Below are positions 1 through 64,000 of a stretch of DNA of 64,000 nt, in pieces. Positions within the stretch are counted from its first letter, which is position 1. The number at the start of each line of letters is the position of its first letter. The position numbers were made by a program, and so were the translations under genes. Source of the stretch: an uncultured Myxococcales bacterium (lineage in GTDB: Bacteria; Myxococcota_A; UBA9042; DTJE01); the NCBI GenBank assembly GCA_937975765.1, contig CALJUR010000121.1, forward strand, positions 92,296-156,295. Reading direction: 5' to 3'. The notes under the pieces are model-generated. The model was not told where the DNA came from, ran no database searches, and worked only from the letters and a program-made list of their open reading frames with translations.

Positions 1-243
1 TCGTTCCTGAAGACCTTCATCCCGAAGGCCGGCATTCCCCAGGGCCTGACGCTGTCGTCCAGCGGCCTGCTGTCCGGGTCCGTGACCGATACATCGCTGG
101 TGTTCGAGTTGAAGGTGCCGATCGTCAACTACACGCTGACGGGGTTCTTCTTCATGGCGCAGGTGTCGGACTCGCAGGACCCGGCGGACACCGACAGCGC
201 GATCTTCCTGATCCCGACCATCCCCGTGAACCTGGGCTTCTGA
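1..243 (+). CDS. 3' end of a hypothetical protein; the gene starts upstream of the window and ends in ...PTIPVNLGF
   Basis: Frame 1 is open from base 1 to a TGA at 241-243. There is no recognisable family. The C-terminal aromatic residue weakly suggests a secreted or outer-membrane protein. Confidence 0.35.
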   Translation, partial: SFLKTFIPKAGIPQGLTLSSSGLLSGSVTDTSLVFELKVPIVNYTLTGFFFMAQVSDSQDPADTDSAIFLIPTIPVNLGF

Positions 244-264
244 CGCGCCCGTCCGGCCGTCCTT

Positions 265-1293
265 TCACCCCGCCTTCGCGATCGCGCGGTCCACCAGGAC
301 TCGGACCATCTGCCCGAACGGGATGCCCGCGACCGCCGCCGCCTTCGGGAACAGCGAGACCTCGGTCAGGCCGGGGATGGTGTTCGTCTCCAGCACCCAG
401 GGGCCCTGGTCGTCGACGATGAAGTCCGTGCGCGAGAAGCCGGACAGCGCCAGGGCGCGGTGGGCGGCGATTCCCAGGCGCGAGACCTCGCGGGCGACGG
501 CATCGGGAACGGGGGCCGGGCACACCTCCTCGGACAGGCGGGGGTCGTACTTCGATTCGTAGTCGAAGAAGGCGTGGGACTTCACGACGATCTCGATGAC
601 CGGCAGGGCCCGCGGCTCGCCGGTGACGGGATCCTCCAGGACGGGCACGGTCAGTTCGCGCCCCTGCCGGAACGCCTCGACCAGCACCCGGCCATCCCGG
701 CCGGCGCACGCCTCGGCCGCGGTGCCCAGGTCCCCGGCGCAGCGCACGATCTGCACGCCGAACGACGACCCCTCGCGGCTGGCCTTGACCACGCACGGCA
801 GGCCCAGCCGCTCGATCACGCCCCGCTCCCAGCCCGGGGCGACGCGGTCCGAAGCGTGCAGGATCACGCCGTCCGGGGTGGGAATGCCTTCCGCGGCATA
901 GACGGACTTCGTGAACCACTTGTCGATGGCGACCGCCGAACCGATGACGTCGGCGCCCACGTGGGGCAGGTGCAGCCAGTCGCAAAGGGCCTGCACCCGC
1001 CCGTCCTCGCCGGACAGGCCGTGCATCGCGATGAACGCGGCGACGGGCTGCGCCGCCTCGATGCGGGCCACGGCCTCGGCCAGGCCGACGGCGCCTTCCG
1101 CGCGCGAAGGGGCCTCGGGGGGCGGGAACGCAAAGCGCCCGTCGCGGGTCACCAGCACGGGCAGCGGGACGAAGCCCTCGCCCGGCAGGGCCCGGACCAC
1201 GGCTGCACCGGATCGCAGCGAGACGTCGTGCTCGCGCGAGGCTCCACCGAGGAACACCACGACGCAGGGACGATCGGGAAGGGGCTGGGACAT
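265..1293 (-). CDS. ddl: D-alanine--D-alanine ligase
   Basis: The C-terminal 343 aa of the 761-aa ORF (MSQPLPDRPCVVVFLGGASREHDVSLRSG...ATP-grasp...NTIPGLTEVSLFPK) is a full-length Ddl. An ATG at 1293 sits 6 nt after a GGAGG. Everything upstream in the same frame is a spurious high-GC extension. Confidence 0.9.
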   Translation of the reverse strand: MSQPLPDRPCVVVFLGGASREHDVSLRSGAAVVRALPGEGFVPLPVLVTRDGRFAFPPPEAPSRAEGAVGLAEAVARIEAAQPVAAFIAMHGLSGEDGRVQALCDWLHLPHVGADVIGSAVAIDKWFTKSVYAAEGIPTPDGVILHASDRVAPGWERGVIERLGLPCVVKASREGSSFGVQIVRCAGDLGTAAEACAGRDGRVLVEAFRQGRELTVPVLEDPVTGEPRALPVIEIVVKSHAFFDYESKYDPRLSEEVCPAPVPDAVAREVSRLGIAAHRALALSGFSRTDFIVDDQGPWVLETNTIPGLTEVSLFPKAAAVAGIPFGQMVRVLVDRAIAKAG

Positions 1294-1427
1294 CGGGAAC
1301 CTCCGGCATGGCCGCGGGCGAAAAAGCCCAGGCCGATAGACGTCCCCGTACGATAGCCCGATCGGTGCCCGGCGGGGTAGGCGGCGCCGGATGCGGGCAG
1401 GGGCAGGCGGGGGACGAGGCCCCCGTC

Positions 1428-2678
1428 CTACAGGGAGGGGCGGGTCGCGACGACCCGGCCGCGCTTGACGACCGCGACCGGCATCGCGCCGCCGTAGGTA
1501 TAGAAGGGCCCTCGAGGATCGTCCCCGGGCCAGACCGCGAGGTCCCCCTGGTATCCCGCAGCCAGTCGCCCCACCCGGTCCTCCAGGTCCAGCGCCGCGG
1601 CGGCACAGGTGGTGACGGCCGCCCAGGCGTCGGCCAGCGCCAACCCCAGGAAGGCCATCGCGAAGGTGCCCATCAGCGCCAGGTCCCGGGTCACCGACGA
1701 CCCGGGATTGTAGTCGGTCGATACCGCGACCTTCACGCCCGCCGCGCGCAGCGGGCGCGCGTCCGGGAACCGCGTGCGCCCCAGGCTGACCATGCACCCC
1801 GGCAGCAGGACCCCGACGGTGCCCGCGGCCGCCATCCGCGGCAGGGCCTCGGCGGGAGCGTGGTCCAGGTGGTCGGCAGACACCGCGCCGACCTCTGCGG
1901 CCAGGGACGAACCGCCGGACGACGACAACTGGTCCGCGTGCACCTTGGGCTTCAGCCCGTGCTCCAGCCCGGCACGAAGGACCCGTTGGGCCTCGTCGCG
2001 CGTGAAGGCCACCGTCTCGCAGAACACGTCGCAGAACCTCGCCAGGCCCGCCTCCGCGACGGCCGGCACCCATTCCTCGGCGATGGCCCGCACGAAGGCC
2101 TCGCGGTCGTGGCGGGCCTCGGGCGGGAGGGCATGGGCGCCCAGGAAGGTCGGCACCAGGTCGGCCGGCGTCTCGGCCTGCAGATCCCGCACCGCCTCCA
2201 GGATCTTCCGTTCGGTGGGCAGGTCCAGGCCGTACCCGGACTTCACCTCGATCGTCGTGACCCCGCGGGCCAGGAAGTCCTGCACCCGCGGCAGCGCCAG
2301 TTCGACCAGTTGCTGCCGGGACGCGGCCCGGGTGGCCAGGACCGTCCGCTGGATGCCGCCTCCCCGCCGGGCGATGTCCTCGTAGGACACCCCGGCGGCC
2401 CGCGCCTCGAACTCGTCCGATCGCGAGCCCGCGAAGACCAGGTGCGTGTGGCACTCCACCAGGCCCGGCGTCACCAGGCCTCCGCCGGCATCCAGGACGG
2501 GCAGTCCACGCACCGCCTCGGCATCGACCTCCCCCGAGGGTCCGACCCACTCCACCTGGCCGTCCCGGATCACGACCGCCGAGTCCCGGATCCCGTCGGC
2601 CTCCGCGCCCGGCACCAGCGTCAGCACCCGGCCCGCATTGCGGACCAGCAGCGATCCCGTGTTCGTGGGCTGGGACAT
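1428..2678 (-). CDS. hutI: imidazolonepropionase-like amidohydrolase (HutI family)
   Basis: It has the HTHL metal-binding motif, a KPKVHADQ segment and the DYNPGSS motif typical of HutI. The start is taken at MSQPTNTG, where GAGGTGG sits 5 nt upstream. Confidence 0.75.
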   Translation of the reverse strand: MSQPTNTGSLLVRNAGRVLTLVPGAEADGIRDSAVVIRDGQVEWVGPSGEVDAEAVRGLPVLDAGGGLVTPGLVECHTHLVFAGSRSDEFEARAAGVSYEDIARRGGGIQRTVLATRAASRQQLVELALPRVQDFLARGVTTIEVKSGYGLDLPTERKILEAVRDLQAETPADLVPTFLGAHALPPEARHDREAFVRAIAEEWVPAVAEAGLARFCDVFCETVAFTRDEAQRVLRAGLEHGLKPKVHADQLSSSGGSSLAAEVGAVSADHLDHAPAEALPRMAAAGTVGVLLPGCMVSLGRTRFPDARPLRAAGVKVAVSTDYNPGSSVTRDLALMGTFAMAFLGLALADAWAAVTTCAAAALDLEDRVGRLAAGYQGDLAVWPGDDPRGPFYTYGGAMPVAVVKRGRVVATRPSL

Positions 2679-2703
2679 CCGGCCACCTCGCGAGGGAGGG
2701 AGG

Positions 2704-3219
2704 TCAGGGGTGGGACGGCGCGATGGGCCGGGCACCGGCCTTGATGCGCGCCTTCGCCTGCTCGATCCAGGAACGGGTGGTGTCGGGGTCGGGCAGCTTG
2801 CCCAGGATCTCGACCTTCCGGTTCGTCTCCTTGATCAGGTCGGCCAGGGCGGCCGGTTCCTGGCGCGCCAGGGCGGCCAGGTTCTTCACACCCGCCGTGG
2901 TCAGCACCCGGGCGACCTTCGGGCCGATGCCGTCGACCCACAGCAGGTCGCACAGGTCGTGCAGGTCGCGCAGGCGGTCCTGCGCCAGGCCGGACCGGCG
3001 GGCCGTCGCCTTCACCTTGGCCGGGGTGCGGGTCGCATCCCACAGGTCCTGGGTGGTGAAGACCTTCATCGATGCCAGGCGCGCGACAGCCGCCTCCTCG
3101 ACCAGTTCGATGGAGGACAGGTCGTAGTGGCCGGCACGTGCCGGCGAGGCCGCCAGCAGGAGGCCGATCGGGACCAGCAGGAACGGGAGGCGCGCAAGGG
3201 TCGCGACGGGCTGGCGCAT
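2704..3219 (-). CDS. secreted DUF4332-like helix-hairpin-helix protein
   Basis: There is an N-terminal signal peptide (LLVPIGLLLAASPARA). The C-terminal HhH-like region (VDGIGPKVARVLTTAGVKNLAALA) resembles DUF4332. Confidence 0.5.
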   Translation of the reverse strand: MRQPVATLARLPFLLVPIGLLLAASPARAGHYDLSSIELVEEAAVARLASMKVFTTQDLWDATRTPAKVKATARRSGLAQDRLRDLHDLCDLLWVDGIGPKVARVLTTAGVKNLAALARQEPAALADLIKETNRKVEILGKLPDPDTTRSWIEQAKARIKAGARPIAPSHP

Positions 3220-3248
3220 CGGCAGGCTCCGGCGAATCCCCGGGGAGG

Positions 3249-3941
3249 CTACAGGCCGCGGCCGGCCTCGGGCAGGAAGAAGGAGACGCCCAGCAGAACG
3301 GTCGGGTTCTGGGTGAACGTGGCGTCCTTCTTCGCCTTGGTCTCACGCCGCAGGACCATGTAGTCGTTCACGTCGAGGTTGATGGACAGCCACTTGATCG
3401 GGAAGTACCGGAATCCGCCGCCGACCAGCACCGCCGGGCTGACCGACGAGGGCGGTTTGTCCCAGTCCAGATAGCGGATCGTCGCGATGCCGACGCCGAT
3501 GTTCACGTGGAAGTCCACGTATCCAAGGTACTTCCCGCCCAGCACCAGCTTGCCGGCCAGAGGCGTGATCGACGTCTTGGCCAGCGCCAGCAAGCCCAGG
3601 GCCGAACGCGCCAGCTTGCTGGTGCTTTCGTCCTCGGTCCGGCGGCCTTCCTGCTCGATGTTCTCGGTCAGGGCGGTCTTGAACGACACGCCACCGTAGC
3701 CGATCTCCAGGCCGGCCGTGATCCAGTCCGTGAAGTGGTACTGGTATCCGGCCTGGAACACCATGTCGGTGCTGTAGGCCTTGCCCACCGTGAACCCGAT
3801 CGGGTTGACCGAGATCTCGTGGCGGGCCTTGCGCATGAGCGTCTGGTGGCGCACCGAGGGAGCGTCCGCCAGGCTGCCCATCTTGGCCTGGGCCTCGGCC
3901 GAAAAGGCCAGCAGCAACAGGACGAGAGCAAAGCGCTTCAT
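3249..3941 (-). CDS. outer-membrane beta-barrel protein (paralog A)
   Basis: It has a signal peptide (MKRFALVLLLLAFSAEAQA) and alternating amphipathic beta-strands with Gly/Tyr-rich turns. GAGAGGGG lies 8 nt upstream of the ATG. Confidence 0.6.
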   Translation of the reverse strand: MKRFALVLLLLAFSAEAQAKMGSLADAPSVRHQTLMRKARHEISVNPIGFTVGKAYSTDMVFQAGYQYHFTDWITAGLEIGYGGVSFKTALTENIEQEGRRTEDESTSKLARSALGLLALAKTSITPLAGKLVLGGKYLGYVDFHVNIGVGIATIRYLDWDKPPSSVSPAVLVGGGFRYFPIKWLSINLDVNDYMVLRRETKAKKDATFTQNPTVLLGVSFFLPEAGRGL

Positions 3942-3955
3942 GGCGGGTGCCCCTC

Positions 3956-4660
3956 TCACTTCGGGTACTTGTAGCGATGGCTGGGAGGCACGAACACGGC
4001 GATCCCGGCCGTGAAGACCACGTTGTTCATGAACTTGTCGTCATGGGCGTAGTTCTCCATGAACATGTAGTCGCGAACCTCGAGGTTCGACGCCAGCCAC
4101 TCCAGCCACTGGAACCGGACGCCCAGGCCGAAGTTGCCCGATCCGTGCCAGTTGCCCCACAGGGTCTTCTGTGCGCCGCCGCCGGCGATCAGGTACATGT
4201 CCCAGAACACGGGCCGGCCGAGGCTGCCGAACCACAGCAGCTTGCCCTGGATCGGCGAGTAGGTGAGGTGCCCGCCGACGTAGAAATCCATCGGGCGCTC
4301 CTCGGGGTACACCTGGTAGTTTTCGCCGATGTCCTTCTTGTGATCGGGCACGCCATGCGGGTATTCGACCCCGAACCACTTGATGTAGTCCAGGCCGATG
4401 GCCCACTGGTCGTCGATGTGCACCCGCAGTTGCACGCCGGCGCCCAGGTGGCGACTGAGGGACTCGTTCAGCGGGATGTTGAAGGTGGGTTCCAGTTCGA
4501 AGCGCACCCCCTTCACGAAGGGCTTCTGCTGGAGGACCCGGACGTACTTCTCGCTGTCCGCCGGCGATGTCTCGTCGGCCTTGGCGGTCTGGGCGCGCGC
4601 CTGGGCGGCCACGAAGACCACCAGGAGGAACGCCAGCGACCCGACAACCCTGCTCTTCAT
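3956..4660 (-). CDS. outer-membrane beta-barrel protein (paralog B)
   Basis: It has a signal peptide (MKSRVVGSLAFLLVVFVAAQARA) and shares the strand pattern and motifs of the downstream paralog, for example GGGFRYFP versus GLGVRFQW. Only 14 nt separate it from paralog A. Confidence 0.6.
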   Translation of the reverse strand: MKSRVVGSLAFLLVVFVAAQARAQTAKADETSPADSEKYVRVLQQKPFVKGVRFELEPTFNIPLNESLSRHLGAGVQLRVHIDDQWAIGLDYIKWFGVEYPHGVPDHKKDIGENYQVYPEERPMDFYVGGHLTYSPIQGKLLWFGSLGRPVFWDMYLIAGGGAQKTLWGNWHGSGNFGLGVRFQWLEWLASNLEVRDYMFMENYAHDDKFMNNVVFTAGIAVFVPPSHRYKYPK

Positions 4661-4863
4661 GCGGCCCTCTTCCGATGGGGGGCCCGCCGTGCGGCAGGCG
4701 CCCACAACCCCTCGAATCCGCGCGTTCTCCGGCTCGTGTCCGGGCATGTCGCAAGGTCCGATGCGCCGACTTTACCTGCGAACCCGGGATACGTCAACAC
4801 AAAGCGGGCGGAAACCGCGACGGGGAATCGGGGGGAGTCCGGGGAGGGAACGTGGGGATCCGG

Positions 4864-6396
4864 TCACTGGACGGAGATCGGGACGGTGACCGAGATTACC
4901 TCGCCCTTGAAGCGGCGGAACGACGTCGAGCGCAACGTCGCCTCGATGCAGCCCTGGGCGCCGGCCGTGCCGGCGGCGTTGACCGACGTCACCTGGCCGG
5001 AGGGGCTGATCGTGATGCGCGGGTTCGCGCGGAACGGCAGGGCCAGGCCCGCGGTGCGGACACACCCTTGCAAAGCCGCCTGCTTCTTGCGCAGCGTCGC
5101 CTGGATCTCGACCGACGACAGGGGCGTCAGGCCCTCGTCACCGCCCGCGGCGGCGGCGGCGGCCGGCGTGCCGCCGGCCTTGGCCTCGCGGCCCTTGCTC
5201 AGCGCGGCCAACAGCGCATTGGCATCGTCGGAGGCCGGGGCCTTGGCGGCCGGGGCCGGGGCCGGGGCAGGAGCCGGCGCTGCGGCAGGGGCCGCGGGCT
5301 TCTCGGCAGGCTTCTTCGCCTGGCCGGAAGGCTCCCTCGGCTTCTCGGGTGCCTTGGCGGGGGCGGGGGCGGGCGCGGCGGTGACCGCGGGGGCCTCGGC
5401 GGCGGGGGCCGGCGACGCGGCAGGCGCGGGGGCCGGGGCAGGGACCGGCGCGGGGGCCGGGGCCGGCGCCGCGGTCGGGGCCGCGGGGACGGTCGCCGGC
5501 GGCTTCTCGCCCTCCGGGTGCGAGACCAGCAGCCCGACGGCCACGCCGATGACCGCGATGGCGGCCACGCCGGCCACGCCCAGCAGCAGGTTCCTGCGCT
5601 GCTTCTTGCGCTGGGCCAGCGCCTCCGCGACGTGCCGGATCTCCCCCTCGTCCAGGGAGATCACGCCGACGCGGGACGGGGGCGCCTTCGCCGCGGCAGG
5701 TGCGGCAGCCGGGGCCGGGGTCGCCGTGGCATCGATCGGCGCCAGCGACACGGGCGCCTCGACCGGCTGGATCGCGGGCTGGCTTCGGGTGCCCTTGCGG
5801 GACTTGTAGTCGTCCAGCGAGAACAGGACCGAAGTCTCCTTGCGCTGGAAGATCATCGGCTCGACGGGAGAGGGGGTGTGCTCGGCCGCCTCGCCGGCCT
5901 CCTCGGAAGGACGGGGCGACCCGGCCGGTTCGGCCGCCGGCTTGTTCGAGACGTCCTCGTAACTCATCAACTGCGTCGCCTCGGCGACCTCGCCGGCGGC
6001 AGTGGAAACCTGGAAATCGTCGATCTCGCCCAGGCGGGTCCAACCCGCAAACCCCTTGCGCCACGCCAGGTTGTCCGCGGTGACCTCGCCCGAGGCCAGC
6101 TTGGCCCGCACGTCATCCGGCGTGAAGGGTCCCTGGCGCTCGTTGCCGGCCGCCAGGTACCACTTGACCACTTCGACCGCGGGCGCGGCAGCGGTCGCCG
6201 CGGGAACGGGCGCCGGCGCGGACGCCTCGGCGGCAGGCTCGGCCGGGGCGACCGGGGCCGCAGGAGCCGGGGCGGCCGCGCCAACCTCGATCACGTTGCC
6301 GCAACTCTTGCACTTGACCTTGACCGAGCCCCCGGCCGGCACGCGGTTGTTCGGCAACTTGTAGGAGGCGTTGCACTTCGGGCACTGGACCTTCAT
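4864..6396 (-). CDS. MJ0042-type zinc-ribbon / GYF-like (DUF4339) / AgmX-PglI C-terminal domain membrane protein
   Basis: The N-terminus has the zinc ribbon CPKC...CKSCG. A DUF4339 segment follows (KWYLAAGNERQGPFT...NLAWRKGFAGWTRLGEI). Long Ala/Pro-rich repeats flank a single transmembrane helix. The C-terminal two-Cys domain (ALQGCVRT...AQGCIEATL...GEVISVTVPISVQ) is typical of AgmX/PglI. GGAGG lies 7 nt before the ATG. Confidence 0.7.
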   Translation of the reverse strand: MKVQCPKCNASYKLPNNRVPAGGSVKVKCKSCGNVIEVGAAAPAPAAPVAPAEPAAEASAPAPVPAATAAAPAVEVVKWYLAAGNERQGPFTPDDVRAKLASGEVTADNLAWRKGFAGWTRLGEIDDFQVSTAAGEVAEATQLMSYEDVSNKPAAEPAGSPRPSEEAGEAAEHTPSPVEPMIFQRKETSVLFSLDDYKSRKGTRSQPAIQPVEAPVSLAPIDATATPAPAAAPAAAKAPPSRVGVISLDEGEIRHVAEALAQRKKQRRNLLLGVAGVAAIAVIGVAVGLLVSHPEGEKPPATVPAAPTAAPAPAPAPVPAPAPAPAASPAPAAEAPAVTAAPAPAPAKAPEKPREPSGQAKKPAEKPAAPAAAPAPAPAPAPAAKAPASDDANALLAALSKGREAKAGGTPAAAAAAGGDEGLTPLSSVEIQATLRKKQAALQGCVRTAGLALPFRANPRITISPSGQVTSVNAAGTAGAQGCIEATLRSTSFRRFKGEVISVTVPISVQ

Positions 6397-6441
6397 CTTC
6401 CGTCCTCCGCAGTCCGGCGGCGTACGACCTGCGCCGGGGGT

Positions 6442-8415
6442 TCATTCCCGGGCCGTAGTATAGACCAAACGCATTGCAAGCAAAGCGACGATCCCGAGGA
6501 AGAGCCATGCCGGCACGAAAGACGCTGGCAAGGCCGTCCCCTGCACGCAGCCCCCCCCGTGCCCTCCGCCGGTTTCCGGGCCCGGGTCCGCCAGCATCCC
6601 TTCATCGGCGGCCGCATCCTGGACCGGCTTCGCCTGTTCGCAGTGGAACGACCCGTTGCAGAAGTAGCCCGTCGCGCACTCCGGGCAGCGGCCGCCGCAC
6701 CCGTCGGCACCGCATCGGCCCGGCGGGCAGTAGGGGGTGCACGTGCCGGGGTCGCTCCCCGGCTCCCCGGCGTCCGGGCCGATCGCCACGTCGTCTTCCC
6801 CGGGGACCTCCTGGGCGGGCTCGTCGACCTCCGCGGGGGCATCGGGACCGGCCGTCTCCCGGACGTCCGGGTCCGTCGCGTCCGTGCCGGTCGCATCGGG
6901 CTGGACCACGTCCCCGGAGGCCTCCGGGATCGTCCCGACGCAGGTCCCCGCGCCGTCGCACGCGGTCCCCGACGGGCACTGGCCGCACAGGCTGCCGCAG
7001 CCGTCGTCGCCGCACTCGCGCCCATCGCATGCCGGCGTGCAGGGCTTCACGATGACCCCGCACTCGTTCAGCGGGCACAGCCACTCCGGGCCGTGGCAGT
7101 CCGCCGAATCCGTGCAGTCGCCGACGAACCCTCCCGCCGCGGCGACGCATGTCCCGCCCGAGCACGACCCGTCCGGCACCCACGCCGCGAACGCCCCGGC
7201 GGGAATCGCCCGGGACACGCAGTGCATCGCGCCGCCCCAGGAGATGATCTCGTCCGATACGATGCCGACGTGCGTCCAGTCCGGCATCGCCTCCTTCCAC
7301 ACGGCCGTCGCCTCGTCCTGGTACTCCGGGTAGTCCGCGTACACCGGGAACAGGTTCACGCCGTTCGCGAACGTGGAGTTCGTGTACGTCCGCCAGACGC
7401 CGTCGTTCTGGTAGGGCATCGGGATGCGGTGGACCGTCAGCCGCGACCCGTCGGCCAACACCTCTCCCTTGAGGAGGTCGGCGTTGCTGTCCAGGTCCCT
7501 CCAGGTCTGGCGCGAGGACCGGGAGTCGTCCGACTGCCCCACCACGTACACGTTCGGCGCGACGTGCTTCGAAAACATGTCGATGTGGCCGGTCCCGTCG
7601 TCCTCGGGGATCAGCACGATCAGTTTCCGGCATCCCAGGTGCACCCGGAAGACCTCCTCGACCTCGGCCTGGGTCTTGTCCGGGTTGTCATTGAAGACCA
7701 CCTGGGACGCGAAGCACGTGCCCTTGCCGTCGGTCGAGAAGTTGCCGCCCTCGAGGTACAGCGGCGCGCGGTAGGTCGTCACGCCCCACCGGTTGCCCAG
7801 CAGCGTGGGCACCGCGTCGTCGGACGGCCGATCGGGGTAGTACCGGAAGTCCGAGAACGCGACGGTCCCCGACGGTTCGACCAGCGGGAACGGCCCGAAG
7901 TCGATCATCCAGATCGAGTCGGCGGAGTACGTCAGGAAATGCACCTTCGAATCGATCGTCGCCTGGGCCACGCCGCGGCTCTTCAGGCGCTGCACGAAAT
8001 CGCTGCTGGTGGCCCGGTCCGGCACCAGCATCGTGAACTCCACCGTGTCCACGCCGTACCGGACCATGTCCAGGAGCGAGTTCCCGACGGCCTGGTACCA
8101 GGAGTCGAAGCCGGTGTACGACAGCAGGATGGTCTGCATCGGCTCCCACTCGACGAACGCCCGGAAGCCCGCCTTCGAGGGCGGCACGGTGATCGCATAC
8201 AGTTCCGGGTGCTGGGCTCGGTAGGTCGCGTCGGGGTCGGCGGCCGCCGGGGACCGGAAGGTCTTCGTCTTCCAGGCGGGCAGCATCCGGCGGGTCGTCC
8301 CGGCCGGGTTCGCTGCGGCCGGCGCCGGGCTCCCCGACGGCCCGCCACCGGGCTCGCCGCAGGCCGTCCCCAGCGCCAGGGCCACCGCGATCGCCACCCG
8401 ATGGAAGTCCCGCAC
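6442..8415 (-). CDS. surface lipoprotein of the agmatine deiminase / Porphyromonas-type peptidyl-arginine deiminase family with Myxococcus-type Cys-rich repeats and a C-terminal sorting tail
   Basis: The catalytic fold motifs are present (EWEP, TGHIDMF, and GGAMHCVS matching the AguA GGNIHC Cys nucleophile). Two CxxCx...CxDGCG..C repeats follow (CTPACDGRECGDDGCGSLCGQC and CTPYCPPGRCGADGCGGRCPEC). The tail is GGGHGGGCVQG plus a hydrophobic helix ending MRLVYTTARE. The start is taken as a GTG at 8415 (VRDFHRVAIAVALALGTAC lipobox) and is uncertain. Confidence 0.65.
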   Translation of the reverse strand: MRDFHRVAIAVALALGTACGEPGGGPSGSPAPAAANPAGTTRRMLPAWKTKTFRSPAAADPDATYRAQHPELYAITVPPSKAGFRAFVEWEPMQTILLSYTGFDSWYQAVGNSLLDMVRYGVDTVEFTMLVPDRATSSDFVQRLKSRGVAQATIDSKVHFLTYSADSIWMIDFGPFPLVEPSGTVAFSDFRYYPDRPSDDAVPTLLGNRWGVTTYRAPLYLEGGNFSTDGKGTCFASQVVFNDNPDKTQAEVEEVFRVHLGCRKLIVLIPEDDGTGHIDMFSKHVAPNVYVVGQSDDSRSSRQTWRDLDSNADLLKGEVLADGSRLTVHRIPMPYQNDGVWRTYTNSTFANGVNLFPVYADYPEYQDEATAVWKEAMPDWTHVGIVSDEIISWGGAMHCVSRAIPAGAFAAWVPDGSCSGGTCVAAAGGFVGDCTDSADCHGPEWLCPLNECGVIVKPCTPACDGRECGDDGCGSLCGQCPSGTACDGAGTCVGTIPEASGDVVQPDATGTDATDPDVRETAGPDAPAEVDEPAQEVPGEDDVAIGPDAGEPGSDPGTCTPYCPPGRCGADGCGGRCPECATGYFCNGSFHCEQAKPVQDAAADEGMLADPGPETGGGHGGGCVQGTALPASFVPAWLFLGIVALLAMRLVYTTARE

Positions 8416-8531
8416 GTCGCGCCTCGCCCTGCTGGAAGTACCGTCCGGCCCGGCCGGAACGGGACGCGGAAGTATAGGTGCCCGCGCACGAAAAGGGAAC
8501 CGGCGCGCGGGGAGGGAGGACCCGGCGGGGA

Positions 8532-9884
8532 TCACCGTTCGAATCCGCGGTAGACCCGGGCCCTCTTCCGGGCCTGGTTGCGCAGCAGGGGCACCTGCTG
8601 GTCCACGAAGTCCACGATGCGGCCGGCCGTCTTGCCCTCGGCGGGGCGCAGCGCGCGACCCAGGGCCTGGGTGGTCCGGGCCACGTTGCCGTTCGGGGTC
8701 GTCAGGAACACCGTGTCGATGGCCGGCAGGTCGAACCCCTCGCCGACCAGGGAGGTCGTGGCCACCAGCACGGTCACCTCGCCGCGCCGGAACCTGGCCA
8801 GCACCTCGTCGCGGGCCTCCTTCGGCAGGTCCCCGGTCATCGCGGCGACCGGCAGGCCCTCGGCTGACAGCGCCGCCGCCAGGAACCGGCAATGGTCCAC
8901 GCGGTCCGACAGCACCAGCGACCGCTCGCCGCGATGGTCCTTCACGGCGCCCACGATCAGGGCGTTGCGGCCCGGGTCCTTGACCAGCCGGTTGACCAGG
9001 CGGCCGTAGTTGTTGCGGAAGGCCCCCTTGAACGCCGTCGAGACCTCCACCACCTCCGAGGGGGCGATCGAGCCGGCCGCCACCAGGGTCTTCGGCTTGA
9101 CCGCGTGGCAGATCGGCCCGACCACGTCGAACAGCACCGGGTGCAACCGGTCCTTGCGGGTGGGCGTGGCCGACAACCCGATCCGCCAGCGGGCCGCGAA
9201 GCGCTGCACCACGGACTTGAACGTCTCGGCCGGGCAGTGGTGGCACTCGTCCAGCACCACCAGTCCGAACGCGTCCCGCAGCGCCTGCAGGTCCCTGCGC
9301 TGCAACGTCTGGACCATCGCCACCGTCACGTCGCGCCACTCGTCCTGCCCGCCGCCCACCTTCCCCGGGTCGATGCCCAGGAACGTGCGGACCCGTTCGG
9401 CCGTCTGGTCCAGCAGCACCGAGGTGTGCACCACGATCAGGGTGCGGACCCGCAACCGGGCCGCCAGCGCGCAGGCGATGACCGTCTTCCCGCTGCCGGT
9501 CGGGGCCTGGATCACCCCGTCCCGGGCCGCGACGGCTGCGGCGAACGCGGCCTCCTGGTAGTCGCGCAAGTCGCCGATGAACCCCGGCAGGTCCGCCGGC
9601 GGCGCCACGGTCCGGTCCTCGGGCGGCGGGGCGTCCGGCCCCAGCAGGCGGGCCACCAGGTCCCTCGCCCCGCGCGGCAGCAGCACCTCGCCCGGACCGG
9701 CGGCCTCGAACAGGTCCACGGTCCTGGCCAGGTGCCGGCAGGGGCGGCGGAACCGGCGGGCGTCCCAGTAGACCGGGTTTTCGTAGGTGAAGCGCTGGCG
9801 GAGTCCCTCGACCAGCGCAGCCTGCGCCGGGTCGCCGGGGTCGATCCCCTCAAGTCTCAGGCGCTCCTGGACGATGAGTCTCAC
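8532..9884 (-). CDS. superfamily-2 DEAD/DEAH (DECH) box helicase with a ~130-aa N-terminal domain of unknown function
   Basis: It has the Q motif DYQ, Walker A IQAPTGSGKT, motif II VVLDECHH, motif III SATP, motif V LVATTSLVGEGFDLP and motif VI QALGRALR. The start is taken as a GTG at 9884. Confidence 0.75.
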   Translation of the reverse strand: MRLIVQERLRLEGIDPGDPAQAALVEGLRQRFTYENPVYWDARRFRRPCRHLARTVDLFEAAGPGEVLLPRGARDLVARLLGPDAPPPEDRTVAPPADLPGFIGDLRDYQEAAFAAAVAARDGVIQAPTGSGKTVIACALAARLRVRTLIVVHTSVLLDQTAERVRTFLGIDPGKVGGGQDEWRDVTVAMVQTLQRRDLQALRDAFGLVVLDECHHCPAETFKSVVQRFAARWRIGLSATPTRKDRLHPVLFDVVGPICHAVKPKTLVAAGSIAPSEVVEVSTAFKGAFRNNYGRLVNRLVKDPGRNALIVGAVKDHRGERSLVLSDRVDHCRFLAAALSAEGLPVAAMTGDLPKEARDEVLARFRRGEVTVLVATTSLVGEGFDLPAIDTVFLTTPNGNVARTTQALGRALRPAEGKTAGRIVDFVDQQVPLLRNQARKRARVYRGFER

Positions 9885-10017
9885 GGCTGGGGTATGCCAC
9901 CGGCCGGGCCGGGCGTCAACCGCGCCCGCCCCTGCCCGGCGACGGCATCCGGGCGGGCGCGACCTTGTGCCGGATCCCTGCGTTCGATGATAGAATCGGC
10001 CGCGGGAGGCAGCGGAA

Positions 10018-10968
10018 GTGGAAAGGCGAGGCAACCAGCGATTCCCCCTTGCGATGAAGGCGTTCCCTCTCGGCGGCAGCCCCGAGTCCATGCTCGAGAC
10101 CGACAACGTGTCCTCCAGCGGCGCGTATTTCGTGGGCGATCCCGGCGTCCAGGCCGGCGCCCACGTGTGGCTGCGGCTGGAACTGGGCACGGCCCAGCGT
10201 GGCCGCGAGAGCATCTACCCGCTGTGCATGCAGGTCCACGTCGCCCGGCTGTCGCAGTCGGGGGACGGCTCGGTGGCCGGGTTCGGCGCCGAGTGGCGTG
10301 CGGCCTGGTGCCCGGATGACGCCACCCCGCTGAAGGAGTTCCTGCGCCGCACGCTGTCCCTGTCGTCCGGCTACATCCAGACCGTGCCCCCGGCGACCGC
10401 GGACGGCCGCACCTCCTTCCTGTACGTGTTCCCCGCCGGCGCCACGGCGATGCCCGTTGCGACGCCCGCCCCGGCACCCGCCGAGGTCCTGACCCCGTAC
10501 GAGGAGCAGATGGCGCTGGACGCCGCGCCGGCCCCCGCGAAGGCCCCGGCCGACCCTTCCGCCATGGTGGCGAACGGCGTGGACCTGGATGGCAAGACGC
10601 CCCTGCCCGGCGAGACCCGGTCGGGCCTCGCGGTCTACGTCGCGGTGCCGCTGACCTGGGCGCTGGACTCCGAGGAGTTCGAGGGCCGCGCCATCAAGAT
10701 GACGACGTCCGGCGTCCGCGTGGCCACGCTGGCCGACCTGCCGGGGTCGTACCGCCGCATCACGATCCGCATCCCGATCCGCCAGCGCGACCGTTCCGGA
10801 ACGCTGGCCCTGTCCGGCACCGTCGTCAACCAGCGGCCCCCGCGCGAGGAGGGGCAGGAGGCGCAGTTCGAGGTCCAGTTGACGCTGGGCAACGACCCCG
10901 AAAGCCTGCACCTGTACCGCAAGCTCCTGGACCGTCTGTCCGCGATGGCGGCCCCCGTGGGTGCCTGA
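10018..10968 (+). CDS. tandem PilZ-like domain protein
   Basis: There are two PilZ-like halves (RFPLAMKAFPLGG...DNVSSSGAYF and KMTTSGVRVATLAD...RITIRIPI). GGGAGG lies upstream of the GTG start. Confidence 0.45.
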   Translation: MERRGNQRFPLAMKAFPLGGSPESMLETDNVSSSGAYFVGDPGVQAGAHVWLRLELGTAQRGRESIYPLCMQVHVARLSQSGDGSVAGFGAEWRAAWCPDDATPLKEFLRRTLSLSSGYIQTVPPATADGRTSFLYVFPAGATAMPVATPAPAPAEVLTPYEEQMALDAAPAPAKAPADPSAMVANGVDLDGKTPLPGETRSGLAVYVAVPLTWALDSEEFEGRAIKMTTSGVRVATLADLPGSYRRITIRIPIRQRDRSGTLALSGTVVNQRPPREEGQEAQFEVQLTLGNDPESLHLYRKLLDRLSAMAAPVGA

Positions 10969-11077
10969 CCCCCTTTCTCGCGATCCCCCGCAACCCGCCG
11001 GGTTCCAGGTGCCGAACGGCGTTGACTGCCCGCGTTCCTGTGGTATGTTTCCTGCGCGTTTCGGGAGGTTGGTACGG

Positions 11078-12064
11078 ATGCATCGGACGCGAATCACGCT
11101 GCTGGCGGCGCTGGTCGCCTGGGGTTGCGGCGGCGACCCCGTCACGGCCGGCCGGCGGGTGCTGGACACCGATCCCGTCAAGGCGGCCGCCCTGTTCCGC
11201 GAGGCCGCCGCGAAGAAATCCCCGTGCTTCGAATGCGATGCGTACCTGGGGATGGCGCTGGAGCGGACCCGGGACGTCGCAGGTGCCGTCGAGGCCTACG
11301 AGCGCGCCCTGGCGCTGCCCGAGGCGAAGAGCCGTCCCGAACCGGTCGCCGGCCGCCTGCTGGGCCTGTACGAGACCCTCTTCCGCGACACGTCCGATGA
11401 CGCCGCCCGTGCCGGGCTGGCCCGCAAGGCCGCGCCGCTGGAGGCGTCACTGACCGTCGCCCGCCCGTGGGCGAACTCGTTCCTGCTGGACCAGGCGAAG
11501 AGGCAGATCGTCGCGCTGGGCGACGCCGGGAAGCCCCCCGAGGCGAAGGCCGCGGTCGAGGCCGCCATGGCGCTGTACCTGCCCGCCGACCTGAAGAAGC
11601 GGTTCGCCGACGAGGCCACCGCGGCGCTGCAGAAGGCGTTCGTGGTCCGGAACACCGGGAAGTTCGCGAAGGAACTGGCCGAGCCCCTCGCGGGGGACGG
11701 CCTGTACGACGCCAAGTCCTCCGAGGTGGTCGTCGCCCACCGGTTCACGATCCCCTCGAAGAAGGCCGACCCGCGGTTCGACCCCTCCTCGTCCGACTTC
11801 GCGACGAACGTGCGGAAGGAGGCGTGCCTGCCCCTGCGGAAGTCGCTGGAGGACCTGGTCGCGAAGTGCGCACCGGCCCTGGGACTCCGCAAGGCGACGC
11901 CGGCCGACCTGGACTGGGTGTTCGCGGAACTGTTCAAGCAGTCGCGTGCCGGCTTCGCGAACCACGGTCCCGCCGAGCGGTCCCCGGCCGGCGAGCCCTA
12001 CCTGTGCGAGATCCGCGTCCCCCTGCCCGGCTTCCTGGGGGAACTGTACCGGTTCGCGGAGTAG
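11078..12064 (+). CDS. lipoprotein with TPR-like helical repeats
   Basis: The signal and lipobox read MHRTRITLLAALVAWGCGG. The rest is Ala-rich helical repeats. GGGAGG lies 9 nt upstream of the ATG. Confidence 0.5.
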   Translation: MHRTRITLLAALVAWGCGGDPVTAGRRVLDTDPVKAAALFREAAAKKSPCFECDAYLGMALERTRDVAGAVEAYERALALPEAKSRPEPVAGRLLGLYETLFRDTSDDAARAGLARKAAPLEASLTVARPWANSFLLDQAKRQIVALGDAGKPPEAKAAVEAAMALYLPADLKKRFADEATAALQKAFVVRNTGKFAKELAEPLAGDGLYDAKSSEVVVAHRFTIPSKKADPRFDPSSSDFATNVRKEACLPLRKSLEDLVAKCAPALGLRKATPADLDWVFAELFKQSRAGFANHGPAERSPAGEPYLCEIRVPLPGFLGELYRFAE

Positions 12065-12067
12065 CGA

Positions 12068-13870
12068 ATGCGCGTCGCCCCCACCCGCCGGGACGCGGTC
12101 GTCGGGGCGGCCCTGGCCGTCCTCCACCTCGCGTTCCTCGCATCCACGCTGGACGTCGGCTTCTCCCGCGACGAGTCCTTCTACTTCAACGCGGCGGAAC
12201 AGTACGCGGGCTGGTACGACCTGCTGCTGAAGGAGCCGGGGAAGGCCCTGTCGAAGGAGGCGGTCGACCAGTTCTTCGCTTACAACGGCGAGCACCCGGC
12301 GCTGCCCAAGATGCTGTACGGCGCGTCCTGGCGCCTGTTCGGCCGGATGCACGACCCCGTCGCCGAGCCCTTCAGCCGCGCCTGGTATTTCCAGGGGAAC
12401 CCGCCGGACACCCTCCTCGGGTGGTTCTCGGAATCCACCGCGATGCGGCTGCCTGCCCTGCTGCTGGCCTCGTTCCTGGTCTTCGCGGTCTACCTGTTCG
12501 GCGTCGAGTTCCTGGGGAGGCGCGCGGCCCTGTTCGCGGCCCTGGGCTGGATGTTCCAGCCCCACGCCTTCTGGCACTCGCACTTCGCCTGCTTCGACGT
12601 GCCCGTCACGGCGATGTGGTTCCTGTCCGCCTGGGCGTTCCTGAAGTCCGTGCCCCCCCCCGGGGCGCCGCGGACGCGCTCCCACGTCCGCTGGGCGCTG
12701 GCGACCGGCGTGATGCTGGGGCTGGCCCTGAACACCAAGCACAACGCCTTCTTCTTCCCGCCGCTGGCCTTCCTGTGGTGGGCCTGGACGCGCCGCCGCG
12801 AGTGGTCCCTGCGCCTGGAGGGCGCCGGGCTGCGCCTGCGGATCCCCCCGGTCCCGCTGGCCTTCTTCGCGATGCTGCTGGTCACCCCCGCGGTCTACTA
12901 CCTGCTGTGGCCGAAGCTGTGGCACGACCCGGTCGGGCACCTGAAGTGGTACCTCTCGTTCCACGCCAAGCACGAGTACTACTGGGTCTACTACTTCGGC
13001 ACCCTGTACACGAAGCCGCCCTTCCCGTTGCCGTTCCCGTTCGTGATGTCGGCGATGACGATCCCGGGAACCACGGTGCTGCTGTTCGCCGCCGGCTCGC
13101 TGCGCCTGCTGCGCGAATGGGTGGTGCGCGCGGCCTCGCGATTCGCCGCCTCGGCCTCCGGCCTGGCCTCCCGGCTGCCGGTCCGCGAGCCCGGGATGGT
13201 GCTGTTCGTCTTCCTGAACTTCCTGATCCCGTTCGCGGTCATCGCGCACCCGAAGGTCCCCCACTTCGGCGGCACCAAGCACTGGCTGCACGGCGTGCCG
13301 TTCGCGTGCCTGATGGCGGGCGTCGGGTTCGAGGTCCTGCTGGACGGCCTGAAGGCGCTGGCCGACCGGCTGGGAAGGGCCTTCTCGACGAAGGGGGTCC
13401 GCGTCGCGGGCGGGGCGCTGGCCCTGCTGCTGTTCGTCGCGCCGGCCGCGTACGACACGCTGACGCATACTGCCGACGGGTCCTCCTACTACAACGCGTT
13501 CGCCGGCGGCCGGGCCGCGATGGGCGAACTGGGCATGCAGCGCGAGTTCTGGGGCAACTCGTCGTATTCGGCGCTGGGCTGGGTCAACGAGGAACTGCCC
13601 CCGAACAGCCGGGTGCACTTCCACGACACGACCTGGGACGCCGTGCGGATGTACTGGCGCGACGGCCTGCTGCGCCGGGACGTGATCCCGGTGTGGGACC
13701 TGGGCAGCGCGGACGAGTTGCTGTTCCACTGGCACAAGGAGTTCACGGATATCGAGGCCGAGGCCCGCGACGACTGGCGGGTCGACCTGCCGGCCTTCGT
13801 GTCGGCGCCGGACGGGGTGCCGCTGCTGGACGCCTGGCGGCGGGAGACGCCCCGGGGGAAGACGCCATGA
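12068..13870 (+). CDS. GT-C family glycosyltransferase (PMT/ArnT-like, GT39/GT83)
   Basis: There are about 12 predicted transmembrane helices. The first extracytoplasmic loop carries the DE motif (FSRDESFYFNAAEQY). The architecture is typical of lipid-linked-sugar transferases. Confidence 0.7.
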   Translation: MRVAPTRRDAVVGAALAVLHLAFLASTLDVGFSRDESFYFNAAEQYAGWYDLLLKEPGKALSKEAVDQFFAYNGEHPALPKMLYGASWRLFGRMHDPVAEPFSRAWYFQGNPPDTLLGWFSESTAMRLPALLLASFLVFAVYLFGVEFLGRRAALFAALGWMFQPHAFWHSHFACFDVPVTAMWFLSAWAFLKSVPPPGAPRTRSHVRWALATGVMLGLALNTKHNAFFFPPLAFLWWAWTRRREWSLRLEGAGLRLRIPPVPLAFFAMLLVTPAVYYLLWPKLWHDPVGHLKWYLSFHAKHEYYWVYYFGTLYTKPPFPLPFPFVMSAMTIPGTTVLLFAAGSLRLLREWVVRAASRFAASASGLASRLPVREPGMVLFVFLNFLIPFAVIAHPKVPHFGGTKHWLHGVPFACLMAGVGFEVLLDGLKALADRLGRAFSTKGVRVAGGALALLLFVAPAAYDTLTHTADGSSYYNAFAGGRAAMGELGMQREFWGNSSYSALGWVNEELPPNSRVHFHDTTWDAVRMYWRDGLLRRDVIPVWDLGSADELLFHWHKEFTDIEAEARDDWRVDLPAFVSAPDGVPLLDAWRRETPRGKTP

Positions 13871-14748
13871 ACGGGACGCGGATCCGCATCGCGGCCGCCC
13901 TGCTGCTGGTGGCCGGCGCGATCGCCTACGTCGCGATGACCGTGGCCCAGAAGGCCGGGGTGCCGGGGGACGAGGACTGGGCCCAGGCCGCAGCCGCGGT
14001 GCGCGCCGGATGGCAGGAAGGGGACCTGGTGGTCTTCTCGCCGGCCTGGGCGCACGCGGGTGCGCCGGTCCTGCGGGGCCTGGCCGCGGACGTGGCCGAG
14101 CAGTGGGACTGGTACCAGGCATCGAAGCACCGCCGGGTCTGGGTGGTCGCGTCCCGGCCGCACCGGGAGCCGGAGCCGCCCGAGGGGTGGCAGGCGGTCT
14201 CGCGCACCGAGGCAGGCCGGATGACGGTGCACCTGTGGACGCCCCCGGCGGACCGCACCCTGGCATGGGAAGGCATGGAGACACTGCACGACGCGTCGGT
14301 GTTCCGCGGGGACGGCACCAGTCGCCAGCCCTGCACGACCTGGCAGGACGGACGATGGTCCTGCGGTGCCGCGCACCCGTGGCAGAACGTCGCCCCGGTG
14401 TCCAGGGACATCGCGGGCCGCCAGCGGCGGGTGATCTGGGCGCACGCCCGGGACAACGGCGACCCTCTGGAGATCCGCTGGACCGGGGTGCCGGAAGGCC
14501 GGACGCTGACGGTCCACGTCGGCCTCACGCAGCGCGCCATCGAGCAGGACACCGGGGCGCCCGTGGTGTTCGAGGTCCGGCTGGGGGACCGGGTGGCCGT
14601 CCGGCGCACGATCGACATCCACGAGTCGGGCTGGTTCCGGCACGACATCGACATCGCCGGGAAGGGTCCGCAGGACGTGACGATCCGCGTCGTCGCCCGG
14701 AGGAACCAGGACCGCCAGTTGTGCTTCACGGCGGATGTCTGGCGCTAG
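13867..14748 (+). CDS. membrane-anchored hypothetical protein translationally coupled to the GT-C gene
   Basis: Its ATG overlaps the GT-C stop (ATGA). It has one N-terminal transmembrane helix (IRIAAALLLVAGAIAYVAMTV). No family is assigned. Confidence 0.5.
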   Translation: MNGTRIRIAAALLLVAGAIAYVAMTVAQKAGVPGDEDWAQAAAAVRAGWQEGDLVVFSPAWAHAGAPVLRGLAADVAEQWDWYQASKHRRVWVVASRPHREPEPPEGWQAVSRTEAGRMTVHLWTPPADRTLAWEGMETLHDASVFRGDGTSRQPCTTWQDGRWSCGAAHPWQNVAPVSRDIAGRQRRVIWAHARDNGDPLEIRWTGVPEGRTLTVHVGLTQRAIEQDTGAPVVFEVRLGDRVAVRRTIDIHESGWFRHDIDIAGKGPQDVTIRVVARRNQDRQLCFTADVWR

Positions 14749-14833
14749 GCGGGAGGATCCTCCCCCCTCGCCGTCATCCCTCCCGTCGCCTTTCGCGAGT
14801 TCGGTTACAATCACCGGGTCGGAGGTTCCAGCG

Positions 14834-15697
14834 ATGCATCGCCCGGCCGTCCCCCCCCTGCTGCCGGCCCTCGGGCTGGCGTTCGCCCTGCTGTCTCCCG
14901 CCGTCGCCCCGGCGAAGTCGTTCCAGCCCGAACTGGGCGCGTTCCTGGTCACCTGCCCGTCCGGCACGAGGAACTGCGCCCCCGAGGATCTCGACGGCTT
15001 CAGGGACTTCGCGGGCCAACTGGCGTCTTCCCTGATGTCGCGGTTTCCCGGCCCCATCGCCACGCTGGGTTCCCAGCGCTGGGAGGTTTCGTACTCGGTG
15101 GGCCTGACCGAAATTGACCGCGGCCGGGACTGCTTCGACGCGGACCCTGCGACCGGACGACCCGCCGTCTTTTCCGACCCCGGCAAGGTGCTGACCGTCG
15201 GCCAGGTGCAGGTCCGGAAGGGCCTGCCGCATAGCCTGCAACTGGGTGCCGCGCTGACCCAGGTGTTCGACAGCAGCCTGTGGGACCTGGGACTGCAACT
15301 CGCGTTCACGCCGCTGGAGGGCCTGAAGAACGCCCCGGACCTGGGGATCCAGTTGCAGGGCGGGACCGTGCTGGGCGCCGGCGACCTGATCCTGGTGCAC
15401 GCGGGTGCCGCCCTGATCCTGTCCAAGGCGTTCAACGTCGCCGGGCTGTTCACGCTGGCGCCGTCCGGCGGCTACCAGTTCCTGTACGCCTCGGCCAGCA
15501 CGCACCTGACCGGCGGCTACCGGCAGGACCAGACCTCCCCCACCCCGTTCGCCTTCGACCCCCAGAACCTCTTCCTGCACCGGCTGGTGGTGGGGCTGGA
15601 GGCGGTCGCGTCCTGGGTGGTGATCGGCGCCGAGATGACGCTGCAGGTCCCCGCCGCCCGGCGCACCTACGCCGTGAGGGTCGGGGCGCAGTTCTGA
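14834..15697 (+). CDS. secreted protein, putative outer-membrane beta-barrel
   Basis: It has a signal peptide (MHRPAVPPLLPALGLAFALLSPAVAPA). It has Gly-rich amphipathic strands and a C-terminal beta-signal-like tail (YAVRVGAQF). Confidence 0.45.
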   Translation: MHRPAVPPLLPALGLAFALLSPAVAPAKSFQPELGAFLVTCPSGTRNCAPEDLDGFRDFAGQLASSLMSRFPGPIATLGSQRWEVSYSVGLTEIDRGRDCFDADPATGRPAVFSDPGKVLTVGQVQVRKGLPHSLQLGAALTQVFDSSLWDLGLQLAFTPLEGLKNAPDLGIQLQGGTVLGAGDLILVHAGAALILSKAFNVAGLFTLAPSGGYQFLYASASTHLTGGYRQDQTSPTPFAFDPQNLFLHRLVVGLEAVASWVVIGAEMTLQVPAARRTYAVRVGAQF

Positions 15698-15718
15698 GGG
15701 GGTTCGGCGAGGCGTCAG

Positions 15719-17194
15719 CTACAGGCGGAACTGCATTTCGGACGAGCCCAGCCGGATCGAGTCGCCGTCCTTCAGGAACGCCTTCAACACCTTCTGGCCG
15801 TTCAGGAAGACACCGTTGACCGACTGCAGATCCTCGATCTGGAAGGACTTGTCCTGGATCGTGATCGAGCAGTGCCTCTTGCCGACCGACCCGTCAGGGA
15901 TCGCGACGTGGTTCTCGGGCGAGCGGCCCAGGAAGGTGACGTCGTCCACCAGGTGGAAGGTCTGGTTCGCACACGGCCCCTCGCGCACGATCAGGCGCCC
16001 GCGGGACGGGCCGTCGTACTCCTTCGGCCGCCGGGCCTCCTCCTCCTCGCGCCGGCGCCGCCTCTCGGCCGCCGACAGCACGATGAAGCGGATCAGCAGC
16101 ACCACGAACACCACGCACAGCAGGATGACCAGCACCAGCAGCGCGATCGACCACCATGAACGCTGCGGATCCAGCACGCCCACCGCGACGGGATCGGACT
16201 TGTCGGCCTGGCGGCCGGACCCGACGGTCAGCACCAGTTCGGCGGACTTGCTGCGGATCGCGTCGTCCAGCGTGAAGGCCACCTGGTAGACGCCTTCGCC
16301 GGCCAGCCACGGCGCCAGTTTCTGCAGTTCGGCCGGCACGTTCTGGCGCACGGGGACCGTCGAGGCCCAGTTGGCGGACTGGCCCAGCTTGGCCAGGTTG
16401 CCGGAGTTGCCGCCGTCGCTGAGCCCGATGACGTAGGTCTCCAGCCAGCGCCCCTCGCCCTCGGGCACCAGGTTCCTGGCCCACTCCGGGGAGACCGGGG
16501 CGCTGCTGTTCCCGTCCGCCACCACGACCACGACCAGGCGCTGGGCGATGCCCGATCCGCACTTCTGGTTCACCCACGGCTTGACGGTGGACCGCAGCAC
16601 CGATTCCAGCCCGGGCCCCCCGCCGGCCGCCGACCCCGACGGGGCGCACATCCTCGCGACTTCCTCGGCCTCCTTCGGGAACTGGACCTTGCCCTGCGGC
16701 TTGACGCCCGACGACAGCAGCGTCGCGTTGCCTTCCGTCTCGGTGTAGCAGCCGACGGCCAGGCAGTCCTTGTCGTTCACCTGGGTGTACAGCGTCTGGA
16801 AGCCGTCCAGCACGTACCGCAGCGGCGTCCGGGCGCGATCCCCCTCCGAGCCCACCTCGTCCGCGCCGATGATGGCCGACGTCGCCGGCACCAGGAACAG
16901 GATCGACGTGGTGATCTCGCCGCCGGCCCGGTAGCTGTCCGCCTTGGGCTGGACCTTCAGCGACTTGTCGCCGAAGTGCAGGCCCCACTCCCCGTTCGGT
17001 GCCAGTCCCGCGACGGGGCCGTTCTCGTCGTGGGCGTCCACCACGAACGTCAGCCGGCTGTCCTTGGGGTACGCCTTCTTGTCGAAGGTCCTCACCACAA
17101 GCTTGCCCGCGGCGGGCGGCGCGGCCAGCAGCAGCATGGACACGGCGACGCAGCCGGCAGCCAGGCGGCCGGCGACCTTCGGGAAACGGTTCAT
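15719..17194 (-). CDS. bitopic FHA-domain protein (signal peptide, ~400-aa ectodomain, transmembrane helix, cytoplasmic FHA domain)
   Basis: The C-terminal FHA reads LGRSPENHVAIPDGSVGKRHCSITIQDKSFQIEDLQSVNGVFLNGQKV. A transmembrane helix (WWSIALLVLVILLCVVFVVLLI) is followed by RRRREEEE. The ectodomain is vWA-like (RLVVVVVADGNS). Confidence 0.7.
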   Translation of the reverse strand: MNRFPKVAGRLAAGCVAVSMLLLAAPPAAGKLVVRTFDKKAYPKDSRLTFVVDAHDENGPVAGLAPNGEWGLHFGDKSLKVQPKADSYRAGGEITTSILFLVPATSAIIGADEVGSEGDRARTPLRYVLDGFQTLYTQVNDKDCLAVGCYTETEGNATLLSSGVKPQGKVQFPKEAEEVARMCAPSGSAAGGGPGLESVLRSTVKPWVNQKCGSGIAQRLVVVVVADGNSSAPVSPEWARNLVPEGEGRWLETYVIGLSDGGNSGNLAKLGQSANWASTVPVRQNVPAELQKLAPWLAGEGVYQVAFTLDDAIRSKSAELVLTVGSGRQADKSDPVAVGVLDPQRSWWSIALLVLVILLCVVFVVLLIRFIVLSAAERRRRREEEEARRPKEYDGPSRGRLIVREGPCANQTFHLVDDVTFLGRSPENHVAIPDGSVGKRHCSITIQDKSFQIEDLQSVNGVFLNGQKVLKAFLKDGDSIRLGSSEMQFRL

Positions 17195-17220
17195 GGGTCC
17201 TCCCCGGTTGCCTCGGGTTG

Positions 17221-17865
17221 TCAGTCCAGGGCCTTGAAGCGCAGTTCCGTGTGGCCGATCTGCAGGGTGTCGTTGTCGACCACCTGGCACTGCTCGATGC
17301 GCTTGCCGTTGACGCGCGTGCCGTTGGTGCTGCCCGCGTCGCTGATGCGGTAGATCCCCTCGCTGTCGCACACGATCGTCGCGTGGTGCGAAGACACGTA
17401 CGGGTCGGTCAGCACGACCTCCTGGTCGGCGTCGGTGCCCACGCGGTTCCGCCCGGGGACCAGCCGGAAGTCGCGCCCCTTCTGGACGCCGTTCATCACG
17501 ACGACCCACCCCACGCACGGCTTGAAGTTCGCGTCCTCGAACTGGCCGATATTGATGGCCTGGGTCTTGGCCTCGGCGACCTCCTCGTCCGCCATCGGCG
17601 CCGCCTGGACGGCCGTGGCCGCCCGGGTCTCCTTCTTGCCGAACCAGGGGAAACCCATCTTCTTGCCCTCCGGCTTCGCCGGGGCCTTCTTGCCCTTGGC
17701 GGCCCCCTTCGCCTTGTTCACGCCGCCGTCGATCGTCGCGTTGAACTTCGATGCGACGCGGCTCTTGGCCCGGGCCTGGACGTTGTAGACCTTCCCCTTG
17801 GCGGAGATCTCCACCCCCTCGACCCGGGAACGGAACAGGCCCCTGAAGAAATCGGTGACGAACAT
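17221..17865 (-). CDS. FHA-domain protein
   Basis: The C-terminal FHA reads VGTDADQEVVLTDPYVSSHHATIVCDSEGIYRISDAGSTNGTRVNGKRI. The N-terminus is Lys-rich and basic. Confidence 0.75.
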   Translation of the reverse strand: MFVTDFFRGLFRSRVEGVEISAKGKVYNVQARAKSRVASKFNATIDGGVNKAKGAAKGKKAPAKPEGKKMGFPWFGKKETRAATAVQAAPMADEEVAEAKTQAINIGQFEDANFKPCVGWVVVMNGVQKGRDFRLVPGRNRVGTDADQEVVLTDPYVSSHHATIVCDSEGIYRISDAGSTNGTRVNGKRIEQCQVVDNDTLQIGHTELRFKALD

Positions 17866-17898
17866 GGTGAAACGATTATCACCGGGTACCGGAAGGTG

Positions 17899-19272
17899 TC
17901 AATTGCGAAGGGCGGTGAGGGGGGCCGGGATGCGCCCCCCCAGGCGGATGAAGCCGGACGAGTCGAAGGGCTTCACGTCCATCACGATCAGTTCGCCCAG
18001 CAGGCCGCCCAGGTCCACGGTCTGAAGCGCGCGGGCGCCCGGCACCGGGATGATGCGACAGGCCGTGGTCTTGTTGTTGATGACGCCGATGGCCAGTTCG
18101 TCCGCGATGATGGCCGCGATCGTCTCGGGCGGCGTGTCGCCCGGGATCGCGACCATGTCCAGGCCGACGCTGCAGATCGCGGTCATCGCCTCCAGCTTGT
18201 CCAGCGTCAGCGCGCCCAGCCGCGTGGCATCGACCATCCCGGCATCCTCGCTGACCGGGATGAACGCGCCGGACAGGCCGCCGACCGACGACGAGGCCAT
18301 GATGCCGCCCTTCTTGACCGCCTCGGTCAGCAGGTACAGGGCCGCGGTGGTGCCGTGCGTACCGGCCTTCTCCAGGCCCATGGCCACCAGGATGTCCGCG
18401 ACGGAGTCGCCCTGGGCCGGGGTGGGCGCCAGCGAAAGGTCCACCACGCCGAACTGCACGGGGGGGCCCAGCCGGGCCACGACCTGCCGGCCGATCAACT
18501 CGCCGGCGCGGGTGATCTTGAACGCCATCCTCTTGATCGTCTCGGACAGCGTCGTGTAGTCCATGTGCTGTTCCAGGCGCTTCTGTCGCTCGATGGCCGC
18601 CAGCACGACGCCCGGGCCGGACACGCCGACGTTCAGCACGACGCCCGGCTCGCCGACGCCGTGCATGGCGCCCGCGATGAAGGGGTTGTCCTCGGGGGCA
18701 TTGGCGAACACCACCAGCCGCGCGCAGCCGGCCCCGTGCTGGGTCTTGCGGGACGTCTCGGACATCACGCGGCCCATCAGGGCGACCGCCTCCATGTTGA
18801 TGCCGGCCTTCGTGGTGGCCAGGTTGACGCTGCAGCAGACGCGGGTCGTCGCGGCCAGCACGTCGGGAATGGATCGCATCAACTGGGCGTCGCCGGGCGT
18901 GGCGCCCTTGTGCACCAGCGCCGAGTAGCCGGCGATGTAGTCGATGCCGATCTCCAGGGCGGCCTTCTCCAGGGCCGTCGCGGCGGCCAGGTACGACTCG
19001 GGCGGCGCGCCTTCCAGCACCAGGGACATCGGCGTCACCGACACGCGCTTGTTGACGATCGGGATGCCGAACATCTCCTCGACCTCGGAGGCGGCGGCGC
19101 GCAGGCGCCCGGCGCTGTCCACCACCCGGCGGAAGACGAAGTCGGCAACGGTCCCGGGGTCCTTGCCCGGGCAGCCCAGCATGCAGATGCCCATCGTGAC
19201 GGTCCGGATGTCGAGGTGCTCGGCCTCGACCATCCGCAGCGTCTCCTTGACCTCCTCGGGGCGGTACAGCAC
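17899..19272 (-). CDS. UPF0210 / DUF711 PFL-like family protein
   Basis: It is full length (~457 aa) with the conserved N-terminus ...ETLRMVEAEHLDIRTVTMGI and Gly-rich cores. The start is a GTG with AGGAGG 7 nt upstream. Confidence 0.8.
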   Translation of the reverse strand: MLYRPEEVKETLRMVEAEHLDIRTVTMGICMLGCPGKDPGTVADFVFRRVVDSAGRLRAAASEVEEMFGIPIVNKRVSVTPMSLVLEGAPPESYLAAATALEKAALEIGIDYIAGYSALVHKGATPGDAQLMRSIPDVLAATTRVCCSVNLATTKAGINMEAVALMGRVMSETSRKTQHGAGCARLVVFANAPEDNPFIAGAMHGVGEPGVVLNVGVSGPGVVLAAIERQKRLEQHMDYTTLSETIKRMAFKITRAGELIGRQVVARLGPPVQFGVVDLSLAPTPAQGDSVADILVAMGLEKAGTHGTTAALYLLTEAVKKGGIMASSSVGGLSGAFIPVSEDAGMVDATRLGALTLDKLEAMTAICSVGLDMVAIPGDTPPETIAAIIADELAIGVINNKTTACRIIPVPGARALQTVDLGGLLGELIVMDVKPFDSSGFIRLGGRIPAPLTALRN

Positions 19273-19323
19273 GAATAGCCTCCTGGGCGACGCCGGCCGG
19301 CCGTCAAGCGCCGGCCGCGTGAA

Positions 19324-19956
19324 TCACGGGCGGTGCATGGCCTGAAGGATCGCCTCGTGGATGCAGACGACCTCGGCCCCGACGGCCTTGCCCGCGGCCT
19401 CCAGTTTCTCCTTGAAGGCCTTGAAGGACATGCCGCCCTTCAGCGTGTCGAGGTTCAGCACGAAGATCATGCTGAAGAAGTCGCTGACGATCGTCTGGCT
19501 GATGTCCTGGATGTCCACGCCGCACTCGCTGATCGCCTGGGTCATCGCGGACGCGATGCCGGGGCGGTTGCGGCCGGTGGCGACCACGACGGCGCGCTGG
19601 GGCTCGCCCGCCTTCGCCTCGGCCAGCCGCGACGCGGTGTCGGGCGCGGCCAGCGGCGAGTGGGGCGGGATGACCCGGGCGGCCTGGGCGGACATCTCGG
19701 CCATCACCCTGGCGACCTGGGAGGTCACAGCCTGCCGAAGCGCCTCGTCGGACTCGGAGCCCTTGCGCCCGGTGGAGGGGTCGCGCGGAAGGTCCTCGGC
19801 CGACGGCACCGAGCCGCCCGCGTAGACCAGCCGGATCCCCTGCCGCGACGCGTACTCCCGGGCCAGCGGCGTCACGATCATCCCGCGGACGACCTCGACC
19901 ACGCCGTTCTTCGCCAGGGATTCGATCTCGGACTCGGTGACGATCTTCCGGTTCAC
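19324..19956 (-). CDS. ACT-domain protein (UPF0237-like C-terminus) with an uncharacterised ~80-aa N-terminal domain
   Basis: The C-terminal ACT reads AVVVATGRNRPGIASAMTQAISECGVDIQDISQTIVSDFFSMIFVLNL. The N-terminal IVTESEIESLAKNG...MIVTPLAREYASRQGIRLV is unassigned. A GTG start at 19956 lies 14 nt after the EutN-like stop, with an AGG upstream. Confidence 0.6.
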   Translation of the reverse strand: MNRKIVTESEIESLAKNGVVEVVRGMIVTPLAREYASRQGIRLVYAGGSVPSAEDLPRDPSTGRKGSESDEALRQAVTSQVARVMAEMSAQAARVIPPHSPLAAPDTASRLAEAKAGEPQRAVVVATGRNRPGIASAMTQAISECGVDIQDISQTIVSDFFSMIFVLNLDTLKGGMSFKAFKEKLEAAGKAVGAEVVCIHEAILQAMHRP

Positions 19957-19970
19957 GGGAAACCTCGCGT

Positions 19971-20321
19971 TCAGTCCGCGGGCACCGGCGGGACCACGTG
20001 GAACCGGTCCACGATGGCGACGACCGCGGCATCGATGGGGAAGCGGGGGGCCTCGCCGGCCTGCAGTTCCGGCTGGATGCCCACGCGGGCGGCATGTCCG
20101 TAGGCAATGACCACGTCCTCGCCGGGGCCCGCGCCCAGCACGTCGGCCACCACCACGCCGTCGTTCAGTCCCTTCGGGGGCACGCCCTCGTCCGCGGTGC
20201 GGCCTTCCGACCGGACCAGGTCGTCCAGGTGGTACGGGCGGACCAGCAGCAGCCTGAGGCCCTGCAGCCCTTCCCACTTCACCGACGACCAGACCGTCCC
20301 GACGACCCGCGCCATGAACAT
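19971..20321 (-). CDS. EutN/CcmL/PduN-family protein (microcompartment vertex pentamer fold, BMC-P)
   Basis: MARVVGTVWSSVKWEGLQGLRLLLVRP...VVADVLGAGPGEDVVIAYGHAARVG...FPIDAAVVAIVDRFH aligns to E. coli EutN (KLLLVR, VGAG.GE, FDAAVMAIID). GAGGGGGA lies upstream of the ATG. Confidence 0.7.
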   Translation of the reverse strand: MFMARVVGTVWSSVKWEGLQGLRLLLVRPYHLDDLVRSEGRTADEGVPPKGLNDGVVVADVLGAGPGEDVVIAYGHAARVGIQPELQAGEAPRFPIDAAVVAIVDRFHVVPPVPAD

Positions 20322-20412
20322 CGCGTCCCCCTCGGCGGCCGCGCGGGCGTGCCCGCCGCGAACCCGGCGGAAGGTTCCCACGGGGAAGGCGCGGTGTCAA
20401 CGATGCGAGGGG

Positions 20413-20652
20413 TCAGCCCTCCAGTCGGATGATGTTGCAGGTGATGGTCCGCAGCACGCCGTCGATCATCTGGATCTTCGCGTAGGACACCCGCCCCAGG
20501 GCGTTGATGTCGTCCGCCTCGATCCGGGCGATCACGTCGAACTGCCCGGTCACGGCATCGCAGGCCTTGACCTCGGGAATCTGCCGCAGGGCCGAGAGGA
20601 TCCTGGAAATGCTGCCGGAGGCCGCCTCGATCAGAACGTACGCCGACGTCAT
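20413..20652 (-). CDS. stand-alone Lrp/AsnC C-terminal (RAM) ligand-binding domain protein
   Basis: The 79-aa product is MTSAYVLIEAASGSISRILSALRQIPEVKACDAVTGQFDVIARIEADD. AGGAGGGG lies 4 nt upstream of the ATG. Confidence 0.7.
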   Translation of the reverse strand: MTSAYVLIEAASGSISRILSALRQIPEVKACDAVTGQFDVIARIEADDINALGRVSYAKIQMIDGVLRTITCNIIRLEG

Positions 20653-20693
20653 GGTCCCCTCCTGCGCGAGTCGCCGACCCGGGTCCCCCCGCG

Positions 20694-22361
20694 TCAGCCG
20701 CCCTTCTTGAAGAGGCCGACGACGCGGTCCACCAGGGAAGTACGGGTCTTTTGAAAACTCATCTTAGGCCCGGCGGCGCGGGACCGCAAGAGATCCTTCA
20801 GCGCGCGGGCCTCGGCGTGCTCGGGATCCAGCGACAGGGCGTGGCGGATCCGCTCGCGCGCCTCGTCCAGCCGGCCCTCCAGCCGGTCGATGGTGGCCAG
20901 GCACACCAGGCCTTCCACCAGGTCCGGCTCGGACCTCAGGGCATCCTCGGCCAGGCCGCGGGCCTGCTGCAGGTGGTTCGCCGAGGGGGTCATGGCCAGG
21001 ATCGCGAACGCCTGGAAGACCTTGTACTCGGGCTCGTTGGGATCCTGCCGCAGCGCCGCCTCGAACTGGGACAGGGCCTCCGCGGGATGGCGGGCCGGCA
21101 TCTGCTCGACGCCCGACCGCCACAGGGCCCGGGCCTCGGCGATCTCGACGATGCGGCTGTCCAGCGAGGGGGTGGAGATGCCCAGCTGCCGGTTGTACGA
21201 ACTGCGCCGGACCCGGTCGGTCAGGACGTCGCGGACCGAGTCCAGGTGGCGGTGGATCCGGTCCAGGAACTCCAGCGATTCGGCCGGGACCACGCCCTCG
21301 TACTTGGCCCGGGCGAACTGGGCCCTGGCCCGCAGGTAGGCGGCCTGGATGGCCGACTCGCGGGCGTCGATCGGGACCCCCAGCGCCTCGTAGTGGTTCC
21401 GGTTGCGCAACTCGTTCCAGGCGTTGCGAAGCTCCTTCTCGAACGGGTTCGAGACGCCGGCCAGCTGGATCGATTCCTGCGGCCCGATCCAGGCGGGCCG
21501 CTGGGGCCGCTCGGGCGGCGGCTTGCGGGCGCTGGCCTGCGAGACCGGCGGGGGCGGTGGGGGCGGGATCCGATCCACCTGCGGGGAAGGCGGGCGGGGC
21601 GATGCATCCGACGGCGGCTTCGACGAGGTCCCGGCCGCCGGGCCGTGCCCTGCCGGCGACGCTCCCGACGGGGGCCGGCTGCCCGTGGCCGGCGCGTGCA
21701 GCAGCCCCGCGACGATCAGCGCGAACAGGATGCGCACCGTGTCCTCGTGCTCCTGCATCTCCGGGGTCAGCCCGTCCGTCCTCCCCAGGCGCAGGACATG
21801 CAGCGCGGGCACGTCGCCGACGTGGCTCTTGACCTGGGACAACGCGAACTCGAAGTCCGGCGCCATCACCAGGGGGCCGCCGGACAGCATCCTCTGGACC
21901 ACCTGCCGCAGTTCGGTCAGCGGGCCGTCCCGCGACACCGCGCGCAGGAGTTCCGGGAAGGGGTCCACGGGGTGGTCGGACACCACGCCGCTGAGCATCG
22001 GGATCGGGGTGAACTCCCATCCCGTGGCGGGCAGGCCCAGGATCCGGGCCAGCACGCTGCGCGCGTACGATCCGTGCAGCTTGGACGCGTCCTCGGGCCG
22101 GATCACCCCGGCATCGACCAGCCGTCGCGTCGAGGCGAGGCGCTCGGCAGCGGCCGGATCGGGCACCATCCGGGCCCGGACCAGGTAGGCGCCGAAGCCC
22201 AGCGCGGAATCCTCGGATTCCGCCTGGAAGATCCGGCCCTTCGAAAGACCCAGGGTCACGGGTCCGGCCGAGGTCGCAAGATCCAGGTGGCCGGAAACCG
22301 ACTTGGCCTCCAGCCCCCTCAGCAGCCGGTAAAGACCCCAGGGCGGGATCGGCCCCCCCAC
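20694..22361 (-). CDS. DUF4388 + J-domain-like + TPR protein
   Basis: The N-terminal DUF4388 reads LYRLLRGLEAKSVSGHLDLAT. A Pro-rich linker follows. A DnaJ-like segment (HYEALGVPIDARESAIQAAYLRA) and C-terminal TPR repeats complete it. The start is a GTG with GGAGGGA upstream. Confidence 0.6.
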   Translation of the reverse strand: MGGPIPPWGLYRLLRGLEAKSVSGHLDLATSAGPVTLGLSKGRIFQAESEDSALGFGAYLVRARMVPDPAAAERLASTRRLVDAGVIRPEDASKLHGSYARSVLARILGLPATGWEFTPIPMLSGVVSDHPVDPFPELLRAVSRDGPLTELRQVVQRMLSGGPLVMAPDFEFALSQVKSHVGDVPALHVLRLGRTDGLTPEMQEHEDTVRILFALIVAGLLHAPATGSRPPSGASPAGHGPAAGTSSKPPSDASPRPPSPQVDRIPPPPPPPVSQASARKPPPERPQRPAWIGPQESIQLAGVSNPFEKELRNAWNELRNRNHYEALGVPIDARESAIQAAYLRARAQFARAKYEGVVPAESLEFLDRIHRHLDSVRDVLTDRVRRSSYNRQLGISTPSLDSRIVEIAEARALWRSGVEQMPARHPAEALSQFEAALRQDPNEPEYKVFQAFAILAMTPSANHLQQARGLAEDALRSEPDLVEGLVCLATIDRLEGRLDEARERIRHALSLDPEHAEARALKDLLRSRAAGPKMSFQKTRTSLVDRVVGLFKKGG

Positions 22362-22488
22362 GCGTCCCTCCGCAACGCACTCGGTATTGCAGTCTACCCC
22401 AGGGGACGACGCCCGGGCAAACGCGGAACCCGGACCGGCGGGAAGCAGGGGACACCCCGGCCCCGGGGCACGAGTCGACCCGGGTCGT

Positions 22489-25400
22489 TCAGGCGGAGAA
22501 GTACCGCGCCCGGGGATGATGGAAGACCAGGGCCGAGGTGGACTGCTCGGGCACCATCTGCAGCGTAGGCGACAGGGACACGCCCACGCGATCCGCCCCC
22601 AGCAACCGCAGCAGCGGGACCTGGCCGCCCAGGTCGGGGCATGCCGGGTACCCGAACGAGTACCGGCAACCGCGATAGTCCTTGCGCAGCACGGCGGCGG
22701 GGTCCGGCACGTCCCCGTCGGCGATGCCCCAGTCCTTTCGCAGGCGGTGGTGCAGCAGTTCGGCGGTCGCCTCGGCGATCTCGACCGACAGCCCGTGCAG
22801 ATAGAGGTACTCGGCGAACTCCCCGGCCTCGAACAGGGCCTTTTCGCGCGCGGACGCCGCGGCGCCGCAGGTCGCCAGCTGGAAGCCCAGCACATCCCTG
22901 GTGCCGGAGGCCAGGGGCAGCACGAAGTCGGCCAGGCACAGGTGCGGGGGCCGGGCCTGCCGCGGGAACGCGAAGCGGGCCACCTCCCGGGCGCCGTCGG
23001 GCGCGAAGACCACCACGGAATCCCCGTCGGCGTTGGCCGGAAGGAAGCCCCGGATGCCGGCGGGACGCAAGGTGCCGTCGGCCGAATACCGGAGCAGCCT
23101 CTCGTGCAGCATCGGTTCCAGTTGCCCGTCCACCAGCCGCTGCCACTCGGCGTCGGAGCGGTTCCCCTTGCGGAACTGCCACTGCATCCGGAACAGGGAG
23201 GTGCGGTTGACGAAGCGGGCCACCTCCTCGATCGGCAGCGGGTCCTCGACCCTCATGCCCAGGAAGGGCACCGGCGGCACGGCCTCCACCGGGGGGACCT
23301 CCTCGCGGGTGCCGGGGCGGGGAGGCACCTCGGGACAAGGCGTCGCGACGCGGGCCGGCGGCACCGGCGGGGCGCCCGAGGCCAGGGCTTCCATCGCCCG
23401 CAGGCCATCGAAGGCGTCGCCGCAATACGTGACCGGCCCGTCGTACCGCGGGGCCAGATCCTCCTCGACGAAGCGCCGGGTGAGGGCCGCCCCGCCCAGC
23501 AGGACCGGCGTCTTCAGGCCGCGGCGCTGCATCTCGACCAGGTCGTCCCGCATCACGACGGTGGACTTGACCAGCAGCCCGGACAGGCCGATGGCATCCG
23601 CGCCCTCGCGCTGCGCGGCCTCGAGGATCGCCTCGACCGTCTGCCGGATGCCCAGGTTCACCACCCGGTAGCCGTTGTTGGACAGCAGGATGTCCACCAG
23701 GTTCTTGCCGATGTCGTGCACGTCCCCGGCGACCGTGGCCAGCACCAGCGTTGCCTTGGCGACGTCGTCCGACCTCTCCATCCGGGGTTCCATGTGGCGC
23801 ACGGCGGCCTTCATCACCTCGGCGGATCGCAGCACGAACGGCAGTTGCATCTCGCCGCGCCCGAAGCGGTCGCCGACCTCCTTCATCGCGGGCAGCAGGA
23901 CCTGGGTGACGATCGCCATCGGCGCGCGCGCATGCAGTTCCTCGTCCAGGGTCTCGGCGAGGCCCGAACGGTCGCCCCGCAGCACCGCGCGGTGCAGGCG
24001 CTGGGCGGCGGTCAGGGTCGCGGCGACCGGGCCGCCCTCCGCGTCGGGGGTCCCCTCGAACGCCCGCAGGAAGGCCTCCAGCGGGTCGCCCCCGTCCGTG
24101 CGCGCGAACACCAGGTCGTCGGCCAGGCGCCGCTGGGCCGCGGGGATCTCGCCCAGGGGCAGGACGCGGCCCGCGTTCAGGATGGCGGCATCCAGGCCCG
24201 CCTCGACGGCGTGCTGCAGGAACACGCTGTTCAGCACCCGGCGCGCGGCCGGCGACAGGCCGAACGAGCAGTTGCTGACGCCCAGGCTGGTGAACACGCC
24301 GGGGATCTCGGCCTTGACGCGACGCACCGCCTGGAGCGTACGCACCCCCGCGTCGCGCAGCGCCGGGTCGCCCGACCCCAGCGTGAAGGTCAGCACGTCC
24401 ACGAACAGGTCGGCCGGCGCGAAGCCGTGTACCGTCACCAGCCGGTCCACCAGGCGCTTCGCGACCTCGACCTTCCGGTCGACCGTCATCGCCATGCCGG
24501 CCTCGTCGATCGTCAGCGCGACCAGCGCCGCGCCGTGCCGGCGGGCCAGCGCCGCCACCCGGTCCAGCCGCGCGCCACCGTCCTCCAGGTTCACGGAGTT
24601 GAGCACCGCCCGGCCCGGCCAGGCCTCCAGCGCGGCCTGCATCGCGTCGAACTCGGTCGAATCGCAGACCAGCGGCGCCTCGGCCACCTCCCGCAGCCGC
24701 GGCACGAAGGCCCGGGCGTCGGCGGCCTCGTCCCGCCCCACCATGGCCAGGCACACGTCCAGCAGGTGCGCGCCTTCGGCCTGCTGGTCCCGGGCGATGC
24801 CCACCATGCCCTCCAGGTCGCCGGCCGCCAGCCTCTCCCGGAAGGCCTTGCTGCCGTTGGCGTTGGTCCGCTCGCCCAGGATCAGCGGCCGCGGTTCCTG
24901 CGCGAAGGGGACCGCCGAGAACAGCGAGGAGGCGGCCGCGGGAAGCACCGGACTGCGGGCCCCGACCGTCGCCCCGCGCAGGGCATCGACCAGCGCCGCG
25001 ATGTGCGCGGGGGTCGTGCCGCAGCAGCCGCCCGCGAAGGCGACGCCCAGTTCCGTCACGAAGCCCGCCACGTGGCGCGCGAAGTCCGCGGGCGTCAGCC
25101 GGTAGGTCAGCACGCCGCCGACGTTCTCGGGCAGGCCGGCGTTCGGCAGCACGACCAGTGGTAGCGGGCAGGCGCGGGCCAGTTCGGCCAGCACGTGATG
25201 CATGTCCTCGGGGCCGGTCGCGCAGTTGATGCCGAAGGCCGACACGCCCGGCAGGCCGGCCAGCGACACGACCGCCGCCAGCGGGTCCGTGCCCAGCAGC
25301 ATCGTGCCGTTCCGGTCGAAGGTCACCTGCACGAACAGCGGCACCTCGCGCCCGGCCGCGGCCATCGCCTCCCGGGCCGCCAGCACCGCGATCCGGGCCT

Positions 25401-25893
25401 GCAGCGGGTCCTGGCACGTCTCGACCTGGACCAGGTCCACGCCGCCTTCCAGCAGCCCGGCGACCTGCTCCCGGTAGCAGGCCAGCATCCCGGGAAAGCC
25501 GATCTGGCCCAGCGAGGGCAGCCGCGTGCCCGGCCCGACCGATCCCGACACGTAGCGGGGCCACTCCGGGGACGAACACTCGTCCGCGACCTGCCGCGCC
25601 AGGAGCGCCGAGGCCAGGGACAGTTCGCGGGCGCGCCCTTCCTGGCCGTACTCGCGCAGCACGATCGCGTTGGCCCCGAAGGAGTTCGTCTCGATGACGT
25701 CGGCGCCGGCCCGCAGGTAGGCCCGGTGGATGTCCCGGATCACGTCGGGCCGCGTGACGGACAGGATCTCGTTCAGTCCCTCGCGGCCGCCGAAGTCCGC
25801 CGCGGTCAGCGAGCGCCCCTGGATCTCGGTGCCCATCGCGCCGTCGAACACGACGGGACGGCGGCGGGCCAGTTCCAGCAGTGCGTGGTCCAT
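22489..25893 (-). CDS. metH: cobalamin-dependent methionine synthase
   Basis: The full 1134-aa four-module architecture is present: Hcy-binding (GINC, GGCCGT), pterin-binding, B12-binding (DxHxxG as GDVHDIGKN) and AdoMet-activation domains. The upstream in-frame extension up to 28092 is antisense to the kinase gene and is rejected. Confidence 0.92.
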   Translation of the reverse strand: MDHALLELARRRPVVFDGAMGTEIQGRSLTAADFGGREGLNEILSVTRPDVIRDIHRAYLRAGADVIETNSFGANAIVLREYGQEGRARELSLASALLARQVADECSSPEWPRYVSGSVGPGTRLPSLGQIGFPGMLACYREQVAGLLEGGVDLVQVETCQDPLQARIAVLAAREAMAAAGREVPLFVQVTFDRNGTMLLGTDPLAAVVSLAGLPGVSAFGINCATGPEDMHHVLAELARACPLPLVVLPNAGLPENVGGVLTYRLTPADFARHVAGFVTELGVAFAGGCCGTTPAHIAALVDALRGATVGARSPVLPAAASSLFSAVPFAQEPRPLILGERTNANGSKAFRERLAAGDLEGMVGIARDQQAEGAHLLDVCLAMVGRDEAADARAFVPRLREVAEAPLVCDSTEFDAMQAALEAWPGRAVLNSVNLEDGGARLDRVAALARRHGAALVALTIDEAGMAMTVDRKVEVAKRLVDRLVTVHGFAPADLFVDVLTFTLGSGDPALRDAGVRTLQAVRRVKAEIPGVFTSLGVSNCSFGLSPAARRVLNSVFLQHAVEAGLDAAILNAGRVLPLGEIPAAQRRLADDLVFARTDGGDPLEAFLRAFEGTPDAEGGPVAATLTAAQRLHRAVLRGDRSGLAETLDEELHARAPMAIVTQVLLPAMKEVGDRFGRGEMQLPFVLRSAEVMKAAVRHMEPRMERSDDVAKATLVLATVAGDVHDIGKNLVDILLSNNGYRVVNLGIRQTVEAILEAAQREGADAIGLSGLLVKSTVVMRDDLVEMQRRGLKTPVLLGGAALTRRFVEEDLAPRYDGPVTYCGDAFDGLRAMEALASGAPPVPPARVATPCPEVPPRPGTREEVPPVEAVPPVPFLGMRVEDPLPIEEVARFVNRTSLFRMQWQFRKGNRSDAEWQRLVDGQLEPMLHERLLRYSADGTLRPAGIRGFLPANADGDSVVVFAPDGAREVARFAFPRQARPPHLCLADFVLPLASGTRDVLGFQLATCGAAASAREKALFEAGEFAEYLYLHGLSVEIAEATAELLHHRLRKDWGIADGDVPDPAAVLRKDYRGCRYSFGYPACPDLGGQVPLLRLLGADRVGVSLSPTLQMVPEQSTSALVFHHPRARYFSA

Positions 25894-26052
25894 CGGGCTC
25901 TCCCGCCAGCGGGGGCATCGTCGAATGCCTGGCCGTTCGATACCGGAACGGGGGACGGAATGCAAGCGCACGCCCGCGCGGAAAGGGCTCCTTGCGCTCC
26001 TGGCAAGCCTCCCGTATCGTGGAGGCGACAGCCCCGATCCCGGGAGGTCCGG

Positions 26053-26610
26053 ATGTTCAGGAGCCTGGCCCCCTGCTTCCTGCTGTCCACGCCGCCGCTG
26101 ACGGACCCGCACTTCCGGCAGACCGTGGTGCTGCTGTTCGCGCACACCTCCGATGGGGCGATGGGGCTGGTGGTGAACCGGCCGTCGCCCCGGTTCCTGG
26201 CCGAGGTGCTGGACGCGGCCGGGGTGGCCTGCCCCGACGCGACCCTGCGCGGCCAGCGGGTGTTCGAGGGCGGCCCGGTGCAGGCCGAGTCCGGGTGGGT
26301 CGTCTACGAGGGTCCCGACCCGAAGGGGGAGTCGTTCGCGGTGGCGGGGAACCTGCGCGTCACCGGGTCGCTGGACGTGTTCAAGGCGCTGCTGGCCGAC
26401 CCGGAGAGGGGGCGGATGATGTTCCTGCTGGGATATGCCGGCTGGGGGCCGGGCCAGCTGGACGCCGAGGTATCGGCGGCGGCGTGGCTGCCGGTCCCGG
26501 CGGACGCGGCGACGGTCTTCGAGGTGCCGGTCGAGGAGCGGTGGCGATACTCGTTCCTGGCCCAGGGGATCGACCCGAGCCTGTGGTCGCTGACCGCGGG
26601 CGAGTCGTAG
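26053..26610 (+). CDS. YqgE/AlgH family protein (UPF0301, DUF179)
   Basis: The product is MFRSLAPCFLLSTPPLTDPHFRQTVVLLFAHTSDGAMGLVVNRP...LLGYAGWGPGQL. GGGAGG lies 5 nt upstream of the ATG. Confidence 0.8.
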   Translation: MFRSLAPCFLLSTPPLTDPHFRQTVVLLFAHTSDGAMGLVVNRPSPRFLAEVLDAAGVACPDATLRGQRVFEGGPVQAESGWVVYEGPDPKGESFAVAGNLRVTGSLDVFKALLADPERGRMMFLLGYAGWGPGQLDAEVSAAAWLPVPADAATVFEVPVEERWRYSFLAQGIDPSLWSLTAGES

Positions 26611-26653
26611 GGCGCGCGCGGGCTCCCTCCCCCGTCGTGGTATCCTCCTGCCG

Positions 26654-28210
26654 ATGAAGACGTCCCTCTCCACGCGCGTGGCCGCCGGCCTGATCATCCA
26701 GGCGGTGGTCTTCTGCGGGGCCATGCTGTACCTGGCGTTGACCGCCGACTCGCTGCTGGTCGGGGTGTCCGTGCTGAAGGAGGACCTGGCGCCCACCGTC
26801 GAGGACCTGAACCGCCTGGTGCTGGACACGAAGTCCGTCGAGGACCTGCTGTCTTCCGGGCGGGTCGGCGACGTGGACCGCGCCCGGTACCAGGCGGCCC
26901 GGCTGCAACCGTTCGACCGGCTTCGCGAGGCCTCGGGGCGGCTGCACCTGGCGGCCGGCTCCGGGGGCGTCGGGCGCGCGCGCGCGCAGGATCTCCGCGA
27001 CGCGGCGGATGCGGCAACGGCGGCGGCGGCGACGGAGCGGCGGCCGGTGCCGGGGTCGGACCCGACGGTCCCGCGGAACGCCGAGGAGGCGGTCGCGGTC
27101 CTGCTGCAGCGGCTGGACGTGGCGCTGAAGGGCGGGGCGCAGGCCGAGGCGGACGTCGCGGCGCGCGAGTTGCTGCGCACCCTGCGGATCGTCCGCGGCG
27201 GGGCACTGCGGGCGCACCGGCTGGCCTCGACGGCCCTGCGCGAGGCGGAACACGACCTGGTCACCCGCCGGTCCGAACTGTCGCTGGTGGTCATCTTCGT
27301 GTCGGCGGCGGCGCTGGTGACCGCGCTGGTGGTGCTGCTGCTGTCCCTGCGGGCGCTGCGGCCCGTCGGCGACCTGGTGGCGGCGATCCGGCGACTGGCC
27401 GGGGGCGACACCTCGCCGGTGTCGATCCGGTCGACCCGCGAACTGGCCGACCTGTCCGACGCGCTGAACTCGCTGGGCCAGGAGCTGTCCCGGCGCGCCA
27501 CCGAGCAGGAGCGGGCACAGGAGGAGCGCATGCGCACCGAGCGGCTGGCGGTGGTCGGCCGCATGGCGTCGGTGGTCGCGCACGAGGTCCGCAACCCGCT
27601 GAACTCCATCGCGCTGAACGTGGACCTGCTGCACGAGATGCTGCAGGCCCCGGACCGGGGCGGGGCGCGGGCCGGGGAGGTGCTGGGGGCGGTCCAGCGC
27701 GAGGTCGATCGGCTGTCGGAAATCACCGAGGAATACCTGCGGTTCGGGCGCATGCCGAAGGGGGTGCTGGCGCCGGTGGACGCGGTGCGGGTGGTCCGCG
27801 AGACGGCGGAGTTCATGGGGGAGGAACTGGCGGCTGCGGACGTGCAGGTCGAGTCGAGGCTGCCGGACGAACCGGTCCGCGTGGTGACGGACGAGGGCCA
27901 GTTGCGCCAGGCGCTGGTGAACGTGATCCGGAACGCCGTGGAGGCCATGCCGGGCGGGGGGCTGCTGGCGCTGGTGGTGCGACCCGAGGGCGAGCGCGTG
28001 GCGGTCGAGGTGGCCGACACCGGGACGGGCATCCCGGAGTCGTTCAAGGCACGCCTGTTCGAGCCGTTCGCGACGACGAAGCCGCGCGGCACCGGGCTGG
28101 GGCTGGCGTTCGTGCAACAGGTGGCCCAGGAGAGCGGCGGGGACGTGGGGATCGAGTCGGGGGAAGGCCGGGGGACGACGGTGCGGCTGCGGCTGCGGAA
28201 GGCGTCGTGA
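26654..28210 (+). CDS. sensor histidine kinase (two transmembrane helices, HAMP, HisKA, HATPase_c)
   Basis: The H-box reads VAHEVRNPLNSI. The N, G1 and G2 boxes are present (NVIRNAVEAM, DTGTGIP, GTGLGLAF). Two transmembrane helices flank a periplasmic region. Confidence 0.85.
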   Translation: MKTSLSTRVAAGLIIQAVVFCGAMLYLALTADSLLVGVSVLKEDLAPTVEDLNRLVLDTKSVEDLLSSGRVGDVDRARYQAARLQPFDRLREASGRLHLAAGSGGVGRARAQDLRDAADAATAAAATERRPVPGSDPTVPRNAEEAVAVLLQRLDVALKGGAQAEADVAARELLRTLRIVRGGALRAHRLASTALREAEHDLVTRRSELSLVVIFVSAAALVTALVVLLLSLRALRPVGDLVAAIRRLAGGDTSPVSIRSTRELADLSDALNSLGQELSRRATEQERAQEERMRTERLAVVGRMASVVAHEVRNPLNSIALNVDLLHEMLQAPDRGGARAGEVLGAVQREVDRLSEITEEYLRFGRMPKGVLAPVDAVRVVRETAEFMGEELAAADVQVESRLPDEPVRVVTDEGQLRQALVNVIRNAVEAMPGGGLLALVVRPEGERVAVEVADTGTGIPESFKARLFEPFATTKPRGTGLGLAFVQQVAQESGGDVGIESGEGRGTTVRLRLRKAS

Positions 28211-28236
28211 CCGGTGCGGACCGGGAGGGAGGAAGG

Positions 28237-29952
28237 ATGCGGACGATGCGGCGCGGCGGGATGGCGCTACTGGCCGGGGTCCTGGCGCTGGGGTGCGCCA
28301 CCGCCGGAACGACCCGGGGAGGGGGCATGAGACTGCCGGACGAGCAGGAACTGCGGGCGAAACGGGCGCGATACGCGGACGTGGAGATCACGGTCGATCC
28401 ACGGACGCTGTCGCCGGCGGACCGGGCCACGCTGGCGCCGCTGGTGAAGGCGGGCGAGATCGTCGGACGCATCTTCTGGCGGCAGGCGTCGCGCGAGGGC
28501 CTGGAGGCCGCGGCCCGGCTGGCGCAGCGCACCGACCCGATGGGGCGCCTGCTGGCCGACTACGTGGACCTGAACGCCGGGACGTACGACCGGCTGGACG
28601 ACTTCGCGCCCTTCCTGGAGGCACGGACCAAGCCTCTGGGCGCGACCTACTACCCCGAGGACCTGGCCCCCGCAGCCTTCGATGCGTGGCTGAAGGCGCA
28701 TCCCGGGGACCGCGAGGCCTTCCAGTCGCCCGTGACCGTGATCCGGCGGGTCGGCGACACCCTGGTGGCGGTGCCGTACGCGAAGGAATACGGGGAGGAC
28801 CTGGGCCGCGCGGCGGTGCTGCTGGAGGAGGCGGCCGTCAAGACGCGCGACGCCGCGCTGGCGAAGTACCTGCAGTCGCGTGCCCAGGCCTTCCGGACCA
28901 ACGACTACTACCCCAGCGACCTGGACTGGATGGACCTGGGGACGTTCGAGGGGGACGGGGCATCCGCGATCGAGGTCGTCATCGGCCCGTACGAGGTGTA
29001 CGAGGACCGGCTGATGAACCTGAAGGCGGCCTTCGAGTCGTTCGTCACCGTGCGGGACGCCGCCGAAAGCCGCAAGCTGGCCGTGGTGGCCGGCATGCTG
29101 GACGAACTGGAGGCGTCGCTGCCGATGGACGACCGGCACAAGAACTTCAGCCGCGGCAAGTCCTCGCCCATCGCGGTGGTGCAGGTCGTCTACACCTCCG
29201 GGGACACCGCGGCCGGCGTGCAGACGACGGCCTTCAACCTGCCGAACGACGAGCGGGTCCGGACCGCGAAGGGGTCCAAGAAGGTCCTGTTGAAGAACGT
29301 GGGGCAGGCGAAGTTCGCGAAGAGCCTGGTGCCGATCGCCCGGACGCTGCTGGACCCGGCGCTGCTGGACCGGGTGTCGTTCGACACCTTCTTCAACCAC
29401 ACCCTGCTGCACGAGGTCAGCCACGGGCTGGGCCCGGGGATCCTGGCACGGCCCGACGGGACCTCGACCACCGTCAACCTGGCCCTGAAGGAGGCCTACA
29501 GCGGAATCGAGGAGTGCAAGGCGGACGTGCTGGGCGTGCTGAACAGCCTGTACCTGGTGCGCAAGGGCGTGCTGCCCGCGGAGATCGCCCGCACGATGGA
29601 GCCGACGTTCCTGGCCGGCCTGTTCCGGTCGATCCGGTTCGGGATCGCCGAGGCGCACGGCGTGTCGAACATGGTCCAGTACAACTGGCTGCGGAAGGCC
29701 GGCGCGATCACGCACGACCCCGCGAAGGGCACCTTCGGCATCGACCCGGCGAGGTTCGAGGGCGCGATGCGGGACCTGGCCCGGGCGCTGCTGACCGTGC
29801 AGGCCGAGGGCGACTACGAGGGCGCGAAGGGGATCCTGGCGACATACGGCGGGATGCCGGACGAGGTGGCGAAGGCGCTGCGACGGCTGGAAGGCATCCC
29901 GATCGACATCCGCCCGCTCTACACGCTGGGTCACGAGTTGCTGGCCGAGTAG
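28237..29952 (+). CDS. dipeptidyl-peptidase III (M49) family lipoprotein with an HExxH variant motif
   Basis: The lipobox is LLAGVLALGCAT. The zinc motifs are HEVSHGLG and EECKADV. The length and order match DPP3-like enzymes. Confidence 0.7.
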   Translation: MRTMRRGGMALLAGVLALGCATAGTTRGGGMRLPDEQELRAKRARYADVEITVDPRTLSPADRATLAPLVKAGEIVGRIFWRQASREGLEAAARLAQRTDPMGRLLADYVDLNAGTYDRLDDFAPFLEARTKPLGATYYPEDLAPAAFDAWLKAHPGDREAFQSPVTVIRRVGDTLVAVPYAKEYGEDLGRAAVLLEEAAVKTRDAALAKYLQSRAQAFRTNDYYPSDLDWMDLGTFEGDGASAIEVVIGPYEVYEDRLMNLKAAFESFVTVRDAAESRKLAVVAGMLDELEASLPMDDRHKNFSRGKSSPIAVVQVVYTSGDTAAGVQTTAFNLPNDERVRTAKGSKKVLLKNVGQAKFAKSLVPIARTLLDPALLDRVSFDTFFNHTLLHEVSHGLGPGILARPDGTSTTVNLALKEAYSGIEECKADVLGVLNSLYLVRKGVLPAEIARTMEPTFLAGLFRSIRFGIAEAHGVSNMVQYNWLRKAGAITHDPAKGTFGIDPARFEGAMRDLARALLTVQAEGDYEGAKGILATYGGMPDEVAKALRRLEGIPIDIRPLYTLGHELLAE

Positions 29953-29992
29953 GCGGCCGTCCGGGGAGGGCGCCGGCGGCCCGGGAGGGCAG

Positions 29993-31073
29993 GATGCGTC
30001 GCGAGTTCCGGCGGGCCCGGGGACTGGCGTTCGCGGTGCTGGGCGCGGCCATGGCCTGCGGCGGCGGAACGGGCGCACCGGGCGACGACCTGGCGCAGGA
30101 CGTCATCGCGGAGGCCGAGGACGCCATCGACACGGCGCCGGACGCCGATGCGCGCACGGACGGAGAAACGCCGGCGGACGCCGCCCAGGAATCCGGCCCG
30201 GACGAGGCCGCGGACCTCGCCGCGGACCCTGCCGTCGATCCGTCGCCCGATCCCGCGGCCGACCCCGGGATCGACGCGGCGGGCGACCTGCCGCGCGGCT
30301 TCGTCATCCACGTGGCCGAGAGCCTCGGCGCGCTGAGCACCGGCACCACGGGCACGCCCTGGTCCTTCGTGGCGGTATCGAACCCACCGGCCGACGAGAT
30401 GCCGCAGAAGGTCACGGCGCAGGCGGGCGACTGCCTCTTCCTGGAACCGATCGCCACGGGGACCTGCGACACCTTCTGCGCGTGGCCCGGCTACTGCGGC
30501 GAGGACGACGCCTGCCACGAGGGCCTGCCCCGCCGCTGGGCCGGGGACATCGCGCTCAGCGGCCTCCAGGCCGAGTGCTCGCTGCCCATCGATACCAGCA
30601 CCCCCTACCCGTACTACTCCGGCGCCTGCACGCCCGAGGACCCGGCCAACCTGTTCGAGGAGGGCGTGACGATCACCGCGACGTCGGCGGGCTGCGACGA
30701 CCTGCCTGCCTTCGCGCTGGAGACCCGGGGCGTCGAGTCCATGGTGTCCCGGCTTCCGTGCACCGGCTTCGCGCTGGTCCGGGACCAGGGGCTGCACGTG
30801 ACCTGGACCCCGGGCGGCCAGGACGGCGACCGGGTCCGCTTCCGGCTGATCAGCGGCAACCACGGGACGCAGTTCGGGCACATCGAGTGCGAGACGGGCG
30901 ACACCGGCAACCTGGACGTGGACGCCACGCTGGTGAACCTGCACCTCGACGCCTTCAACCCCATGCCGACGTGGAGCCTGGAGCGCGTGCATGCAGGCGA
31001 CGCGGTGATCGACGGGACGAGGGTGGTTCTGGAGGCGTCCAGCCAGGTCCGGTGCGGCTACGTGATCCGGTGA
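29993..31073 (+). CDS. Cys-rich acidic lipoprotein, hypothetical
   Basis: The lipobox is LAFAVLGAAMACGG. An Asp/Pro/Ala-rich low-complexity linker follows. The body has about 12 Cys. No family is assigned. Confidence 0.5.
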
Positions 31074-31093
31074 TCGGGGCCGGCGGAGCCCGG

Positions 31094-31327
31094 TCAGGAG
31101 TGCCCGCCGCTCCCGCACGAACCGCAGTTCCGGGACGAGCAGGACGAGCAGCCGTCCGACTTCGCGGTGGTGGCCATCCTTCCGCCGACCGAGAAGGCGG
31201 CGGCGGAGGCCAGGCGGCGGACCTCGCGGCTGCCGCATTTCGGACAGGGCCAGGCCTGCGTCCCGGACGGCACCAGTTCCTCGAAGTCGGCACCGCACTG
31301 TCCGCACCGGAACTCGTACAGCGGCAT
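31094..31327 (-). CDS. FmdB-family zinc-ribbon protein
   Basis: The N-terminus MPLYEFRCGQCGADFEEL...WPCPKCGS is the FmdB signature. The C-terminus is Cys/Ser/Gly-rich. Confidence 0.7.
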   Translation of the reverse strand: MPLYEFRCGQCGADFEELVPSGTQAWPCPKCGSREVRRLASAAAFSVGGRMATTAKSDGCSSCSSRNCGSCGSGGHS

Positions 31328-31466
31328 CGCTCCCCTCTTCGCGGCCCGCGCATATTCTGGGCATGGCGGGCCGTCCGCGCCAGCCCCGTCCGGGCACGCC
31401 GGCGCCGCACGGGGTTGCCGCCGCGCCGCGCCGGCCCGACAATCGACCGCGGCGGAGGGACGGACG

Positions 31467-32784
31467 TGCGCGTGCAGATCGAGCGCCTGGCCCACCTGGG
31501 GCTGGGGCTGGGACGGGTCGAGGGGCGGGTCTGGCTGGTCCCGTTCACGGCCCCGGGCGACCTGGTCGAGGCCGACGTGGTGCACGAGCACCGGGGCTGG
31601 GTGGAGGCCCGGCTGCGGGAGGTCCTGCAGCCCGGCCCCGACCGGGTGGATCCGGGATGCCCGGTCTACGGCCAGTGCGGCGGCTGCCACCTGCAGCACG
31701 TCGCGGCGGCTCGGCAGCCCGCGCTGAAGGCCGGGGTCCTGCGCGACCAGTTGCGCCGCATCGCCCGCACCGAGGGACCCGAGCCTTCCATCGTCGCGGG
31801 GGGGCCCTGGGCCTACCGCTGCCGGATCGAACTGCACGGCCTGCCCGCGCCCGGCCGGCCGCGCCTCGGCTTCTTCGCGCGCCAGTCCCACCGGATGGTC
31901 TGCCCGGACGCCTGCCCGATCGCGATGGAGCCCCTGTCTGCCGCGATCCCGGCCCTGCGCGAGGCGCTGCCCGGACTGCTCCCGACGGGGCCGTTCACGC
32001 TGGAGCCGGTCGCCGGCGAGGATGGCGGCATGGTGGCCGTGGCGCGCGGCGACCTGCCCGACCTGGAGAGGGCCGCGACCGTGCTGGCGGGGCTGCCGGG
32101 GTTCGGCGGGGCGGCCGCGACGTGCCCGCGCCGGGGCAGCACGGAGTGGTCGGTCGCAGGCGACCTGGCATCCCGGTTCCCCACGGACGACGGTTGCGGC
32201 GGGCGGACCTTCCTGTCGCTGGATCCGCGCGGCTTCTCTCAGGCCAACCTGGCCCTGAACCCCGTCCTGGCCGCGACGATCCGCGACCTCGCCGGGGTCT
32301 CGGCCGGGATGCGGGTGCTGGAACTGTACGCCGGCGCCGGCAACCTGACGGTCCCGATGGCCCTGGCCGGCGCCGCGGTGACGGCCGTCGAACTGAACCG
32401 CGAGGCCCTGGCGCAGAACGGCCGGGAACTGGAGTCGCGCGGCCTGCACGCGGACCTGCTGGCGGCCCGGGTCGAGGAGGTGGCCGACCGGCTGGCCCGG
32501 ACGTCGCCTGCCCCGGAGGTTGTCGTGGCCGACCCGCCCCGCACGGGCATGGGCCTTGCCGCCGCCCGGGCCCTGGCCGCCCTGCCCGCCTCGCGCGTGG
32601 TGCTGTGCGCGTGCGACCCGGCCACGATGGCCCGCGACCTGGTCCCCTTCCTGGACGCCGGCTTCACCCTGGACCGGCTGGTCCTGGTCGAGATGTTCCC
32701 GCAGACCTTCCACCTGGAGACCGTGGCCAGGCTGGTTCGACCGTCGGACCGGCAGGCCGTTCCTGCAGGCCCCGTCCTTCGTTG
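31467..32784 (+). CDS. 23S rRNA m5U methyltransferase, RlmD/RumA family (TRAM, 4Fe-4S, SAM methyltransferase)
   Basis: It has the TRAM-like N-terminus, the cluster cysteines CPVYGQCGGCHLQH, SAM motif I VLELYAGAGNLT and motif IV DPPRTG. The start is a GTG with GGAGGG upstream. Confidence 0.8.
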
Positions 32785-32803
32785 ACTTTTCTCCGGCGAA
32801 GTG

Positions 32804-33686
32804 GATGATTCCCCCGTCCGGTTCGGGGTGCCCCGTGAAGGCCGAAATCGTCAAGGAGTTCGCGTTCGAGGCGGCCCACCACCTGCCCGAGGTCGGCCCC
32901 CTCCACAAGTGCTCTCGCGTGCACGGGCACCTGTTCCGCGTCGAGGTCGCCGTCGAGGGCGAGGTGGACCCCGTGATGGGGTGGGTGATGGACTTCGGCG
33001 ACCTGGCCGGGGTCGCCCGGCAGGTCATCGGGGCGCTGGACCACCGCGTCCTGAACGAGTTGCCCGGGCTGTCCAACCCCACGTCCGAGAACCTGGCCCG
33101 ATACCTGTACGACCGGCTGGCCGCCCGGGTCCCGGACGTGTCCGCCGTGACCGTCCACGAGAGCCCGACGTCTCGTTGCACCTGGCGGCCCGTCCGGCCC
33201 GTCGCCCCCTCGCAGCCCGAGGTCCAGGTATCCGTGGGCGGACTGGTGTTCTCGGCCGCGCACCTTCTGGCCCTGCCGCCCGCCGTCCGAGAGCCCCTGC
33301 ACGGCCACGACTACCGGATGACCGTCGTCGCGACGCTGGCGCCGGGCGCGCCCGTCGATGCCGACGCGACGCTGCGCGAGGCCGCCGGGTCCGTTGCCGG
33401 GCTGCTGGACCACCGGATCCTGCTGGCCGGCACCCCGGCCGTGGGACGCCTGGAGGATCGGGGCGACACCCTGGCCGTCATCGTCGGGGACGCCACCCTG
33501 GCGCTGCCCAAGGCCGACTGCGCCGTCCTGGACGTCGGCAACACCACGACCGAGGCGATCGCGGGCTGGATGGCGAACCGGCTGGCCACGATGCCGGGAA
33601 TCCGCGCGCTGGGCGCCCGGCGGATCGAGGTCCGGCTGGTCGAGGCCCTGGACGCGTCGGCCCGCGCGTGGGCCGCCATCGACTGA
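32804..33686 (+). CDS. queD: tandem-domain 6-carboxytetrahydropterin synthase (QueD / PTPS family)
   Basis: Domain 1 carries the CxxxHGH QueD signature (KCSRVHGHLF, EAAHHLP). Domain 2 keeps HGH (EPLHGHDY) but lacks the Cys. The start could be the ATG at 32804 or the GTG at 32836. Confidence 0.7.
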
Positions 33687-33716
33687 ACCTGCTTCCCCCT
33701 GGTGCCAGGAGGTCTC

Positions 33717-34802
33717 ATGCCCTCCGCGATCCCCCCGGATGGAGCCCCCGTGGACCTGGCCGATCGGCTTCCCGACGAGATCGCCGCCCTGCTGAAACCC
33801 CTGGGCGTGCCGCCCTACCGCGGCCTGCAGGTCTTCCAGTGGATCCACCAGAAGGACGCCGCGTCCTTCGACGACATGACCAGCCTGCCGCAGGATCTGC
33901 GGGCCTGGCTGTCCGCAAACGCCCGTCTGTCCCGTCTCGATCCGGTCGAGGTGCTGGACTCGGCCGACGGTTCGCGCAAGCTGCTGTTCGACGCCGGCGA
34001 GGGGCGGCGGTACCCGGCCGTGCTGATGCCGTCGGAGGACCGCGTGACCCTGTGCATCAGCAGCCAGGTCGGCTGCCGCATGGGCTGCCGCTTCTGCCTG
34101 ACCGCGACGCTGGGGTTCCAACGCCACCTGTCCGCCGCCGAGATCGTCGGGCAGGTCCACGCCGCGGCGCGCCTGCTGCCGGACGGATCGCGGGTGTCGA
34201 ACGTCGTCTTCATGGGCATGGGCGAGCCGCTGGACAACCTGGACAACGTCCTGCGGGCCGTCCGCATCCTCACGCACCGGGAGGGCCTGCGAATCGCGCC
34301 GCGCCGCACCACGCTCTCCACGGTCGGGCTGCTGGAGCGCCTGCCCGAGGTCGTCCGGTCCGGTACCGGCGCCAGCATCGCCCTCTCCCTGTGCGCCACC
34401 ACCGACGCGGTCCGCGGCGACATGGTCCCCGCCTCGCGGCGCCACGGGAACCTGCAGGCCCTGGTGGACACTCTGGCCGGCCTGCCGCTGCCCCACGGCC
34501 ACGTCTACACGATCGAGTACACTCTGATGGAAGGGGTGGGCGACTCGATCGAGGACGCGAAGCGGCTGTCGCGGATGCTGGCCCGCTTCCCGAACAAGGT
34601 GAACCTGATCCCCTTCAACCCGTGGCCCGGCACGCCGTTTCGCAGGCCGTCGGACCAGGCCGTCGAGGCCTTCCGGAGGTACCTGGACGAGCGCCACCAC
34701 CGGGTGACGGTGCGTCGCAGCCGCGGGCAGGACATCGGGGCCGCTTGCGGGCAACTGGACGGCAGGGGACGGCCGGGGGGGGCCGGGGGGGAGGTCGCGT
34801 GA
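33717..34802 (+). CDS. rlmN: 23S rRNA / tRNA adenine-C2 methyltransferase RlmN (radical SAM)
   Basis: The radical-SAM cysteines are SSQVGCRMGCRFCLT. The downstream motifs are GMGEPLDN and VNLIPFNP. Confidence 0.85.
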   Translation: MPSAIPPDGAPVDLADRLPDEIAALLKPLGVPPYRGLQVFQWIHQKDAASFDDMTSLPQDLRAWLSANARLSRLDPVEVLDSADGSRKLLFDAGEGRRYPAVLMPSEDRVTLCISSQVGCRMGCRFCLTATLGFQRHLSAAEIVGQVHAAARLLPDGSRVSNVVFMGMGEPLDNLDNVLRAVRILTHREGLRIAPRRTTLSTVGLLERLPEVVRSGTGASIALSLCATTDAVRGDMVPASRRHGNLQALVDTLAGLPLPHGHVYTIEYTLMEGVGDSIEDAKRLSRMLARFPNKVNLIPFNPWPGTPFRRPSDQAVEAFRRYLDERHHRVTVRRSRGQDIGAACGQLDGRGRPGGAGGEVA

Positions 34803-36049
34803 ACGCCGGAGGGTTGCTGCGGGGCCTGCTGGCGGCGGTCGCCACGTGCGCCATCGCGTGCGGGGACTCGGGCGGCAACCTGGTCGGCCGGCGCGACTAC
34901 TCCTCGCTGCGGGACGCGGCCGACCCGGGCGGGGAGACCGCCGGACCCGACGTTGACCGGGACGTTGCCATCGAGGACCCGGCCGCACCGGACCTTGCGC
35001 CCCCGTGGGACCCCGGCGAGGACCCGGGCGCCGACGATCCGGGAACGCCCCAGGACCCGGGCGCGAACGATCCGGGCACCCCCGACCCGGGCATGCCGGA
35101 CCCCGGCACCGACCCGGGTGCCCCGTCGGTGCGGCTGGTCACCGACCAGCAGGCCCTGTCCACGCTGAACTCCCTGATCGCCGGCGCGAGGACGTCGGTC
35201 CAGATGGTCGAACTGGAGTTCATCCCGGGCTGGGCGCCCGACCAGGTCGGCGCGGCGCTGGCGGCTGCCGTGAACCGGGGCGTCGCGGTCAAGGTGCTGC
35301 TGGAGTCCGACGTCGACAAGAACTCGACCCGGCTGGATTCCCTGAGGGCCGCGGGCATCGACGCGAAGCTGGACGGCGCCTCGAAGACCCTGCACACCAA
35401 GCTGCTGGTGGTGGACCGCAGCCGGGCCCTGGTCGGCAGCACGAACCTGTCGACCTCGTCGCTGAACTACAACCACGAGGCGAACGTGGCCCTGGACGGG
35501 GCGGCGATCGTCGCGCCCTTCGCCGGCTATGCGGACGCGCTGTGGTCCTCGCCGTCGAAGGCGGCCTCGATGACCTCGGCGCAGGTCGCGGGCGTCGCCC
35601 CGATCGGGGACGGCCAGTACCGCGACCGGGTCGTGCCGATGCTGCGGGCGGCCTCCCGGCGGGCGCTGCTGGTGCTGTACCACCTGTCCGACGACTGGGG
35701 CGGCGACGCCGGGGACCTGGCCTACGAACTGATCGACGCGAAGGGGCGCGGTGTCGACGTGCGCGTCGTGCTGGAGTCCTCGGCCTACGAGACCTACGTG
35801 AACGACCAGAACGGCACCTCCGGCGGGAACCTGTCGTCCGACGGCGTCCAGGTCCGCTACCACGCCGCCGAGACGCTGACGCACGCCAAGCTGCTGGTGG
35901 TGGACGACTCGGTCGTGGTGCATTCGGGGAACTGGGTCGCGTCCGGGCTGGGCTCGAACCACGAGGCCGGCACGGTGGTCCAGGCGGCCACCGTCACCGC
36001 CGATGCCGCCGCCTACTTCGAGAAGGTCTGGAACGAGTCGGTCCCGTGA
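34799..36049 (+). CDS. phospholipase D-family lipoprotein with two HKD motifs
   Basis: The lipobox is LLAAVATCAIACG. A DPG-repeat disordered linker follows. The HKD motifs are HTKLLVVDRSRALVGSTNLS and HAKLLVVDDSVVVHSGNW. Its GTG start overlaps the rlmN stop. Confidence 0.75.
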   Translation: MNAGGLLRGLLAAVATCAIACGDSGGNLVGRRDYSSLRDAADPGGETAGPDVDRDVAIEDPAAPDLAPPWDPGEDPGADDPGTPQDPGANDPGTPDPGMPDPGTDPGAPSVRLVTDQQALSTLNSLIAGARTSVQMVELEFIPGWAPDQVGAALAAAVNRGVAVKVLLESDVDKNSTRLDSLRAAGIDAKLDGASKTLHTKLLVVDRSRALVGSTNLSTSSLNYNHEANVALDGAAIVAPFAGYADALWSSPSKAASMTSAQVAGVAPIGDGQYRDRVVPMLRAASRRALLVLYHLSDDWGGDAGDLAYELIDAKGRGVDVRVVLESSAYETYVNDQNGTSGGNLSSDGVQVRYHAAETLTHAKLLVVDDSVVVHSGNWVASGLGSNHEAGTVVQAATVTADAAAYFEKVWNESVP

Positions 36050-36059
36050 CGCGGACAGG

Positions 36060-36777
36060 CTATTCGACCCCGTAGACCCGCTTCAGGCCCTGCTCGTCCG
36101 TCATCCCCAGTTCCAGCGCGCGCTTGAGGTGATCGCGGCCCTTCGACAGGTCCGAACCGGCGAACAGGAACGCCAGGGCGTAGTGGACCTCGGCATAGTC
36201 GGGCTTCAGTTCCAGCGCCTTGCGGTAGGACGCGACCGCCCCGTCGATGTCGAATCCCCGGGACAGCGCGACGTACGCCAGCCCGCGGTAGCACGGCGCC
36301 AGTTTCGGCTGGGCCCGCAGCAGGTCCTCGAACCCCGCGCGCGCCTTCTCGACGTCCCGCTGCGCCTTGTCGACCGCGAACGTCCAGCGGAACGCGGCCG
36401 AGAAGAGCTTCTTCGCCTCGTCACCCTCGACGTCCTTCAGCGCCTTGTCCAGTTCGGCCCGGCTGCCCAGGCCCGTCAGGCGCAGGGCGGGGCTGCCGTC
36501 ATCCAGTTGGCCCGGGTCCACGACCATGCCGTGGCCCGGCATCGAGGGCATGCCCATCGCGCCCGCCATGCCGGTCTTCGCGCCGGCGTGCACCGGGTCC
36601 TGCGGCATCCCCGCCGGCACCGGGGCCTCGCCCGCCCGGGACGGCGCGGCCGCCGTCGGCAGTCCCGTCGCGGGCGCCTCCACCTTCTTCAGGGGTGCGA
36701 CCGGGGTCTCGGGCGCCTTCGAGCACGCCGTCCCTCCCGCCGCCAGGATCACGCTGCACGCCACGAGGAGCCTCTTC
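36060..36777 (-). CDS. TPR-repeat lipoprotein
   Basis: The lipobox is MKRLLVACSVILAAGGTAC. A Met/Gly/Pro-rich segment is followed by TPR repeats (YRKALELKPDYAEVHYALAF). Confidence 0.55.
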
Positions 36778-36885
36778 ATCCTGTCCTCCCGTCCGGGTCG
36801 CCGAATCATGGAGCCATCCCCCCGCGATTTCAAGCCGGACCCCGATCCGGGGTAGAATCCATGCGACCCACGCCGGGAGAACCCC

Positions 36886-37782
36886 GTGTCCGCGACCGAC
36901 CGGTTCGACGCCATCGACCGCCGCCTGCGGGCCATCGAGGCCGACCCCCTGGCCGGCCTCGACCGGGTCTGCCTGGCCGCCCGGGCGATCCTGAAGGAGG
37001 CCCGGCTGCGGCAGCAGGGGTGGCTGCCGGACGTCGCGGTCGTGCTGGGCTCGGGCCTGTCGGGTTTCGAGCGGCGCGTCCAGCCCCTGTGCGTCCTGCC
37101 CTACCGGGTCGCAAGCCTGCCCGAGCCGACCGTGCCCGGCCACGCCGGCCAGCTGGTGCTGGGGACGCTGAAGGACCGCCGCTTGGCGGTGCTGGCCGGC
37201 CGGATCCACACGTACGAGGGCCACGACATGGCGACGGCCTGCGTCGCGGTCCGGACGATGGCCCTGCTGGGCACGCCCATCCTCCTGGCGTCGAACGCCG
37301 CCGGGGGGCTGAACCCCGCCTTCCAGGTCGGCGACCTGATGGCGCTGTCCGACCACGTCAACCTGATGGGCGGCAACCCGCTGCGCGGCCCGAACGCCGA
37401 GGCGCTGGGCCCGCGGTTCCCCGACATGACGCGCGCCTACGACCCGCGGATCCGCGACGCCTTCCGGGACGCCGCGACCCGCCTGGGCCAGCCGCTGCAC
37501 GAGGGGGTGTACCTGGGCACGTCGGGTCCCTCGTACGAGACCCCGGCCGAGATCCGCGCCTTCCGGATCCTGGGCGCCGACGCGGTCGGGATGTCCACGG
37601 TGCCCGAGGTGATCGCGGCGAACCACGCGGGCATGCGGGTCGGCGCGGTGTCGGTGATCACGAACCTCGCGGCCGGCCTGGGCCAGGACGCGCTGTCGCA
37701 CGACGAGGTCAAGCAGGTCGGCCTGACCGCCGGGGCCCGCCTGTCCGCGCTGTTCGAGGCCACGCTGGAGGTCCTGCCATGA
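36886..37782 (+). CDS. punA: purine nucleoside phosphorylase (trimeric PNP-I / PunA type)
   Basis: It is close to mammalian/PunA PNP across the whole length (VVLGSGLSG, HAGQLVLG, NAAGGLNP, GPSYETPAE, GMSTVPEV). The start is a GTG. Confidence 0.85.
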   Translation: MSATDRFDAIDRRLRAIEADPLAGLDRVCLAARAILKEARLRQQGWLPDVAVVLGSGLSGFERRVQPLCVLPYRVASLPEPTVPGHAGQLVLGTLKDRRLAVLAGRIHTYEGHDMATACVAVRTMALLGTPILLASNAAGGLNPAFQVGDLMALSDHVNLMGGNPLRGPNAEALGPRFPDMTRAYDPRIRDAFRDAATRLGQPLHEGVYLGTSGPSYETPAEIRAFRILGADAVGMSTVPEVIAANHAGMRVGAVSVITNLAAGLGQDALSHDEVKQVGLTAGARLSALFEATLEVLP

Positions 37783-38207
37783 CCCCGTTGGACGACCCGC
37801 ACGCCCCGCTGCTGGCCGCCGCCCGCGCCGCCCTGGCGAACGCCTACGCCCCCTACTCCGGCTTCCGGGTGGGCGCGGCCGTGGCCGGGGCCTCCGGGGC
37901 CATCCACGCCGGCTGCAACGTCGAGAACGCCTCCTACCCGGTCTCCCTTTGCGCCGAGCGCGGCGCCATCGCAGCGGCCGTCGCGGCCGGCGAGCGTCGC
38001 CTGGCCGCCGTGGCGATCGTCACGGCCTCCGGGGACCCCTGCCCGCCGTGCGGCATGTGCCGGCAGGCCCTGGCCGAGTTCGGACCCGACATGCTGGTGA
38101 TCCTGGTCTCGTCCGACGGCCGCGAGGTCCGGCACCGCTTGTCCGACCTCCTCCCCGCCGCCTTCGGCCCCGGCTTCCTGGGTCCCCGGGATGGAGAGAC
38201 GCGATGA
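37779..38207 (+). CDS. cdd: cytidine deaminase
   Basis: The zinc motifs are CAERGAI and PCPPCGMCRQ. Its ATG overlaps the PNP stop (ATGA). Confidence 0.85.
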   Translation: MTPLDDPHAPLLAAARAALANAYAPYSGFRVGAAVAGASGAIHAGCNVENASYPVSLCAERGAIAAAVAAGERRLAAVAIVTASGDPCPPCGMCRQALAEFGPDMLVILVSSDGREVRHRLSDLLPAAFGPGFLGPRDGETR

Positions 38208-39592
38208 CCGACACCTCGCCCCCTCCGCGGCAGGACTCGGGCCTCCTGCTGAGGCCCTCGTCCGGTCCCCGCCCCCTCTTCCTGCGGGGCGGCACCGTGC
38301 TGACGATGGACCCGTACGACACCGTGCTGGACGGCGACGTCCTGCTGCAGGACGGGCGGATCGTCGCGATCGGCCCGTACCTGACGCCCCCCGACGGCGC
38401 CGAGGTACTGGACGCCACGGGATGCTGGGTGCTGCCCGGCTTCGTGCAGACCCACGTTCACCTGTGCCAGACGCTGTGGCGCAACCTGGCCGACGACATC
38501 CCGCTGATGGAATGGCTGCGCCGCTGGACCTGGCCGCTGGAGGCCGCCCACGACGAGGCGACGATCCGGGCCTCCAGCCGGCTGGGCGCGGCCGAGTTGC
38601 TGCTGTCCGGCACCACCACGATCAACGACATGGGGACGGTCCGGCACACCAGCGTCATCATCCGGAACGCGCTGGAAATGGGCCTTCGCGGCGTATTCAG
38701 CAAGGTCCTGATGGACCTGCACGACGGCCCGGCGGCCCTGTCCGAGGACCCCGACGACGCCCTGGCCCAGTCGATGGTCCTGGCCGAACGCTGCGGCGCC
38801 ACGAACGGCCGTGCCCGGTTCGCGCTGGCCCCCCGCTTCGCCGTCTCTTCGTCGATGCACCTCCTGGAGGGCGTGGCCGTCGCCTCGAAGGCGTCCGGAA
38901 TGAAGGTCCATACGCACTGCGCCGAGACCGAGGAGGAGGTCCGCCTGACGGTCGAGCGGTTCGGGTGCCCGCCGGTCGCGCTGTTCCAGCAGACGGGGCT
39001 GCTGGGCCCGGACCTGCTGCTGGCGCACTGCGTCCACGTGGACGCGGACGGGATCCGGCGGCTGGCCGAATCGGGGACCTCGGTGCTGCACTGCCCGTCC
39101 GCCAACCTCAAGCTGGGCTCGGGGATCGCGCCCGTTCCCGCGATGCTTCAGGCCGGCGTCCGGGTGACGCTGGGGGCCGACGGCGCGCCGTGCAACAACA
39201 ACCTGGACGCCTTCCAGGAGATGCGGACGGCGGCCCTGGTGCAGAAGGCGCTGCACGGCCCCACCGCGATGCCGGCCGGGACGGTCCTGCGGATGGCCAC
39301 CATCGAGGGGGCGAAGGCGCTGGGAATGGACTCGGACGTCGGGTCGATCGAGAAGGGCAAGCGGGCCGACGTGCAGGTGCTGGATCGACGGCGCGTCCAC
39401 TGCCAGCCCGCGGAGGATCCGGCCGGCGCGATCGTCTACTCGATGGGCCGCGACAACGTGCGGCACGTGATCGTGGACGGGCGAACGGTGGTGCGGGACG
39501 GCGACCTGCTGACCGCGAACGTGCCCGATCTCCTTCGCGACGCCGACGATGCCCTGCTGCGCCTGCGCCGGAACGTCCGGCTGGTGAAGTGA
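38204..39592 (+). CDS. amidohydrolase-superfamily nucleoside/nucleobase deaminase (MtaD / TRZ-ATZ-like)
   Basis: The metal-binding motifs are GFVQTHVHL and HTHCAETEEE. Its ATG overlaps the cdd stop (ATGA). Confidence 0.7.
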   Translation: MTDTSPPPRQDSGLLLRPSSGPRPLFLRGGTVLTMDPYDTVLDGDVLLQDGRIVAIGPYLTPPDGAEVLDATGCWVLPGFVQTHVHLCQTLWRNLADDIPLMEWLRRWTWPLEAAHDEATIRASSRLGAAELLLSGTTTINDMGTVRHTSVIIRNALEMGLRGVFSKVLMDLHDGPAALSEDPDDALAQSMVLAERCGATNGRARFALAPRFAVSSSMHLLEGVAVASKASGMKVHTHCAETEEEVRLTVERFGCPPVALFQQTGLLGPDLLLAHCVHVDADGIRRLAESGTSVLHCPSANLKLGSGIAPVPAMLQAGVRVTLGADGAPCNNNLDAFQEMRTAALVQKALHGPTAMPAGTVLRMATIEGAKALGMDSDVGSIEKGKRADVQVLDRRRVHCQPAEDPAGAIVYSMGRDNVRHVIVDGRTVVRDGDLLTANVPDLLRDADDALLRLRRNVRLVK

Positions 39593-39600
39593 AGGGAAGT

Positions 39601-39622
39601 GGCGGGGGACAGGGCCCCCGCC
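39601..39622. terminator. GC-rich hairpin between convergent genes (GGCGGGGG-acaggg-CCCCCGCC)
   Basis: A perfect 8-bp stem with a 6-nt loop starts 9 nt after the deaminase stop. No U-tract follows. It could act on both convergent transcripts. Confidence 0.4.
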
Positions 39623-39656
39623 CTGCATGAGGTGCGCCCGGGGCGGGTAACGGGGG

Positions 39657-40202
39657 CTACAGGCGGCCGTACTGGCGCAGTGCCGCCAGGGTCTTCGCCC
39701 CGATGCCGGACGCGTCCGCCAGGTCGGTGTACGAGTCCCACCGGCCGCGCTCCAGCCTCGCCTTCAGGATCCTCGTCGCGGTCGCCTGCCCCACGCCGGG
39801 AATCGCGACCAGGTCCTGCAGCCCGCACTCGTTCAGCGGGATCGGGACGCCCAGCGCGACCATCTGGTCGCCCGCCATCCACCCCGTCGACACGCTCCCG
39901 TCGTCCTCCAGCGTGACGCTGCGCCCCGTCTCCAGCACCGTCATCCCGTGGCCGCCGCTTCTCGCGGGCATCCGGGCCGCGCGCAGCAGGTCCTGCATCC
40001 GGGACCCGGCCGGCATCCGGTAGATCGCGGTGCCGGTGCCGGGCGCCTCCAGTTGCACGTAGACCACCGCGTCCACCCCGGCCTGCGCCGGCGACAGCAC
40101 CACCCACGACGCCGCGAAGATGCCTCCCGCCGCGACGATCGCGGCCAGCACCAGGCTCCACAGAAGGCGTGACAGGTCGCGCGTTTCCCGCTGCCTCGAC
40201 AT
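39657..40202 (-). CDS. ComEA-like helix-hairpin-helix DNA-binding protein
   Basis: It has one N-terminal transmembrane helix, a central SLBB-like region, and a C-terminal HhH (LNECGLQDLVAIPGVGQATATRILKAR...SGIGAKTLAAL). GGAGGGAGGG lies upstream of the ATG. Confidence 0.65.
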   Translation of the reverse strand: MSRQRETRDLSRLLWSLVLAAIVAAGGIFAASWVVLSPAQAGVDAVVYVQLEAPGTGTAIYRMPAGSRMQDLLRAARMPARSGGHGMTVLETGRSVTLEDDGSVSTGWMAGDQMVALGVPIPLNECGLQDLVAIPGVGQATATRILKARLERGRWDSYTDLADASGIGAKTLAALRQYGRL

Positions 40203-40331
40203 GGTCCCTCCCTCCGGACGAACGATTCGTGGACGCCGATCTATCGGCACGTCGCGCCGTCCGGTTTAGACGGGCAGGGAAATCCACGGAAGATGCAGGG
40301 GAATCATTCGCCTGGGGGGAACGGGGGCCGG

Positions 40332-44480
<4,149 letters not shown>

Positions 44481-44559
44481 TGGACACCTCCGGTCAATCA
44501 CACGCATCGGCCGCCGGCGGTCGACCGGCGGTCGTCGAACACCCCTTCACGGGAACGTC

Positions 44560-48696
<4,137 letters not shown>

Positions 48697-49023
48697 CCTG
48701 GCCCTTCTCCGCTGAGAGGGATGGAGCGAACGATGTCAGCGATGCCGATCAACCGCACCGCCCTGGTTCCCCGGGTCGATCGCGTCCACGACGCGCCGGC
48801 CCGCTTGCCCTCGCCTGGGCGCCCGGCAGTGCACCGGACGCCTTCGGCGCCAGCCCCGGGTCACGGGCGTGACCCCTGGGCGCCCCCGTGGGGAGGCAGT
48901 CGACTCGGGCCGGCCCCGGATCGCTCCGGGACCGGCCCTCGTCCTCCCGAACGTGGCGCGAGCCGGAAGCCTGCATCGCGGCCGTGGGCCGGACGCGCGC
49001 TTCCGCGCACCCGCGTTTCAAGA

Positions 49024-49059
49024 AACAGGACGCCTGGGCCCGTGCGGGCCCGTGCGGCC
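49024..49059 (-). terminator. putative rplL-rpoB attenuator: tandem 10-nt repeat (GGCCCGTGCG x2 on the + strand) forming a GC hairpin followed by CCUGUUUCUU on the transcript
   Basis: A direct repeat and palindrome GGGCCC-GCAC-GGGCCC sit immediately after the rplL stop. The only U-rich run in a 360-nt GC-rich spacer follows it. The position matches the known rplL-rpoB attenuator. Confidence 0.4.
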
Positions 49060-49452
49060 CTACTTGATCTCGATCGTCGCGCCGGCGGCCTCGAGCTTCT
49101 TCTTGATGTCCTCGGCCTCGGCCTTGGACACGGCCTCCTTGACCGTCTTCGGCGCGGACTCGACCAGTTCCTTCGCCTCGCGCAGGCCCAGGCTGGACAC
49201 GATGCCGCGGATCTCCTTGATGACCGCGACGCGCTTGTCGGCCGCGACGTCCTTCAGGATGACGTCGAACTCGGTCTTCTCCTCGACCGGGGCCGCCGCC
49301 TCGGCCGGGGCCGCCGCCGCAACCGCCATCGCGACCGGCGCCGCCGCCGTCACGCCCCACGCCGCCTCGAGCTCCTTGGTCAGCTCGGACAGTTCCAGGA
49401 CCGTCAGCCCGCTCAGATACGCCTTGACCTGCTCCCGAGTGATCTCCGCCAT
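49060..49452 (-). CDS. rplL: 50S ribosomal protein L7/L12
   Basis: The product reads [34 protein letters not shown]...[12 protein letters not shown]. Confidence 0.95.
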
Positions 49453-49514
49453 CTTCTTCGCTCCTTGTGTGTTGTTCCCGCGTCAGGCAGGAACCAGCCC
49501 CGCAGGGCCGTACC

Positions 49515-50042
49515 TTACGCCGCCTGCTCCGACAACTGCCGCTCGCGAGCCGCCAGGACGCCCACGAAATCCCGTGCCGGCGCCTGCAGGACGCCGAGGA
49601 ACTTCTTGGGCACGCCGACCAGCGCGCCGAGCAGCATCCCCTTGAGGACGTCCGCCGAGGGGAGGGCCGCCAGCGCCTTCAGCTGCGCCTCTCCCATCGG
49701 GCTGGTCCCCAGGCTGCCGCCCACCACCTGAACCTTGGCCACGCCCTTCAGGAGCGTGGTCAACGCCTTCGCGAACGCCGCCGGGTCCTCGTTGGTGTAT
49801 GCCACCGTCAGGGGACCCTTCAGCGAATCCGCGAAGAAGGCCCAAGGCGTCCCTTCCACAGCACGCGCGAACATGGTGTTCTTGATCACGCGGAAATGGC
49901 CGCCTTCCTTGCGGAGGGCACGCCGCATCGACGTGTTCGTCTCCATGTTCAGCCCGTTCTGGGCCAGGAGCACCATGGCCTTGGCGGAGTTGAGGATGTC
50001 CGACAACTCCGCGACCGCCGCCTTCTTCTGCTCCAGGTTCAT
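49515..50042 (-). CDS. rplJ: 50S ribosomal protein L10
   Basis: The product reads [31 protein letters not shown]... and is full length. Confidence 0.95.
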
Positions 50043-50267
50043 CGTCTCATCTCCAATCGCGAGACTCCCGGGCCAGCGGCTGCCCTCAGGCAGGGGGAGG
50101 GGGACAACACACGTACGTGCTTCCCGAATCCACCGCCTCCGCCGGTCCTACCCGCCCCCTGCCGGGAGCGGCGCCGACTTCTCGGGCAGCTCGAACACAA
50201 CCCCGTCCGGCGCCTTCGCATCGCGCCGCGCGGGGATCGGAACCAGGTTCTCAACGGAACACGGGCC
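50043..50267 (-). promoter_or_regulatory. rplJ leader region (expected L10(L12)4 autoregulatory leader)
   Basis: A 225-nt untranslated spacer lies between rplA and rplJ. This is the conserved position of the L10 leader. No motif was verified. Confidence 0.35.
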
Positions 50268-50975
50268 TCACTTCGAGGCCTTCAGCGCCACTTCCACGTC
50301 CGACGGGTCGATCCGGATGCCGGGGCCCATCGTGCAGGACATCGTCACGCTCTTCACGTACGTGCCCTTGACCGTGGACGGCTTCAGCTTCAGCAGCGTC
50401 TCGGCGATCGCCAGGAAGTTGTCCTTCAACTGCTGCGGCGTGAAGGACCTGCGGCCGATCGTCGTGTGGATGATGCCGTTCTTGTCGACGCGGAACTCGA
50501 CCTTGCCGGCCTTCGACTCGCGGACGGCGCGACCGACGTCCATCGTGACCGTGCCGACCTTCGGGTTCGGCATCAGGCCGCGGGTGCCCAGCAGCTTGCC
50601 CAGCTTGCCGACCAGGCCCATCATGTCGGGCGTCGCGATCGCCTTGTCGAACTCGAACCATCCGGTCTTGATCTTCTCGGCCAGGTCCTCGGCGCCCACG
50701 AAGTCGGCGCCGGCGTCCTGGGCCTCCTTGGCCTTGTCGGCCTTGGCGAAGACCAGCACGCGGGTGACCTTGCCGGTACCGGCCGGCATGACGCACGCGC
50801 CGCGGACCATCTGGTCGGCGTGCTTGGGGTTGACGCCCAGCCGCACCGCGATGTCCACCGACTCGTCGAACTTGGCGAAACCGGTCTTGCCGACCAGGTT
50901 CACCGCCTCCTCGATCGTGATCTTCTTCTCGCGATCGACCAGGCCCAGGGCCGCCTTGAACTTCTTGTCAGGCAT
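50268..50975 (-). CDS. rplA: 50S ribosomal protein L1
   Basis: The product reads [28 protein letters not shown]... and is full length. Confidence 0.95.
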
Positions 50976-51016
50976 CCTATGTGCTCCTCGCCTCCCTCAG
51001 GCAGGCCGCATGGTGG

Positions 51017-51442
51017 CTAATCCACCACCTCGATGCCCATGGAACGGGCCGTGCCAGCCACGGTCCGCATGGCGCCTTCGAGGTCCACGGCGTAGAGGTC
51101 CGGCATCTTCACCTGCGCGATCTTCGCCACCTGCTCCTTCGTGATCTTCCCGACCTTGTCGCGGCCGGGAGCCGTGGAGCCCTTCTCCAGGCCGGCCGCC
51201 TTGCGGACCTGCTCGGAGACGGGGGCCGTCTTGGTGACGAAGGTGAACGAACGGTCCGAGAAGACCGTGATCACGACCGGGACGGTGGAGTCGCCCAGGG
51301 AGGCCGTTCGGGCGTTGAACGCCTTGCAGAACTCCATGATGTTCGCGCCGGCCTGGCCCAGCGCCGGTCCGACCGGGGGCTGGGGCGACGCCTTGCCCGC
51401 CTTGATGTGCAGCTTGATCTGACCGACGATCTTCTTTCCCAT
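51017..51442 (-). CDS. rplK: 50S ribosomal protein L11
   Basis: The product reads [32 protein letters not shown]... Confidence 0.95.
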
Positions 51443-51454
51443 GGTGGCTCTCTC

Positions 51455-51991
51455 CTAGACCCGCTCGACCTGGTTGAAGTCCAATTCGACCGGAGTAGCG
51501 CGACCGAAGATGGTGACCAGGACGCGGACCTTCCGCTTCTCGGCCTTGACCTCCTCGATGATCCCCGAGAAGTTCACGAACGGCCCGTCCTTGATCCGGA
51601 CCGCCATCCCCTCCTCGAACTGCACCTCGGCCACGGGCCGGACCTGCCCCTGCTCCATCTGGTGCCGGATCTGGTCGACTTCCTTCTCGGACAGCGGCCG
51701 CGGGCCGCGATCGTTCCCCACGAATCCCGTCACGTTCGGACGGTGACGGATGAAGTGGTGCGTCTCGTCGTTCAGGTCCATCTGGACCAGGATGTAGCCC
51801 GGGAAGAACTTCCGACGGCCGCCGGGGCGCTTCTTCTCGCCTTCCGCGGGCGGGGGCTCCATCGGGACGATGATCTCCCCGATGTGCTCGAACACGGTCG
51901 GACCCTCGCGCTTCATCTGGTCAAGGATGTCGGCCTTGACCTTCTGCTCGAAGCCCGAATAGGTGTGGACCACGAACCACTTCATCGGCAT
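51455..51991 (-). CDS. nusG: transcription termination/antitermination factor NusG
   Basis: It has the NGN domain (WFVVHTYSGFEQKV) and a KOW motif (VRIKDGPFVNFSGIIEEV). Confidence 0.95.
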   Translation of the reverse strand: MPMKWFVVHTYSGFEQKVKADILDQMKREGPTVFEHIGEIIVPMEPPPAEGEKKRPGGRRKFFPGYILVQMDLNDETHHFIRHRPNVTGFVGNDRGPRPLSEKEVDQIRHQMEQGQVRPVAEVQFEEGMAVRIKDGPFVNFSGIIEEVKAEKRKVRVLVTIFGRATPVELDFNQVERV

Positions 51992-52004
51992 GTCCGACTC
52001 GGCC

Positions 52005-52382
52005 TCACAGGCGGTAGATGACGCTGGTCAACGCACCGATGACCGCGTCGAACAGGCCCAGGATCGCCGAGACCACGACCGTCGTCACGATGACGACGAT
52101 GGTGGAGACGCGCGTCTCAGGCCACGTGGGCCAGGTCACGTTGCGCAACTCGCTCGCGACCTCCAGGCCGAACTTGTTGATCGGCTCCGAGAACCACAGG
52201 TACAGCACCGATCCGACACCGACCAGCAGGCCCAGCAGGTCGCTGACCGCGAACCGCACGCCCAGCAGGGGCCGGTTCAGGTTCGGATTGATCCAGTCGA
52301 TCACGGTGCCGAAGAAGGCCGCCACCAGGACCCACACCAGGATCCCGATCACCATGAACGAGAGGCGAACGTATTTGTCCAA
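52005..52382 (-). CDS. secE: preprotein translocase subunit SecE (three-transmembrane long form)
   Basis: It has three hydrophobic helices and the conserved C-terminal ELRNVTWPTW...V amphipathic helix and transmembrane segment. It sits in the canonical tRNA-Trp-secE-nusG context. Confidence 0.85.
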   Translation of the reverse strand: MDKYVRLSFMVIGILVWVLVAAFFGTVIDWINPNLNRPLLGVRFAVSDLLGLLVGVGSVLYLWFSEPINKFGLEVASELRNVTWPTWPETRVSTIVVIVTTVVVSAILGLFDAVIGALTSVIYRL

Positions 52383-52429
52383 CGGGGCCCCCTCGTCAAA
52401 TCACCGGTCGTCCGTCGACCGGCCTCACT

Positions 52430-52505
52430 GGCAGGGCAGGAGGGATTCGAACCCCCAACCCGCGGTTTTGGAGACCGCTGCTCTACCGTTAGAGCTACTG
52501 CCCTG
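52430..52505 (-). tRNA. trnW: tRNA-Trp (anticodon CCA), 3' CCA encoded
   Basis: It forms a cloverleaf: acceptor AGGGCAG/CTGCCCT, anticodon loop CTCCAAA, T-arm GGGGGTTCGAATCCCTC. Confidence 0.85.
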
Positions 52506-52564
52506 TCGAGGCCCGCCCGTTCCCGGGCCGGCCCCGCAATGCCGGCAGCCCGCCACCCCAGGGA

Positions 52565-52747
52565 CTACTTCACTTCCTTGAAGGTGGTGTGCTTGCGCTC
52601 GAACTTGCAGTACTTCTTGATCTCCAGCCGGGCGGTCGTGGTCTTCTTGTTCTTCTCGGTCGCGTAGCGCGCCACGCCCGGGAGACCGCTCTTGCGGCAC
52701 GACTGGCATTCCAGCTGGATGTTGACCCGGTTTTCCTTCTTCGCCAT
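52565..52747 (-). CDS. rpmG: 50S ribosomal protein L33
   Basis: The product reads MAKKENRVNIQLECQSCRKSG...KYCKFERKHTTFKEVK. Confidence 0.9.
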   Translation of the reverse strand: MAKKENRVNIQLECQSCRKSGLPGVARYATEKNKKTTTARLEIKKYCKFERKHTTFKEVK

Positions 52748-52814
52748 CGTTCGTCTCCCGGGGCCCGCGACGCCCTCGCGGTCGCCGCGGACTGCCCGTC
52801 AGGTCAAGAACACG

Positions 52815-54008
<1,194 letters not shown>

Positions 54009-54088
54009 GACCCTTCCTCCTCAGGTTTCCGTCCCAACCAACACGACCGGCCTCTCCGGTCGCCTGACCGGAACCGGGCCTGCTCACC

Positions 54089-54163
54089 GGAGCCTTCGAT
54101 CGGAATCGAACCGATGACCCCGTCCTTACCAAGGACGTGCTCTGCCGACTGAGCTACGAAGGC
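54089..54163 (-). tRNA. tRNA-Thr (anticodon GGT); CCA not fully encoded
   Basis: Acceptor GCCTTCG/CGAAGGC, anticodon loop TTGGTAA, T-loop GGTTCGATTCC. Confidence 0.8.
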
Positions 54164-54188
54164 CTAACTCACGCCCGGCCCTTGCGCA

Positions 54189-54263
54189 GGAGCGGGAAAC
54201 GGGATTCGAACCCGCGACGTCGAGCTTGGAAGGCTCGCGCTCTACCAACTGAGCTATTCCCGC
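54189..54263 (-). tRNA. tRNA-Gly (anticodon TCC)
   Basis: Acceptor GCGGGAA/TTCCCGC, anticodon loop CTTCCAA, T-loop GGTTCGAATCC. Confidence 0.8.
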
Positions 54264-54346
54264 CCGAGTACGGACCCGTCCTTCCCAGGACCGAGTACCG
54301 TGAAATTCAAAGAACCGCGAACCCAGGCACCGCGACAACCGTTCAG

Positions 54347-54429
54347 TGGAGGGGGGAGGATTCGAACCTCCGAAGCCTACTGGCGGCAGATTTACAGTCT
54401 GATCCCTTTGACCACTCGGGAACCCCTCC
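54347..54429 (-). tRNA. tRNA-Tyr (anticodon GTA) with a long variable arm
   Basis: Acceptor GGAGGGG/CCCCTCC, anticodon loop CTGTAAA, long variable stem CGCCAGTAGGCTTCGG. Confidence 0.8.
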
Positions 54430-54456
54430 GCGCCGAAAACGCGCGCCCTCGGCGGG

Positions 54457-54529
54457 AGCTGGCGACGGGAATCGAACCCACAACCGCCTGATTACAAATC
54501 AGGTGCTCTGCCGATTGAGCTACGCCAGC
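54457..54529 (-). tRNA. tRNA-Thr (anticodon TGT)
   Basis: Acceptor GCTGGCG/CGCCAGC, anticodon loop TTTGTAA, T-loop GGTTCGATTCC. Confidence 0.8.
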
Positions 54530-54756
54530 CTGCAAAGAACCAGCCCCTTCAAAGGGCGATTGATTATGGTGGACGAGGGCGATCCTGTCAATCGCTTTTT
54601 TCGTCCGGGCGGCCAGGCCGCGGACGGGGAGGATGCGTCAGAACCGCGCCGTTGTCAAGCCCTGTCTTGCGGCCGGGCGCCTGCCTTTCCCCCGCCGCCT
54701 TGGTACCCGTCCGCCGCGTCGTGTAGACTGGGGCCGTCCCGAAAGAGGAGGGCGCC

Positions 54757-55464
54757 GTGCGCTGGTCGATGCCGTCAACACTGTTCGCGGTGGCCGTTCT
54801 GGCCATCCCCGCCTGCAAGGGGGACAAGAGCCTCTGCGACCGGGTGGAGGACCGGCTGCGCGACTGCGGCCTTCTGTCCGAGGGGCGGTTCGAGTGCCAG
54901 GAGTTCGAGATCGACGAGTGGGACTGCCTGGTGAACTGCGAACTGGACGCGACGTGCGAGGAGATCCGGGCGATCGAGTGCGACGACGAGAAGGTCGCTT
55001 CCGTCACGGAATGCCAGCAGGACTGCATGAAGAGACTGGGGTTCACCTGCAAGGACGGGTCCGAGGTGCTCCTCGGCCTGCAGCGATGCGACGGCGACGA
55101 GGATTGCGACGACGGCTCGGACGAGGCGGACTGCCCGACCTTCCAGTGCAAGGACGGGAAGGCCACGGTGATGCAGTACCAGACCTGCGACTGGCGCGAG
55201 GACTGCGACGACGGCTCGGACGAGGCCGGCTGTCCCGGGTTCGTATGCGCGAACGGCAACCGGGTGACCGCGGACTCGGTCTGCAACGGCCGCCGGGACT
55301 GCCTGGACAACTCGGACGAGGCCGGCTGCCCGGTGTTCACGTGCCGGGACGGCAAGCAGGAGATCTCCGAGGCCCTGCACTGCGACGGCGACGAGGACTG
55401 CGACGACGGCTCGGACGAGGCCGGCTGCCCGCCCGTCGCCGAACTGGTCTGCCCTTCGTCGTAG
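54757..55464 (+). CDS. lipoprotein with four LDL-receptor class A-like (CDGxxDCxDGSDExxC) modules
   Basis: The lipobox is LFAVAVLAIPACKG. Four repeats match the LDLa calcium-cage consensus (CDGDEDCDDGSDEADC, CDWREDCDDGSDEAGC, CNGRRDCLDNSDEAGC, CDGDEDCDDGSDEAGC). The start is a GTG with AGGAGGG 5 nt upstream. Confidence 0.7.
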   Translation: MRWSMPSTLFAVAVLAIPACKGDKSLCDRVEDRLRDCGLLSEGRFECQEFEIDEWDCLVNCELDATCEEIRAIECDDEKVASVTECQQDCMKRLGFTCKDGSEVLLGLQRCDGDEDCDDGSDEADCPTFQCKDGKATVMQYQTCDWREDCDDGSDEAGCPGFVCANGNRVTADSVCNGRRDCLDNSDEAGCPVFTCRDGKQEISEALHCDGDEDCDDGSDEAGCPPVAELVCPSS

Positions 55465-55501
55465 CGCCCAGGGAATTGCAGGCGGAGGACGGGGCCCTGC
55501 C

Positions 55502-56128
55502 CTACGGAAGGCCCAGGTCCATCCGGGCCTCTTCCGAGGCCATCGTGCGGGGATCCCACGGCGGGTCCCAGACCAGCTCGACCGAGGCGTCCTCGACGCC
55601 GACCGCCAGCAGCGCGGCCTGCCGGACGGCCTCGACCAGCCAGGGGCCGACCGGGCACATCGGCGACGTCAGCGTCATCCGGATCGAGGCCTGGCGGCCC
55701 GTCCCGTCCAGTTCGATCCCGTAGATCAGCCCCAGTTCGGCCAGCGACAGGCCCATCTCGGGGTCCATCACCTGCCCGACGTGCTCCCGGACGTCCTCGA
55801 CGCGGGCGGGCGCCGCCGGCCGGGACGCGGCGTCGGCCAGCCGCGCGCGGGCCTCGGGAGTGGCCATGGCCTCGGGGAGCCAGGGCGGGTCCTTCACGAA
55901 CTCCAGCCGGCCATCGTCGAAGCGGCCCGCGGACTCGATCGCCGTCCGGATCGCGGCGATCAGCCGCCGGGCGCGCGGCACCTGCGCCACCCGCACCACC
56001 GCGCAGCGGCCGTCCGGGGTCACGTCGGCGTCGAAGACCAGGCCCAGGTCGGTGATCGAGGCGCCGGTCTCGGGGTCGATCACCTGCGACAGCGCCCGGT
56101 ACAGGGCGTCACGGGGACGGGCTTCCAT
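55502..56128 (-). CDS. tandem DUF59 (MIP18/SufT-like) Fe-S assembly protein
   Basis: There are two DUF59 repeats (ALSQVIDPETGASITDLGLV... and VGQVMDPEMGLSLAELGLIY...TLTSPMCP). It sits at the distal end of the suf operon. Confidence 0.75.
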   Translation of the reverse strand: MEARPRDALYRALSQVIDPETGASITDLGLVFDADVTPDGRCAVVRVAQVPRARRLIAAIRTAIESAGRFDDGRLEFVKDPPWLPEAMATPEARARLADAASRPAAPARVEDVREHVGQVMDPEMGLSLAELGLIYGIELDGTGRQASIRMTLTSPMCPVGPWLVEAVRQAALLAVGVEDASVELVWDPPWDPRTMASEEARMDLGLP

Positions 56129-57860
56129 CGGTTGCCTCCGCGGGGCCCCGGGGCTCCAGGGCCTCCTCCAGGGTGGTCCAGGCCAGCAGGGCGCACTTGA
56201 CCCGGACGGGCAGGTCCTTCACCCCCCGCAGGGCGTTCAGGTCGCCCAGGTCCAGGTCGGCCGGCAGCGGCTCGCCGCGGAACATCGCCTTCACGCCGCG
56301 CAGCAGCCGCCGGGCCTCGTCCAGCGTGCGCCCCCGCAGGCGCTCGGCCAGCATCGATCCCGAGGCGACCGAGATCGAGCAGCCGTGCCCGACGACCTGC
56401 AGGCCCTCGATGCGGCCGTCCTCGGTGTGCAGGCGCAGCGTCACCTCGTCGCCGCACAGGGGATTCTTCCCGTGCCACTCGACCGACGGGCCGTCGATCG
56501 GCTCGCGCCCGGCCGGGTGCAGGTAGTGGTCCAGCACGACCTCCCGGAACAGTTCGTCGTCCGGGGCCGCACCGTGCAGGGAGGCGGCGGAAACGGTCGC
56601 TGGCCCGGGCCGCAGGGAAGACGCGGCGGACCGCGGGGCACGGGCACGGGCGACCTCGGACACCGCGTCGGCCAGCGCCTCGACCTCGGCCTCGGTGTTG
56701 TACAGGTAGAACGACGCCCGGGTGGTCGCCGGCACGCCGTACCGCGCCATCAGCGGCTGGGCGCAGTGGTGGCCGGCCCGGACCGCGATGCCCCTCGCGT
56801 CCAGCGCCTGCGCCACGTCGTGAGGGTGGACGCCGTCCAGCACGAAGGTCGCGACGCCGCCGGTCGCGTCCGGGCCGGGCGGGGGCCCCAGCAGGCGCAG
56901 GCCCGGGATGACCGACAGCCGCTGCCGGGCCAGGGTGCCCAGCCTCAGGTCGTGCCCCGCGATGTCCGGCATCCCCGCCGCGCGCAGGTAGTCGATCGCC
57001 GCCCCCAGCGCCACGGCGCCCGCCACGTCCGGCGTTCCCGCCTCGTACCGCCAGGGCGGGTCGGCCCAGGTCGCGTCGGCCAGCGTCACTTCGCGGATCA
57101 TCTCGCCACCGCCCAGGAACGGGTCCATCTCGTCGTAGCGGTCGGGCCGCACCACCAGCACGCCCGTGCCCGTCGCCCCCAGCATCTTGTGGCCCGAGAA
57201 GGCCAGGAAGTCGGCACCCAGGGCGGCCACGTCGACCGGCAGGTGCGGGACCGCCTGCGCGCCGTCGACCAGCACCGCCGCACCCGCGGCGTGGGCCAGC
57301 CGGGCGATGTCCGCGACCGGGTTGATCGTGCCCAGCACGTTCGACACGTGCGTCACGGCGACCAGCCGGGTCCGGGGAGACAGCAGGCCCTGCAGCGCGT
57401 CGAGGTCCAGCCGCCCGTCGTCCGTCACGGGCACGGCCCGCACCCGGGCCCCGGTGCGCCGGGCCAGCAGGTGCCACGGCACCAGGTTCGAGTGGTGCTC
57501 CATCCCGGTGACCAGAACCTCGTCCCCCGCCTGCACGTTGCGGTCGCCCCAGGCCCGGGCGACCAGGTTGATCGCCTCGGTCGCGTTGCGCACGAACACG
57601 ACTCCGGCCGGCGACGGGGCCGACACGAACGCCGCCACCTTCGTCCGGGCGGCCTCGTACTCGCGCGTGGCGTCCTCGGCCAGGCGGTGGATGCCGCGGT
57701 GAACGTTGGCGTTGGCCGTCTCGTAGTACCGGACCAGCGCGTCCAGCACGGCCCGCGGCTTCTGGGAGGTGGCGGCGCTGTCCAGGTACACCAGCGGCTT
57801 CCCGTTCACCGGCCGCGACAGGATCGGGAAGTCGGCCCGGATGCGCTCGACGTCCAGCAC
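56109..57860 (-). CDS. sufS: SufS cysteine desulfurase fused in frame to a SufU/IscU-like domain
   Basis: The N-terminal ~410 aa is group-II cysteine desulfurase (YLDSAATSQKP, SGHKMLGATG, HHC). After about a 35-aa linker comes SufU (EVVLDHYLHP...NPLCGDEVTL...GHGCSISVASG). No stop or credible internal start separates them. The start is a GTG with GAGGGGG upstream. Confidence 0.7.
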   Translation of the reverse strand: MLDVERIRADFPILSRPVNGKPLVYLDSAATSQKPRAVLDALVRYYETANANVHRGIHRLAEDATREYEAARTKVAAFVSAPSPAGVVFVRNATEAINLVARAWGDRNVQAGDEVLVTGMEHHSNLVPWHLLARRTGARVRAVPVTDDGRLDLDALQGLLSPRTRLVAVTHVSNVLGTINPVADIARLAHAAGAAVLVDGAQAVPHLPVDVAALGADFLAFSGHKMLGATGTGVLVVRPDRYDEMDPFLGGGEMIREVTLADATWADPPWRYEAGTPDVAGAVALGAAIDYLRAAGMPDIAGHDLRLGTLARQRLSVIPGLRLLGPPPGPDATGGVATFVLDGVHPHDVAQALDARGIAVRAGHHCAQPLMARYGVPATTRASFYLYNTEAEVEALADAVSEVARARAPRSAASSLRPGPATVSAASLHGAAPDDELFREVVLDHYLHPAGREPIDGPSVEWHGKNPLCGDEVTLRLHTEDGRIEGLQVVGHGCSISVASGSMLAERLRGRTLDEARRLLRGVKAMFRGEPLPADLDLGDLNALRGVKDLPVRVKCALLAWTTLEEALEPRGPAEATDGSPSP

Positions 57861-57870
57861 GGTCGCCCCC

Positions 57871-58179
57871 TCAGTCCACGGTGACCCACACCCGACCGTC
57901 CCGCACCTCGACCGGGTACGTCGCGACCGGCGCGCAGACCGGCATCCGGGTCGGGCGCCCCGTCGCAAGGTCCAGCGCACCGCCGTGGTGCGGGCACTGC
58001 CACTCCGTGTCGCCGATCCGCGTGCCGCCGAGAAGCGGGCGCTCCTCGTGACTGCACAGCCCGGACGTCGCGTACACGTGGTCCCCGACCCGGACCAGCA
58101 GGACCGGTTCGCCCCCGGCCTCCACCTGCACGCCCTCGCCCCCGGGCAGGTCGCCGATCGCCGCGACGTCGCACCGCAT
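57871..58179 (-). CDS. Rieske [2Fe-2S] ferredoxin-like protein
   Basis: The Rieske motifs are CSHEERPL and CPHHGG. Confidence 0.75.
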   Translation of the reverse strand: MRCDVAAIGDLPGGEGVQVEAGGEPVLLVRVGDHVYATSGLCSHEERPLLGGTRIGDTEWQCPHHGGALDLATGRPTRMPVCAPVATYPVEVRDGRVWVTVD

Positions 58180-58189
58180 CCGCCCCTCC

Positions 58190-59407
58190 TCACGCCTCGC
58201 CGGGGGCCCCGCCCTGCCCGGTCCGCGCGGCGGCCAGTTCCGACCGAAGGCGCTCCCGGGCCCGATCCGCCAGTTCGCCGGACGGCAGCCGCGACGCGAC
58301 CGGCTCGACGAAGCCCTCGACCAGCATCGATTCGGCCTGGTCGCGGGACAGCCCGCGGGTGCGCAGGTAGAACAGCGCCTCCTCGTCCACCGGCGCCACG
58401 GCCGCCCCGTGCGTGCACCGGACGTCGTGGTTCAGGATCTCCAGTTCGGGCAGCACGTCCGCCGCCGCCGTCCGGGACAGCAGCAGCGACCGTGCCTCCT
58501 CGTAGGCCTCCGACCGCGCCGCCCCCTCCCGGATGCGCAGCAGCCCCGTGAAGGCAGACCGCCCCCGGCCCAGCGCGATCGCCCGGTAGTCCACCCGGCT
58601 GCCGGTGTCGCCGGCGGCGTGGTCCGCCACGACCCGGAAGTCCGACCGGGCGCGGCCGCCCGCCAGCGCCAGCACCAGCCCCGCCGATCGCGCGCCCGGC
58701 CGCGACAGCACCGGGGCCGCCTCCGCCTTGACCCGGCCCGCCGGCAGCAGCACGTGGGCGTGGGTCAGGGAGGCGTCGCGCCCGACCTCGTAGGCCGAGC
58801 GGGAGAACAGGGACGTCCCCTTCGCGGCGGTCTCGAACCGGGCGTGCAGCAGCGTCGCGCCGTCTCCCAGCACCGCCTCGGTCACCGTGCTGGCGAATCC
58901 CGATCCGAGGTCCGCGTCCTCCAGCACCGTCGCCTCGGCGCCGGCCCCGATCCACAGCAGCGTCCGGCCGCTCGCGACCGTCCCCGCGGGCGCCTCGGGC
59001 CGGGCCTCCAGCCGGATCGGCCCGGCCAGCCGGACGCCTTCCGGCACCCGGATGACGGTCCCGCCCGCGAACGACGCCAGGTTCAGCGCCAGCAGCGGGT
59101 CGCCGTCCCCGGCCAGCCGGCCCAGGTGCTCCTCCAGCAGGCCCCCCGCGGCCGGCAGGGCCTCCCCGAAGGAAAGGGCCGTCACCCCGGCCCGCCGCGC
59201 CTCGTCCGGCAGTTCGACCCGCACCGGCCACGCCGCGCCCGCCGCCTGCAGGGCCGCCTCGATCCCCCCCGCGGGCAGCAGCGCCGCCGCGTCCGTGAAC
59301 CGGAAGCGGTGCCCCGACCGGTCGGGCAGGGGCATGGAGAGGGCCGCCGCGCGCGCCTGGTCGCGCCGCCGTGCCAGGAACGAAGGTTCGGGGTCGAATC
59401 GGTTCAT
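58190..59407 (-). CDS. sufD: Fe-S cluster assembly protein SufD
   Basis: It has the SufBD C-terminal domain (HAAVAPVDEEALFYLRTRGLSRDQAESMLVEGF). Its 405-aa length is typical of SufD. Confidence 0.85.
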   Translation of the reverse strand: MNRFDPEPSFLARRRDQARAAALSMPLPDRSGHRFRFTDAAALLPAGGIEAALQAAGAAWPVRVELPDEARRAGVTALSFGEALPAAGGLLEEHLGRLAGDGDPLLALNLASFAGGTVIRVPEGVRLAGPIRLEARPEAPAGTVASGRTLLWIGAGAEATVLEDADLGSGFASTVTEAVLGDGATLLHARFETAAKGTSLFSRSAYEVGRDASLTHAHVLLPAGRVKAEAAPVLSRPGARSAGLVLALAGGRARSDFRVVADHAAGDTGSRVDYRAIALGRGRSAFTGLLRIREGAARSEAYEEARSLLLSRTAAADVLPELEILNHDVRCTHGAAVAPVDEEALFYLRTRGLSRDQAESMLVEGFVEPVASRLPSGELADRARERLRSELAAARTGQGGAPGEA

Positions 59408-59416
59408 CGGGTCCCC

Positions 59417-60826
59417 CTATCCGACCGAGCCGGACATCTCCAGCCGGATCAGGCGGTTCAATTCCACCGCGTACTCCATGGGCAGTTCCTTCACGAACGG
59501 TTCGATGAAGCCGTTGACGATGGTCAGCGTCGCCTCCTCCTCCGTCAGCCCGCGGCTGCGCAGGTAGAAGACCTGGTCGTCGCCCACCTTCGAGACCGTG
59601 GCCTCGTGCCCGATCGACGCGTCCTCGCAGGCGATCTCCATCGTCGGATAGGTGTCGGACCGGGACGCCTCGTCCAGCAGCAGCGCATCGCACTTGACGC
59701 TGACCTTCGCCCCGTGTGCGTCCGGGTGCACCTTCACCAGGCCGCGGTACGAGGCCCGGCCCCCGTCCCGGCTGATCGACTTCGAGGTGATCGTGGAGGT
59801 CGTGTCCGGCGCGGCGTGGATCACCTTGGCCCCGGCGTCCTGGTGCTGGCCCGCGCCGGCGAACGCGATGGACAGCACCTCGCCGCGCGCCCGCGGGCCG
59901 ACCAGGTGGATCGCCGGGTACTTCATCGTCAGGCGCGACCCCAGGTTCCCGTCGACCCACTCGACCGTCGCGTCCTCGTGCGCCACGGCCCGCTTGGTGA
60001 CCAGGTTCAGCACGTTCCTCGACCAGTTCTGGATCGTCGTGTACCGGATGCGGGCGCCCTTCATCGCGATCAGTTCGACCACCGCCGCGTGCAGGCTGTC
60101 GGTGCTGTAGGACGGCGCGGTGCAGCCCTCGATGTAGTGCACCGACGAACCCTCGTCCGCCAGGATCAGCGTCCTTTCGAACTGGCCCATGTCGCGCCGG
60201 TTGATGCGGAAGTAGGCCTGCAGCGGGATCTTCACGTGCACGCCCTTCGGCACGTACAGGAAAGTGCCGCCGGACCAGGCCGCCGAGTTCAGCGACGCGA
60301 ACTTGTTGTCGTTCGGGGGGATCACCGTGCCGAAGTACCGGCGGACCAGGTCCGGGTGCTCGCGAAGCCCGGAGTCCATGTCCAGGAAGACCACCCCCTG
60401 CTTCTCGATCTCGTCCTGGATCGAGTGGTAGACGACCTCCGACTCGTACTGCGCCGACACGCCTGCCAGGAACTTCCGCTCGGCCTCGGGGATGCCCAGC
60501 CGCTCGAAGGTGTCCTTGATGCCCTGCGGCACCTCCTCCCAGGTCGTGCCCTGCCGGTCGGCGGGGCGCACGTAGTAGACGATGCGGTCGAAATCGATCC
60601 CGTCCAGGATCTCGCGGTTGCCCCATCGCGGCATCGGCCGCTCCCGGAACATCCGCAGGGCGTCCAGACGAAACTGCAGCATCCAGTCCGGCTCGCCCTT
60701 GATGGCGCTGATCTGCCGGACCACGTCCTCGTCCAGGCCGCGCCGGGTCTGGAACACGCTGCAGTCCTCGTCCGCGAACCCGTACCGGTACTCGCCGACC
60801 AGGTCGTGCGGGTTGCGTGCCTCCAT
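59417..60826 (-). CDS. sufB: Fe-S cluster assembly protein SufB
   Basis: It has the SufB signature [19 protein letters not shown] and C-terminal [13 protein letters not shown]. Confidence 0.9.
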
Positions 60827-60839
60827 CGCGAACCTCCCC

Positions 60840-61637
60840 TCAGGCCCCCGCGGGACCGGACGCGGCCGTCCCCGGCGGGGCGTCCAGCCAGTCGTAGCCC
60901 CTCGACTCCAGTTCGCGGGCCAGTTCGGCCCCCCCCGTCCGGACGATCCGCCCGTCCAGGAAGACGTGGACCACGTGCGGGGTGACGTACTGCAGGATCC
61001 GCTGGTAGTGCGTGACCAGCACCACCGACACGCCGGCCTCGATGGACCGCGCGATGCCGCCCGAGACGGTCTTCAGGGCGTCGATGTCCAGGCCCGAGTC
61101 CGTCTCGTCCAGCAGCGCCAGCGTCGGCTCCAGCAGGCGCAACTGCAGCACCTCCAGGCGCTTCTTCTCGCCGCCCGAGAAGCCGTCGTTCAGGTAGCGC
61201 GACGCGAACGCGTCCGGGATTCCCAGGTCGGCGAAGGCCGCCTGCAGGGTGCGCCGGAACTCCCGGGCCGGCACGTCCCGCCCCTTCACGGATCGCAGGG
61301 CGGTCCTCAGGAACGAGGAAACCGGGACGCCCGGGACCGCCACCGGGTACTGGAAGGCCAGGAACAGCCCGGCGCGCGCCCGCTGGGTCACGTCCATTTC
61401 CAGCAGGTTCCGGCCCAGGAACCGCACCTCGCCCCCCTGCACCTCGTAGGCGGGGTGGCCCATCAGCACGTGGGTCAGGGTGCTCTTGCCCGAACCGTTG
61501 CGGCCCATGATCGCGTGGACCTCGCCGGGCCGTACGACCAGGTCCACGCCCTTCAGGATGGTCTTGCCGCCGGTGCCCGCCCACAGGTCGCGGACCTCCA
61601 GGATCGGGGCCGCGCCTTCCGCCGCCTCGCCGCTCAT
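60840..61637 (-). CDS. sufC: Fe-S cluster assembly ATPase SufC
   Basis: Walker A is GRNGSGKST, the ABC signature is FSGGEKKR, Walker B is [12 protein letters not shown]. The conserved C-terminus is present. Confidence 0.9.
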
Positions 61638-62116
61638 GCCAGTTCCTCCTTCCAGCGTGCCGGGCCCGGGCGTCCGCCGTGGCCCGGCACGCCCGCCTCG
61701 GGCCGTCCCCGGGCCACCAGATCCTCAAGCGTCACCCCGTCCAGCACCCCCGTGACCGCCTCGGTGACCCTCGCCCATACCTGGTGCAGCCCGCACGTCG
61801 CCGCGAACCCGCACCCAGCCCCGCCCGCCGCCATGCAGGGACCCGTCCTGACCGGCGCGCCGGCCAGCGCGGCCAGCGCCTCGCCCAGCGCGATCGACCC
61901 GGGGTCGCGCGCCAGCGCCACGCCGCCCTGGATGCCCCGGGTGCTGCGGACGATCCCGGCCCGCCGCAGCATCGAGACCAGCTTGGCCGCGTACTCGGGC
62001 GACATCCCCTCGGCGCGTGCCACCTCCGGGATCGTGACCGGGCGGCCGCCCTGCCAGGCGATGGCCAGCCGCATCAGGCATCGCAGTCCGTTCTCCTCGG
62101 TGGCGCTGACCTTCAT
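61634..62116 (-). CDS. Rrf2-family transcriptional regulator (IscR/SufR-like)
   Basis: It has a winged helix (LRCLMRLAI...TIPEVARAEGMSPEYAAKLVSMLRRAGIV). It keeps the three-Cys cluster ligands CMAAGGAGCGFAATC. Its stop overlaps the sufC start. Confidence 0.8.
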   Translation of the reverse strand: MKVSATEENGLRCLMRLAIAWQGGRPVTIPEVARAEGMSPEYAAKLVSMLRRAGIVRSTRGIQGGVALARDPGSIALGEALAALAGAPVRTGPCMAAGGAGCGFAATCGLHQVWARVTEAVTGVLDGVTLEDLVARGRPEAGVPGHGGRPGPARWKEELA

Positions 62117-62244
62117 CGCAACCTCCCGCGGCCGAGTCGGCCTTGCCGAACCAACCTGGATATTCAATACCTTTTTGTCAAGTTTTGGACCAGACGCCGG
62201 TCCACGGGTGCGGCAGGCCCGGAAACGGGGGGGGGGCGCAGGGG
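62117..62244 (-). promoter_or_regulatory. putative suf operon promoter/operator region with an AT-rich patch
   Basis: The only AT-rich stretch in about 10 kb (GGATATTCAATACCTTTTTGTCAAGTTTTGG) lies directly upstream of the Rrf2 regulator gene. On the minus strand it contains a TTGACA -35-like hexamer. Confidence 0.3.
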
Positions 62245-63216
62245 TCAGAAGGGGCGCAGGACGACGCGTCCGGAGGCCTTCAGATCCTTCAGGTACTCGT
62301 CGTACAGGCGCGCGAAGGCGGCCTCGGACAGTTCGTACCGGATGCGGCGCTTCGTCTCCTCGACGTCCGCCAGCGGGACCTGGCGACGCTCGGTCACGCG
62401 CAGGATGTGGAACCCGACCGACGACTGCACGACCGGCGAGATCTCGTTGTCCCGCAGCGCGAACACGGCGGCATCCAGCGAGGCCTGGAGCTTGCCCCGC
62501 GTGAACCAGCCGACATCCCCGCCGCGCGCGGCCGATCCGTCCTGGCCGAACTCCTTCGCCAGTTCCTCGAAGGGCCTCGCGCCGGAGGCGGCCTGGGCCT
62601 GGACCTGCCTCGCATTCCGGACCAGGTCCTGGATCTGCTCGGGGGTCGCGGCGTCGGGCGCGGCGAACAGGATGTGCGACAGGTGCACCTCCTCGGCGGT
62701 GTTCCCGGGGTGCTGCCGGGCGAACTCCTCGTCGACCTCCCGGTCCGTGATCCGGACCTTCGAGCCGACCTTCACCCGCAGCAACTGGGACTTCATCAGT
62801 TCGCGCCGGGCGTGGTCGCGGTAGGCCTTCAGGTCCCCGAACCCCAGCATCTTCACGGCCTGGGCGAAGTCCTCCTCGCTCCAGCCGTTCTGCTCCTTGA
62901 TGCCGGCGACGTGCTTGTCCACGTCCGCGTCCGGCACCTCCAGGTTCAGTTTGCGAGCCTCGGCCAGCACCAGCCTTTCGGCGACCAGGTCGTCCAGGGC
63001 CATCCGCATCACGTCGACACGGGACGCCCCCTCGGGGTCCATCGCCTCGGCCAGGGCGCTGCGGGCCGACCGCGCGCGATCCCGCACCTCGGATAGCGTG
63101 ATCGCCTCCGTGCCGATGCTGGCCACGACGCGGTCGATCTCGCCCGGCGGCTCGGCGGCCCGGGCGATTCCCCCGACCAGGCAGGCGGCGGCCAGCAGCA
63201 CACCGGCGTTCCTCAC
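62245..63216 (-). CDS. SurA/PrsA-like periplasmic chaperone with a parvulin-type PPIase domain
   Basis: It has a signal peptide (VRNAGVLLAAACLVGGIARA) and a parvulin core (EVHLSHILF...GGDVGWF...VGFHILRV). The start is a GTG with GGGAGG 6 nt upstream. Confidence 0.7.
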   Translation of the reverse strand: MRNAGVLLAAACLVGGIARAAEPPGEIDRVVASIGTEAITLSEVRDRARSARSALAEAMDPEGASRVDVMRMALDDLVAERLVLAEARKLNLEVPDADVDKHVAGIKEQNGWSEEDFAQAVKMLGFGDLKAYRDHARRELMKSQLLRVKVGSKVRITDREVDEEFARQHPGNTAEEVHLSHILFAAPDAATPEQIQDLVRNARQVQAQAASGARPFEELAKEFGQDGSAARGGDVGWFTRGKLQASLDAAVFALRDNEISPVVQSSVGFHILRVTERRQVPLADVEETKRRIRYELSEAAFARLYDEYLKDLKASGRVVLRPF

Positions 63217-64000
63217 AGGGCACCTCCCTCGGCGGCCCGGGCCGCCTTCGAGTCCTTGGCCGCCTTGCGATCCGCCTCGGCCCGGACCTGCGCCGCGACC
63301 ACCGCCGCGACGTCCTCGTTCACCTTCGTTCCGTCGCGGCGGGCCAGGTCCGCCAGCAGGGCCTCGCGCAGTCTCGCGCGCTCGGCCTCCAGCAGCCGTT
63401 CCACGATCCGGGGCCGGGCCTGCTCCAGCGTCTCGTCGATCGCGGGGACCTGCCCGCGAAGGAACAGCACGTGGAAGCCGTCCCCGGCCTCGATGGCGCC
63501 GCTGACCTGGAACGGCTCGGACAGCCCGAGGGCAGCCGTCACCACCGCCTCCGGCACGCCGGCCTCCTGGCCCGGCAACCGCGGGAACAGGCCCAGGTCG
63601 CCCCCCGTCCCCTTCGTGACCGGGTCCTCCGAGAGGCGCTGGACGAATCTCTCCCATTCCTGCAGGGGGTTCTTGTCGGTGTCCTCCAGGGTCTTCCGGA
63701 CGCGGAAGGCGATCTTCTCGGCCGTCGCGCGGTCCTTCAGCAGCAGGTGCGCGATGCGCCTGCGGACGGGCGCCTTGAACTCGTGGGGATGCGCCTCGTA
63801 CCAGGCGAGGATCGCCGGCTCAGGGATGTCGGTGGTGCGGACCTTCAGGTCCACGCGGTCCCGCAGGAACCGGTCCACCAGGTCGGCCTTCAGGCGCTCC
63901 AGCACCACGGGGTCCTTCCCGTACCCCTCCGACTCGGCGGCCAGCCCCAGCACGACATACTGCACGTAGGCTTCCAGGAAGTCGCGGCGCCGCTCGGGCG
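63213..64000 (-). CDS. second parvulin-type PPIase / SurA-like protein; the 5' end lies beyond the window
   Basis: The parvulin domain reads RRRIAHLLLKDRATAE...GGDLGLFPRLPGQ. The frame is open to the window edge. Its stop overlaps the start of the previous gene. Confidence 0.6.
   Translation of the reverse strand, partial: PERRRDFLEAYVQYVVLGLAAESEGYGKDPVVLERLKADLVDRFLRDRVDLKVRTTDIPEPAILAWYEAHPHEFKAPVRRRIAHLLLKDRATAEKIAFRVRKTLEDTDKNPLQEWERFVQRLSEDPVTKGTGGDLGLFPRLPGQEAGVPEAVVTAALGLSEPFQVSGAIEAGDGFHVLFLRGQVPAIDETLEQARPRIVERLLEAERARLREALLADLARRDGTKVNEDVAAVVAAQVRAEADRKAAKDSKAARAAEGGAL

Follow-up and report, generated by a model that had tools for sequence, protein, structure and literature searches.

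A predicted exported PF04371-family deiminase with a PPAD-type active-site entrance, a Cys-rich stalk, and a MYXO-CTERM-like tail in uncultured Myxococcota

The PPAD of Porphyromonas gingivalis (PDB 4YT9/5AK7) is usually described as the sole characterized bacterial peptidylarginine deiminase (PMC11121387). It is an exported enzyme that a C-terminal sorting element keeps attached to the outer surface of a Gram-negative cell, and its C-terminal parts comprise an Ig-like domain and a T9SS C-terminal domain. Within its active site, Arg152 and Arg154 clamp the free C-terminal carboxylate of the substrate, and mutagenesis identifies Arg152 as the more important of the two ligands (PMC4893104). The agmatine deiminases (AguA/AIH; TIGR03380; PDB 2JER, 6NIB, and 3H7K) form a second point of comparison: in AIH, two loops close on agmatine and recognize its terminal amine (PMC6447857). 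A third is provided by the MYXO-CTERM/myxosortase-sorted proteins (TraA and the NCBIfam “myxosortase-dependent” M36 peptidase and phytase-like families), which are built from an N-terminal head, a Cys-rich stalk, a Gly/Cys motif, a TM helix, and a C-terminus, and for which we follow the mechanism given in PMC11980579.

Here, we describe a gene from a 64-kb stretch of DNA (the window, in what follows) of an uncultured myxococcotal bacterium, whose product can be set beside all three systems (Table 1). The open reading frame and its GTG start, the latter inferred in the original prediction, both hold: an identical database protein (P0001), derived from an independent gene call on metagenome contigs, has the same start, GC3 is 0.93 within the gene (GC1/2/3 of 0.65/0.54/0.93) versus 0.71 across the 114 nt that precede the GTG, and a GAGG lies ~7 to 10 nt upstream of the start. 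Around the gene, a scan for promoters and terminators returned nothing. All four sequence features on which the prediction was built (the GGAMHCVS motif, the lipoprotein-like N-terminus, two Cys-rich repeats, and the GGGHGGGC tail) are present, and they are not products of chance, given a PF04371 match at an E value of 1.5e-44 and a repeat unit that occurs 147 times in homologues.

Table 1. Features of the deiminase gene, with positions numbered along the window
Feature	Coordinates	Strand	Basis or description
Whole gene	6442..8415	-	657 aa plus stop codon (6442-6444); GTG start at 8415; predicted exported PF04371-family deiminase
Putative signal peptide with lipobox (residues 1-19, ...ALALGTA-C19)	8359..8415	-	PS51257-type rule
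N-terminal linker and clade-conserved segment (to residue 87)	8155..8358	-	pLDDT, clade consensus
Catalytic pentein domain (PAD_porph, residues 88-405)	7201..8154	-	PF04371, PPAD alignment, AF2 and Foldseek
Nucleophile motif GGAMHCVS (residues 394-401, Cys399)	7213..7236	-	Alignment to PPAD, homologue conservation
6-Cys module (residues 417-452), clade specific, after catalytic domain	7060..7167	-	Clade consensus, pLDDT
8-Cys repeat 1 (residues 459-492), CTPACDGRECGDDGCGSLCGQCPSGTACDGAGTC	6940..7041	-	Regex, recurs family-wide
Linker (residues 493-558), acidic, Pro-rich, predicted disordered	6742..6939	-	pLDDT <50 for residues 497-567
8-Cys repeat 2 (residues 559-592), CTPYCPPGRCGADGCGGRCPECATGYFCNGSFHC	6640..6741	-	Regex, recurs family-wide
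C-terminal tail (residues 616-657), degenerate MYXO-CTERM-like	6445..6570	-	Sequence, predicted helix, orthologue tails

Taken together, these features are probably best explained by an exported guanidino deiminase of PF04371 that is carried on a Cys-rich stalk, has an open entrance of the PPAD type, and ends in a tail derived from MYXO-CTERM. Such a protein would leave the cytoplasm by Sec export via a lipoprotein-type signal peptide, would form disulfides among the 22 cysteines of its three modules, and would act as a Cys-hydrolase outside the cytoplasm (R-guanidine + H2O -> R-ureido + NH3). Its N-terminal catalytic head would sit on top of a stalk consisting of the 6-Cys module, the two 8-Cys repeats, and acidic linkers, and a tail that contains a Cys and descends from the MYXO-CTERM sorting signal would keep the C-terminus in the membrane.

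The catalytic domain matches PF04371 over the profile's length (positions 4 to 321 of 321) with a score of 153 bits (cutoff, 25). Residues D172, H277, D279, N346, and C399 align with D130, H236, D238, N297, and C351 of PPAD, W169 aligns with the substrate-stacking Trp127, and R196 aligns with Arg154; the catalytic residues and the stacking Trp are invariant in 37 homologues. In the AF2 model, the catalytic core has pLDDT values above 90 and displays the alpha/beta-propeller fold expected of a pentein. Foldseek retrieves 1xkn, PPAD, AguA, and AIH at E values of 1e-21 to 1e-27, with target TM-scores of 0.67 to 0.83 (2.5e-27 for 1xkn and 1.3e-25 for PPAD, with AguA likewise between 1e-25 and 1e-27). 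The proposed membership in the agmatine/peptidyl-arginine deiminase family is thus borne out by the PF04371 match and the intact Asp/His/Asp/Asn/Cys set, and the Cys, His, and Asp residues do align with the catalytic residues of PPAD: the gene encodes an intact deiminase of the PF04371 arginine/agmatine-deiminase family, predicted from its residues to be catalytically competent and with an ordinary chemistry in which nothing is unusual. One could instead suppose that the protein has lost catalysis and serves in binding or adhesion, with only the deiminase fold retained; the long Cys-rich stalk and the tail do recall adhesin-like surface proteins such as TraA, and nothing else specific points that way. 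With all of the catalytic residues and the substrate-stacking Trp intact and invariant across the 37 homologues, we regard such a pseudoenzyme as highly improbable and rejected it.

Whether the enzyme sides with PPAD or with AguA is less readily read from overall similarity. Identity is about equal (26.8% to PPAD and 23 to 27% to AguA), and Foldseek against the PDB was discarded as a discriminator, as its scores overlap without separating the two. By sequence, the best PDB match is PPAD (E = 1e-21), with entries deposited as agmatine deiminases at 3e-12 and weaker and with 1xkn and 6nib ranked in between. A search for full-length AguA with a 78-aa AIH fragment as the query returned short fragments only. 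A tree without a root cannot tell which two of the Myxococcota, PPAD-like, and AguA clades are closer, and the question was judged by shared indels, in an alignment of the window protein, its clade, PPAD, and three annotated aguA genes taken from plasmids. Both loops that form the lid of AguA/AIH are gone from the window protein, from its clade, and from PPAD: a 10-residue NAWGG..GLY loop (loop A has 3 residues in the window protein versus 13 in the three annotated aguA genes) and the gate-keeping loop of ~25 residues. At the position of an AguA Trp, the window protein has R196, which corresponds to PPAD Arg154 and is invariant in the clade. These features show that the active-site entrance, as read from the alignment, is of the open PPAD type.

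The resemblance to PPAD, which thus extends over the Pfam family, the catalytic pentad, the Trp127 and Arg154 equivalents, the missing lid loops, and a predicted tethering at the cell surface, has clear limits. Beyond the low identity, Arg152 of PPAD is replaced by Pro194, and Tyr233 and Ile234 are replaced by Gly and Thr, whereas the NRPRP motif is retained in Bacteroidota relatives (P0050 and P0053, for example). Another Arg of the window protein, R191 (in FRYY), lies nearby, is near-invariant, and might, judging from its place in the alignment, stand in for Arg152. The central motifs of the window protein (LEGG, DGxGTC, and DDGTGHID) are nearer to AIH/AguA than to PPAD. C-terminally, searches of the window protein yielded no match to PF18962 or to an Ig-like domain, although PF18962 (the T9SS C-terminal domain) is carried by the Bacteroidota relatives P0050, P0053, and P0054; in place of these parts, the window protein has the 6-Cys module, the 8-Cys repeats, and the MYXO-CTERM-derived tail, in addition to a lipobox.

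These departures from PPAD bear on a different reading of the substrate, in which the protein is an exported agmatine deiminase that turns agmatine from the environment or the periplasm into N-carbamoylputrescine and thereby serves to scavenge polyamines or nitrogen. Homologues are named “agmatine deiminase family protein” in databases, and the sole NCBIfam matches of the window protein are TIGR03380 and NF010070. Within the central segment, LEGG, DGxGTC, and (D/E)DxTGH(I/V)D fit AIH (6nib) slightly better than PPAD, the PPAD Arg152 is not present, and E271/D273 align with D218/D220 of AIH, which lie near the agmatine site (PMC6447857). The scores of both NCBIfam matches, however, are far below their cutoffs (95.1 bits versus 381.8 for TIGR03380, the AguA equivalog, and 89 bits versus 483 for NF010070), such that an AguA orthologue was ruled out, and the two deleted loops are those with which AguA/AIH seals the tunnel and recognizes the terminal amine of agmatine; the Arg in place of Trp further counts against agmatine. 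Gene content argues in the same direction: the neighbors of the gene encode a helicase, a Zn-ribbon/GYF protein, an OMP-like protein, and an amidohydrolase, with no agmatine-pathway genes (aguB, ptcA, carbamate kinase, or antiporter) nearby, unlike bona fide aguA loci (L083 to L085), in which permease, carbamate kinase, or carbamoyltransferase genes lie alongside. To our knowledge, all characterized AguA enzymes are cytoplasmic, in contrast to the predicted export of the window protein. On balance, an agmatine substrate appears unlikely, and the likeliest substrates would be arginines with a free carboxylate (free L-arginine or an Arg at the C-terminus of a peptide) encountered outside the cell, rather than intracellular agmatine.

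Export is suggested by the N-terminal sequence, VRDFHRVAIAVALALGTAC, as it agrees with a lipobox rule of the PROSITE PS51257 type (a basic n-region, an uncharged h-region, and [LIVMFWSTAG]2-[LIVMFYSTAGCQ]-[AGS]-C), with R2 and R6 followed by AIAVALA-LGTA-C19. The strict rule holds for 29 of 53 family proteins, several more are near-misses with a Cys at this site, and a Cys ending the hydrophobic region is found in most homologues. Putative signal peptides are likewise conserved among the homologues. The putative signal peptide is followed by a Gly/Pro/Ala-rich linker (residues 20 to ~45; pLDDT <50 for residues 20 to 57) and then by a conserved segment, MLPAWK...YRAQHPELYAITVPP, that extends to the catalytic domain. 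Because the lipobox is common to most homologues and because the 22 cysteines form an even set over three modules (6+8+8), we infer an extracytoplasmic location, and the earlier view of an exported protein with a lipoprotein-like N-terminus agrees with the sequence on all of these counts.

Immediately downstream of the catalytic domain, the 6-Cys module (consensus DGxCxxGxCxxxxGGYxGxCxxxxxCxGPAWxCxxNxC) occupies the position of the Ig-like domain of PPAD. Residues 400 to 450 have pLDDT values of 93 to 97, and the module is thus confidently modeled as a unit with the core. The two 8-Cys repeats that follow have identical spacing (C-x3-C-x4-CGxDGCGxxCxxC-x5-C-x5-C) and recur throughout the family. 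As such, the two Cys-rich units that had been noticed from the sequence are real, but their assignment to the Myxococcus Cys-rich repeat does not stand: TIGR02232 gave no match on the whole protein and none at E ≤ 10 on either the C-terminal part or the isolated repeats (searches run without a positive control, no DUF4215-type repeat having come up in the sequences scanned for one). In this respect, the stalk also differs from that of TraA, whose reported repeats are those of TIGR02232. No Pfam or NCBIfam model covers the repeats, including those in homologues with ~10 or more copies, a profile search of the PDB with the repeat returned nothing meaningful, and an AlphaFold model of a single repeat (from a 41-sequence alignment) has a mean pLDDT of 64.6, which does not suffice to search for related folds. 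The repeat, like the variant tail, is a minor annotation gap.

The tail consists of GGGHGGGC (residues 616 to 623), an uncharged stretch (628 to 648), a predicted helix (636 to 656), and the ending RLVYTTARE, which has two separated Arg residues and a terminal Glu but no Arg cluster. Its resemblance to a MYXO-CTERM signal, as originally proposed, is upheld by position and not by the model. TIGR03901 (cutoff, 20 bits) does not match the whole protein, its C-terminal 249 aa, or the 54- and 56-aa tails, and GC_trans_RRR likewise finds no match, even in the isolated tail. Among positionally homologous tails, by contrast, 40 of the 56 taken from homologues are recognized by TIGR03901 at E ≤ 0.01, with P0005, P0047, and P0028 scoring at or above the cutoff, and the tail of the syntenic orthologue in L006 has a canonical-looking layout (GGGGC, a hydrophobic stretch, and RRR; not scored individually). 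On the strength of these homologues, the window tail is most likely a derived MYXO-CTERM. The invariance of Cys623, which lies 34 residues before the C-terminus and is the only invariant column in the 56 aligned tails, places a conserved Cys in the Gly-rich motif ahead of the helix, and the overall architecture of head, stalk, motif, helix, and C-terminus is that of MYXO-CTERM proteins.

The same tail could have ceased to be a sorting signal and be either a relic or a simple anchor of the C-terminus in the membrane, leaving the enzyme at the inner membrane or in the periplasm, or held by an N-terminal lipid, without surface display. Consistent with this, not even the tail alone matches TIGR03901 or GC_trans_RRR, and the tail lacks the Arg-rich cluster, one of the three parts by which the signal is defined. 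Two prolines (P630 and P635) lie within the hydrophobic stretch, near its start, and R649 falls inside the predicted helix, whereas canonical MYXO-CTERM helices are without proline. The nearest orthologues (L003 and L004) end in YTTAR as well, so this ending is under a constraint of its own, and in a regex scan of ~1 Mb of related loci, endings of this type occur only in deiminase orthologues. The lipobox, a further difference from MYXO-CTERM proteins, could by itself anchor the protein. Against a plain anchor stand the Cys conserved in 56 of 56 tails, the orthologue and paralogue tails that mostly match TIGR03901, and the shortness of this HMM, which is less sensitive in some lineages (Haft); we therefore view it as possible though somewhat doubtful, and favor descent of the tail from MYXO-CTERM. 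A combination of N-terminal and C-terminal lipid anchors on one protein would be unexplained, and we count it against the sorting model. A genome with MYXO-CTERM sorting would be expected to encode many tagged proteins and a cognate myxosortase (mrtX); neither a myxosortase nor a second MYXO-CTERM-like tail is visible in the 64-kb window, which we likewise count against the model. A profile search with eight YTTAR/YNTRR tails recovered one 56-aa fragment and missed its own seeds, and was uninformative.

The window protein belongs to a large, uncharacterized clade in which, to judge from the sequences, an open active site like that of PPAD would go together with export and a tail for surface sorting. 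The family comprises 465 clusters (50% identity) at E ≤ 1e-30 and has 310 matches among GTDB species genomes, and NCBIfam holds no model that names it. The 80 listed of these 310 matches are uncultured MAGs, nearly all labeled Myxococcota, Myxococcales, or Deltaproteobacteria, in keeping with the myxococcotal origin suggested for the window. More tentatively, uncultured and probably predatory Myxococcota might possess a large, often multicopy family of envelope or surface enzymes of the PPAD type that citrullinate extracellular C-terminal Arg residues, with the window protein representing a sub-lineage with an altered tail. The targets would be prey or self peptides and proteins cut by secreted proteases, comparable to the action of gingipain for PPAD, and in the sub-lineage of the window protein, the MYXO-CTERM would have turned into the distinct “...VYTTARE” ending, possibly with altered sorting. 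If so, bacterial protein citrullination would be an environmental trait beyond Porphyromonas. Should the clade act on peptide arginines, extracellular citrullination would reach soil, freshwater, and marine predators, and its members would offer tractable, nonpathogen models of PPAD-type specificity; if they are exported agmatine or arginine deiminases instead, they would simply be nutrient scavengers.

The gene order helicase–deiminase–Zn-ribbon/GYF protein is common to the window and to five related loci (L003 to L007). The other genes of the window that were checked are housekeeping genes.

By sequence, the feature is a PF04371 enzyme of ordinary chemistry joined to predicted myxobacterial surface sorting. 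The gene translates as a single ORF of 657 codons plus stop, and its start is likely the GTG at position 8415, because GC3 is 0.93 downstream of this codon versus 0.71 across the 114 nt upstream, GAGG lies a few bases 5′ of it, the helicase gene ends at 8532, and an identical 657-aa protein with the same start (P0001) was called on independent metagenome contigs. A long mechanical ORF reaching 9339 is not the gene and runs into the upstream helicase gene. All four elements listed in the original prediction are present: GGAMHCVS (residues 394 to 401), ALALGTAC19, two Cys-spaced units, and GGGHGGGC plus a helix.

Assignment to the deiminase enzyme family holds. Pfam PAD_porph covers residues 88 to 405, almost the whole profile (E=1.5e-44), and in the PDB sequence alignment (chain numbering), W169, D172, R196, H277, D279, N346, and C399 correspond, respectively, to Trp127, Asp130, Arg154, His236, Asp238, Asn297, and Cys351, through which substrate binding and turnover proceed in the Porphyromonas gingivalis peptidylarginine deiminase, PPAD (PMC4893104). 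None of these residues varies among 37 aligned family members, and an AlphaFold model derived from the same alignment reaches pLDDT >90 over residues ~60 to 450. The closest solved structure by sequence is PPAD (E=1e-21), followed by 1xkn (2e-19) and 6nib (2e-14), with PDB entries deposited as agmatine deiminases at 3e-12 and weaker. Foldseek places the model firmly among the pentein deiminases without separating 1xkn (E=2.5e-27), PPAD (1e-25), and the agmatine deiminases AguA/AIH (1e-24 to 1e-21). In one homologue, P0150 (1,527 aa), the catalytic-domain query matches six separate stretches, which may reflect several deiminase domains or a fragmented alignment.

The protein scores 95 bits against the NCBIfam AguA equivalog, whose cutoff is 382, and is therefore not an AguA orthologue. 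We compared indels among its core, members of the exported myxobacterial clade to which it belongs, Bacteroidota relatives with T9SS domains, the PPAD segment, and three annotated aguA genes situated in typical agmatine operons. Two indels set AguA apart: its loop FNAWGG..GLY.PW spans 13 residues, against 3 in the window protein, its clade, and PPAD, and it has an insertion of ~25 residues ahead of a Y-x-N motif that is missing from these others. The two indels correspond to the flexible regions with which AIH closes its tunnel and recognizes agmatine by the terminal amine (PMC6447857). Where the first loop ends, Trp in AguA is replaced by Arg154 in PPAD and R196 here. However, the window protein has Pro in place of PPAD Arg152, which mutagenesis marks as the stronger determinant (PMC4893104), and Gly and Thr in place of Tyr233 and Ile234, and the LEGG, DGxGTC, and DDGTGHID motifs are slightly closer to AIH than to PPAD; identity is 26.8% to PPAD and 23 to 27% to AguA. 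Since the AguA loops are missing yet the other evidence does not favor PPAD, we treat the protein as a putative third PF04371 lineage with a PPAD-type open entrance. Arginine, in peptides or free, is the more likely substrate, with agmatine a live rival.

Export, also proposed originally, is supported by the N-terminus, which follows a PROSITE-type lipobox rule (most complete homologues have Cys at this position), and by the cysteine pattern. The mature part contains 26 Cys (2 in the core, the nucleophile, 6+8+8 in three modules, and 1 in the tail), a layout that reads as that of an oxidized, extracytoplasmic protein. The core cysteines, C234 (GTC...) and C262 (LGC...), recur in most of the exported-clade members sampled, whereas the three aligned AguA sequences do not conserve them and PPAD has neither; the catalytic domain may thereby gain an extra disulfide. 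The 6-Cys module (417 to 452) is conserved throughout the clade and modeled with high confidence beside the core, at the site occupied in PPAD by the Ig-like domain.

The two following repeats (residues 459 to 492 and 559 to 592) share the unit C-x3-C-x4-CGxDGCGGxCGxC-x5-C-x5-C. They had been taken for Myxococcus Cys-rich repeats, an identification that fails: TIGR02232, scanned without a positive control, matches them neither alone nor in arrays, nor does any other NCBIfam or Pfam model, and no PDB sequence matches the unit. It occurs in 147 copies across ~58 retrieved proteins (up to 16 in one homologue), including proteins without a deiminase domain (e.g., with a TIG domain in P0056); other carriers noted are P0005, P0018, P0057, P0058, and locus L017. 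A single-unit model was too uncertain for structure searching; the Cys-rich stalk of TraA offers an analogy, on which the repeats would probably serve as a rigid spacer. Many homologues (P0002, P0005 to P0013, and P0016 to P0023) have, between the 6-Cys module and these repeats, a larger Cys-rich module (CGxITYEGCCDGxxLKYCExxxLxxxDC...CGW...YDCG..G.DPSGxxPxxC) that is missing from the window protein and matched no Pfam model in the proteins scanned. Somatomedin-B-like domains (PF01033) occur in the stalks of P0024, P0027, P0029, and P0035, and P0024 ends in a weak dockerin-like sequence in place of a MYXO-CTERM tail.

A MYXO-CTERM signal comprises a Cys-containing motif, an uncharged transmembrane helix, and a terminus rich in Arg (PMC11980579; Haft preprint). 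The proposed resemblance stands in part: GGGHGGGC (616 to 623) and a hydrophobic helix are present, but the protein ends in RLVYTTARE rather than an Arg-rich stretch, and TIGR03901 does not match the tail even in isolation. The model does match 40/56 homologue tails at E≤0.01, and Cys is the sole invariant column across all 56. Among five loci with common gene order, L003 and L004 also end in YTTARE, and L006 has GGGGC, a hydrophobic stretch, and RRR, a tail of canonical appearance. Given the matching homologue tails and the synteny with L003, L004, and L006, the tail is most likely a derived MYXO-CTERM, a predicted signal. The ending (L/F/M)VY(T/N)T(A/R)R, commonly as ...VYTTARE at the extreme C-terminus, is kept in the nearest orthologues, and within ~1 Mb of related loci, it occurs only on the deiminase. 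Six other deiminases (L051, L053, L057, L063, L071, and L072) end in ...GCSC[AS]F[IV][DE] or similar, lack both a hydrophobic helix and an Arg cluster past the Cys motif, and may bear a shortened or different C-terminal signal.

The predicted myxobacterial affiliation is borne out: with each GTDB species represented by a single genome, scanning yielded 310 relatives (the nearest 56% identical), the best 80 of which are all from uncultured MAGs labeled, with few exceptions, Myxococcota, Myxococcales, or Deltaproteobacteria. When 1.84 billion representatives were searched in full with HMMER, 465 clusters matched at E≤1e-30. Several genomes (CAZVFX01 [L026, L027, and L029], JABWCM01, BTVJ01, JACKFB01, and JAWKRR01) encode two or three copies, with stalks of 0 to 16 repeats. 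Databases name the homologues "agmatine deiminase family protein"; we found no description of the clade in the literature, and PPAD was, per a 2024 paper, still the sole bacterial PAD described at species level (PMC11121387).

Coordinates of the deiminase gene, its elements, and neighboring genes
Feature	Position (nt)	Strand	Remarks
Deiminase gene	6442-8415	-	
C234 and C262	~7630-7716		
8-Cys repeats	6940-7041; 6640-6741	-	identical Cys spacing
VYTTAR-type ending	6445-6462		also L003 ~10029, L004 ~10116, L007 ~1751; P0004, P0014, P0021
Zn-ribbon/GYF_2 gene	4864-6396	-	
Helicase gene	8532-10214	-	
Housekeeping block	40332-54530		rpoC 40332-44546; rpoB 44560-48735; likely tuf 52815-54020

The order DEAD/ResIII helicase, deiminase, and Zn-ribbon + GYF_2 + Pro/Ala-rich membrane protein is kept in five related MAGs (L003 to L007). 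The adjoining genes give no functional clue; only 45 nt separate the deiminase stop from the ATG of the next gene, so cotranscription of these two is possible. Housekeeping genes make up the remainder of the window (rpoBC, ribosomal proteins, tuf, tRNAs, and suf). The block at 40332-54530, whose gene names derive from ORF sizes and order alone, also holds ORFs sized and placed like ribosomal-protein genes and five tRNAs (Trp, Thr, Gly, Tyr, and Thr), and its GC content is 0.66 to 0.68, versus 0.70 to 0.75 elsewhere in the window.

Follow-up and report, generated by a model that had tools for sequence, protein, structure and literature searches.

A conserved Myxococcota gene order in which BMC-P-type genes precede an ACT-DUF711 pair, and its candidate role in docking an enzyme

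In the window (the whole 64-kb stretch of DNA analyzed here), four adjacent minus-strand genes encode a RAM-domain protein, a BMC-P protein of the EutN/CcmL family, a protein with an ACT domain behind an N-terminal extension, and a DUF711 protein. Comparison with related loci suggests that a conserved Myxococcota operon, whose fuller order is (c5)-N1-N2-N3-N4-ACT-DUF711, is present here in reduced form. We propose, with a probability of roughly 0.55, that the ACT protein serves to dock DUF711, the presumed enzyme, on a BMC-P-containing assembly. This assembly would be a dispersed microcompartment or, alternatively, a structure without hexamers; we lean slightly toward the dispersed microcompartment. 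No description of a locus of this type (BMC-P plus ACT-DUF711) was found in the literature searched, in line with the suggestion of an undescribed system in an earlier note on this DNA.

Locus layout and the conserved core

Profile matches and gene calls agree with the positions, the strand and all four protein identities given in the earlier note, and the same four proteins were called on an identical metagenome contig. Full Lrp/AsnC regulators carry an N-terminal HTH beside the RAM domain. The RAM gene (20413-20652, minus strand; PF01037, E=2e-13, 50.5 bits vs. a cut-off of 25) encodes a stand-alone RAM protein without HTH, because the product has only 79 aa. The EutN-like BMC-P gene (19971-20321, minus strand, ATG start) encodes 116 aa, which a profile search places in the EutN/CcmL family as the note had claimed (PF03319, E=7e-20, 71.8 bits vs. 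a cut-off of 25). It is followed by the ACT gene (19324-19956, minus strand, GTG start, 210 aa) and the UPF0210/DUF711 gene (17899-19272, minus strand, 457 aa). The gaps between the genes (91, 14 and 51 nt) can be read directly from the sequence, as can a Shine-Dalgarno-like purine-rich stretch 6-8 nt 5' of each of the four starts (AGGAGG, GAGGGGG, GCGAGG and AGGAGG, respectively). A predicted sigma-70-like promoter (17875-17902, minus strand; TTGACA-16-GATAAT, 11/12 matches) overlaps the DUF711 stop codon upstream of an FHA gene (17221-17865) and marks the putative 3' boundary of the cassette. It is the only promoter-like site in positions 15500-22600, where shuffled sequences gave 0.3 on average.

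For the survey, one genome per species was scanned for an N4-type protein, and 471 genomes were positive. Eighty loci were fetched, all from MAGs and mostly labelled Myxococcota or Deltaproteobacteria; gene order was counted over the 65 related loci with at least 2.5 kb of downstream sequence. The order EutN, ACT, DUF711 was found in 49/65 loci, bearing out the conserved adjacency that had been suggested from the window, and the ACT domain starts at most 560 nt from the N4 stop codon in 43 of those 49. This core is kept in dozens of Myxococcota species, and its order persists over N4 identities from 90% to ~50% and locus GC contents from 0.52 to 0.74. The adjacency of the three genes is not due to chance, and the conserved unit comprises EutN, ACT and DUF711, that is, three genes and not four. 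The N4-to-ACT interval holds other genes, for secreted or membrane proteins, in six loci. In 16/65 loci the array has no ACT-DUF711 downstream, and it therefore functions in the absence of this client, too. Both observations count against the docking proposal.

In more distant relatives, ACT-DUF711 is preceded by a tandem array of four BMC-P paralogs with coupled translation, N1-N4. Each of the four is a group of its own with its own conservation, and their order is constant in 41 loci; 94/166 paralog-paralog junctions are 4-nt overlaps. One such locus (L084) is a tight six-gene operon, four EutN genes followed by ACT and DUF711, in which neighboring genes overlap or abut and the flanks are unrelated; its four paralogs score 61-77 bits against PF03319. 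The EutN protein of the window was assigned to the N4 group, the ACT-proximal ortholog, and N4 alone is retained in 17 loci, the window among them. The earlier view of a single orphan EutN at the center of the cassette therefore gives way to an array from which the window keeps one member. Likewise, the proposed four-gene unit stands for the EutN-ACT-DUF711 order and falls for the RAM gene, which is a lineage-specific neighbor outside the conserved core: it occurs in nine loci, in close relatives only, and tracks the upstream DUF4388/TPR gene.

Profile and model matches identify N4 as a true BMC-P (EutN/CcmL family) protein with the predicted small beta-barrel fold of solved pentamer subunits. 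The match to PF03319 lies above the gathering score and spans profile positions 1-83 of 83, and the best PDB sequence match is 5V74, a shell BMC-P of Haliangium ochraceum (1.4e-6). The best 47 Foldseek matches of the AF2 model (pLDDT 80, pTM 0.71) to the PDB are all BMC-P (4I7A, TMt 0.83-0.85, rmsd ~2.2 Å). N4 contains GAGPGED and AIVD, which correspond to the GAGxGE and IVD motifs; I(V/I)D is reportedly a conserved BMC-P motif. Residues G63, A64, G67, E68, D69 and I103 are invariant, and G65, V104 and D105 are conserved to at least 90%. Two loop insertions set N4 apart from canonical BMC-P. The GAGxGE motif forms the pentamer-hexamer contact (PMC13370225), and its retention in N4 counts in favor of the docking proposal.

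The ACT protein and the docking proposal

The N-terminal extension, which the earlier note had described as an unassigned 80-aa domain, can now be assigned: it comprises a EutQ/PduM/TIGR02536 module and, behind it, a predicted linker and amphipathic helix. The module (~45 aa; residues 1-45, positions 19822-19956, minus strand) is predicted to fold as beta-alpha-beta-beta-alpha-beta (AF2 pLDDT 78-87). In NCBIfam the window module matched TIGR02536 (3e-5), EutQ and PduM, and residues 4-83 of the ACT protein align to positions 3-82 of the EutQ profile NF012001. When 20 orthologs were scanned singly, TIGR02536 was matched by 19/20, PduM (TIGR04493) by 17/20 and EutQ by 13/20, and none of the modules matched any other NCBIfam family; in Pfam, PDU_like was matched by 16/20, and the only other recurrent match was E3_binding (6/20). 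A search of 1.84 billion representatives returned, among those checked, only orthologs and EutQ/PduM/TIGR02536-like proteins, the latter including all four checked non-ortholog matches. The scores of 15-28 bits are far below the whole-protein cut-offs of these families (50-193 bits), because only ~42 residues are common, and this counts against the docking proposal. By these matches, the ACT protein shares a domain with EutQ, PduM and TIGR02536 and is not a member of those families, and the module is homologous to the EutQ N terminus (H1/H2), the PduM C terminus and the TIGR02536 repeat. Neither in the related loci nor in the window was the module found in any gene but the ACT gene. We regard this homology as stronger evidence of a functional link than the adjacency.

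Residues 46-67 were modeled by AF2 as a disordered linker (pLDDT ~53-58), and residues 68-91 as a helix (EALRQAVTSQVARVMAEM...; positions 19684-19755, minus strand) flanked by low-confidence linkers. Equivalent helices are present in all orthologs, including the module-less ones, which start with an amphipathic helix plus linker (e.g., ...LRRLVAEVTREV...). Encapsulation peptides are amphipathic helices of ~15-20 aa that a flexible linker connects to the cargo (PMC8217296). Because the module-less orthologs keep this format, we count it for docking; the helix at residues 68-91 might resemble an encapsulation peptide or, alternatively, region H3 of EutQ. A strict 12-residue amphipathic pattern was found in 31/58 orthologs vs. 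17% of shuffles. The window protein lacks it, an observation that counts against docking.

The C-terminal part of the protein is, by sequence and model, an ACT domain of the UPF0237/SP0238 type (residues 120-208, positions 19333-19599, minus strand). It matches ACT_6 (9e-10) and positions 2-89 of 90 of NF001220 (1.7e-19; 69.9 bits, just below the equivalog cut-off of 74), and it resembles 1ZPV (SP0238) both in sequence (2.4e-9) and in Foldseek comparison of its AF2 model (TMt 0.86, pLDDT ~95). The downstream protein is a clear DUF711 protein (PF05167, 2.5e-167, 557 bits; NF003700, 7.7e-196, 651 bits vs. a cut-off of 440), and residues 7-457 align over the full length of 2HA9 (SP0239, residues 6-446; 3.3e-149). 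Proteins of the UPF0210/DUF711 family have a ten-stranded beta/alpha-barrel fold, placed by ECOD in the RNR/PFL superfamily (PMC4390871). No functional study of UPF0210/DUF711 or UPF0237 was found in the literature searched.

In the proposed mechanism, N4 would presumably form the usual pentamer, and in the fuller loci three paralogs would be made alongside it in coupled amounts. The ACT protein would serve as an adaptor, with the EutQ-type module, the flexible linker and the amphipathic helix docking the ACT domain on the BMC-P-containing assembly. DUF711, presumed to be the enzyme or client of that assembly, would be brought along as the partner of the ACT protein; a complex of the two is assumed because the gene pair is conserved. 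The ACT domain would presumably sense a small molecule and regulate DUF711, whose chemistry would then take place on or within the assembly. The assembly itself may correspond to the vertices of a dispersed, FRAG-like microcompartment with hexamer genes elsewhere, or to a hexamer-less structure. We infer docking because the module is specific to microcompartment proteins and because its equivalent in EutQ binds the shell: the H1/H2 region of EutQ recruits cargo and by itself directs GFP to the Eut microcompartment (PMC12487888). A point against the proposed binding to BMC-P is that the partner reported for the EutQ module is the BMC-H/BMC-T interface and not BMC-P (PMC12487888).

Shell-gene absence and alternative explanations

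Neither BMC-H nor BMC-T was found in the window by tblastn at E<=1e-3 (PduA, HO BMC-H and CcmK2 as queries) or at E<=1e-2 (HO-type BMC-H, BMC-T and BMC-Tdp), in agreement with the earlier reading that the 64 kb hold no such shell genes. The six queries also found none in the window together with ~10 kb around each of about 83 related loci, 1.28 Mb in total, which counts against docking, as the module of EutQ binds those proteins. Aldehyde dehydrogenase was absent from the window and from ~10 kb of the related loci, apart from a marginal match (E=0.004) ~9.6 kb downstream of the array in one locus. At the locus, BMC-P is thus not co-encoded with PF00936 shell genes, and with BMC-H and BMC-T both missing it falls outside the definition of a metabolosome main locus (Sutter 2021, PMC8217296).

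In an alternative account, the genomes in question have no BMC-H or BMC-T at all. The BMC-P paralogs (N1-N4, or in the lineage of the window just N4) would then assemble into a scaffold or small cage made of pentamers only, which would recruit ACT-DUF711 via the EutQ-type module, and PF03319 would have a role beyond microcompartment shells. We consider this a possible but less probable account. Besides the empty 1.28 Mb, it is favored by HO-type loci of other Myxococcota MAGs, which keep Tdp-H-P-AldDh together; by the unusual number of BMC-P genes in one array, since a 2014 survey found more than three in only one genome (PMC4207490); by the window lineage having kept only the ACT-adjacent paralog; and by the ability of CcmL alone to build a closed, nanoparticle-templated cage in vitro (PDB 7WKC; PMC8812686). 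It is also consistent with the 2021 catalog (Sutter 2021), whose main loci require both H and P and whose searchable text and supplements contain no mention of pfam05167, pfam13740 or DUF711. However, the two shell folds are considered exclusive to microcompartments and usually occur together (PMC8217296), N4 retains GAGxGE, the motif of the hexamer contact, the EutQ module binds hexamer/trimer interfaces, there are known dispersed (FRAG) shell loci that carry BMC-P triplets, and a cage of 12 pentamers is by our estimate too small for a 50-kDa enzyme complex. If true, a pentamer-only scaffold would represent a naturally occurring descendant or precursor of the bacterial microcompartment that does without hexamers, and it would give DUF711/UPF0210 its first cellular context.

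Two further explanations bear on the cassette as a whole. In the model suggested by the earlier note, a metabolite sensed by the RAM protein would regulate the assembly of EutN, ACT and DUF711, and the flanking FHA and TPR genes might belong to the same transcript. The RAM gene does lie on the same strand, 91 nt upstream and with its own Shine-Dalgarno, and five close relatives share this arrangement; we nevertheless consider the model improbable, as its sole support is adjacency in one sub-lineage. The RAM gene is missing from every four-paralog locus and from seven others, and in three loci it lies 1.4-2.4 kb from EutN; wherever it occurs, it comes after the DUF4388/TPR gene. We also place the FHA/TPR flanks outside the system, because a separate near-consensus promoter precedes the FHA gene and the synteny of the flanks is limited to close relatives; in three loci the FHA gene is on the opposite strand and several kb off. 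Still more improbable is the view that the EutN genes have no functional tie to the ACT-DUF711 pair and are neighbors co-inherited with it in one clade. About a quarter of the arrays do lack the pair, and the pair exists elsewhere without an adjacent EutN, as in Streptococcus pneumoniae SP0238/SP0239. Against this stand the stability of the order over the range of identity and GC content given above, the overlapping gene starts and stops in L084, and the ACT protein itself, which alone gained the microcompartment-specific module and helix that the 91-aa pneumococcal ACT protein lacks; among the matches checked in 1.84 billion proteins, the module was not generic.

Docking of DUF711 onto a BMC-P assembly would provide the first cellular lead for the widespread orphan pair UPF0210/DUF711 and UPF0237, solved as 2HA9 and 1ZPV, by pointing to a compartmentalized or scaffolded reaction. 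In the fuller loci, translation of four ancient paralogs is coupled to that of a specific presumed client. By a working rule, the PF03319 fold occurs in microcompartment shells only; this would need revision if array-bearing genomes have no BMC-H. Finally, the ~45-aa module and its linker might be used as a portable tag that docks proteins on shell proteins.

Comparison with known systems

The BMC-P of H. ochraceum (5V74) resembles N4 in Pfam family, fold, GAGxGE and IVD motifs and Myxococcota origin, with ~42% identity to the N4 group. Its locus has the order Tdp-H-P-AldDh-T, whereas N4 has no shell or aldehyde dehydrogenase neighbor; in addition, N4 differs in its two loop insertions, a TVWSxVKW signature and ACT-DUF711 next downstream. 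The S. pneumoniae proteins SP0238 and SP0239 are clear orthologs of the ACT domain and DUF711 and are likewise encoded as an adjacent pair. SP0238 has no N-terminal extension or adjacent EutN, whereas the Myxococcota ACT protein adds ~120 residues and is encoded behind BMC-P genes.

Salmonella EutQ shares with the ACT protein a small N-terminal module, a flexible region and then a helix. The similarity is subthreshold and confined to the N-terminal region; the C-terminal domain of EutQ is a cupin acetate kinase in place of the ACT domain, and EutQ binds the interface of BMC-H/BMC-T, proteins that are not encoded near the window locus. In the pdu operon, pduM directly precedes pduN, and in Firmicute eut operons the TIGR02536 gene adjoins eutN, adjacencies that echo that of N4 and ACT. 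PduM and the TIGR02536-like proteins carry the ~42-aa module at the C-terminal end and as repeats, respectively; they are small structural components of complete PDU/EUT microcompartments and have no ACT domain. The reported targeting signal of PduM is an N-terminal helix, not the ~42-aa module (PMC11463388).

Satellite, satellite-like and FRAG loci (Axen 2014; Sutter 2021) are similar to the window in that one shell-gene class lies near a microcompartment-associated gene. They are defined by a BMC-H-containing locus elsewhere in the same genome; for the window, the dispersed reading would predict such a locus. More than one BMC-P paralog is typical of the FRAG and HO types and is also seen in the N1-N4 loci; FRAG loci carry a BMC-P triplet, whereas the Myxococcota arrays carry four paralogs and an ACT-DUF711 neighbor.

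Cassette genes and the EutN-like protein

The cassette at 17899-20652 (minus strand) encodes a stand-alone RAM domain of 79 aa (PF01037, 2e-13), a EutN/CcmL protein of 116 aa (PF03319, 7e-20, 71.8 bits against a cutoff of 25), a protein of 210 aa whose C-terminal part is an ACT domain of the UPF0237 type (ACT_6, 9e-10; NF001220, 1.7e-19), and a DUF711/UPF0210 protein of 457 aa (PF05167, 2.5e-167; NF003700, 7.7e-196). The genes are separated by 91, 14, and 51 nt, and a purine-rich ribosome-binding stretch precedes every start. The gene calls on an identical metagenome contig are the same. Profile matches and the reading of starts and gaps confirmed the four genes claimed in an earlier note on this DNA, and the profile check upheld its placement of the 116-aa protein in the EutN/CcmL/PduN family.

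The best solved sequence relative of the EutN-like protein is 5V74 (1.4e-6), the vertex protein of the intact Haliangium ochraceum (HO) shell; the alignment shows two loop insertions. An AlphaFold2 model was obtained (pLDDT 80), and its top 47 PDB structure matches were all vertex proteins (BMC-P), with GrpN (4I7A, TMt 0.83-0.85) followed by CcmL, EutN, CsoS4, and 5V74. Subfamily alignments show no variation at G63, A64, G67, and E68 of the GAGxGE motif or at I103 of the IVD motif, and G65, V104, and D105 are kept in at least 90%. At the pentamer-hexamer interface, the acidic residue and a glycine of GAGxGE touch Arg and Lys of the hexamer protein BMC-H (2026 review, PMC13370225). Both its sequence and its model mark the EutN-like protein as a genuine BMC-P.

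The window, with a GC content of ~0.71, is core chromosome. Between 40000 and 56000, GC falls to 0.66-0.68 (elsewhere 0.70-0.75) over large, highly expressed-looking genes, including two ORFs of ~1380 aa, several small ORFs, and one of 397 aa. Judged by size and order alone, the ORFs at 40-54 kb resemble rpoB/rpoC, a cluster of ribosomal-protein genes, and EF-Tu. Upstream of the DUF4388/TPR gene, the translation of a long minus-strand ORF (22489-~26000) reads like a cobalamin-dependent methionine synthase; synteny of its homologs (cluster c29) is limited to close relatives.

Conserved gene order and the four-paralog array

In a scan using one genome per species, the window EutN subfamily was encoded in 471 genomes, of which the best 80 loci were examined. 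These were all from MAGs, mostly labeled Myxococcota, Myxococcales, Polyangia, or Deltaproteobacteria. Among loci with at least 2.5 kb of downstream sequence, the order EutN-ACT-DUF711 was detected by tblastn and ORF clustering in 49 of 65, and in 43 of these 49 the EutN stop and the beginning of the ACT domain are no more than 560 nt apart. The order spans EutN identities from 90% to ~50% and locus GC contents of 0.52-0.74. The RAM gene is confined to nine close relatives, where it always follows the DUF4388/TPR gene and, in three cases, lies 1.4-2.4 kb from EutN; it is absent from locus L005. The four-gene adjacency proposed earlier thus stands for EutN, ACT, and DUF711, and not for RAM.

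The signaling-type flanks had been considered possibly cotranscribed with the cassette. FHA genes follow DUF711 in the closest relatives only, and a sigma-70-type promoter (TTGACA-16-GATAAT, 11 of 12 matches) is located ahead of the FHA gene at 17875-17902 on the minus strand. It overlaps the DUF711 stop codon and lies 10 nt before the FHA start. No second site of this kind turned up in 7 kb, a stretch that also yielded nothing resembling an intrinsic terminator. These results speak against the suggestion. Since RAM and FHA are restricted to close relatives and FHA has its own promoter, the conserved core consists of three genes, with the flanks outside it. Two window-type cassettes (RAM ... 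EutN ... N-terminal module) were observed in one MAG, bin-5834 (L004 and L008, contigs 083 and 169); either the cassette was duplicated or the bin mixes strains.

In relatives with a EutN identity of 70% or less, three further PF03319 genes lie ahead of the window-type gene. In the compact L084 operon, for example, four EutN genes (111, 129, 104, and 110 aa; 61-77 bits each on PF03319) are followed by genes for an ACT protein of 222 aa, likewise extended, and a 458-aa DUF711 protein. Neighboring genes in this operon overlap or abut, and those flanking it are unrelated. The paralogs form four groups, N1 to N4, each with its own conserved signature; identity is ~28-37% between groups and 32-42% with canonical BMC-P. 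The order N1-N2-N3-N4 is fixed in 41 loci, and N4, the ACT-proximal paralog, stands alone in 17, including the window. Of 166 paralog junctions, 144 measure 30 nt or less and 94 are 4-nt overlaps, which argues for coupled translation. The window cassette is a reduced form of a locus type that is widespread in Myxococcota and combines BMC-P paralogs, an ACT protein with putative docking parts, and DUF711. The earlier description of a cassette around one orphan EutN holds for the window, which has N4 only, and not for the relatives with arrays.

In 43 loci, N1 is preceded on its own strand by a gene for a small conserved protein of ~115-175 aa, c5, detected by ORF clustering (L026 and L039-L083, e.g., L059:~8540-9020 and L082:1918-2271). 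It lies 0-26 nt from N1 in 34 of the 43 loci, contains an internal repeat (…FGSKEKLVDAL…), and often has a Lys/Ala-rich tail. A Pfam search of c5 and of cluster c7 found no family. Absent from the window, c5 looks like a seventh operon member of the fuller loci.

The contact motifs retained in N1 and N4 are degraded in N3 paralogs (e.g., L084:9687-10001 and L020:9682-9999): GAGxGE is replaced by GADTGH, GARIGN, or DASEGE, and the end reads IVEG or IVDG. Given this decay, the N1-N4 paralogs may not all contact the same partner.

About a quarter of the arrays (16 of 65 loci) have no ACT-DUF711 downstream, and their heterogeneous downstream genes include no shared replacement client. It follows that the array does something by itself, and that ACT-DUF711 is often its client without being an obligate part. 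In three such loci (L070:10444-12216, L078:10495-12180, and L083:2018-3703), N4 shares a 4-nt overlap with the next gene, whose product of ~560-590 aa starts with what looks like a signal peptide; a shell protein of the cytoplasm would hardly be expected to have such a partner. In one Polyangia group, N4 and ACT are separated by one or two membrane-protein genes and by a gene whose secreted, Cys-rich product has a Kazal-like CGCDGKTYGNDC end (L039:10392-12263; L040:10426-13421; L041; L048; L026:4523-5398); the ACT protein of this group retains the module and two amphipathic helices.

N-terminal module and linker of the ACT protein

The N-terminal domain of the ACT protein had been called unassigned. 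We found that its first ~45 aa match, weakly but specifically, TIGR02536, an ethanolamine-utilisation protein, as well as the N-terminus of EutQ and the PduM C-terminus. Individual NCBIfam scans of 20 diverse orthologs gave matches to TIGR02536 in 19, to two PduM models in 17 and 14, and to EutQ in 13, with no other NCBIfam family matched by the module. A Pfam scan of the same orthologs yielded PDU_like in 16 and the peripheral-subunit-binding domain in 6. The full ACT protein aligns to EutQ positions 3-82. A heuristic-free search of 1.84 billion representative proteins with a 51-residue module query returned 20 proteins; among ten checked, five were ACT fusions and four (P0248, P0253, P0257, and P0260) were TIGR02536/EutQ/PduM-like, with the module internal or C-terminal. 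Across all genes of the window and the related loci, the module profile matched the ACT gene only.

In the AlphaFold2 model of the ACT protein (pLDDT 82), residues 1-45 form a compact beta-alpha-beta-beta-alpha-beta module, followed by a disordered linker (46-67), a long helix (68-91), a short helix (107-116), and the ACT domain (pLDDT ~95), which matches 1ZPV in Foldseek. Fold relatives of the module were not recovered by searching with the whole protein, as the ACT domain dominated the matches. In Salmonella, the N-terminal 99 residues of EutQ are necessary and sufficient for Eut microcompartment targeting: H1/H2 bind the shell and, after a flexible region, H3/H4 bind cargo encapsulation peptides (PMC12487888).

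Orthologs from one Polyangia group lack the module and start with a conserved amphipathic helix (…LRRLVAEVTREV…), followed by a linker and the ACT domain. Their start resembles the layout of an encapsulation peptide, defined in the 2021 catalog as an amphipathic helix plus linker (Sutter 2021, PMC8217296). A strict regular expression for such a helix was enriched, gave no clean separation, and missed the window protein. Just before the ACT domain, many orthologs (L026, L039-L048, L051, L059-L063, L068, L072, L074, and L081) have a conserved CxxC motif (e.g., ELCASCAEEARRRG and IDFCQMCLEQER); in the window protein, a helix free of Cys occupies this position (residues 107-116).

Candidate assemblies and known microcompartment loci

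The finding of the earlier note is real and more structured than described, with an N1-N4 array, a candidate docking module, and a three-gene core. The BMC-P genes are tied to ACT-DUF711 by three independent kinds of evidence: the gene order is conserved and the genes overlap; the ACT protein gained a module otherwise confined to microcompartment proteins; and every ACT ortholog has a predicted amphipathic helix with a flexible linker. On these grounds, we propose an adaptor role for the ACT protein, which would dock onto a BMC-P-containing assembly. DUF711, its conserved partner, would by inference be docked along with it, and the ACT domain could act as a small-molecule sensor for the DUF711 enzyme.

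In the 2021 catalog, a BMC main locus needs BMC-H plus BMC-P, and both folds are regarded as unique to microcompartments (PMC8217296). In agreement with the earlier note, tblastn with PduA, HO BMC-H, CcmK2, genuine HO-type BMC-H, BMC-T, and BMC-Tdp detected no hexamer or trimer (BMC-T) gene in the 64-kb window. Neither these genes nor a convincing aldehyde dehydrogenase gene was found in the 1.28 Mb comprising the window and 84 loci. The adaptor may serve a dispersed microcompartment with hexamer genes elsewhere in the genome. This reading is favored by the retention of GAGxGE, by what the EutQ module is known to bind, and by the precedent of dispersed FRAG types with BMC-P triplets (PMC8217296). 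A natural hexamer-less, pentamer-based BMC-P assembly would be categorically new, and we consider it less likely than not. In its favor, none of 83 diverse loci has any shell neighbor, an array of four paralogs is unusual, and the window lineage has kept only N4. In vitro, CcmL by itself can form a cage on a template (7WKC; PMC8812686), which makes such a structure physically conceivable.

We found no published description of this locus type. Pfam05167, pfam13740, and DUF711 do not appear in the searchable text of the 2021 catalog and 18 supplementary files, which is weak evidence. The literature found on DUF711/UPF0210/UPF0237 comprised proteomics mentions and one fold-classification note, with no functional study.

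In HO-type loci of other Myxococcota MAGs, BMC-Tdp, BMC-H, BMC-P, and AldDh lie side by side; the three HO-type BMC-H loci examined belong to assemblies CAYMOR01, DATFWX01, and CAYPHU01, and the array-bearing assemblies are not among them. By contrast, the window and the related loci have no BMC-H, BMC-T, or convincing AldDh gene nearby. In the terms of Axen 2014 (PMC4207490), the window locus is "satellite-like."

Follow-up and report, generated by a model that had tools for sequence, protein, structure and literature searches.

The window analysed here, a stretch of DNA of 64,000 nt, carries at 54757..55464 (+) an open reading frame that starts with GTG and encodes a protein of 235 aa with LDL-receptor class A (LDLa) repeats. 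Direct reading of the sequence locates a Shine-Dalgarno-like GGAGG (54747..54751, +) 5 nt before the start codon. The gene stands alone on the plus strand, between a tRNA/tuf cluster and the end of a suf operon that both lie on the minus strand. The preliminary description of this DNA had placed it immediately beside the tRNA-tuf cluster, and tRNA-Thr/Tyr/Gly/Thr and tuf are indeed found 226 bp upstream on the opposite strand. The suf side encodes, again on the minus strand, a protein with two FeS_assembly_P domains, a SufS-SufU fusion, SufD, SufB and SufC. The nearest of these genes (55502-56128, -) encodes a 208-aa protein whose two FeS_assembly_P (DUF59/MIP18) domains are arranged in tandem, and it converges on the LDLa gene with the two stop codons 37 bp apart. 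The next frame (56109-58100, -) joins a cysteine desulfurase (Aminotran_5, residues 104-476) to a NifU_N/SufU-like domain (519-600) without interruption and looks like a SufS-SufU fusion that ends a sufC-sufB-sufD-sufS/U operon. A near-consensus sigma-70 promoter (TTGACA-17 nt-CATAAT, 11/12) is present at 54563-54591 (-), directly ahead of the tRNA-Thr(TGT)/Tyr/Gly/Thr-tuf cluster and within the 226-bp divergent intergenic region that the cluster has in common with the LDLa gene. The same scan of this intergenic region found no consensus promoter for the LDLa gene itself, and no additional LDLa genes were found on scanning the 64-kb window.

The protein begins with a signal peptide (residues 1-19, MRWSMPSTLFAVAVLAIPA; 54757..54813, +) that consists of a basic n-region and a hydrophobic h-region and has low pLDDT in the structural model. 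Cys20 (54814..54816, +), the presumed lipid-modified +1 cysteine, is at least 90% conserved in an 89-sequence family alignment. It is followed by an N-terminal domain (N-domain; residues 21-95; 54817..55041, +) with four helices and nine cysteines, which agrees with the separate cysteine-rich region that had been noted ahead of the repeats. Four LDLa-like modules come next. Module 1 (residues 96-128; 55042..55140, +) contains Cys 98, 111, 117 and 126, and its putative Ca2+ ligands are D112, D116, D122 and E123; the corresponding residues of module 2 (residues 129-161; 55141..55239, +) are Cys 131, 144, 150 and 159 with D145, D149, D155 and E156. Module 3 (residues 162-193; 55240..55335, +) has Cys 164, 176, 182 and 191 and candidate ligands N177, D181, D187 and E188, and module 4 (residues 194-226; 55336..55434, +) has Cys 196, 209, 215 and 224 and candidate ligands D210, D214, D220 and E221. 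The C-terminal tail, VAELVC232PSS and the stop codon (55435..55464, +), adds a single cysteine, C232.

The repeats are real and belong to the LDLa class as judged by profile: Pfam PF00057 (Ldl_recept_a) matches four stretches with E=1.7e-22 and 79.7 bits against a cut-off of 24.1, so the four-repeat pattern is not a product of chance. Every repeat has exactly four cysteines and the core C-[DN]-x3-D-C-x-D-x-S-D-E-x-x-C. In this respect the initial reading of a genuine frame with four tandem repeats, each carrying four rather than six cysteines, was borne out for all four modules. Some details required adjustment. The repeats are tandem as claimed, with a period of 32-33 aa in place of about 35 aa; Tandem Repeats Finder reports a 99-nt period, 3.5 copies and 71% matches. 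The string CDDGSDEAGCP, said to recur perfectly three times, is exact in only two copies (at residues 150 and 215); CDDGSDEADCP stands in the third, and it is the shorter DCDDGSDEA that occurs three times. These shared strings had been ascribed to recent internal duplication or strong selection. Recent duplication of the repeats is rejected on the basis of their pairwise identities (45-64% in amino acids, 63-78% in nucleotides) together with the 71% matches above, and the selection half of that proposal is retained: the identical stretches are columns conserved throughout the family, and thus point to purifying selection on the cage.

LDLa modules are textbook parts of animal receptors, and the animal class is defined by six cysteines paired C1-C3, C2-C5 and C4-C6. 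The window modules depart from this definition, as each of them has four cysteines, C2, C4, C5 and C6, and is without the canonical C1 and C3. The best Pfam stretch, module 3, correspondingly covers profile positions 8-37 of 37, and in alignments to megalin C1 and its surrounding residues fall in a gap and C3 stands opposite a residue other than cysteine. By homology, each module would keep the C2-C5 and C4-C6 disulfides and would have lost the C1-C3 hairpin. A search of all PDB sequences with phmmer retrieved megalin/LRP2 (4e-51) and LDLR (2e-17), as well as VLDLR, LRP4 and complement factor I, and the DCxDxSDE core was matched column by column in the alignments. The likeness to the LA modules of animal LDLR, VLDLR, megalin/LRP2 and CD320 extends over the C-terminal lobe, C4-D-G-x-x-D-C5-x-D-G-S-D-E-x-x-C6 with its acidic Ca2+ ligands, and includes the hydrophobic residue (Phe) before C2, the β-hairpin with a one-turn helix at SDE, and the tandem arrangement. 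The differences are the missing C1, C3 and first disulfide along with about seven N-terminal profile positions.

The acidic side chains of the cage (D/N after C4, D before C5 and D-E before C6) are all present in the four modules, and the only substitution is Asn for Asp in repeat 3 (N177). In module 5 of LDLR, the side chains that ligate Ca2+ are reportedly Asp196, Asp200, Asp206 and Glu207, as described by Fass et al. in 1997, and equivalents of these residues occur in all four window modules. We infer from this correspondence that each module binds one Ca2+. In 635 canonically spaced modules from the family, C4+1 is D or N in 99%, C4+5 is D in 83% and C4+8 is D in 88%; since the selection pattern for these modules demanded the D-E pair, its conservation among them is not independent evidence. 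The residues that animal modules use for ligand capture are less well represented. Recognition of lysine is said to depend on an aromatic residue at C4-2 and an acidic triad at C4+1/+3/+5, as described by Fisher, Beglova and Blacklow in 2006 for LDLR LA3-4 (PDB 2fcw). The lysine-docking aromatic at C4-2, which is one of the differences from animal modules, is absent from the four window modules (Q, Q, S and L), and only modules 1 and 4 have the full acidic triad, Arg occupying C4+3 in modules 2 and 3. Canonical lysine capture by this protein may therefore be weak. In the family modules, C4-2 is aromatic in 57% and C4+3 is acidic in approximately 30%.

Structure prediction supported the same assignment at the level of fold. 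A single-sequence AF2 run was unusable (pLDDT 44), and the model discussed here was built on the 89-sequence family alignment; it reached a mean pLDDT of 91.9 and a pTM of 0.76, with 210 residues at pLDDT of at least 90. The four helices of the N-domain span residues 26-36, 53-63, 67-76 and 81-94, and each module is a β-hairpin that leads into a one-turn helix at the SDE motif. When this model was compared with the PDB by Foldseek, the top matches were all LA-module arrays, with a probability of 1.00 and 33-43% identity: megalin (E=2.4e-9), LDLR-apoB100, VLDLR-alphavirus, CD320 and the LDLR LA3-4/RAP complex (2fcw, E=5e-4). The profile match, the megalin alignment and the recognition of a confident model as an LA-module array thus uphold the central reading of the preliminary description, namely a probable exported bacterial protein with four LDLa-type calcium-cage modules. 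Of the two outcomes named there as refuting it, neither was seen: the LDLa profile match is significant, and no result contradicts a predicted cage arrangement of the acidic motif. Successive modules are joined by linkers of four residues of the form C6-P-x-F-x-C2, a form shared by 207/420 linkers in the family. The high pTM for a protein of five parts and these short, near-invariant linkers argue for a predicted module arrangement that is fixed and not beads-on-a-string, unlike the variable and flexible linkers of animal arrays.

The protein also differs from animal LA receptors in what accompanies its modules, since it combines a probable bacterial lipoprotein signal with an N-domain of novel type and a cysteine in the tail, and has no EGF domain, YWTD propeller or transmembrane segment. 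The nine cysteines of the N-domain comprise seven that are invariant in the family and an optional pair, C27 and C47. Across the family the N-domain has either seven or nine cysteines, always an odd number, and C27 and C47 are gained or lost together, which indicates a likely C27-C47 disulfide. The domain is recognised by the signature C-x3-C-x5-6-C-x6-9-C (C57/C61/C67/C75 in the window protein), and the window protein matches the N-domain profile with E=7.6e-14, a profile that includes the window protein itself. At least 605 clusters at 50% identity carry the N-domain, and LDLa modules always follow it. Its CX3C motifs on helix 2 (C57, C61) and helix 4 (C86, C90) are reminiscent of twin CX3C and CHCH-type hairpins (Tim10, CX9C) and could staple two antiparallel helices; the Pfam matches of the N-domain are single and non-significant (E 0.17-0.36), and this is a resemblance rather than membership.

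The presence of the N-domain is closely associated with that of the tail cysteine. Among the 120 homologues listed, a tail cysteine occurs in 97/97 proteins with the N-domain signature versus 2/23 without it (Fisher p=2e-21). Proteins without the N-domain (those of Nannocystis and those ending in DEADCP) terminate right after C6. The Nannocystis proteins (L002-L004) have a lipobox and three four-Cys modules with the same core, and differ in having a Thr/Gly-rich linker instead of the N-domain and no residues or tail cysteine after C6; it is this contrast that reveals the coupling of N-domain and tail. The tail cysteine lies 4 or 7 residues past C6, the same bimodal spacing as that from C6 to C2 of the next module, and therefore looks like the first cysteine of a truncated extra module. 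As the tail cysteine co-occurs with the N-domain and would balance its odd number of cysteines, the simplest reading is that the two are disulfide-linked and that the unit is thereby closed. In a series of single polypeptides (P0121-P0128, P0132-P0134 and P0137), two full units of N-domain, one to three LDLa modules and tail cysteine are arranged one after the other, each with its own tail cysteine and often with Gly/Ser-rich linkers between them.

Export and anchoring require closer consideration because the lipobox of this protein is atypical. The signal sequence has n- and h-regions of the usual kind, is hydrophobic and ends in LAIPAC20. A lipobox had been claimed for it; the hydrophobic region and the cysteine are there, and the I-P-A-C with Pro at position -2 departs from both [LVI][ASTVI][GAS]C and PROSITE PS51257. 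In homologues, the region equivalent to the window signal peptide ends in a canonical lipobox, and 156/227 family members conform to PS51257; the lipoprotein status of the window protein is accordingly drawn from family conservation. Without Cys20 the mature protein (approximately 216 aa, 12.5% Cys) has 26 cysteines, and with it 27. Given the conservation of the cysteine, the conforming lipoboxes of the relatives and the even count without Cys20, we consider it probable that Cys20 is lipidated despite the proline at -2. The other explanation is that signal peptidase I cleaves at A-I-P-A | C and releases a soluble periplasmic or secreted protein that is not a lipoprotein. It is favoured by the same proline, which breaks the lipobox consensus, and by an alanine at -1 that signal peptidase I can accept. 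Against it stand the conserved cysteine and the lipoboxes that precede the N-domain in most relatives, and an odd total of 27 cysteines fits a lipid-modified Cys20 better than a disulfide-bonded one; we regard it as unlikely. Lysine at +2 correlates with inner-membrane retention in Myxococcus xanthus, where it was found in 8/12 inner-membrane lipoproteins (PMC3222651). The residue at +2 is Lys in the window protein and mostly G, S or D in the family, and members may therefore not all be localised alike.

A word-indexed protein search returned 164 relatives, all of them with PF00057 and most of them 190-400 aa long, and the closest relative other than the protein itself is 48% identical. Named members are called LDL receptor domain-containing protein or hypothetical protein and come from Enhygromyxa salina, Sandaracinus, Polyangiales, and Myxococcota and 'Deltaproteobacteria' MAGs. 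The named relatives are Myxococcota or 'Deltaproteobacteria' MAGs. LDLa modules had been called rare in bacteria. Rarity is true only in a relative sense, as clustering at 50% identity gives this architecture at least 605 clusters, and NCBI already names members by the domain. Proteins from Enhygromyxa salina, Sandaracinus sp. and Polyangiales/Myxococcota MAGs (P0083, P0044, P0071 and P0013) show the family architecture of a lipobox, an N-domain with seven or nine cysteines, three or four four-Cys modules and the tail cysteine, although their identity to the window protein is only 36-40% and they owe their names to the Pfam domain alone. The four-Cys module, with two cysteines between successive cores, is found in all 120 listed homologues, and module number in the family varies from 2 to 6. 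A module subfamily in P0040, P0129 and P0135 has an extra cysteine pair at new positions (C-P-A-x-x-C-F-E-C ... C-D-C-x-x-x-C); these modules would be six-Cys modules with a third disulfide that is not the animal C1-C3.

A single-protein scan of GTDB genomes gave six loci, of which two are metazoan contamination; the scan added Nannocystis and a Polyangiaceae MAG. The two contaminated contigs, L006 (JBBQQG010000051.1, from a 'Candidatus Saccharimonadales' MAG) and L007 (CAXXBX010000069.1, from a 'Dehalococcoidia' MAG), have a GC of 0.42-0.44 and contain split six-Cys LDLa exons, stop-rich sequence between them, and microsatellites. They are metazoan DNA that was mis-binned into bacterial MAGs serving as GTDB species representatives.

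The existence of such contigs, and the 33-43% identity of the window modules to animal LA modules, make it necessary to ask whether the window gene is itself a recently acquired fragment of an animal LDL receptor or a eukaryotic contaminant of the assembly. Several features of the gene speak against this. It is located between bacterial tRNA/tuf and suf genes in a contiguous window, is preceded by a Shine-Dalgarno site and begins with a signal peptide of bacterial type, and encodes only modules of the four-Cys type, which are uniform in the bacterial family and unlike those of animals; at least 605 diverged bacterial clusters have the N-domain architecture. Comparison of base composition with neighbouring genes, suggested in the preliminary description, likewise gave no sign of horizontal acquisition, as the GC3 of the gene is 0.94 and that of tuf, rpoB, rpoC and suf genes is 0.95-0.98. 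Its total GC is lower (0.68 versus 0.75-0.78 in suf genes), and given a GC3 like that of its neighbours this difference reflects amino-acid composition rather than foreign origin. We therefore regard an animal source or contamination as extremely improbable, and a recent transfer from an animal as all but excluded. Over positions 50000-60000 of the window, total GC steps from approximately 0.62-0.69 in the ribosomal/tuf/tRNA/LDLa region to 0.74-0.79 in the suf operon; GC3 is 0.94-0.98 throughout, and the step is one of amino-acid usage and not of foreign DNA. As a marker of the organism itself, NusG points to an uncultured lineage of 'Deltaproteobacteria' type: its best match overall is 94% identical, the best named MAG reaches 74% and cultured Desulfosoma 55%.

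With these results, we propose an envelope protein that is exported, most likely anchored by a lipid, and made of a compact four-helix N-domain, four minimal LDLa modules and a short tail, from an uncultured high-GC organism of deltaproteobacterial or myxobacterial type. Apart from the lipid-bearing cysteine, its 26 cysteines would be enough for 13 disulfides, and the single tail cysteine would bond back to the N-domain and close the array into one unit. Each module would correspond to the C-terminal calcium-cage lobe of an animal class A repeat and fold around Ca2+ by means of the ligand side chains kept at C4+1 (D/N), at C4+5 (D) and in the D-E pair before C6, giving about four Ca2+ per protein. 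That the protein is an LDLa-module protein is, taken by itself, very probable; identity, architecture and the general reading of a Ca2+-loaded envelope protein are together still likely, with less assurance. Beyond this, by analogy with animal LA modules, the mature protein (58 D+E versus 20 K+R, pI of approximately 4) may act as a Ca2+-dependent platform, periplasmic or exposed at the cell surface, whose modules capture a cationic partner by their acidic faces. Candidate partners would be a Lys/Arg-rich protein, a polycationic peptide or a polyamine-like compound, bound in the mode of animal LA modules. We offer this role tentatively, as the most likely one.

The main alternative, little less likely than this capture role, is that the modules are purely structural, forming a rigid spacer or scaffold stabilised by Ca2+ and disulfides, or acting as a modest buffer or sensor of Ca2+ in the envelope, and that the N-domain is the working part. 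In line with this, conservation in the family centres on the cage and the cysteines, the ligand-pocket residues being poorly kept (the aromatic at C4-2 in 57%, the acidic C4+3 in about 30%) and neither feature being canonical in the window protein. The N-domain, always present with the tail, is moreover the family-specific element, and a module number that ranges from two to six is what a spacer would show. However, a chain with four Ca2+ sites would buffer poorly. In the modules, the variable N-terminal halves change rapidly around a fixed cage, a pattern typical of diversifying binding surfaces, as is the occurrence of tandem paralogues. Such paralogues of the LDLa lipoprotein family are found as three adjacent genes in L015 (5413-7756) and as two genes approximately 1.3 kb apart in L011 (213-2723). 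No conserved neighbour gene was present across the ten homologue loci examined, and genomic context therefore gives no hint at a partner. In L012 (4882-6624) and L013 (2547-4262), both Polyangiales-type, the LDLa gene is directly preceded by a DUF2330 (PF10092) gene; this DUF2330 gene is missing from the other eight loci and from the window. With two Polyangiales loci only, it was judged insufficient as a conserved neighbour, and its proximity possibly reflects lineage synteny and not a functional link.

Assignment of the Pfam domain is already routine, since automatic annotation makes it and NCBI names relatives by it. NCBIfam holds no family for the window protein, and full-text literature searches yielded neither a publication about bacterial LDLa lipoproteins nor an experiment on any member of the family. 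What appears to be undescribed is the uniform four-Cys minimal module, the N-domain family of at least 605 clusters, and the coupling of N-domain and tail cysteine. Taken together, these features define a large and diverged bacterial family that is built on a minimal four-Cys LDLa module and a Cys-rich helical domain, and that is apparently closed by a tail disulfide. No paradigm is changed by these findings, but they suggest that predators of the myxobacterial kind have in their envelopes an unexplored class of putative calcium-dependent binding proteins. A module of 33 residues with two predicted disulfides and one predicted Ca2+ may also offer a small and tractable model of the calcium cage.

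The four-Cys family further bears on where the LDLa module came from. As a speculation to which we assign little likelihood, the four-Cys module might be no degraded version of the animal repeat; it might instead be the original, minimal form of the calcium cage, at home in bacteria of Myxococcota type, from which the metazoan six-Cys module was derived by adding the N-terminal C1-C3 hairpin. The N-domain and tail disulfide might then shape the array into a closed ring that traps polycations at the envelope in a Ca2+-dependent manner. The LA modules of megalin bind aminoglycoside- and polymyxin-like drugs. If such a trap existed, its polycations could be cationic peptides or antibiotics of the aminoglycoside or polymyxin type.

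Follow-up and report, generated by a model that had tools for sequence, protein, structure and literature searches.

Among the closest described counterparts of the system studied here are the SufS-SufU pairs of Bacillus subtilis, Mycobacterium tuberculosis and Staphylococcus aureus (PDB 5xt5, 8odq), which belong to the same families and share with it the catalytic Lys and Cys, the Cys-Asp-Cys-Cys zinc ligands and the SufS swap His, with sufS and sufU adjacent in the same order. While the two proteins are separate chains in these systems, associating in a transient complex, here a single chain contains both, connected through a disordered ~34-aa linker. A fusion, likewise SufS then SufU with a flexible linker and with conserved metal and persulfide residues, is known in the SufSU/SufDSU proteins of Preaxostyla (Monocercomonoides exilis; PMC6231488; bioRxiv 10.1101/2023.03.30.534840). 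However, the eukaryotic fusion usually carries an N-terminal SufD and large insertions, while ours is bacterial and has no SufD at the N terminus of SufSU, since sufD is a separate gene with a Rieske gene in between. In the same phylum, the M. xanthus risR-sufBCDSUT operon (PMC9973013) resembles ours in having operator half-sites of the TTGAC/GTC type overlapping the promoter (here a candidate operator), but differs in its sufB-sufC-sufD order, separate sufS and sufU, lack of a Rieske gene and single-domain SufT. The SufB and SufS proteins described below are nearer to Chloroflexota proteins than to those of M. xanthus.

The window, a 64,000-nt stretch of DNA from an uncultured Myxococcales bacterium (GCA_937975765.1 CALJUR010000121.1:92296-156295), contains a SUF Fe-S cluster assembly operon that is normal in kind. 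ORFs and profile matches establish its content as seven closely spaced genes, all on the minus strand. These encode, in order of transcription, an Rrf2-family regulator (61634-62116, 160 aa; PF02082 105 bits, TIGR00738 93.6 bits), the SufC ATPase (60840-61637, 265 aa; TIGR01978 310 bits, cut-off 212.8), the SufB scaffold (59417-60826, 469 aa; TIGR01980 709 bits, cut-off 346), SufD (58190-59407, 405 aa; PF01458 190 bits, TIGR01981 194 bits, cut-off 222), a Rieske-type [2Fe-2S] ferredoxin (57871-58179, 102 aa; PF00355 55 bits versus 20.3), a SufS-SufU fusion (56109-57860, 583 aa, GTG start; TIGR01979 and TIGR01994) and a tandem DUF59, SufT-like protein (55502-56128, 208 aa; PF01883 in each half). 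SufB and SufC are thus well over their equivalog cut-offs, while SufD, under its own, is a strong SUFBD_core match. An ATGA overlap joins the Rrf2 stop to the sufC start, the end of sufSU and the start of the DUF59 gene overlap by 20 nt, and gaps at the remaining junctions are 9-13 nt; the ATGA overlap and tight junctions indicate a single transcription unit.

This layout confirms the Rrf2-sufC-sufB-sufD order and the 102-aa Rieske protein between sufD and sufS that had been read from the sequence in a preliminary description. The same description called the operon atypical, which overstates the case for three of its traits: a sufC-sufB-sufD arrangement, a Rieske gene inside the operon and regulation by an Rrf2 protein are all seen again in other phyla or in Myxococcus (PMC9973013). 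Chloroflexota, Verrucomicrobiota and Planctomycetota have Rieske genes linked to suf as well as sufC ahead of sufB. These traits are ordinary, and the fusion itself has precedents.

The fusion protein consists of two intact and contiguous domains in one 583-aa chain, as previously proposed, with near full-length matches to both TIGR01979 and TIGR01994. Its SufS domain (aa 1-405; 56646-57860, minus strand), a type II PLP-dependent cysteine desulfurase, scores 557 bits against TIGR01979 (cut-off 475), with aa 6-405 covering profile positions 2-400 of 403. The closest solved structure is B. subtilis SufS (5xt5_A, 1e-131), and the predicted model matches SufS with a target-normalized Foldseek TM-score of 0.93. 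PLP-binding Lys225 (in SGHKM) and catalytic Cys366 (in RAGHHCAQP) align with the B. subtilis SufS residues, as does His347 (in HPHD) with His342, and all three are invariant across 23 homologues. In SufS enzymes partnered with SufE, this His is replaced by Tyr (PMC12803347), so its presence points to a SufS of the SufU-partnering type.

As for the C-terminal moiety, its coding region (56109-56537, minus strand) comprises the SufU domain (aa 442-583), a short C-terminal tail and the stop codon. The domain, a zinc-dependent sulfur acceptor, scores 135.9 bits against TIGR01994 (cut-off 92.5), with aa 435-568 covering profile positions 2-136 of 137, and can be aligned to B. subtilis SufU (5xt5_D) and Thermus thermophilus 2qq4. 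The zinc ligands Cys469, Asp471, Cys494 and Cys556 match the C-G-D, G-C-S and K-C motifs of 5xt5_D and are invariant in the 23 fusion homologues. Could this domain instead be an IscU-like Fe-S scaffold, making the fusion a NifS/NifU- or IscS-IscU-style module? It does match the general Pfam NifU_N family, and 2qq4, which ranks first by E-value among its PDB matches, bears the deposited name "IscU." Nevertheless, we find this reading very improbable, because the SufU equivalog cut-off is passed while those of NifU and IscU are missed by far, the clostridial-type NifU model included. Moreover, the 62 residues between Cys494 and Cys556 equal the Cys66-Cys128 spacing of B. subtilis SufU and imply the SufU-specific insertion; the corresponding pair in IscU is ~43 residues apart. 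The residue immediately before the last Cys is Lys555 rather than a His, the Asp ligand and the SufS partner His347 are both there, and the operon itself supplies an apparently complete SufBC2D scaffold.

The two domains are joined by a linker (~aa 408-441, ~34 aa; 56538-56639, minus strand) of low pLDDT and low conservation. AlphaFold2 gives pLDDT values <50 at residues 410-443, which predicts disorder between two folded domains, and column conservation falls to ~0.4, as against ~0.8 in the flanks. Its counterparts in the 23 homologues are of low complexity and hypervariable in both length (27-69 aa) and sequence, but always in frame. The preliminary description had noted neither a stop nor a plausible internal start in this linker, and this stands: the SufS and SufU domains are not separated by a stop codon, the linker is devoid of ATG, GTG or TTG codons, and the sole in-frame GTG near the junction lies within the conserved first helix of SufU. 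These features bear on whether free SufU might still be made from the fused gene, by internal initiation or by proteolysis of the linker, in which case the pair would behave as an ordinary two-protein system. A disordered linker would be accessible to proteases, the CGG GAG G stretch ahead of Val442 reads as GGGAGG before a GTG, and a separate 129-aa scaffold protein was annotated earlier at a similarly fused haloarchaeal locus. That GTG, however, is only 2 nt past the GGAGG-like string and, being in SufU helix 1, would yield a truncated domain; furthermore, keeping the fusion over so deep a clade would be purposeless if two proteins were wanted. We therefore consider production of free SufU unlikely, and favor a permanently covalent SufS-SufU.

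An open reading frame is by itself little proof of a fusion here because the DNA is 75% G+C and the same frame is open for 1505 codons in a mechanical ORF list; the decisive evidence is consequently whether the fusion is kept in relatives. This matters for the alternative, raised in the preliminary description, that a sequencing error, frameshift or misassembly has merged two genes that are truly separate. With stops this rare, long open frames arise easily, and sufS and sufU are two genes in 76 of 78 scorable genome loci from other species, many of these pairs being in the same frame, so that one base error could mimic a fusion. Comparison of orthologous loci nevertheless favors a genuine fusion. 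The fused gene is found in the other 2 of the 78 loci and in further metagenome loci. A protein identical to ours is present in an independent ENA assembly, and 22 more homologues (567-671 aa, 60-82% identity) have both domains in one ORF in separate metagenomes, with sources (NCBI, JGI, ENA and Logan) that span different samples and assemblers. In total, independent assemblies yield 23 protein clusters with the fused ORF, and a tree built on the SufS domain alone unites these proteins as one clade in 100 of 100 bootstraps. Linkers of the homologues differ by many in-frame indels. An artefact is thus effectively refuted by the independent identical copy, the 22 monophyletic fused homologues and the linker indels, and we give it next to no probability.

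Homologous operons strengthen this picture. In seven further loci the fused gene lies behind Rrf2-sufC-sufB-sufD; five of these have the complete seven-gene operon, four of which also share flanking genes. Separate metagenomes from JGI and ENA show the fused gene and full operon with the same synteny, the identities being 62-81%. Together with the invariant active-site and zinc residues, these comparisons indicate that the covalent SufS-SufU is genuine, inherited in a group of uncultured Myxococcota and fixed in that lineage. We hold it highly probable that the locus is a functional, Rrf2-autorepressed SUF operon of uncultured Myxococcota in which loss of the stop codon of an ancestral sufS would have merged it with the adjacent sufU into one gene, retained since.

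Such a fusion is not unique to this clade. Besides Monocercomonoides, cultured haloarchaea (Natronosalvus, Saliphagus; RefSeq) have SufS-NifU_N proteins of 537-539 aa, and sequence databases contain several other metagenomic SufS-SufU clusters, as well as SufS-SufE fusions. In some of these clusters SufU precedes SufS (P0030, P0047, P0049, P0058 and P0065). As these database fusions fall in distinct 50%-identity clusters, they probably represent independent fusion events.

How might SufSU work? By sequence comparison, its most likely function would be a tethered zinc-ligand-swap persulfide relay supplying SufBC2D. The SufS domain, as a dimer with PLP on Lys225, would convert cysteine to alanine, leaving a persulfide on Cys366. 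The tethered SufU would then dock on SufS, where His347 would take a position in the SufU zinc site and free Cys469, a ligand swap as described for B. subtilis SufS-SufU, and the freed Cys469 would accept the sulfur. Finally, the long flexible linker, unconstrained in sequence, would let the loaded SufU swing to SufB of SufBC2D. The AlphaFold2 output is uninformative as to whether SufU docks on its own or on the partner SufS protomer. Such a tether would hold SufS and SufU at 1:1 stoichiometry and keep the local acceptor concentration high, although a permanent one might hinder sulfur delivery to SufB. The hard-wired persulfide relay suggested in the preliminary description is thus a reasonable inference, with a precedent in eukaryotic SufDSU, whose SufS-SufU linker is also flexible and which is functional in E. 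coli complementation and mobilizes sulfur in vivo (bioRxiv 10.1101/2023.03.30.534840).

Among the other products, SufB shares 67-73% identity with SufB of two Chloroflexota loci (L016, L038) and ~43% with that of most other loci. The Rieske protein has the cluster ligands C42-S-H44 and C62-P-H-H65, as read from the translation, and no specific NCBIfam equivalog model matches it at cut-off. It might plausibly provide electrons for the reduction of persulfide or iron. In Verrucomicrobiota, Kiritimatiellae and Planctomycetia, a small Rieske ferredoxin gene likewise separates sufD from sufS, whereas in Chloroflexota suf clusters it comes after sufU; sequence identity to the Rieske proteins of those clusters is 30-44%. 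Rieske-SufT fusions (architecture S7, PMC4982691) exist in a few genomes, while here the Rieske gene is free-standing.

The double DUF59 protein at the operon end, also anticipated in the preliminary description, is borne out by its two halves, which, tested singly against PF01883 (cut-off 23.5), score 35 and 50 bits and share 38% identity with each other. The C-terminal half has the TSPMCP cysteine motif, which is missing from the degenerate N-terminal half. Full length, the protein reaches neither the TIGR02945 (SUF-associated) cut-off (121 bits, 143.4 needed) nor that of TIGR03406 (long SufT; 112 bits, 202.6 needed), and it is SufT-like by domain and operon position only; plausibly, it would act as a SufT-like late maturation factor. 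This full-length tandem form is restricted to the fusion clade. The Rieske gene occupies the same position in L001, L082-85, L087 and L089, but two loci that carry the fusion, L002 and L088, lack both this gene and the tandem DUF59, so neither is an obligate partner of the fusion.

Finally, the regulator is likely to be a RisR-like autorepressor that senses Fe-S clusters, as it carries Cys94, Cys102, Cys108 and His111, with RisR counterparts at Cys92/102/108. The region upstream of its gene (62117-62244), singled out in the preliminary description for an IscR/Rrf2 operator, contains two inverted repeats at the promoter, but the exact RisR operator motif of M. xanthus, T(t/g)GAC-N7-GTCC(t/a) (PMC9973013), is absent from it. 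On the minus strand, a perfect repeat, TGGACC-N7-GGTCCA (62186-62204), precedes the -35 hexamer by 4 nt. Its half-sites are RisR-motif-like, but their GAC...GTC spacing is 9, not 7, and a similar repeat (GGACC-N7-GGTC) is found only in the closest relative, L001; judged by its sequence, it is a possible Rrf2 site that could be a chance match. The putative promoter itself (62153-62181, minus strand) has a -35 TTGACA (62176-62181) and, after a spacer of 17 nt, a weak -10 CAGGTT (62153-62158); a strict consensus promoter scan found none. CTTGACA is kept in 8 of 8 aligned upstream regions, followed by A in all except L088 (CTTGACAT), and in this alignment CA-N3-T is found 17 nt downstream. A candidate operator, the inverted repeat TTGAC-N6-GTATT (62166-62181, minus strand), overlaps the -35; it is degenerate in the window but a perfect TTGAC-N6-GTCAA palindrome in L087 and L088, and a TTGAC-N6-GT(C/A)AA repeat over the -35 is conserved in the fusion clade.

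The suf operon, on the minus strand at 55502-62244, consists of seven closely packed genes, all read in the same direction. They encode, in order, a 160-aa Rrf2-family regulator (61634-62116; PF02082, 105 bits), the 265-aa SufC (60840-61637; TIGR01978, 310 bits against a cut-off of 213), the 469-aa SufB (59417-60826; TIGR01980, 709 bits against a cut-off of 346), the 405-aa SufD (58190-59407; PF01458, 190 bits, with a TIGR01981 score of 194 bits that lies below the cut-off of 222), a 102-aa Rieske ferredoxin with ligands C42-x-H44 and C62-x-x-H65 (57871-58179; PF00355, 55 bits), the 583-aa SufS-SufU fusion (56109-57860) and a 208-aa tandem DUF59 protein matched by PF01883 in two stretches (55502-56128). 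The regulator and sufC genes share an ATGA overlap, the fusion and DUF59 genes overlap by 20 nt and the remaining gaps measure 9-13 nt, and these tight junctions point to a single transcription unit. The ORFs and profile matches bear out everything descriptive in the preliminary description of this locus: gene content, gene order, the fusion and the tandem DUF59. In this last protein, either half passes PF01883 on its own, the two halves are 38% identical and the TSPMCP cysteine motif is gone from the N-terminal copy.

When the fusion protein was checked against SufS and SufU profiles, both domains were matched within one ORF, TIGR01979 over residues 6-405 (557 bits) and TIGR01994 over residues 435-568 (136 bits). 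The SufS part aligns over its full length with Bacillus subtilis SufS (5xt5_A, 1e-131) and retains Lys225 for PLP binding, the catalytic Cys366 (RAGHHCAQP) and His347, which corresponds in the alignment to B. subtilis His342, a participant in the zinc-ligand swap with SufU. In SufS enzymes partnered with SufE, a Tyr is found at this position (PMC12803347). In the SufU part, which can be aligned with B. subtilis SufU (5xt5_D), the zinc ligands Cys469, Asp471, Cys494 and Cys556 are retained, the Cys494-Cys556 spacing of 62 residues is of the SufU type, and Lys555 stands directly before the last cysteine. All of these SufS and SufU residues are invariant in 23 of 23 fusion proteins. The linker is of another character, with a column conservation of about 0.4 versus about 0.8 outside it, a segment length that varies from 27 to 69 residues among homologues, and low-complexity runs; the shortest natural linker, that of protein P0021, measures about 17 aa. 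An AlphaFold2 monomer model predicts that both domains fold and that residues 410-443 between them are disordered. Its SufS part matches solved SufS structures with a TM-score of 0.93 in a Foldseek search of the PDB, which returned SufS chains only and none covering both domains. No ATG, GTG or TTG codon was found in the linker, and the nearest GTG lies within the conserved first helix of SufU.

An open frame says little in DNA of 75% G+C: the mechanical ORF holding the fusion gene (56109-60626, minus strand) is open for 1505 codons, extending back across the Rieske, sufD and sufB regions in a different frame. The fusion, for which a frameshift or assembly artefact had been put forward as the alternative, must thus be tested comparatively. 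A search of 5.8 billion proteins recovered the identical 583-aa protein from NCBI, ENA and Logan assemblies, and one independently assembled ENA contig carries it with the same Rieske and DUF59 neighbors. The search also returned 22 more clusters of 567-671 aa and 60-82% identity, each containing both Aminotran_5 and NifU_N. In related operons from JGI and ENA metagenome contigs, the same fusion (62-67% identical) and the same Rieske insertion are found within the full set of Rrf2, sufC, sufB, sufD, Rieske, sufSU and tandem DUF59 genes. These operons are flanked upstream by PPIase/SurA genes, followed by mfd where the flank is long enough, and downstream by tuf-rpmG, followed by secE-nusG where covered, the flank of one locus (L087) stopping short of tuf-rpmG.

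Raw tblastn coverage was rejected as evidence of fusion. When we examined frame and stop codons at 78 loci, taking one genome per species, matches spanning query residues 1-583 proved in 76 cases to be merely adjacent genes, with a separate sufU and a stop codon at a distance of 0-40 nt, mostly about 10-25 nt, from where the SufS match ends. A single-ORF SufS-SufU was present in only two loci, both in uncultured Myxococcales MAGs. In a neighbor-joining tree of the SufS domain alone, 23 fusion proteins form one clade, in 100 of 100 bootstraps, apart from 48 of the nearest other SufS proteins, nearly all of which are unfused, two having SufU at the N terminus. Because the protein recurs identically in independent assemblies and its homologues are numerous, syntenic and monophyletic, we reject an artefactual origin. 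On this comparative evidence the fusion is real and has become fixed in the lineage: it arose in a single ancestral event and was then retained.

Conserved residues and precedent give good support to a mechanism that we infer from the well-studied SufS-SufU systems of B. subtilis, Mycobacterium tuberculosis and Staphylococcus aureus. A persulfide would form on Cys366 of the SufS dimer, to which the tethered SufU domain would dock; His347 would then displace Cys469 from the zinc, and the freed Cys469 would accept the sulfur. Via the flexible linker, the loaded SufU domain could reach SufB of the SufBC2D scaffold. The tether itself would fix the stoichiometry and keep the acceptor at a higher local concentration. 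A comparable flexible linker joins SufS to SufU in the eukaryotic SufDSU protein, which mobilizes sulfur in Escherichia coli without IscS and SufS (bioRxiv 10.1101/2023.03.30.534840), so a covalent link is compatible with function. As for its origin, 29 of the 76 unfused loci already have the two genes in one frame, with sufU 30-153 nt beyond the end of the SufS match, so that losing one stop codon would suffice. Such a simple origin is plausible, and the finding indicates that desulfurase-acceptor fusions arise repeatedly in this way.

Fusions of this kind are already known, since SufSU and SufDSU have been published for Preaxostyla eukaryotes (PMC6231488), the SufDSU being termed a unique fusion (bioRxiv 10.1101/2023.03.30.534840). 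This description is qualified by the fusions found outside eukaryotes. Cultured haloarchaea of the genera Natronosalvus and Saliphagus have SufS-SufU proteins of 537-539 aa, named "SufS family cysteine desulfurase" in RefSeq. Where RefSeq has this SufS-NifU fusion in their genomes (P0133 and P0270-P0276, the P-numbers denoting database proteins or 50%-identity protein clusters), older records of those genomes have a separate 129-131-aa scaffold protein, so start-site annotation is inconsistent. The SufS-then-SufU order is also seen in clusters P0121, P0128, P0130, P0137, P0165 and P0260, the reverse order in P0030, P0047, P0049, P0058 and P0065, and a SufS-SufE fusion in P0132, P0151 and P0230. 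We did not accept P0047 as comparable, in view of its reverse order and of a contig on which GcpE and GlnE are each called split, maybe through frameshift errors. In the papers covered by our literature search we found no description of a bacterial SufS-SufU fusion, and NCBI entries of the present clade are named [quoted passage not shown] The present protein is a further, bacterial example of a known architecture, inside a standard housekeeping pathway. Other desulfurases with added sequence were also encountered. Six proteins of 827-913 aa (P0159, P0177, P0185, P0186, P0194 and P0242) have SufS C-terminal behind about 420-500 extra residues and could be SufD-SufS or other fusions, and many 600-690-aa proteins with SufS at 210-650 are probably of the encapsulin-cargo desulfurase type (NF041166, the best match in an NCBIfam profile search).

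The traits for which the operon had been called atypical are all there, but two of them recur elsewhere among the compared loci (L-numbers). The sufC-sufB order is found again in L035 and L038. A Rieske gene adjoins sufD or sufS in Verrucomicrobiota and Kiritimatiellae (L034-36, L039) and in Planctomycetia (L067), and follows sufU in Chloroflexota (L016, L038, L073) and Phycisphaerales (L050). Rieske-SufT fusions have already been catalogued (PMC4982691), and the papers covered by our search contained no description of a function for suf-linked Rieske proteins. The full-length tandem DUF59 is, among these loci, found only in the fusion clade. Two loci of that clade have no Rieske gene: L002, which has only one DUF59 domain, and L088, which has no DUF59 gene. 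The fusion is therefore independent of both traits. SufB is 67-73% identical to that of Chloroflexota (L016, L038) but only about 43% identical to SufB of the common sufBCD type and of most Proteobacteria-type loci, and the closest unfused relatives of the SufS part are likewise from Chloroflexota. The operon type thus differs from the risR-sufBCDSUT of Myxococcus xanthus (PMC9973013). The SufB identities suggest a Chloroflexota-like type for the operon as a whole, arisen by ancient paralogy or brought into this Myxococcota lineage by horizontal transfer. Many Chloroflexota suf clusters have two SufU-like genes, both after sufS or one on each side (Dehalococcoidia: L012, L033, L043, L044, L046, L048, L049, L059, L063, L064, L068-L072 and L075; others: L016, L038 and L040), and in the metagenomic clusters P0030, P0049, P0058 and P0065 it is the upstream SufU copy that is joined to SufS.

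To our knowledge, both the SufU-to-SufB step and the electron source of SUF are poorly defined so far. A bacterial tether fixes a 1:1 stoichiometry, the Rieske partner is dedicated in most clade members, and close relatives with and without the Rieske gene are available for comparison, and the fusion could therefore be a convenient system for the structural trapping of transfer complexes. One may speculate that the fusion is a swinging arm coupling the desulfurase dimer to SufBC2D, that the Rieske ferredoxin is the SUF electron donor and that such a bacterial lineage might also relate to the source of the SufDSU of amitochondriate eukaryotes, although we consider this combination improbable.

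The Rrf2 protein possesses Cys94, Cys102, Cys108 and His111, which is close to the Cys92, Cys102 and Cys108 of RisR, the Rrf2-family suf regulator of M. xanthus. A strict sigma-70 scan found no suf promoter, and a putative one emerged only from aligning the upstream regions of relatives. A -35 CTTGACA is present in all eight aligned regions, followed by A in seven, with a -10 CA-N3-T 17 nt downstream; the corresponding minus-strand elements here would be TTGACA (62176-62181) and CAGGTT (62153-62158). Searching upstream of the Rrf2 gene for an operator, as had been proposed, yielded candidate inverted repeats but not the exact RisR motif. The first, TTGAC-N6-GT(C/A)AA, overlaps the -35; L087 and L088 have it in perfect form, and the window has a degenerate version. 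The M. xanthus suf promoter is likewise overlapped by the RisR site, T(t/g)GAC-N7-GTCC(t/a), to which this repeat is similar (PMC9973013). The RisR core GAC-N7-GTC is absent from the suf promoter, and its 29 matches across the window, against about 40 expected, represent no enrichment. Another repeat, TGGACC-N7-GGTCCA (62186-62204), is perfect and is common only to the window and its closest relative (L001); since it is unconserved beyond L001, we did not adopt it as an operator, and the match may be due to chance.

The suf operon is syntenic across the clade with a tuf-rpmG-secE-nusG neighborhood of the usual kind. Within 52429-54530 on the minus strand, tuf (52815-54008) is preceded by tRNA genes for Thr(tgt), Tyr, Gly and Thr(ggt) and followed by one for Trp. 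A plus-strand gene (54757-55464) converges on the end of the operon. Its 235-aa product contains four LDL-receptor class A repeats (PF00057, 80 bits), a domain unusual in bacteria. At the same position, a MatE transporter is found instead in L082/L083, L084/L085 and L087, and no gene is called in L089.
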